From: Nanobdellota archaeon
Lineage (GTDB): Archaea; Nanobdellota; Nanobdellia; Pacearchaeales; GW2011-AR1
Direction of reading: 5' to 3'
DNA: 27,700 bases
NCBI GenBank assembly: GCA_041305305.1
Contig: JBFYLR010000019.1
Location: forward strand, 1 to 27,700
Made by a program: the position numbers and the translations under genes. Under the pieces are notes generated by a model. That model was not told the DNA's origin, searched no databases, and was given only the letters and a program-made list of their open reading frames with translations. Shown here in pieces: positions 1-27,700 of this stretch; within the stretch, counting starts at the first letter, position 1; each line of letters opens with the position of its first letter.

Positions 1-846
1 AACTGAATCTGTCTTATGATAGTACTTTATCTTGTGCGCCCTTTCCCATCCCGCATCAATGAATTTTTGATAATCTTTCTCGGAGAATAAATAGACATCT
101 TCATAATAATCTGTTTCAGAATTAGATATTGTGAAACCTGAAGGCAAATCTGTTGCTTTCAAATTCAATGCAATAAAGTCCTCGCTTGTTACTTCCAGAT
201 TCTGTTCTGTTTCTGTCGGAATATTTGGCGCCGCAGCGGGTGCTTTTTCACTTACAGAAGTCGATGTCCCACTAGAGGAGCCAAGCCTAAAACTATCTCT
301 CATATGCTCATAAATTGAGAGATATTTATCATAAGCTCCGCCCCATGCAGTATAAGATATCATATAATATGCCTTTTCTGAATCAATTATTATGCTCTTT
401 TGAGAGTATTTGACATCCGATATGACATAAGATGCAGTTATTTCCGTTGCGCTTCTTCCATTAATTGTTAAATCTAATTTGTCAGTTATTTCGTAATCTT
501 TCAATGTTTGGAATTGCCTCTCTAAACTTGCCACAAAATCTTCTTTCGTCGGATAACTTGATTTAAGTATCCCCTGCACATTCACATTCGCAGTCGAAGG
601 GGAATAAAAGAAAAGTTTGCTGTCTTCTATTGCTTGTTTCCAGGTATTTGGATATTCTATGCTGAATCCCTGGCTTTCTTCAATATAAACCTTCCATACG
701 ACTTTGCCACTGCCTCCAAAAATAAAGTATGCACCAACTACGAGGGCAACTGCCGCAATAGCAATTACTGCTCCCCAAATTAATTTTTTGCCCGAACCAC
801 TAGAATAACCTGGTTGCAAACCAAGTTCCTGTCCTCTTTTGTCCAT
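1..846 (-). CDS. Membrane-anchored PsbP/DcrB-like (DUF1795-type) surface protein, 3'-partial
   Basis: Translated by hand; absent from the ORF track because there is no stop in the window. 282 open codons: MDKRGQ..., TM segment LIWGAVIAIAAVALVVGAYFIF, motifs GFSIEYPNTW and LTINGRSA typical of PsbP-like folds, a Ser/Pro/Ala linker, then a second domain starting ALNLKATDLPSGF. Confidence 0.75.
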   Translation of the reverse strand, partial: MDKRGQELGLQPGYSSGSGKKLIWGAVIAIAAVALVVGAYFIFGGSGKVVWKVYIEESQGFSIEYPNTWKQAIEDSKLFFYSPSTANVNVQGILKSSYPTKEDFVASLERQFQTLKDYEITDKLDLTINGRSATEITASYVISDVKYSQKSIIIDSEKAYYMISYTAWGGAYDKYLSIYEHMRDSFRLGSSSGTSTSVSEKAPAAAPNIPTETEQNLEVTSEDFIALNLKATDLPSGFTISNSETDYYEDVYLFSEKDYQKFIDAGWERAHKIKYYHKTDSV

Positions 847-867
847 AACTCTCCCTATGTAAAGCAA

Positions 868-875
868 TATAAAAA
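868..875 (-). promoter_or_regulatory. TATA box with BRE-like GAAAAG for the 846 gene
   Basis: Minus strand reads GGGAAAAG-TTTTTATA, 21 nt upstream of ATG 846. Confidence 0.6.
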
Positions 876-888
876 CTTTTCCCAATAA

Positions 889-896
889 TTATATTA
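889..896 (+). promoter_or_regulatory. Possible TATA box for the nuclease gene
   Basis: TTATATTA, 22 nt upstream of ATG 919. Confidence 0.4.
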
Positions 897-918
897 ATCT
901 CTTCCGCTTCCTTCTTTT

Positions 919-1668
919 ATGGATAAGAAATATGCCTTTATTTTTGCATTTCTCCTCGCAGGGCTTATTCTATGTGATGTATTCGTATTCAAATCAATTT
1001 CTTCAAATACAGTTTCTGAAAGAGAAGAGGCAGTTATAGAAAGAGTAATTGATGGAGACACTCTGAAATTAACCGACGGGAGAACACTGAGGCTTCTGAA
1101 CATAAACTCCCCAGAAAAAGGGACCCCCGGTTCAAACCTCTCCTTCCAATTTCTGAGGCAATTTGAGAATACGACTATCTCTTTAGAGATAACGGGCATT
1201 GACAAGTACAGCAGAAGCCTTGCAAGAATATACGCTCCGGACTATCTAAATCTGAAAATAGTTGAGCTCGGGCTTGCCTCAAAGTTCCTTGTTCAGGATT
1301 CAGAACTCTCGCTCTTTGACAAAGCAGAAAGGAGTGCAATTGCAGCTTCCAAAGGGATTTGGGAGAAATCAGGCAATTTCGGATGCTTCAAATCCAGCAT
1401 AGACGAGCAGAATGAACTTGTCTTTTTGGAAAATGCCTGCAATAATATTTCTCTCAAGGGCTGGTTCTTGAAAGATGAAAGCAGAAAAATATACAAATTC
1501 GGAGATATTCATTTTGAGAAAATAACTCTTCATTCTTCCGCAGGAGAAGACAACTCAACAGATATATTCTGGAACAATAAAGATAATATATGGAATAATG
1601 ACAGAGATAGCTTATACATATTCGACGAAAATGGCAGAATCGCACATTCAAACTCTTACGGCTATTAG
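919..1668 (+). CDS. Thermonuclease (SNase family) with C-terminal lamin-tail domain and N-terminal membrane anchor/signal
   Basis: RVIDGDT, RLLNINSPE and DKYSRSLA match SNase motifs. The C-terminal NE.V.LEN...SLKGW.LKD...IWNNDRDSLYIFDENG matches the LTD pattern. Hydrophobic N-terminus. Confidence 0.85.
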   Translation: MDKKYAFIFAFLLAGLILCDVFVFKSISSNTVSEREEAVIERVIDGDTLKLTDGRTLRLLNINSPEKGTPGSNLSFQFLRQFENTTISLEITGIDKYSRSLARIYAPDYLNLKIVELGLASKFLVQDSELSLFDKAERSAIAASKGIWEKSGNFGCFKSSIDEQNELVFLENACNNISLKGWFLKDESRKIYKFGDIHFEKITLHSSAGEDNSTDIFWNNKDNIWNNDRDSLYIFDENGRIAHSNSYGY

Positions 1669-2326
1669 CTTAGTTATTATCCTCTCAATTTCATTTGCAT
1701 CAGCTCTCGACTTTACTCTAAGTTCTCCGGATAAAGTTGAAATGAACAAGAGCTTCTCAGTTTCCCTTTCTGCTTCTGTTTCAGATATCTGTGACGTTAA
1801 GATATTTGCACAGGACAATAATACAAAGACGACGATATCTGAAATATATAATGACGGATGGAAAAATCCTTTCTATTATATAAAATCCGTCTTTCCTTCA
1901 AAATCTGAATTCGAGATACGCGTAATTGCTGATTCAAGCAATGCCGTTCTGTGCGCCAGACTGAGAAAAACAAATTCTTCAACCTATTCGGAAAAGTGCA
2001 AATCGATTGTTATATCTGAAAACGAAAAAGAAGACGCAGACACTGACGAAGACGATAAAATCCAAGCTGAGAATGATTCTATTTCATCAAAAAACACCAG
2101 TTCTAAGCAAACAGGAGAAGACTTCACAGCCCTTCCTGATAATTCTCCTCCTCAGCTGTCTCTTCCAGTACCGGACAATGAAAGGATAACTCTTAATCAG
2201 GCGGAAACAATCAAAAAAGAGTATGTTTTCATGACAAAGAGCGAGAAGATTAAACTTTTCATGCTTTATGGATTCACAACTCTCTCCGTTTTTATAATAA
2301 TTCTTCTGGCTCTCAAAAGGCTTTAA
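1631..2326 (+). CDS. Secreted protein with C-terminal TM anchor, unknown function
   Basis: Signal peptide ...ILSISFASA|LDF, beta-rich domain, acidic linker, C-terminal TM LFMLYGFTTLSVFIIILLAL-KRL. The start is uncertain (ATG 1631 or 1598); both overlap the upstream gene. Confidence 0.7.
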   Translation: MAESHIQTLTAISLVIILSISFASALDFTLSSPDKVEMNKSFSVSLSASVSDICDVKIFAQDNNTKTTISEIYNDGWKNPFYYIKSVFPSKSEFEIRVIADSSNAVLCARLRKTNSSTYSEKCKSIVISENEKEDADTDEDDKIQAENDSISSKNTSSKQTGEDFTALPDNSPPQLSLPVPDNERITLNQAETIKKEYVFMTKSEKIKLFMLYGFTTLSVFIIILLALKRL

Positions 2327-2332
2327 CAAAGA

Positions 2333-2340
2333 TTTTAAAA
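2333..2340 (+). promoter_or_regulatory. TATA box
   Basis: TTTTAAAA, 22 nt upstream of ATG 2363. Confidence 0.55.
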
Positions 2341-2362
2341 GCATGGCTAAATATATTCTGTT

Positions 2363-2884
2363 ATGGCAGATGTAAAAATGCAGGTTCATCTTATACTTGA
2401 AATTCTAGGCAGGCCTGCCGAGCACATAAAAGAGGCATTGAATTCCCTTCTTGATAGGATGGCTGCCGAGAAAGACATAAAAATAATCAGCAGAACCGTG
2501 CACGAGCCCCTTCCAGTCAAGGAGTCAGAAGATTTATTCACTTCTTTTGCAGATGTCGATGTGGAGATTAACTCTCTTGCGACATATTTCGGAATAATCT
2601 TTGCGTACATGCCTGCAAACATTGAAATAACTTCTCCCGAGAAGTTTACATTCTCAAATCTCGAGTTGAATGAGCTTGGGAACAGGCTTGTTTCAAGGCT
2701 CCACGATTATGATGCAATAACAAAGAGGGCTATGTTTGAGAGAAATCTTTTTGCCAAAAAACTGAGAGAGTCTGCCCCGGAAGCTTTTGCCGAATTGGTA
2801 AAGCCAGTAAAACCCCAGACTGATAAGAATCCGGAAGATAATCCTCAAGAATCTAAAAAGGGAAAGAATCCTAAAAAGAAATAA
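2363..2884 (+). CDS. Conserved archaeal-type hypothetical cytoplasmic protein
   Basis: 173 aa with globular composition (ILEILGRPAEHIKEAL...YMPANIEITSPE), its own TATA box and a Lys-rich tail. Confidence 0.75.
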   Translation: MADVKMQVHLILEILGRPAEHIKEALNSLLDRMAAEKDIKIISRTVHEPLPVKESEDLFTSFADVDVEINSLATYFGIIFAYMPANIEITSPEKFTFSNLELNELGNRLVSRLHDYDAITKRAMFERNLFAKKLRESAPEAFAELVKPVKPQTDKNPEDNPQESKKGKNPKKK

Positions 2885-3898
2885 TTAATTCCTTTTATTT
2901 TCTATATTCTGAACTCTCTTTGCAAGGGGGTTCTTTTCTTCCTTTATTTTTCTATATCTGAGATAAATAAATATCCCTGCAATTATCACAATTGCAGCGA
3001 TAAGGTATCCTATCCAGGCGTAGCTTCCTCCTCCGCCGTTCTTTGAAATGCAGTTGCCATTGACGCAGCATGCGCCGTCAGAGCTGGTTATCGTCTGTCC
3101 GGAGCAAATCTGATTTGCCTCACATATCTTTCCCGGGAATTCGTAGCAATGATACTTCGCTCTCTCCTGGTTTATCGCACTGCTTTCATTTTCAGTCACA
3201 TTGATTTCCTCAGTTATATTTTCTATAAGCTTTGATGCATTCTCATTAGTCAAATTATTATCTTCTCCACTCTCATTAACAAATATATTATTCACTGTTC
3301 TGTTCAGTTTAAAATAAACAGGCAGAATAAACTCCTCAATTGAGAGATTGTACATTCCAGTCTCATTTATCTCCTCAGCAGAAAATGTAATTGTATTCTC
3401 CCCAGGCTTTAATATTATAATTCTGTCTGTTTCTTCAAGAAAATCTGTGTTTATTTCTTTGTCTTCATCCTCATTAAGGGTTATCGCTATATCAAAATCT
3501 CCGCTCGTATACACAAAACCTGGCTTTATAGTGTACTCGCTCAAATTTGCGGACGTTGAGAAATTCTTTGTGTAAGTTACATCTTCAATCTGTCCGGAAA
3601 CCGTTGAAGGGATATTCTTTATAATCAAAGTGTAATTCTCCTCATTCTTTGGAGTTATAAACCATAAGAAATACTCCTCGCCAAGTTTTCTTAATTCAAA
3701 CTCCATCGGGACAAGCACGTGCCCTCTTCTTAGTTCCACATTGCTGCTGCTAATCGCTCCAATGACATTTCCTTTTATCTCAGTTGCAACTGTCTCTCCC
3801 TGCAGATATTCTTCTTTTATGTCGGTAGTTATCGCAAGCGCTCCCTGAATACAGAATAAGAGGACCAGGCAGGCGCATATTAATAGTGTCTTGTTCAT
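2885..3898 (-). CDS. Cell-surface glycoprotein with Cys-rich module and C-terminal TM
   Basis: Signal peptide ...IQGALA|, 12 NxS/T sequons, 6-Cys module at 3050-3148, TM YAWIGYLIAAIVIIAGIFIYL and a basic tail. Confidence 0.8.
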   Translation of the reverse strand: MNKTLLICACLVLLFCIQGALAITTDIKEEYLQGETVATEIKGNVIGAISSSNVELRRGHVLVPMEFELRKLGEEYFLWFITPKNEENYTLIIKNIPSTVSGQIEDVTYTKNFSTSANLSEYTIKPGFVYTSGDFDIAITLNEDEDKEINTDFLEETDRIIILKPGENTITFSAEEINETGMYNLSIEEFILPVYFKLNRTVNNIFVNESGEDNNLTNENASKLIENITEEINVTENESSAINQERAKYHCYEFPGKICEANQICSGQTITSSDGACCVNGNCISKNGGGGSYAWIGYLIAAIVIIAGIFIYLRYRKIKEEKNPLAKRVQNIENKRN

Positions 3899-3919
3899 GT
3901 TTGGTTGAGATATCTTAAT

Positions 3920-3927
3920 TATATAAA
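3920..3927 (-). promoter_or_regulatory. TATA box
   Basis: Minus strand TTTATATA, 21 nt upstream of ATG 3898. Confidence 0.6.
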
Positions 3928-3936
3928 TTTGCTGTT

Positions 3937-4182
3937 CTATCCTTTTATCTTTTTTATTTTACTTACAAGTTTTATATTATTTCTCAATGAGCTGATGAGC
4001 CTCTCAGCCTCTTCCTCTCCGAGGCTTATTATTCCTGAAGATTTATCCCCTCTCAAGAAAATGGATATAACCTCATCATTTCTATCAAGAAGGCTCTCTT
4101 TTATGACTATCTCATCTATTCTTGCATTTGAATCTATCTTTTTGTCCAGTAAGAAACCTCTCTTCTTTATTCTTATTCTCAT
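3937..4182 (-). CDS. Small basic hypothetical protein (81 aa)
   Basis: ATG 4182 preferred over the track's TTG 4197 because a TATA box lies 21 nt upstream of it. The ORF fills the gap between two minus-strand genes. Confidence 0.7.
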   Translation of the reverse strand: MRIRIKKRGFLLDKKIDSNARIDEIVIKESLLDRNDEVISIFLRGDKSSGIISLGEEEAERLISSLRNNIKLVSKIKKIKG

Positions 4183-4203
4183 GCCTTTTATTGACAAAAT
4201 TGT

Positions 4204-4211
4204 TATTTAAG
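4204..4211 (-). promoter_or_regulatory. TATA box
   Basis: Minus strand CTTAAATA, 21 nt upstream of ATG 4182. Confidence 0.55.
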
Positions 4212-4241
4212 AATTATTGTTGTGCAATATGCCTTATGAAC

Positions 4242-6104
4242 TTATTTGCTCATTTCCCTCAACTTTCTCAAAGCATCTTCCATTTCCTTATCTCTCGATT
4301 TTACTGGAGGTCTTGCCATTGGCCTCGCAATGGGTGCTCTTTGCGCAGGCGGCAGCATAGGTCTTCCATATGGCGCATATGGTGCTCCAGCTCTCTGCTG
4401 AGGCATTGGCGTTCTCTGTGGCGTTGCAGGCACTGCTCCCTTTTTCTTCAGCATCTTCACTTTTACAAATTCGACAGTCTTAAACCACCATATCTTTACT
4501 TTGTCTCTGTATATTATCCCGGCAACAACGAGCCCTATCAAAATTAGGAGCAGTATAATCCAAATCCAAAGAGATGAGCCCTTCTTCATGCAGCATATAT
4601 GTTCAGAGCTTGAGCACGTTTCAATCATGCTTTCCTCTTCACCTTCTTCACACATTCCTGCGCATGTCCCTCCGGCTGATGTGCATGTGTCTTCCTGCGG
4701 CGTTTGCATCTCAATGCAGGAGCCCCCTACGCAGCATGAACCATCAGAAGCGGACTCAATTACTCCTCCCTGGCAAGTCTGGGTGGATGTGCATATAAGC
4801 CCTCCTTTTTGGCTGCATGGCTGTTCGCCAACTTTTATTGAACAGCACAACTCTCCTGCGCTATTGCAGGCATAATCATAAAGCACCTGTCCTCCTGAGC
4901 TTGAGCAGAGATATCCTTTCTCGCATGAGAACTGAGGCTCGCACGCAGTAGGCGTATTTGGAGTAACTCCCTGTACTGACTTTGACCATCCTGAATAAAG
5001 TATAAATGCTGTGTCCCTTATGTTGTTATTATTCCAGCACCCATCATTTGTCTGCACACTAAGAAGATAACTCTTTGCATTGTCCAGTTCAGCCGCATTC
5101 TTTCCGGAGAGCGCGAGCATTGCAAGGCTTGTGTCATAGAATCTTCCTTCTTTCGTTCCAGTCATTTCCCAGAACTTCCCCTGTTCCTGCTCCTGGACTA
5201 TTATGTTATACTGTTCGTCTCCTCCTGTTAATATGTAAAGGAATGCGCTTGGGAAATATCTTGCATTGTCTTCTGCAAGAGCAAGAAGATATGGATTGAA
5301 TCTCATAGTGCTCTCTTTCATATTCTGCAATGCGAGCGTAGCCCATAAACTTCCCTCATAATCGCAGCTTGTCTCTGTCTTGAAGCAGTCTCCAGTTGCT
5401 GTTTCTTTTGTTGCGCCAAGAGAAGCAGCCGAGTGGCTCTCAGGCATTACAAAAAGTGTTCCGCCGGTTCCTCTCTGATAAACAATTGATGTAACAAAAT
5501 TTCCGGCTCCAGTATTGCATGAAATCTCAAATTCTTTCCTCAGGCAGTTATTATTTATCCTCAGCATATATCCCTGATTGTCTATTGCAAGACAGCTCCC
5601 CGGGCTTCCTCTTATTTTCATATCTTCCCCTATCTTAATATTATTGGTCTTCTCATCATACTTTATTGTACAATCTGCAGTGCCATGCTCGGCTATGTCT
5701 ATTTGAAGAAACCATTTCAAATCAGGGGCGCTCACATTCTTTGAGAGAAGCCATTTCTTTATTTCAGAGGTGTCTTTTCCCACTCTCTGATATGCAAGCG
5801 CAGCCATAGCTGTTTCTTTTATCTTGCATCCATTCTTGGGCCAGCACGAAGCCATAGTATCCTTATCGGCATCAATTCTATCAAGTGCGTTGGATTTTCC
5901 GCCTATTGCCAGAACGGTAAATACCGCTTCCTGAAATCCTAATTGAGTGCTCGCTTTAACCTTATCTTCAAGGCACTTGTATGCTTTTTCAACTTTGTCA
6001 GAACTTTCAGATATAGAAACATTTTCTGCAGCAACAGCAAAACTCGCGAGAAGAAGCGCAACAACCACACTTATTGATAATACTATTACCACCTTGCTTT
6101 TCAT
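4242..6104 (-). CDS. Surface protein with prenyltransferase/squalene-cyclase-like alpha/alpha-toroid repeats, three Cys-rich modules, TM and Pro-rich cytoplasmic tail
   Basis: Signal peptide ...SFAVAA|, QW-type motif YLLSVQTNDGCW, repeated DT.LA.LAL helices, Cys modules at 4590-4943, TM LWIWIILLLILIGLVVAGIIY. Confidence 0.75.
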   Translation of the reverse strand: MKSKVVIVLSISVVVALLLASFAVAAENVSISESSDKVEKAYKCLEDKVKASTQLGFQEAVFTVLAIGGKSNALDRIDADKDTMASCWPKNGCKIKETAMAALAYQRVGKDTSEIKKWLLSKNVSAPDLKWFLQIDIAEHGTADCTIKYDEKTNNIKIGEDMKIRGSPGSCLAIDNQGYMLRINNNCLRKEFEISCNTGAGNFVTSIVYQRGTGGTLFVMPESHSAASLGATKETATGDCFKTETSCDYEGSLWATLALQNMKESTMRFNPYLLALAEDNARYFPSAFLYILTGGDEQYNIIVQEQEQGKFWEMTGTKEGRFYDTSLAMLALSGKNAAELDNAKSYLLSVQTNDGCWNNNNIRDTAFILYSGWSKSVQGVTPNTPTACEPQFSCEKGYLCSSSGGQVLYDYACNSAGELCCSIKVGEQPCSQKGGLICTSTQTCQGGVIESASDGSCCVGGSCIEMQTPQEDTCTSAGGTCAGMCEEGEEESMIETCSSSEHICCMKKGSSLWIWIILLLILIGLVVAGIIYRDKVKIWWFKTVEFVKVKMLKKKGAVPATPQRTPMPQQRAGAPYAPYGRPMLPPAQRAPIARPMARPPVKSRDKEMEDALRKLREMSK

Positions 6105-6125
6105 GGATTTTTAATGTATTTCTTA

Positions 6126-6133
6126 TTTAAAAA
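6126..6133 (-). promoter_or_regulatory. TATA box
   Basis: Minus strand TTTTTAAA(TA), 21 nt upstream of ATG 6104. Confidence 0.6.
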
Positions 6134-6150
6134 TGTTCCTTAGAGTTCCT

Positions 6151-7761
6151 TTAATTTGCCCGCCTTCCTCTTGCCTTCCTTATTACTTCAACAATGGGGT
6201 TTTTCACATCCGGCTTCTTGTCAAGCAGATTCAAATCTTTGTAAAAACTAGGGTTGTCATAATTTGGAGGGAGGATATTTTTCTTCTGCCTTAAGTGCCA
6301 ATCGAGCTGACTTTTTATGTATCCTTCTTTCAACTGAGGTTCATTGAGCTTATTCCAGTCACGAACCCTCTGATTGATATAATCTGCAGGAAAGTTCAGG
6401 CTTCTTAAAAAGGTTATAATTACAAACAATCCTCTCTTTTTCCCGTCTTTCATCCCCTTTAGGAGTTTCTTTATCGGCTCTGGGAACATCTCTTCCGTGA
6501 CTCCTTTTATGTCTACTTTCTCATAATTATCATATTTCTTATAGTTCTTTTCTTCTTCTGTGGTGTTCATTTTTTTCCAGTCAAGAGCAGCACTCAGAAG
6601 CTGCTTTGCTTCTCCCTCTTCATTTTCCGGGAGATAATCAATTAGGTTTACATTCATCGGGCTTGCATCTCTTGGGGTGAATGAGTCTATCTGCTCTTTT
6701 TTTAAAACAATGCTTGCAAGCGCAGTTTTCTCATGCAGGGAATAAGGCATTCTGAATAAATGCCTCGGGGCAACAAGAATCAAATCAAGATTTGCTATTT
6801 TTTCAGCGCTTATGCTCTCTTTCTCTTCAAAATATTCAGGATATTTGTCTGAGCTGAGAGGGAAAATTTCATTTTCAGGGTCTTTGCAAAACTCGCAGTA
6901 ATAATAACTCTCGCTCCCAGCAACTTCAAGTTCTCCTGTGCATTTGTCATTCAGGCATCTTAATTTTCTTTTTGTCAGCTTAACGTCTCTTCTTTCTATT
7001 TCAAGCCCGCACAAAGGGCATTGGAATTTTGTTATTGCTCCTTTCTTGGCAGGCTTGTCCGATATCTTGCAATAAACTTCCATTAAATCTTCTTTAGACA
7101 AATTTGTTCTCCTTTTTATTGCATCAAAATCTGTCAGAATCTCTGCCGCGAGATTGTTATAGTCTTTTCTTATATAACTCATCAAATACTCGCAAACGGC
7201 TCTTGCCCATTCGGGGAACATATTCTTTGTCTCAAACCCGGAATATTCTCTTGGAAATGCCTTCCCGGACAAAATAATATGAAATCCTTTGCTTCCTGAG
7301 AATTTAATTCCGTAATTTTTTATTCCATGCTGTTCCAGCGCCGCAACTATAAGTCTCGTAGCTATTTTAGAGCAGTCTATGAAAGGAGAATCGACATCAA
7401 TCAGCAGGTCCCAGGATTTTCTGAGCTTATCTGCATCTTCCCTTGTCATATCTGAATTCAGGGAGAGCGGATCATTCCAGAGTTCTTCTGATGCATGAAA
7501 TGATGTTGCTCCTTTGTTAACGAGCCCCATTATATCTGAAGGATATTCTATCTTGTCAGGGCGCTTCCCAAAACCCTCATAATATCTCGGGACGACCTCC
7601 CTGTTTATTGCAAATTTTGCGAGATATTCCAATATTTTCGGGTTGGAATAATAAAATCTTGTTATCGCTCTCACTCTTTCTTCTTTCTTGTCAATTTCCC
7701 TTTTCTCGGGAGTCCAGTCTTTTGCTTCCTTCTTGCTTGCCTCTTTCTTCCATTTATCCAT
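6151..7761 (-). CDS. priS: Fused DNA primase (PriS catalytic domain plus PriL-CTD/PriX-like domain)
   Basis: AEP motifs WDLLIDVD, FSGSKGFH and D...RHLFRMPYSLHEKT. The C-terminal FPEPI...DGKKR.LF....FL...PPNY...KNP follows the PriL-CTD pattern. ATG 7761 preferred over GTG 7779 from TATA spacing. Confidence 0.88.
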   Translation of the reverse strand: MDKWKKEASKKEAKDWTPEKREIDKKEERVRAITRFYYSNPKILEYLAKFAINREVVPRYYEGFGKRPDKIEYPSDIMGLVNKGATSFHASEELWNDPLSLNSDMTREDADKLRKSWDLLIDVDSPFIDCSKIATRLIVAALEQHGIKNYGIKFSGSKGFHIILSGKAFPREYSGFETKNMFPEWARAVCEYLMSYIRKDYNNLAAEILTDFDAIKRRTNLSKEDLMEVYCKISDKPAKKGAITKFQCPLCGLEIERRDVKLTKRKLRCLNDKCTGELEVAGSESYYYCEFCKDPENEIFPLSSDKYPEYFEEKESISAEKIANLDLILVAPRHLFRMPYSLHEKTALASIVLKKEQIDSFTPRDASPMNVNLIDYLPENEEGEAKQLLSAALDWKKMNTTEEEKNYKKYDNYEKVDIKGVTEEMFPEPIKKLLKGMKDGKKRGLFVIITFLRSLNFPADYINQRVRDWNKLNEPQLKEGYIKSQLDWHLRQKKNILPPNYDNPSFYKDLNLLDKKPDVKNPIVEVIRKARGRRAN

Positions 7762-7781
7762 GTCTTTCAGAGAAAACACTG

Positions 7782-15225: not shown

Positions 15226-15623
15226 AGCCAATCACAGCAAGAGCAACAAAAGGACTGCAAATTGGAAGCGAGCTTGTAGCGGCAGACAACAGCGGGGCAA
15301 GAATAGTCAGAATTACCGGAGTAGTTCACGGAAAGACAAAGAAAGGAAGGCATCAGACTGCAAAAATAGCCGATTGGGTAAAGGTTTCTGTTCGAGTTGG
15401 CAAGCCTGACATGAAGGGACAGGTTTTTGATGCAGTCATTATAAGGCAGAAGAAAGAATACAGGAGAAGAACAGGAGAAAGAGTCTGCTTCGAAGATAAT
15501 GCAGTTGCTTTGCTAAAAGATGACAAAGGAAATCCGAAAGGAACGCAGGTAAAAGGTCCTGTATCAAGAGAGGTGCAGGAAAGATGGGGGCAAGTCGCTA
15601 AAATAGCGCAATTCGTACTATGA
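15222..15623 (+). CDS. rpl14: 50S ribosomal protein uL14
   Basis: ADNSGAR, AVIIRQKKEYRR..G.RV.FEDNAV, GNPKGT.VKGPV.REV. Confidence 0.97.
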   Translation: MKPITARATKGLQIGSELVAADNSGARIVRITGVVHGKTKKGRHQTAKIADWVKVSVRVGKPDMKGQVFDAVIIRQKKEYRRRTGERVCFEDNAVALLKDDKGNPKGTQVKGPVSREVQERWGQVAKIAQFVL

Positions 15624-16021
15624 AACAAGAATTTTCAACACATTGGGTATCCAGCAGACAGCCAAGGAAGCAGCACAAATACAGGGCAAATGCTCCTTTT
15701 CATGTAAAGCATAAGTTTTTAAGCGCTAATTTGTCAAAGGAACTAAGGAAAAAGTATGGCAAGAGGAATCTTCCCCTCAGGAAAGGGGATGAGGTGCTTG
15801 TTATGCGAGGCGCCTTCGTTAAGAAAAAGGCCAAAGTAACTTCTGTTGATTTGAGAAACACCCGTGTTGTCCTTGAAGGGATTCAAAGAACAAAGAAGGA
15901 CGGTTCAAAGGTCAATGTCTTCTTCCACCCGAGTGTTCTGCAGATTCAAATTCTGAATCTGGATGACAAGGAAAGAGTCAATGCCCTCAACAGAAAAACA
16001 GAGAAAAAGGAAATTAAGTAA
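15620..16021 (+). CDS. rpl24: 50S ribosomal protein uL24
   Basis: SRQPRKQ.K...NAP.H, LSKELRKKYG.R..P.RKGDEV.VMRG, HPS...I. Confidence 0.97.
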   Translation: MKQEFSTHWVSSRQPRKQHKYRANAPFHVKHKFLSANLSKELRKKYGKRNLPLRKGDEVLVMRGAFVKKKAKVTSVDLRNTRVVLEGIQRTKKDGSKVNVFFHPSVLQIQILNLDDKERVNALNRKTEKKEIK

Positions 16022-16644
16022 TGGCTCATCAAACAAGACAGGAAACAACAAAAAGACTGCCTATCACAAGAAAAGGCACAAAATATGTAGTAAGAACTCT
16101 ATCTCATCTTGATAATTCCGTGCCTGTTCTTATTGCTGTAAGGGACATGTTAAAACTTGCAAGAACAAAGAAAGAAGTAAAGAAGATGATTCTACAGAAA
16201 CTCCTAAAGATAAACGGGCGCGAGGTCCAAGACTACCGCGAGAGCATAAAATTATTCAATGTATTCCATGCAGGAAAAGATTATACTCTGAAACTTTCTC
16301 CTGTGAGAAAATTCCTTCTTGAGGAGACAAAGGACGGCAGCGAAAGATTATGCAAAATTATAGGCAAGAAATTGCTGAAGAATAAAAAGATTCAGTTTAA
16401 TCTTCTGGATGGTTCAAATATCATATCTGACAAAGATTACAATATCGAAGATTCTCTCTACCTCGATTTCTCAGGCAAAGTAAAGAAGCATATTTCTCCG
16501 GAGAAAGGAAGCGAGGTTTTCATCATCTCAGGAAAATATGAGGGACAGCACGGAAAAATAACGGACATTTCCGGGAAGAAAGTCACAATTAAATTGAAGG
16601 AGAATTCACCTACTATTGAATTCTCACAGGTAATATTGCAATGA
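16021..16644 (+). CDS. rps4e: 30S ribosomal protein eS4 (short form)
   Basis: PI.RKG.K, PVLIAVRD.LKLA...KE, KKI..K......Q.NL.DG.N, IISGK..G..G.I. Confidence 0.93.
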   Translation: MAHQTRQETTKRLPITRKGTKYVVRTLSHLDNSVPVLIAVRDMLKLARTKKEVKKMILQKLLKINGREVQDYRESIKLFNVFHAGKDYTLKLSPVRKFLLEETKDGSERLCKIIGKKLLKNKKIQFNLLDGSNIISDKDYNIEDSLYLDFSGKVKKHISPEKGSEVFIISGKYEGQHGKITDISGKKVTIKLKENSPTIEFSQVILQ

Positions 16645-17147
16645 ACTCAGAAAATCCAATGAGGCGGATTAAGATAGAAAAAGTTCTGCTCAGTTCTGGG
16701 GCTACGGGCGATGATTTAAAAAAATCAAAGAAACTTCTTGAATTGGTATCTGGAAAGAACGCGCAGATTCTAGCTTCAAGAAAGAGAATACCTGAATTTG
16801 ATGTGCGCCCGGGTTTGGAAGTCGGGACAAGAATAACTCTCCGCGGGGAAGAAGCAATATCTCTCTTGAAAAGGCTTTTGGGAGCAATCGACAACGAGCT
16901 CTCAAAAAAGCAGGTGTCAGATAATCATTTCTCTTTCGGAATAAAAGAATATATTGAAATACCTGGAGTAGAATATCAGAGGGACATAGGTATCAGGGGC
17001 TTCAACATAACTGTTGTTTTTGCACGAGCGGGATTGAGGGTGAAAAGAAAGAAGATAAAATCAGGGGAAGTTCCAAAAAAGCAATTCATAAAGAAGGAAG
17101 AAATAATCAATTTCATGAAGGAGGTCTTCAAGACGAAGTTCAAATAA
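16641..17147 (+). CDS. rpl5: 50S ribosomal protein uL5
   Basis: NPMR.I.IEKV, FSFGIKEYIEIPG..Y..DIGI.G. Confidence 0.97.
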   Translation: MNSENPMRRIKIEKVLLSSGATGDDLKKSKKLLELVSGKNAQILASRKRIPEFDVRPGLEVGTRITLRGEEAISLLKRLLGAIDNELSKKQVSDNHFSFGIKEYIEIPGVEYQRDIGIRGFNITVVFARAGLRVKRKKIKSGEVPKKQFIKKEEIINFMKEVFKTKFK

Positions 17148-17148
17148 A

Positions 17149-17379
17149 ATGACAGCAAGCGATTGGAACAAAATCACAAAACAGTTAAGGGACAAGCCCG
17201 CCATACTCCAGAAGTTTCTGAGGCATTGCAAGCCAAAGCAGAGAAAGATGGGAATAGCCGCCAGAAAGTGCGAGCGCTGCGGCAGGTTCGGAGCTCACTT
17301 GAGCCAGTATAATATAAATTTATGCCGACAGTGCTTCCGCGAAATAGCAGAAGAAATCGGATTCAAGAAATACAACTAA
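17149..17379 (+). CDS. rps14: 30S ribosomal protein uS14 (Zn-binding type) with N-terminal extension
   Basis: CERCGR...H...Y..NLCRQCFRE.A..IGFKKY. Confidence 0.96.
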   Translation: MTASDWNKITKQLRDKPAILQKFLRHCKPKQRKMGIAARKCERCGRFGAHLSQYNINLCRQCFREIAEEIGFKKYN

Positions 17380-17380
17380 A

Positions 17381-17755
17381 ATGTCACAAGATGTAATAGC
17401 AGACGCGTTGAACAAGATGCTTAATGCAGACAAAGCCAGCAAGAGCTCTGTATCTTTCGGAAGGCACTCCAAGCTTCTTGTCTCTGTTCTGGCAATAGCC
17501 AGGCTAAGGGGATATGTAAAGAATTACAGAATTGAGAATAATATTCTAAATGTAGAAATCGGGAAGCTTAATTTCTGCAAGGCAATAAAGCCGAGATTTG
17601 TCGTGCAGGTTGAAGAGATAGATAAGTATGTAAAAAGATATCTTCCTGCGAAAGATATCGGAGTAATTATAATTTCCACATCAAAAGGTTTGATGACTCA
17701 TCAGACTGCGCAGGAAAAGAACATAGGAGGGAGCCTTATAGCTTATTTCTACTAA
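17381..17755 (+). CDS. rps8: 30S ribosomal protein uS8
   Basis: D.IADAL, SKLL..VL, LPAKD.G..IISTSKGLMTH, GG.LIAY.Y. Confidence 0.97.
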   Translation: MSQDVIADALNKMLNADKASKSSVSFGRHSKLLVSVLAIARLRGYVKNYRIENNILNVEIGKLNFCKAIKPRFVVQVEEIDKYVKRYLPAKDIGVIIISTSKGLMTHQTAQEKNIGGSLIAYFY

Positions 17756-17756
17756 A

Positions 17757-18299
17757 ATGAAGAAAAAATATCTCGAGGAGATTGCAATCCCTTCAGGAGT
17801 GTCATGTGAACTTGCAAATAAAATACTGAAATGCAAAAAAGATTCAAAGGAGCTCTCAAGAGAGATGAAAATGCCCCATATCTCTGTGAAAATAGAGAAT
17901 AATAAAATTATTCTCTCATGCGAATCAGGAAATAAAAAAGAATACAAAGTTATCAAGGCAAATATCGCTCATCTCAAGAAGATGTTCATGGGGTTGGAGA
18001 AAGATTATGTTTATCACCTTGAATCCTGCAATGTGCATTTTCCAATGACTATGAAAGTTGATGGCAGCAAGTTAGTAATAAATAATTTTCTCGGAGAGAA
18101 AACCCCAAGATTCGCAAGGATTCTGCCAGGAGTCAAGGTGGATGTAAAGGGCGCAAAGATAACTGTCTCGTCACATGACAAGGATGCGGCAGGGCACACT
18201 GCCTCAAACCTCGAGAAAGCAACAAAGATAAAACTGCGCGACAGAAGAATTTTCCAGGACGGAATATTTTTGACTGACCGCCCCGGAGGAGCCAAATAA
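17757..18299 (+). CDS. rpl6: 50S ribosomal protein uL6
   Basis: HFPM, INNFLGEK.PR.A.I, DK..AG.TA.NLE.AT.I..RDRRIFQDGIF. Confidence 0.97.
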   Translation: MKKKYLEEIAIPSGVSCELANKILKCKKDSKELSREMKMPHISVKIENNKIILSCESGNKKEYKVIKANIAHLKKMFMGLEKDYVYHLESCNVHFPMTMKVDGSKLVINNFLGEKTPRFARILPGVKVDVKGAKITVSSHDKDAAGHTASNLEKATKIKLRDRRIFQDGIFLTDRPGGAK

Positions 18300-18643
18300 T
18301 GAAATTCCTAAGAGCAGATACATGCAGGTTTTTAAGGATTGGAAAGAAGAGAAGAAAGATTCAGAAATGGAGAAGACCTCGCGGTAAGTCAAATAAGATG
18401 AGGCTTGGAAGAGCCGGATATCCTGCCGTTCCAAAAGTCGGCTTCAAGACTCCAAAATCAGAAGCGCACCGCGTTCAGGGGCTTATACCAAAAGTAGTTC
18501 ACAATCTTAAGGAGATTGAATCGCTTGGGAAGGAAAACGCAGCGATACTTGCAAGAGTTGGCGCAAAAAAGAAGCTTGAGATGATAAAGAAAGCGGAAGA
18601 ACTGAAGATAAAGATAATAAACTTAGGGAGGAATAAGAAATGA
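18299..18643 (+). CDS. rpl32e: 50S ribosomal protein eL32
   Basis: F.R....F..IG, WRRPRG..NKMR, P.VGF.TP, VGAKKK.E. Confidence 0.93.
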   Translation: MKFLRADTCRFLRIGKKRRKIQKWRRPRGKSNKMRLGRAGYPAVPKVGFKTPKSEAHRVQGLIPKVVHNLKEIESLGKENAAILARVGAKKKLEMIKKAEELKIKIINLGRNKK

Positions 18644-19044
18644 AGCTTGACAAGAAGAAAGCATTCATATCCAAGGTTCTTGGGGTTGGAAAAGGGAGAA
18701 TCGTCCTGAACAGAAACAGGCTGGCGGATATAAAAGAAGCAATGACTCGCCAGGATATAATCGACTTGCTTAATGATAATGCAATATTTATAAGAGATAT
18801 AAAGGGCAGAAAGGCGATAGTTAAGAGGACAACAAGAAGAAGAAAAGGCAGTATAAAATTGCCTGTAAAGAACTCAAAGAGAAAGTATATCATACTTACA
18901 AGAAAATTAAGAGGGTATATTTCAGAATTGAGAAAGGCAGAAACTCTTCCAGAAGAGCGCTATCAGAAACTAAGGAGAGAAATAAGAGCAAGCCTGTTCA
19001 AGAGCAAATCACATTTAAAGGAGAGAATTAAACTGCTAAAATGA
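18640..19044 (+). CDS. rpl19e: 50S ribosomal protein eL19
   Basis: SKVLGVGK.RI, IKEA.TRQDI..L, RRKGS.K, YQ.L.....G/ASLFKSK.HL; canonical position. Confidence 0.92.
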   Translation: MKLDKKKAFISKVLGVGKGRIVLNRNRLADIKEAMTRQDIIDLLNDNAIFIRDIKGRKAIVKRTTRRRKGSIKLPVKNSKRKYIILTRKLRGYISELRKAETLPEERYQKLRREIRASLFKSKSHLKERIKLLK

Positions 19045-19517
19045 GAACAATAAGACGAAGAAGAATTGAAGGCAAAACTGATTATAAATCTAGATTGAAT
19101 CTTCTTAAATCAGAAAAACCAAGGCTTGTAGTCAGAAAAACAAACAGATACATCACTGCTCAACTTGTCATATCTGATATTGCGCAGGATAAGATTGTTG
19201 CAGGATTAAACTCAAAAGCACTTCTATCAAAAGGATGGCCTTCTGAGCTCTCTGGAAGTCTAAAGAGTCTCGGAGCAGCGTATCTTACCGGATTCCTTCT
19301 CGGAAAGCTTGCAATAAAATCCGGAATAAAAGAGGCAATTCTTGACATGGGGATGTACAGAAACATAAAGAATTCAAGAATTTATGCGGTTGTTAAAGGA
19401 GCAGTTGACTCAGGCATGGAAATTCCTCACAACGAGGACATTCTCCCCCAGATGGAAAATATTAAAAATGACAAGATTGCAAAAATATTTGACAAAATAA
19501 CAGGAGGCTCAGAATAA
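19041..19517 (+). CDS. rpl18: 50S ribosomal protein uL18
   Basis: RRRRIEGKTDY..RL.LL, RLVVRKTNR.I.AQ, AAYLTG.L.G, YA.VKGAVD.G...PH. Confidence 0.97.
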   Translation: MRTIRRRRIEGKTDYKSRLNLLKSEKPRLVVRKTNRYITAQLVISDIAQDKIVAGLNSKALLSKGWPSELSGSLKSLGAAYLTGFLLGKLAIKSGIKEAILDMGMYRNIKNSRIYAVVKGAVDSGMEIPHNEDILPQMENIKNDKIAKIFDKITGGSE

Positions 19518-20320
19518 TGGCTGAAAAAGACATAAAAGGAAAACAGAAAGGGCTCGTTGAAGCAACCCCTGAAGAATTGGAGAAGGTTGCGGAGAAAATT
19601 TCAAAAGTAGAAGAACTTCCTATTGAAATAAAGAGAGAGAGGCTAAGCAGAGCAGAGATTGAAGCAGAAAGACAGAAACAAGCGCTTGCTTCATGGGTGC
19701 CAAAAACTGCTCTTGGAAAGCTTGTAAGGACCGGAAAGGAGAAGGACATAGACAAAATTCTTCACGAGCACAAGAAAATTCTTGAACCAGAAATAGTTGA
19801 TTTGTCTCTTAAGCTTGATGTAGACCTTCTTTCAATCGGGCAGGCAAAAGGAAAGTTCGGCGGAGGAAAGAGGCGAGCCTGGAGGCAGACTCAGAAGAAG
19901 ACTATGGAAAGCAACGTCACTTCATTCTCATGCATGGCTGTTGTAGGAGACAGAAATGGGCACGTAGGAATAGGAATGGGCAAAGCAAAAGAAACGCTTC
20001 CTTCCAGGGCAAAAGCAATCAGGGATGCAAAGCTTAATTTAATAAGAGTCACAAGAGGATTTGAAACCAAAGAAGCTCCCGGCTCAAAACCTCACACAGT
20101 TCCATTTGTTGTTGAAGGCAAATGCGGTTCAGTGAGAGTTAAATTGATACCTGCTCCTCGAGGCTCAGGCCTGGTTATAGGGGATGAATGCAAGAAGATA
20201 TTAAAACTTGCAGGAATAGAAGATGTTTACAGCATGACAAAAGGGCAGACGAGAACTGTCTTTAACTTTGCCAATGCATGCATTGATGCGCTTAAAAAAA
20301 CAAGCAGGATGAAACTCTAA
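19517..20320 (+). CDS. rps5: 30S ribosomal protein uS5
   Basis: W.PKT.LGKLV, VVGDRNGHVG.G.GKA.E, PHTVPF.V.GKCGSVRV.L.PAPRG.GLV.G. Confidence 0.97.
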   Translation: MAEKDIKGKQKGLVEATPEELEKVAEKISKVEELPIEIKRERLSRAEIEAERQKQALASWVPKTALGKLVRTGKEKDIDKILHEHKKILEPEIVDLSLKLDVDLLSIGQAKGKFGGGKRRAWRQTQKKTMESNVTSFSCMAVVGDRNGHVGIGMGKAKETLPSRAKAIRDAKLNLIRVTRGFETKEAPGSKPHTVPFVVEGKCGSVRVKLIPAPRGSGLVIGDECKKILKLAGIEDVYSMTKGQTRTVFNFANACIDALKKTSRMKL

Positions 20321-20321
20321 A

Positions 20322-20732
20322 ATGTTATTGCTAATAAGAATATCCGGATTGGTTGAAATGCCCTCAGATGCGCAGGAAACGCTTTTCAGAATGAGGTTAA
20401 GAAAGAAGTACTCTGCAATTCTCCTGAAAGAAACAGAGGGAAACATGAAACTCCTTCAGCACATAAGAAATTTCGTAGCCTATGGCCCGATAGACGCTTC
20501 AACTCTTGAACTCTTAATCTCAAAGAGAGGAAAATCTCCTGACAATAAGAAGGTGGACAGCAAAAAGGCTGCAGAACTAATTGCAAAAGAAGGAATTGAA
20601 AAGTCAGGAATAAAGCCTTTCTTCAGATTGCATCCTCCAAGAGGCGGGATTAAATCAAAGCTTCATTTTCCAAAAGGCGTTTTAGGAGATAACGGAGAAG
20701 ATATTAACAAATTGGTAAGGAGGATGTTATGA
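20322..20732 (+). CDS. rpl30: 50S ribosomal protein uL30
   Basis: IRI.G, TL..MRL, FRLHPPRGG, G..GE.IN.LV.RM. Confidence 0.96.
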   Translation: MLLLIRISGLVEMPSDAQETLFRMRLRKKYSAILLKETEGNMKLLQHIRNFVAYGPIDASTLELLISKRGKSPDNKKVDSKKAAELIAKEGIEKSGIKPFFRLHPPRGGIKSKLHFPKGVLGDNGEDINKLVRRML

Positions 20733-21265
20733 AAGTCAAAAGGCGAAGGAAGAATACAAGATACCGCGGCTCCCAAACTCACTTCAGAGGGCATAGAAAG
20801 AGAACGAAAGGACTGGGCAATCAGGGAGGAAAAGGAATGTCTGGCTCAGAAAATCAGAAGAAATCTCTCATTATACAAAAATATGGGATTGAATATTTCG
20901 GCTCGCATTCAGCGTTAAGAAGAGGAAGAACTTCTCCAAAATTGAAAGTAATAAATCTCTCTGATTTGATTAAGAGATTTGACCTGCTTGTAAAACAGGG
21001 GCTGGCAAAACAGACTCAAAAAGGATTTGAATTTAATCTTGAAGGATATAAAGTTCTTGGAAACGGCCCTCTTGGAGCAAAGATATCTGTAAAAGCGAAC
21101 GCAGCCTCAAAGTCGGCAATAGAAGAAATAAAAGCAGGCGGCGGGACAATAGAACTCAAATCCGACAAACAGGAAGATACACAAACTCCTAAGGAAGAAA
21201 AGACTGCTGAAAAAACAGATGTTAAGAAAGCAAAACCTGCAGTCAAAAAAGAAGCAAAGAAATAA
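20729..21265 (+). CDS. rpl15: 50S ribosomal protein uL15 with Lys/Glu-rich C-terminal tail
   Basis: RYRGS.TH, G.GN.GGKG.SG, GYKVLG.G, S.SA.E.I.A.GG. Confidence 0.95.
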   Translation: MKVKRRRKNTRYRGSQTHFRGHRKRTKGLGNQGGKGMSGSENQKKSLIIQKYGIEYFGSHSALRRGRTSPKLKVINLSDLIKRFDLLVKQGLAKQTQKGFEFNLEGYKVLGNGPLGAKISVKANAASKSAIEEIKAGGGTIELKSDKQEDTQTPKEEKTAEKTDVKKAKPAVKKEAKK

Positions 21266-21285
21266 TTTCGTTCTCCGCTGGATTG

Positions 21286-21350
21286 AAGCCCGCAGCAAAT
21301 AAAGGAAGGTTGAACTTCAAGGACCTCAAGAATCGAAATGAATTGCCTTG
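21286..21350 (+). repeat. Dispersed repeat copy in the convergent rpl15/adhesin spacer
   Basis: Contains AAGCCCGCAGCA (21286-21297), GGAAGGTTGAACTTCAAGGA (21304-21323) and TTGCCTT (21343-21349); CAAGG/CCTTG can close a stem. Confidence 0.8.
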
Positions 21351-21370
21351 CTCAAATTCTGCAACTCTAA

Positions 21371-23434
21371 TTAATCTAATCTTCTGTAGAAAACATATAT
21401 TATCGTTATTGCTAACAACGCTATGGCAAAGTTGAACCTCCCAAAGAAGGGCATGTTCAGCTCCATAAGCCCACATGGGACATCTTCAACAGTTCCATCT
21501 TGGCATTCAGAGTCAACAACATCTGTGCACTGCTCCGCGGTGCTTGGAGCAATTGGAACAATCTCTGCGCTTATTGTGACAGTTTTAGTTCCGCTTTCAT
21601 CATCACATTCGGACTCATCGGATACTGTCTTTGTGCACCTGTAACTGCAGTCTCCCTGTTGTGATGCGCATGATATCTTGCACGCACTATTCTCCCATAT
21701 ACATTCGCATGCTCTTCCAATTATATACCCTGGGTCGCTCAATACTACTCCCGGAGCATAATTCTTGCATGTTGGCTCTGAAGTATAATCAGAGCATTTC
21801 AGCAGGCTTGGTCCAGAAGTGCATCCAGTAGTATTCCAGGTGCAATCAGCATAGCATCTCAATGTTCCTCCTGTGAATCCCAGTCCTATCGTAGTGCAGT
21901 TATTCCCTCCGAGGTTTAATTTATCGCACTTTTCTGTTCCTTCAATAATGCTATTCCCGCAGGTAGCTGTTGAAGTGCCCGTTAGGATTAATGCACTGCT
22001 TTTTGCAACTATGGATTTGTTTGCTTCAAGTGTTACATTGAAGTAATATGTTCCAGATATCGCATTTGCATTCCATTCAAGAACAGTTTTATTGTTTGTG
22101 ACAGTTGCATTAAAGACTGCGACTGTGGCATTCGATGAATTGTAAATTGTAAAGTTTACTATCTCTCCCTGCGAGCAGTTTATTGCTGTCGCGTTCATTT
22201 TTACGCTTCCTTCCCCGAATATGATACTGGTCTGGTTCCATTTTGCCAGATTCAGCACACAGCAGTTCTTTGTTCCGGCAATGCTTCTGGTGTTCCCGCA
22301 TCCATCTGTCTGAGTTACATTCACAACCGTGCAATAATTTGAAAGGTCTGGAGTCCAGGCAGGAGTGCACGCATTGCATACATTGTTTGAACATCCATAT
22401 GGACAGAGCGTTCTTGCAAGAACTCCGCAGGTTAATCCACCGACAACTATTGAATTACATGTTCCCAGGGTTGTGCTGTTAACACATGAAATCGAACCTA
22501 TTACACACTGATTTGAACAGCATGCCTGAGTTTCTGAATCTGCTCCTGAACATGCAGCCCCTCCGCATTGCGGGGTAGGATTTGTGCATGTCCTTGTTCT
22601 TGTCTGCAAATTATTTGTGCATGTGCTCCAGGCGCTCCAGGCGCTCCATCCTCCATTCAAGGTAGGCTTCGTTCCATATCTGTCTCTTTCTGTGTTGCAG
22701 TTGCTTGTCTGATGAACATAAACATAATTGCAATAATTTGCAAGGTCGGGCGTCCATGTACTCGGAGTGCAACAATCTCCCCTGTAGCATACTTGTCCTG
22801 CTGCGGTGCATTGAGCTAAATCGGTCCATTTCGCGCAGTCTCCTCCAATACCAGCAGGCGAGCCATCATATATTCTAGTGCACTGCCTTCCCTGAGGGTA
22901 AACTGTTCCTGTTTTGCATTCTCTTAATCCTATATTGTTGCAGTTGCTATAGCACGCGCAAGTCCAGGTGTATTTACTATAACTGCTCCAACTCCCGCAC
23001 CCCCAGCACCCTGTTGATGAACGGCATGACATTGACAAACTAGAACATTGGCTGCCAGTTACTCTCTGGAACCCTGAAGGACAGACGCATGTGCAGGTAT
23101 ATCCTGATTCAGTCCTTGTGACGATAGATGCTGAAGTAGCGGTTCCGCAGCATGCATGGGTTATCATGCTGCTTCCAGAACTATCGCTGTCACCGCATGA
23201 TCTTGTCTCGCTCGCTACTCCGCTGGCAACTGCTACAAGGTAACCTCTAAGGCAAGGCGCACCATAACTCGTGCATATTGCCGTTCCCTGATAGCTTGAA
23301 CTGCTTCTTGCATATACCCATCCCCCTCTGCTTGCGCAATCGGCATACATATCCAATGCGCCCACAACCCCGGAGAGAACAATCATCAATAGCATTCCAG
23401 AAATAACTGCAACAATCACCCCTCTCTTCTTCAT
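21371..23434 (-). CDS. Cys-rich adhesin-like surface protein with TSP1 repeat, duplicated Cys module, Ig-like domain and C-terminal TM
   Basis: MKKRG-hydrophobic signal; TSP1 motif GGWSAWSAWSTC...QTRTRTCTNPTPQCGGAACSG; CGN...E.CD module; C-terminal MPFFG-TM-RR. Confidence 0.85.
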   Translation of the reverse strand: MKKRGVIVAVISGMLLMIVLSGVVGALDMYADCASRGGWVYARSSSSYQGTAICTSYGAPCLRGYLVAVASGVASETRSCGDSDSSGSSMITHACCGTATSASIVTRTESGYTCTCVCPSGFQRVTGSQCSSLSMSCRSSTGCWGCGSWSSYSKYTWTCACYSNCNNIGLRECKTGTVYPQGRQCTRIYDGSPAGIGGDCAKWTDLAQCTAAGQVCYRGDCCTPSTWTPDLANYCNYVYVHQTSNCNTERDRYGTKPTLNGGWSAWSAWSTCTNNLQTRTRTCTNPTPQCGGAACSGADSETQACCSNQCVIGSISCVNSTTLGTCNSIVVGGLTCGVLARTLCPYGCSNNVCNACTPAWTPDLSNYCTVVNVTQTDGCGNTRSIAGTKNCCVLNLAKWNQTSIIFGEGSVKMNATAINCSQGEIVNFTIYNSSNATVAVFNATVTNNKTVLEWNANAISGTYYFNVTLEANKSIVAKSSALILTGTSTATCGNSIIEGTEKCDKLNLGGNNCTTIGLGFTGGTLRCYADCTWNTTGCTSGPSLLKCSDYTSEPTCKNYAPGVVLSDPGYIIGRACECIWENSACKISCASQQGDCSYRCTKTVSDESECDDESGTKTVTISAEIVPIAPSTAEQCTDVVDSECQDGTVEDVPCGLMELNMPFFGRFNFAIALLAITIIYVFYRRLD
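22625..22648 (-). repeat. 9-nt tandem repeat encoding WSA-WSA-WS
   Basis: The plus strand reads GCTCCAGGC GCTCCAGGC GCTCCA. Confidence 0.7.
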
Positions 23435-23455
23435 ATTATTCCATAACCACTAAGC

Positions 23456-23463
23456 TTTAAAAA
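23456..23463. promoter_or_regulatory. Single TATA element positioned for both divergent genes (adhesin and secY)
   Basis: TTTAAAAA lies 22 nt from secY ATG 23486 and, read as TTTTTAAA, 21 nt from adhesin ATG 23434. Confidence 0.6.
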
Positions 23464-23485
23464 CTTGTTTTTTTCTAATAATATA

Positions 23486-24871
23486 ATGGATTTAAAGAGT
23501 ATTTTGTACAATCTCCCTGAGGTGAAGCATCCTGAGGAGAAGAAACTCAGCTTCAATGCAAAGTTGAAGTGGACTTTGATAATTCTTGTAGGCTTCTTCA
23601 TTCTTGCGAATATTTCTCTTTTCGGGCTGGCTCAAAACTCTTTGGACAGGTTTGAATATCTTGCTATAATTCTCGGAACAGATTTCGGTTCCGTCATATC
23701 TCTGGGTATCGGTCCGATAGTAATGGCTTCCATTATTCTTCAGCTCCTTGTAGGCTCGGGCATTCTGAAGATAGACGTTAACAACGCGGAAGGAAAGAAA
23801 CTATTTCAGGGAATTCAGAAAATTGGTGTTTTAGTTTTCATAGTTTTTGAAGCGCTTGTTTATGTCCTCATGGGAGGATTGCAGGCAATGCCAGGATATG
23901 CAGGGATAGTAATATTCCAGCTTATTCTTGGAGGCTTGGCAATAATGCTTATGGACGAAGTCACGACAAAATACGGCTTCGGTTCAGGAGTCTCATTGTT
24001 TATCGTCGCAGGAGTTGCCTGGAGATTATTCAACGGATTATTCCAGTTCATCGGACCTACAGGGGCAAACTGCCTTTCTGACTTCTCAGGAACACCATGC
24101 GCAGGTAATCTCTTAATAATCCTCCAATCGGTTATAAACGGGGCGCCAAAGGAAGCCCTTCTTGCGATAATGGCTATAGCAGTCACTGTATTAATTTTCT
24201 GCGCAGTCGTCTGGACTCAAAGTCTCAAAGTTGAAATCCCTCTCTCATATGACCGACTAAGAGGATATAGTATGAAATGGCCTCTCGCATTTTTCTACAC
24301 CTCAAACATACCCGTCATTCTTACGGCTGCGCTTGTCGCAAACATCCAGCTATTTGGAGGATTAATTGAGAATGCAGTAGGGCATGCAACCTGGTTTGGA
24401 GGTTTCTCGCAAGGGCAGGCAACTTCAGGTTTGGCCTTCTGGATGGGCAGTTCAAATGTTGTTGAGGCGATTATTAGGGGGAATCTTCAGACAGTTCAAA
24501 TCTTCCAGGGGCTGACTCATCTTCTCTTTTTCATGGGCTTTTCTGTTTTGTTCGCAGTATTCTGGGTCAAAACATCCGGGATGGACGCGCAGGCGCAGGC
24601 TAAGAAGATAATTTCATCCGGCATGCAGATTCCAGGTTTCAGAAAAGATGAGAGGGTCCTTGAAGCAATTCTTGCTAGATACATCATGCCCCTCACAGTT
24701 ATGGGCGGATTAGTTATCGGCGCTCTCGCTGCACTTACAGATTCCTTCGGAGCAATGACTTCCGGAACAGCAATTCTTCTTGCAGTTATGATTATGTATC
24801 AGTTGTATCAGAATGTCGCGCATCAGCACGCGCTTGATATGCATCCGGTATTGAGAAAAGTTGTCGAGTAA
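23486..24871 (+). CDS. secY: Preprotein translocase subunit SecY
   Basis: LPEV..P...LSF..KLKWT, LGIGPIV.ASIILQLL.G, FFYTSNIPVIL, QIPGFR.D.R, SGT.ILLAV.I. Start corrected to ATG 23486. Confidence 0.98.
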   Translation: MDLKSILYNLPEVKHPEEKKLSFNAKLKWTLIILVGFFILANISLFGLAQNSLDRFEYLAIILGTDFGSVISLGIGPIVMASIILQLLVGSGILKIDVNNAEGKKLFQGIQKIGVLVFIVFEALVYVLMGGLQAMPGYAGIVIFQLILGGLAIMLMDEVTTKYGFGSGVSLFIVAGVAWRLFNGLFQFIGPTGANCLSDFSGTPCAGNLLIILQSVINGAPKEALLAIMAIAVTVLIFCAVVWTQSLKVEIPLSYDRLRGYSMKWPLAFFYTSNIPVILTAALVANIQLFGGLIENAVGHATWFGGFSQGQATSGLAFWMGSSNVVEAIIRGNLQTVQIFQGLTHLLFFMGFSVLFAVFWVKTSGMDAQAQAKKIISSGMQIPGFRKDERVLEAILARYIMPLTVMGGLVIGALAALTDSFGAMTSGTAILLAVMIMYQLYQNVAHQHALDMHPVLRKVVE

Positions 24872-24889
24872 AAATAGTAAATAAAGAGG

Positions 24890-24897
24890 TTTAAATA
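24890..24897 (+). promoter_or_regulatory. TATA box
   Basis: AAAGAGG-TTTAAATA, 21 nt upstream of ATG 24919. Confidence 0.6.
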
Positions 24898-24918
24898 TCC
24901 AATCTGCAATATCTAAAT

Positions 24919-25344
24919 ATGATAACTGAATTTATTCAAAGCTGGTTTGTAAGTTCTCCCAATCTTGCTCCGAGGCTTTTTGTAATTCTCGCCGCAGTTC
25001 TAATCTCTCTTTTTATATCAATAGTGAACTATTTCATCCTTGACAAGGAGAAAATGCATTCAATAAAAGCAAAGCAGAAGGCTCTTCAGGAAGAGATGAA
25101 GAAGCACAAAGATAACCCAACAAAGCTAATGGAACTGCAAAAAGAAATGTTTTCTCATATGGGGGAATCAATGAAGCACTCTCTTAAGCCTATGTTAATA
25201 ACATTCATACCTCTTATACTAATATTCCCGGTTGTAAGAAATATGCTCATTGATACTGTTATAAAAGGCTCTTGGTTCTGGTATTATATTATAACTTCCC
25301 TGATAGCGGCAATGATTTTCAGGAAATTGTTCAAGCTTCCTTAA
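24919..25344 (+). CDS. DUF106 / EMC3-TMCO1 (Oxa1 superfamily) membrane protein
   Basis: TM, coiled coil (KALQEEMKK...LMELQ.EM), KPML.T.IP, W..YYI..S; typical position downstream of secY. Confidence 0.85.
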   Translation: MITEFIQSWFVSSPNLAPRLFVILAAVLISLFISIVNYFILDKEKMHSIKAKQKALQEEMKKHKDNPTKLMELQKEMFSHMGESMKHSLKPMLITFIPLILIFPVVRNMLIDTVIKGSWFWYYIITSLIAAMIFRKLFKLP

Positions 25345-25373
25345 AACATTTAGAAAAGATAATCTAAAATTGC

Positions 25374-26099
25374 TTATTTCACAAACTTCTTAAGCTCATC
25401 GCCGTGTAATCTTACAAGCTTGGCGTCTTTTGTCTTAACATAACCTACATCAAATCTGTTCAAATCAAAATTTTTATCAAGATTGTCTTTGAATATTTTA
25501 AGGGCAAACTTTATTCCCTCCTCAATTGTTGAGTTCTCGTCATAATCTTTCCTGAGAATTTCCTTTATCTTCTCGTCATTTTCTCCTATTGCATTTGCTT
25601 TGTATGCAAAGAAATTTCCTGTAACATCAGAAGTGTAAAGATATGCTTTGTCTTTGTTAACCCCTCCAAGGAGTATTGCCACTCCGAATGGGCGGGCTCC
25701 GCCGTATTGAGTGAACATCTGCTTTTTATCAGCAATCATCCTTATGACTGAAACTGGCTCTATTGGACTGCCGTAAGTCACTCTATTCTGCTGCGCTATA
25801 ACCTGCGACTGCTCAATTAATATCCTCGCGTCAGATAATATTCCTGCCGCTGTTGCAACAATATGCTCATCAACCTCATAAATTTTGTTTGCTGACTCAG
25901 GAGCAATTAATTTATCCCTTACCCTTCTGTCTGCAACAATTACCACTCCGTCCTTGCAAACCAAGCCAATGCTCGAGCTTCCAAGCCTCACTGTCTTCTC
26001 TGCGTATTCTACCTGAAGAAGATGTCCTTCTGGGGAGAACATGGTCGCTGCTCTGTCATATCCCATTGCCTGATGCTGCATTTCTGTTGGTATGTCCAT
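25374..26099 (-). CDS. psmA: Proteasome subunit alpha
   Basis: GYDRA.TMFSPEG.L.QVEYA, AGILSDARIL, TQYGGARPFGVA.L; SD-like AAGGAG upstream. Confidence 0.98.
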   Translation of the reverse strand: MDIPTEMQHQAMGYDRAATMFSPEGHLLQVEYAEKTVRLGSSSIGLVCKDGVVIVADRRVRDKLIAPESANKIYEVDEHIVATAAGILSDARILIEQSQVIAQQNRVTYGSPIEPVSVIRMIADKKQMFTQYGGARPFGVAILLGGVNKDKAYLYTSDVTGNFFAYKANAIGENDEKIKEILRKDYDENSTIEEGIKFALKIFKDNLDKNFDLNRFDVGYVKTKDAKLVRLHGDELKKFVK

Positions 26100-26164
26100 C
26101 TTTTAGAAACTCCTTTCTTGATTATGCACAGAACGTTCTCTATTTAAGTTTTGCTATACAAATA

Positions 26165-26172
26165 TTTAAATA
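26165..26172 (+). promoter_or_regulatory. TATA box for SBDS
   Basis: TTTAAATA, 21 nt upstream of ATG 26194. A second element, CTTAAATA on the minus strand at 26141-26148, may serve psmA. Confidence 0.6.
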
Positions 26173-26193
26173 ACAATCCTCTTTTTCAAAGCT

Positions 26194-26871
26194 ATGCCAA
26201 AGGTAACAGCAAGAACAAAGATAAAGGGGAAGCATTATGAGATTCTGGTTGATATAGACGAAGCGCTTAAGATAAAAAATGGAAAAGGCGATATCGCAAA
26301 AGCAATGGATTCAAACAGCATTTTCAATGACTTAAAGAAAGGAGATATAGCAAAAACCAAGGATTTGGAAGATGCTTTCGGAACATCGGATGTCTACGAA
26401 GTTGCAAAAAAGATAATCATATCAGGCGAAGTTCAGAAAACCCAGGAAGTCAGAGATTCAGAAAAAGATGCAAAAGTAAAGAGAGTTATTGATTTGATTC
26501 TTAGGAACGCTGTTGACCAGAACGGGCGCCCATACACAGAAGAAAGAATAAAGAGGGCAATAAATGAGTGCCATTATTCATTTGATTCAAGAGCGCCTGA
26601 ACAGCAGCTTGCTGACTTAATTGCAAAATTGCAGACAGTTATTCCTATCAGAGTGGAGACAAAGAGGATAAAGCTCATTATCCCTGCGCAATATTCCGGG
26701 CAGGCTTATGGTCTGCTTAAAGATTACAAGGAAAGCGAGGAATGGCTTCCAAATGGTTCGCTTCAGGCGATACTTAATATTCCTGCAGGAATGCAGATAG
26801 ACTTTTACGATAAATTGAACAGCATAACACACGGCGCCGTCCAGAGCGAAGAGCTCCCAGAAAAGAAGTAA
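26194..26871 (+). CDS. sdo1: Ribosome maturation factor SBDS/Sdo1
   Basis: AR.K..G..YEILVD, DL..AFGT.D, GEVQ.T.E.R, RIKRA..E, ..PIRVE, IPAGMQ.DF.D.LN..T.G. Confidence 0.95.
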   Translation: MPKVTARTKIKGKHYEILVDIDEALKIKNGKGDIAKAMDSNSIFNDLKKGDIAKTKDLEDAFGTSDVYEVAKKIIISGEVQKTQEVRDSEKDAKVKRVIDLILRNAVDQNGRPYTEERIKRAINECHYSFDSRAPEQQLADLIAKLQTVIPIRVETKRIKLIIPAQYSGQAYGLLKDYKESEEWLPNGSLQAILNIPAGMQIDFYDKLNSITHGAVQSEELPEKK

Positions 26872-26974
26872 TTTCAAATAGAAACCTTTTTAAATACGCA
26901 AAAACAAACTTATTTGTAAAAAAATAACGGACAAAGAAAAATTACGATTATCTGTTGTCTGATTTTGATTTAAG

Positions 26975-27700
26975 ATGAAAACAAAGATTAAGGAGGCATA
27001 TGAAGCCGAGGAAAATGCTGAAGAGGCATATTCTGAAGAACCTGCTAAAAAAAGAAAGGTAGTTGTACCTGGAGAATCTATTGTTTCTGGAGAGGATTTT
27101 CTTCCTGGAGAAGGCGCGAGACGCGAGGGAAATGACATACTTGCAACAAGATATGGGCTTGCAGAGGAAGCAGGCAGAATAGTCAAAGTCATTGCCATAA
27201 CCGGCGCATTCATCCCAAGGAGAAACAATGTTGTTCTTGGAAGAGTTACAGACATCACTTTCCACGGCTGGCTTGTCGATATAGATTCGGCTTCAGCAGG
27301 ATTCCTTCCTCTGGAAGAATCCCCAAGATTCGTAAACAAGAATGAGATGGACCAATTTTTGGCTATAGGTGACGTTGTCGCAGCAAAAATCTGGAGCGTC
27401 AAGGCAAAAGGAATAGATTTGGCTCTGAAAGGAAAGGGCTTGGGCAAACTTGAAGGCGGATTTATTTTCCGCGTTATTCCAAACCGCGTCCCTAGAATAA
27501 TCGGCAGGGAAGGCAGCATGATAAATCTTATAAAAGATAAGACAGGATGCGATATTACCGTCGGACAGAATGGATGGATATGGATAAAGGGGCCGTCAGT
27601 TGATTCCGAAATCAGAGCAAGAAACTCAATTGAGTTCATAGCAGACAAGGTTCATATTGAAGGATTAACAGAGAAAATGGAGGAATGGTTCGAGAAGAAC
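26975..27700 (+). CDS. rrp4: Exosome RNA-binding protein Rrp4, 3'-partial
   Basis: Translated by hand (no stop in the window): VVVPGE, G.V.D....GWLVDI, IGDVV.AKI (S1 domain), P.RVPR.IG..GSMI.LIK..T.C.I.VGQNG.IWI.G (KH domain). Confidence 0.93.
   Translation, partial: MKTKIKEAYEAEENAEEAYSEEPAKKRKVVVPGESIVSGEDFLPGEGARREGNDILATRYGLAEEAGRIVKVIAITGAFIPRRNNVVLGRVTDITFHGWLVDIDSASAGFLPLEESPRFVNKNEMDQFLAIGDVVAAKIWSVKAKGIDLALKGKGLGKLEGGFIFRVIPNRVPRIIGREGSMINLIKDKTGCDITVGQNGWIWIKGPSVDSEIRARNSIEFIADKVHIEGLTEKMEEWFEKN

Follow-up and report, generated by a model that had tools for sequence, protein, structure and literature searches.

A gene for a putative mosaic surface protein as an old, fast-diverging resident of the rpl15-secY junction in a small clade of Pacearchaeota

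The adjacency of rpl15 and secY is textbook gene order, and the junction between the two genes usually lies inside the spc operon. Flexible genomic islets at operon borders are characterized by presence/absence polymorphism and heterogeneous cargo. Two groups of surface proteins are relevant to the gene described in this article. The apicomplexan TRAP/MIC2 adhesins are type I proteins with a signal peptide, an ectodomain containing thrombospondin repeats (TSR) and a vWA/I domain, and, at the C-terminus, one transmembrane helix followed by a short tail. The Giardia VSPs and high-cysteine membrane proteins constitute a large family with expression switching, in which the helix and the C-terminus are conserved and the ectodomain diverges and recombines. 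Pacearchaeota and other DPANN archaea are believed to live attached to other cells, and to our knowledge their contact proteins are almost unknown. Literature searches on DPANN and thrombospondin, on Cys-rich surface proteins of Pacearchaeota, and on secY gene order in DPANN found nothing on the locus analyzed here.

We investigated a 27.7-kb stretch of a Pacearchaeota (DPANN) contig (27,700 nucleotides, referred to below as the window), in which a 687-aa open reading frame at 21371..23434 on the minus strand lies between rpl15 and secY. The initial annotation had reported this antisense reading frame, and its coordinates, strand and length were exact. We refer to it as the slot gene and to its product as the slot protein. 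The features that surround it, and one related feature elsewhere in the window, are the following:

12906..12933, plus strand: second copy of a 28-nt repeat, in the spacer between the genes of S19 and L22 (L22 identified)
20729..21265, plus strand: rpl15 (archaeal uL15), the final gene of the ribosomal protein cluster (Pfam Ribosomal_L27A/L15, E 4.6e-12)
21266..21370, no strand: convergent spacer of 105 nt from the rpl15 stop to the slot-gene stop, holding one copy of the 28-nt repeat (21296-21323)
23435..23485, no strand: divergent intergenic region of 51 nt between the slot gene and secY, with a single A/T-rich TATA-like element
23486..24871, plus strand: secY, 461 aa (Pfam SecY, E 5.8e-61)

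Relatives keep the synteny L19e-L18-S5-L30-L15, and the SecY encoded here shares 84-90% identity with its nearest counterparts in Pacearchaeota. We place the secY start at ATG 23486 and not at TTG 23465 because SecY homologs are ~461 aa long in all 120 among the matches listed and the translated SecY proteins of loci L001 and L086 start with MDLKSILYNL. Rfam and tRNA scans gave zero matches in the window.

Homologs of the slot gene are found at the same site in six independent assemblies (the window, L001, L084, L086, L087 and L090), which come from NCBI, JGI (three samples) and Logan. Their orientation is the same wherever the flanks of the homolog are present, and the head-to-head placement with secY that the initial annotation pointed out recurs in all bearers whose locus includes secY. 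Because the window belongs to a metagenome contig, the broken adjacency could be suspected of being an assembly artefact, that is, a chimeric contig containing a foreign gene. The same family, in the same orientation and with the same neighbours, in assemblies produced independently at NCBI, JGI and Logan speaks against such a chimera, as does a codon position 3 composition that matches the flanks, and we consider an artefact extremely improbable. Misassembly had been named at the outset as a finding that could overturn the original reading of the locus, and it did not hold.

The bearers that include the upstream ribosomal genes form one clade, recovered in 198 of 200 bootstraps, and L082, which has rpl15 and secY intact, is sister to that clade (176/200); the support is lower in the tree of downstream genes, where the clade including L090 is recovered in only 107 of 200 bootstraps. 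The adjacency is intact also in L085, L002, L091 and L092. Sequence comparison thus shows a single insertion of the slot gene at rpl15-secY, in the common ancestor of a small clade. Scanning metagenome contigs with the family alignments as query yielded no further relatives, and no viral relatives of the slot protein were found among PHROGs families or in a viral contig scan.

The composition of the gene agrees with a long residence. Its GC content is 0.458 compared to 0.404 for the window, but its GC3 of 0.406 is that of its neighbours (26 neighbouring genes span 0.30-0.46) while GC2 reaches 0.570, and consequently the GC excess comes entirely from amino-acid composition. The protein contains 9.0% Cys (62 residues), 9.6% Gly and 11.5% Thr, as well as 14 N-X-S/T sequons. 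The gene had been described as visibly more GC-rich, partly because of its amino acids; the higher GC content stands, but the excess is wholly one of codon position 2. Synonymous-site composition, which is atypical in horizontally acquired islands, is ordinary here, and recent horizontal transfer was rejected because GC3 matches that of the neighbours. The other finding named at the outset as contrary to the original reading, a gene fixed across the lineage with ordinary composition, was half borne out: inheritance is vertical within the clade and GC3 is ordinary, but relatives with an intact junction exist.

How unusual such an insertion is can be assessed from the order as a whole. Extra DNA of 239-4347 nt is present at rpl15-secY in 26 of 65 Pacearchaeota species representatives (~40%), where gaps were measured as the distance between tblastn alignment ends and the smallest ones (239-311 nt) may be long L15 tails. 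Divided by size, the 65 GTDB loci comprise 39 canonical junctions, 17 where the excess is 181-1000 nt and 9 where it exceeds 1000 nt. The cargo found elsewhere is unrelated to the slot gene and includes PIN and HEPN toxin-antitoxin domains, a methyltransferase, a dCTP deaminase-like protein, an ABC transporter and a reverse transcriptase, the last of which occupies the junction in the unrelated locus L057. The suggestion that relatives might carry different surface genes at a hypervariable site is consequently half right. The junction is variable, and intact in the five loci named above, but different surface genes were not found: in the bearing clade the cargo always belongs to the same family, and in other lineages it does not consist of surface genes.

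The sequence in front of secY suggests why cargo would be tolerated. The TATA-like element TTTAAAAA (23456-23463) is located ~22-30 nt from each of the two start codons and aligns with the secY TATA box that is conserved among relatives, L082 included. Because the secY TATA box is present even where the adjacency is intact, the rpl15/secY junction looks like a transcription-unit border, and such a border would explain why ~40% of species have unrelated cargo there. Since a TATA box of secY follows immediately on the stop codon of rpl15, secY probably has its own promoter, and insertions between the two genes would be tolerated for that reason. The resemblance to flexible genomic islets extends to polymorphism and mixed cargo (toxin-antitoxin domains, reverse transcriptase). 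The junction differs from them in that it lies within the usual spc operon, without integrase, tRNA or att repeats, and in that the cargo of the bearing clade is stable and native in composition. In practical terms, the rpl15-secY adjacency is unreliable in the Pacearchaeota order, and its variability is useful to know for annotation, synteny-based binning checks and marker-gene phylogenomics.

The same element may serve the slot gene. It is possible that the slot gene and secY are transcribed divergently from one TATA-like element in the 51-bp region, a sharing that is read from spacing alone. This intergenic region is identical to that of L090 at 48 of 51 positions (94%), compared to 79% for secY DNA and 37% for the slot protein. 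In L001, L084 and L086 the intergenic region is longer (92-145 nt) and contains an extra A/T-rich element.

These data bear on the reading first proposed for the locus, namely that the gene is a host-attachment cassette that arrived recently, can be exchanged for others in a hypervariable slot, and is functionally coupled by its placement to export through SecY. The slot does vary across Pacearchaeota, and the presence of an insert differs even among relatives whose SecY proteins are 87-89% identical; the invariant head-to-head orientation, the unusually conserved 51-nt region and a slot-gene dS roughly double the value of the flanks, as might result if diverged alleles were exchanged, are also in its favor. 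However, the native GC3, the single family shared by all bearers and their grouping into one clade do not fit a newly placed variable cassette, no integrase or transposase reading frame, tRNA target or flanking repeat pair was found in the window, and the cargo of other lineages is not of the surface type. Moreover, the secY TATA box is present without any insertion, so that closeness to secY is explained by the tolerance of this site for insertions. We consider the cassette unlikely and regard the slot gene, on the evidence of phylogeny and composition, as an old resident of the rpl15-secY site.

The slot protein is, by its architecture, supported as an exported, membrane-anchored mosaic surface protein. 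Its parts are listed from the N-terminus:

23354..23434, minus strand: signal peptide, aa 1-27, MKKRGVIVAVISGMLLMIVLSGVVGA followed by cleavage before L (read from the sequence; predicted helix 4-35)
22772..23353, minus strand: orphan Cys-rich N-terminal domain, aa 28-221, 22 Cys (pLDDT <50, no Pfam match)
22667..22771, minus strand: module A copy 1, aa 222-256, CTPSTWTPDLANYC...QTSNC...R..GTK (internal duplication)
22499..22666, minus strand: thrombospondin type 1 repeat (TSP1), aa 257-312, WSAWSAWS...QTRTRTC (PF00090 and PDB match)
22370..22498, minus strand: Cys-rich linker, aa 313-355, 6 Cys (conserved in P0002, L086 and L090)
22268..22369, minus strand: module A copy 2, aa 356-389 (internal duplication; the copy conserved in all paralogs)
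21974..22267, minus strand: Ig-like beta-sandwich, aa 390-487, with 10 of the 14 sequons (AF2 fragment model and Foldseek)
21815..21973, minus strand: Myxococcota-type Cys module, aa 488-540, CGNSIIEGTEKCD...GGTLRCYADCTWNTTGC (similarity to P0245 repeats)
21479..21814, minus strand: C-terminal Cys-rich beta domain, aa 541-652, 11 Cys (conserved throughout the family)
21374..21478, minus strand: C-terminal anchor, aa 653-687, consisting of PCGL...LPFFG, a transmembrane helix and an RR tail (family alignment)

Whole-protein Pfam and NCBIfam scans returned nothing useful, and the domain matches came from isolated segments only. Similarly, the full-length AlphaFold2 model has a mean pLDDT of 37, with aa 1-390 (more than half of the protein) below 50; it is uninformative and was therefore left out of the fold search. 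The mosaic claimed in the initial annotation, with its duplicated module, TSP1, Ig-like segment and myxobacterial kind of Cys module (21821-21961), was nevertheless recovered segment by segment, and it is completed by an N-terminal signal peptide and an anchor conserved at the C-terminus. In relatives, ASA-type cleavage motifs occupy the equivalent position of the signal peptide. The orphan N-terminal domain has only two homologs (P0002 and P0250) in 1.84 billion representative proteins. The two copies of module A share about half of their residues (by eye) and include 51 nt at 76% DNA identity.

The TSP1 assignment is confirmed. The isolated segment matches PF00090 with E 1.1e-6 and 29.1 bits (cut-off 21.6), aa 259-312 match the human thrombospondin-1 structure 3r6b with E 1.5e-16, and at least 100 TSP1 proteins were matched in a protein search. 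As in other TSP1 proteins, including prokaryotic ones, there is one canonical TSR with the WSxWSxWS tryptophan ladder, the QTRTRTC motif and six or seven Cys; the difference is that there is only one repeat here and that the rest of the archaeal protein is unrelated. The TSRs with the highest identity (66-75%) belong to environmental proteins, and the two contigs examined represent prokaryotic gene contexts; animal TSRs match at 41-58%, so nothing points to an animal origin of the repeat.

Fold prediction suggests, with moderate confidence, that aa 390-487 adopt an Ig-like fold. The AF2 fragment model has pLDDT 67-86 over aa 393-485, and Foldseek matches it to PD-1, TCR V and C5 MG domains (E 2e-4 to 2e-3, target-normalised TM 0.47-0.66); we do not go beyond moderate because the alignment consists of six sequences. 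The Cys module has the CGNxxxExxExCD...C...C...C pattern of the myxobacterial Cys-rich repeat and aligns over ~48 aa to repeats of P0245 from a Myxococcota bacterium (five copies at 46-56% and a sixth at 37% identity), but it is present only once in the slot protein. The curated models TIGR02232 (16.7 bits, cut-off 20.8) and PF13948 DUF4215 (16.3 bits, cut-off 27) stay below threshold, with partial matches that cover only the first ~19 residues, and Pfam gave no match on P0245 itself; the module is therefore a related, uncurated repeat variant. The AF2 fragment for aa 574-654, in the C-terminal beta domain, has pLDDT 68-78.

The invariant columns of the anchor include P653, C654, G655, L656, P662, F663, F664, G665, N668 and F669. 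Its tripartite, family-invariant end (LPFFG, a hydrophobic helix, basic RR/KK) resembles archaeosortase/exosortase signals such as PGF-, PEF- and Heimdall-CTERM, although the scores are below the cut-offs (Heimdall-CTERM 16.9 bits against 24, PEF-CTERM 11.8 against 23), and among the other proteins of the window none ends in LPFFG plus a transmembrane helix. It is possible that the segment is also a sorting signal. The sequons make it probable that the protein is N-glycosylated. Two further Cys-rich anchored orphan proteins are encoded on the same contig.

The sequence of the slot gene diverges rapidly. Within the clade the slot protein is 37-61% identical at the amino-acid level compared to 88-97% for the flanking proteins, and the evolutionary rate of the gene is 3-10 times that of its flanks. 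The slot protein of the window is 37-53% identical to its orthologs, while the concatenated flanking proteins are ~84-85% identical. Between L001 and L086 the slot-gene dN is 0.305 and that of S5, L30 and L15 is 0.031-0.088; SecY has dN 0.035 in a comparable pair (L086-L084). Very rapid divergence, an in-frame stop that splits the gene of L087 and a truncated JGI gene call in L086 could be taken as signs that the reading frame is a decaying pseudogene of an old insertion, without present function. Such decay is very improbable given the intact full-length reading frames of 671-727 aa in the window, L001, L084 and L086, the invariant Cys positions and C-terminal motif, and dN/dS of 0.18-0.49, which, being below 1 overall and based on six very divergent sequences, does not show positive selection. 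These ratios argue strongly that the gene is held under net purifying selection.

Gene comparisons also show remodelling: the gene has been duplicated in tandem, has gained and lost modules, and its paralogs have recombined. Two tandem paralogs, 671 and 590 aa long, are present in L001, and the 727-aa gene of L084 is a mosaic of these two, with P0002-like ends and a P0241-like middle. A diversity-generating retroelement target was considered and rejected, since the window contains no reverse transcriptase and the mismatches between the internal repeats hit all base types.

Compared to TRAP/MIC2, the slot protein shares the type I layout with a TSR in a presumed cell-attaching organism, which is an analogy only: it is archaeal, lacks a vWA/I domain, shows no homology beyond the TSR, and has a cytoplasmic tail of only four residues. 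Like the Giardia VSPs, the slot family is Cys-rich and type I, with a conserved helix and C-terminus and an ectodomain that diverges and recombines between paralogs; it differs in having one or two copies at one locus and no sequence homology to them. We regard the slot protein as a new orphan family built from known kinds of parts, and the function we discuss for it is predicted.

The best explanation, to which we assign a probability of roughly 60%, is a Sec-exported, anchored, modular surface protein that derives from one old insertion, diverges fast and has a role in cell contact. The protein would be exported by Sec, anchored in the membrane at its C-terminus, disulfide-rich and probably N-glycosylated, and would expose a chain of orphan Cys domain, module A, TSP1, Cys linker, module A, Ig-like domain, Myxococcota-type Cys module and a second beta domain. 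Its role would be cell-cell contact, by which a presumed episymbiont attaches to or recognises its host, and its rapid change would reflect pressure from host, phage or predator. We infer host attachment, as well as any functional coupling of the gene to secY and the translocon, only from these predicted features.

A structural or protective part of the envelope, such as an S-layer-associated glycoprotein coat that changes fast under pressure from viruses or grazers, would account for the dense sequons, the many disulfide-capable Cys and the membrane anchor. The two other Cys-rich anchored orphan proteins of the contig and a C-terminus that weakly resembles the archaeosortase-type signals typical of S-layer glycoproteins are also in line with a coat, but TSP1 and Ig-like modules are classically ligand-binding, absence from L082, L085, L002, L091 and L092 is unusual for an essential wall component, and there is one copy per genome (two in L001). 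We find an envelope role doubtful. Quite speculative is a surface-variation locus wired to the translocon, in which a compact, conserved 51-bp bidirectional promoter would drive secY together with a host-recognition protein that contains a TSR, and in which duplication and recombination of tandem paralogs would generate new mosaic ectodomains on a constant anchor; if true, it would be an archaeal counterpart of antigenic or host-range variation in parasites and would make the slot protein a candidate determinant of host specificity in Pacearchaeota. None of these results alters a major concept. The slot gene does provide a concrete, lineage-specific candidate for a contact protein, predicted to be exported and anchored, with partly recognised binding modules (TSP1, Ig-like) and fast evolution.

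A minor observation concerns the convergent spacer, which is 105 nt long in the window and 7-18 nt in relatives. No terminator-like site was found in it, although the promoter/terminator scan is of the bacterial type and not applicable to archaea. Folding revealed no significant structure in either of the spacers that hold the repeat or in the 51-nt intergenic region, and a structured-RNA reading of the repeat was dropped for this reason. The copy that the initial annotation assigned to a repeat family at the 3' boundary is present, but the family is not: two copies occur in the window and none among 86 related loci, so the repeat is a pair. Its two copies share the exact 20-mer GGAAGGTTGAACTTCAAGGA at 21304 and at 12914 in the S19/L22 spacer, and two matches occurred in 0 of 100 shuffled controls.

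The initial annotation placed a reverse-strand gene between rpl15 and secY, and its coordinates proved exactly right. The junction, hereafter the slot, is organized as follows.

20729-21265, + strand: rpl15
105 nt: convergent spacer between the slot gene and rpl15
21371-23434, - strand, opposite to rpl15 and secY: slot gene, 687 codons
51 nt: divergent spacer between the slot gene and secY
23456-23463: single A/T-rich element in the divergent spacer, about 22-30 nt from each start codon
23486: ATG, true start of secY

Homologs of the slot gene occupy this site, oriented alike, in five more independent assemblies, which together with the window are referred to as the bearers.

L001, NCBI GCA_964354195.1: tandem pair of genes, 671 and 590 aa
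L084, JGI 3300035701: single gene, 727 aa
L086, JGI 3300049914: single 676-aa ORF, 5918-7948 (+), shortened to 315 aa in the deposited gene call
L087, JGI 3300056594: 1-1603 (+), gene broken by a stop codon, adjoining the L15 C-terminus
L090, Logan SRR23086379: partial gene, 409 aa, continuing past the contig end

The stop codon in L087 could represent a frameshift, a pseudogene or a sequencing error. Deposited gene calls under-report the family (the gene is shortened in L086 and split in L087), which is why the first homolog search gave just one full-length relative. Pairwise dN/dS values of 0.18-0.49 indicate that the slot ORF is a protein under selection, and misassembly at the rpl15-secY junction was rejected because slot homologs recur in six datasets.

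The divergent spacer is identical at 48 of 51 positions between the window and L090, compared with 79% identity for secY DNA and just 37% for the adjacent slot proteins. Because this identity persists despite the diverged surroundings, we argue that the spacer is a constrained regulatory element, and its A/T-rich element may drive transcription both ways. The spacer is longer and carries an extra A/T-rich block in L001, L084 and L086.

The premise that rpl15-secY is a most conserved gene pair fails in this lineage. Among the 65 GTDB Pacearchaeota species representatives that encode L15 as well as SecY, the gap between the last matched L15 position and secY is 180 nt or less in 39 species, 181-1000 nt in 17 and 1077-4347 nt in nine, i.e., 26 of the 65 lie at 181-4347 nt. 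The junction cargo consists of unrelated genes, including PIN and HEPN toxin-antitoxin domains, a methyltransferase, PEP-utiliser proteins, TrmB, nucleoside deoxyribosyltransferase, a dCTP deaminase-like protein, AdoMet decarboxylase, reverse transcriptase, an ABC transporter and small membrane proteins. In the following four loci, from other Pacearchaeota, the slot contents are selfish or defence-type cargo within the ribosomal cluster.

L057 7045-7944: reverse transcriptase
L019 7013-7670: PIN protein and small partner, putative toxin-antitoxin pair
L053 7134-7788: DNA similar by sequence to the L019 PIN pair (domain scan made on L019)
L076 7267-7940: HEPN protein and small partner, putative toxin-antitoxin pair

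A TATA box (TTTATATA or TTTAAAAA) is found ~23-30 nt 5' of the secY ATG in the bearers, and is also present in L082, a locus with rpl15-secY intact, where it immediately follows the rpl15 stop. secY therefore appears to form its own transcription unit in Pacearchaeota, and for that reason insertions just 5' of its promoter would be harmless. The position of the slot gene beside secY is best explained as reflecting where insertions are tolerated, and the survey provides evidence for an insertion hot spot within the archaeal spc cluster.

In a neighbour-joining tree based on S5, L30, L15, SecY, L18 and L19e, the bearers window, L001, L084 and L086 were grouped in 198 of 200 bootstraps, with L082 as their sister in 176. 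The pair is also intact in other close relatives (L085, L002, L091 and L092), and the slot of L007 holds an unrelated 203-aa ORF. The simplest history is a single insertion in the ancestor of a small clade followed by retention. The higher GC content noted initially is real (0.458 in the gene vs 0.404 in the window), but GC3 (0.406) is indistinguishable from that of neighbour genes; GC2 is 0.570, and the excess arises wholly from Cys (9.0%), Gly, Thr, Ala and Ser codons. A recent foreign origin has no support in the composition and was rejected.

Inside the bearing clade the slot gene changes very fast. Between L001 and L086 its amino-acid identity is 61%, compared with 88% for L15, 90% for L30 and 95% for S5, and its dN is 0.305 vs 0.031-0.088 for flanking genes. 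Between L086 and L084, the pair used for SecY since the L001 SecY is partial, identity is 49% vs 95% for SecY (SecY dN 0.035), and the window protein is 37-53% identical to its orthologs, with concatenated flanks at about 84-85%. Slot-gene dS (~1.0-1.2) is roughly twice that of adjacent L15, L30, S5 and secY (~0.4-0.7) in the same genome pairs of L001, L084 and L086; the doubling may come from paralog conversion, swapping of old alleles or noise in the alignments. Architecture also differs: L001 carries the tandem duplicate, and the L084 gene is a mosaic that resembles one L001 paralog (P0002) at its 5' and 3' ends and the other (P0241) in its middle, and lacks the thrombospondin type 1 repeat (TSR). 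Thus, of the proposed variable host-attachment cassette, the variability of the site is upheld, but the gene has long resided in one clade, is vertically inherited and native in composition, and is not interchangeable.

The mosaic surface-type character claimed for the protein was confirmed, and the domain list (duplicated module, TSP1, Ig-like, Myxococcota-type Cys module) was essentially right.

aa 1-27: signal peptide
aa 28-221: Cys-rich domain
aa 222-256 and 356-389: duplicated 34-aa module, CTPxxWTPDLxNYC...QTxxC...R...GTK
aa 257-312: TSR
aa 390-487: predicted beta-sandwich (pLDDT 67-86) superposing on Ig-type domains
aa 488-540: CGN...E.CD module
aa 541-652: second Cys-rich beta domain
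aa 653-687: invariant PCGL...LPFFG motif, hydrophobic helix and RR tail

Modelling of the whole protein gave a structure of too low quality for use. The first Cys-rich domain has only two homologs among 1.84 billion representative proteins, both slot-family members, and the duplicated modules share 76% identity over 51 nt of DNA. The TSR is genuine: scanned alone, the segment exceeds the cut-off of Pfam PF00090 (E 1.1e-6, 29.1 bits) and matches solved thrombospondin-1 TSRs with E 1.5e-16. Its nearest relatives (66-75% identity) are in environmental proteins, and both of the two whose contigs were examined have prokaryotic gene context, one clearly bacterial. The beta-sandwich, Ig-like at the level of its modelled fold, holds 10 of the 14 N-X-S/T sequons. 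A Myxococcota protein contains a repeat of which five copies are 46-56% identical to the CGN...E.CD module and a sixth is 37% identical; the module falls below threshold with curated myxobacterial repeat models and is not a member of the curated repeat. The C-terminal segment is a membrane anchor that weakly resembles archaeosortase-type sorting signals and matches no CTERM sorting family.

The slot protein is thus exported, membrane-anchored, Cys-rich and modular, with recognised binding-type modules; its gene is lineage-restricted and fast-evolving, a new orphan family assembled from known kinds of modules. We infer that the protein brings about contact with a second cell, presumably the episymbiont's host, the main alternative being a structural or protective coat. 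Parasite TSR adhesins and Giardia Cys-rich surface proteins may work similarly, by analogy only. The protein is of value chiefly as a candidate host-interaction protein.

The repeat reported at the 3' boundary is present as a pair rather than a family.

12906-12933: intergenic repeat in the S19/L22 spacer, after S19
21296-21323: intergenic repeat after L15

Its exact 20-mer core, GGAAGGTTGAACTTCAAGGA, occurs exactly twice (12914 and 21304), which is beyond chance, and contains the palindrome TTGAA-C-TTCAA. None of the 86 related loci searched contains the 20-mer, and the repeat has no significant predicted fold and no Rfam match.

In the 27.7-kb archaeal window, a long ribosomal-protein cluster (L3 ... 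L19e, L18, S5, L30, L15) precedes secY, after which come an EMC3/YidC-like gene, proteasome alpha and SBDS. Public records assign SecY homologs with 74-90% identity to Pacearchaeota, Woesearchaeota or Nanoarchaeota, which places the organism in the Pacearchaeota group of DPANN archaea. Its ribosomal proteins carry lineage-specific extensions, which in L15 form a Lys-rich C-terminal tail differing among relatives. These and other features are as follows.

919-1668, +: predicted secreted protein joining a staphylococcal-nuclease homolog to a lamin-tail domain
2885-3898, - and 4242-6104, -: orphan proteins of 337 and 620 aa, with signal peptide and membrane anchor
6151-7779, -: 542-aa protein adjoining PCNA, its DNA primase small-subunit domain split by a long Cys-rich (zinc-ribbon-like) insertion
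7877-8617: PCNA
12965-13591: L22, apparent N-terminal extension, Pfam domain beginning at residue 77
19517-20320: S5, apparent N-terminal extension

Such a nuclease would suit a reduced-genome symbiont that scavenges nucleotides. Both orphan proteins, which have no Pfam or PHROG match, contain Cys-rich membrane-proximal modules (e.g., SDGxCCVxGxC), and the organism apparently devotes resources to several proteins of this Cys-rich surface type.
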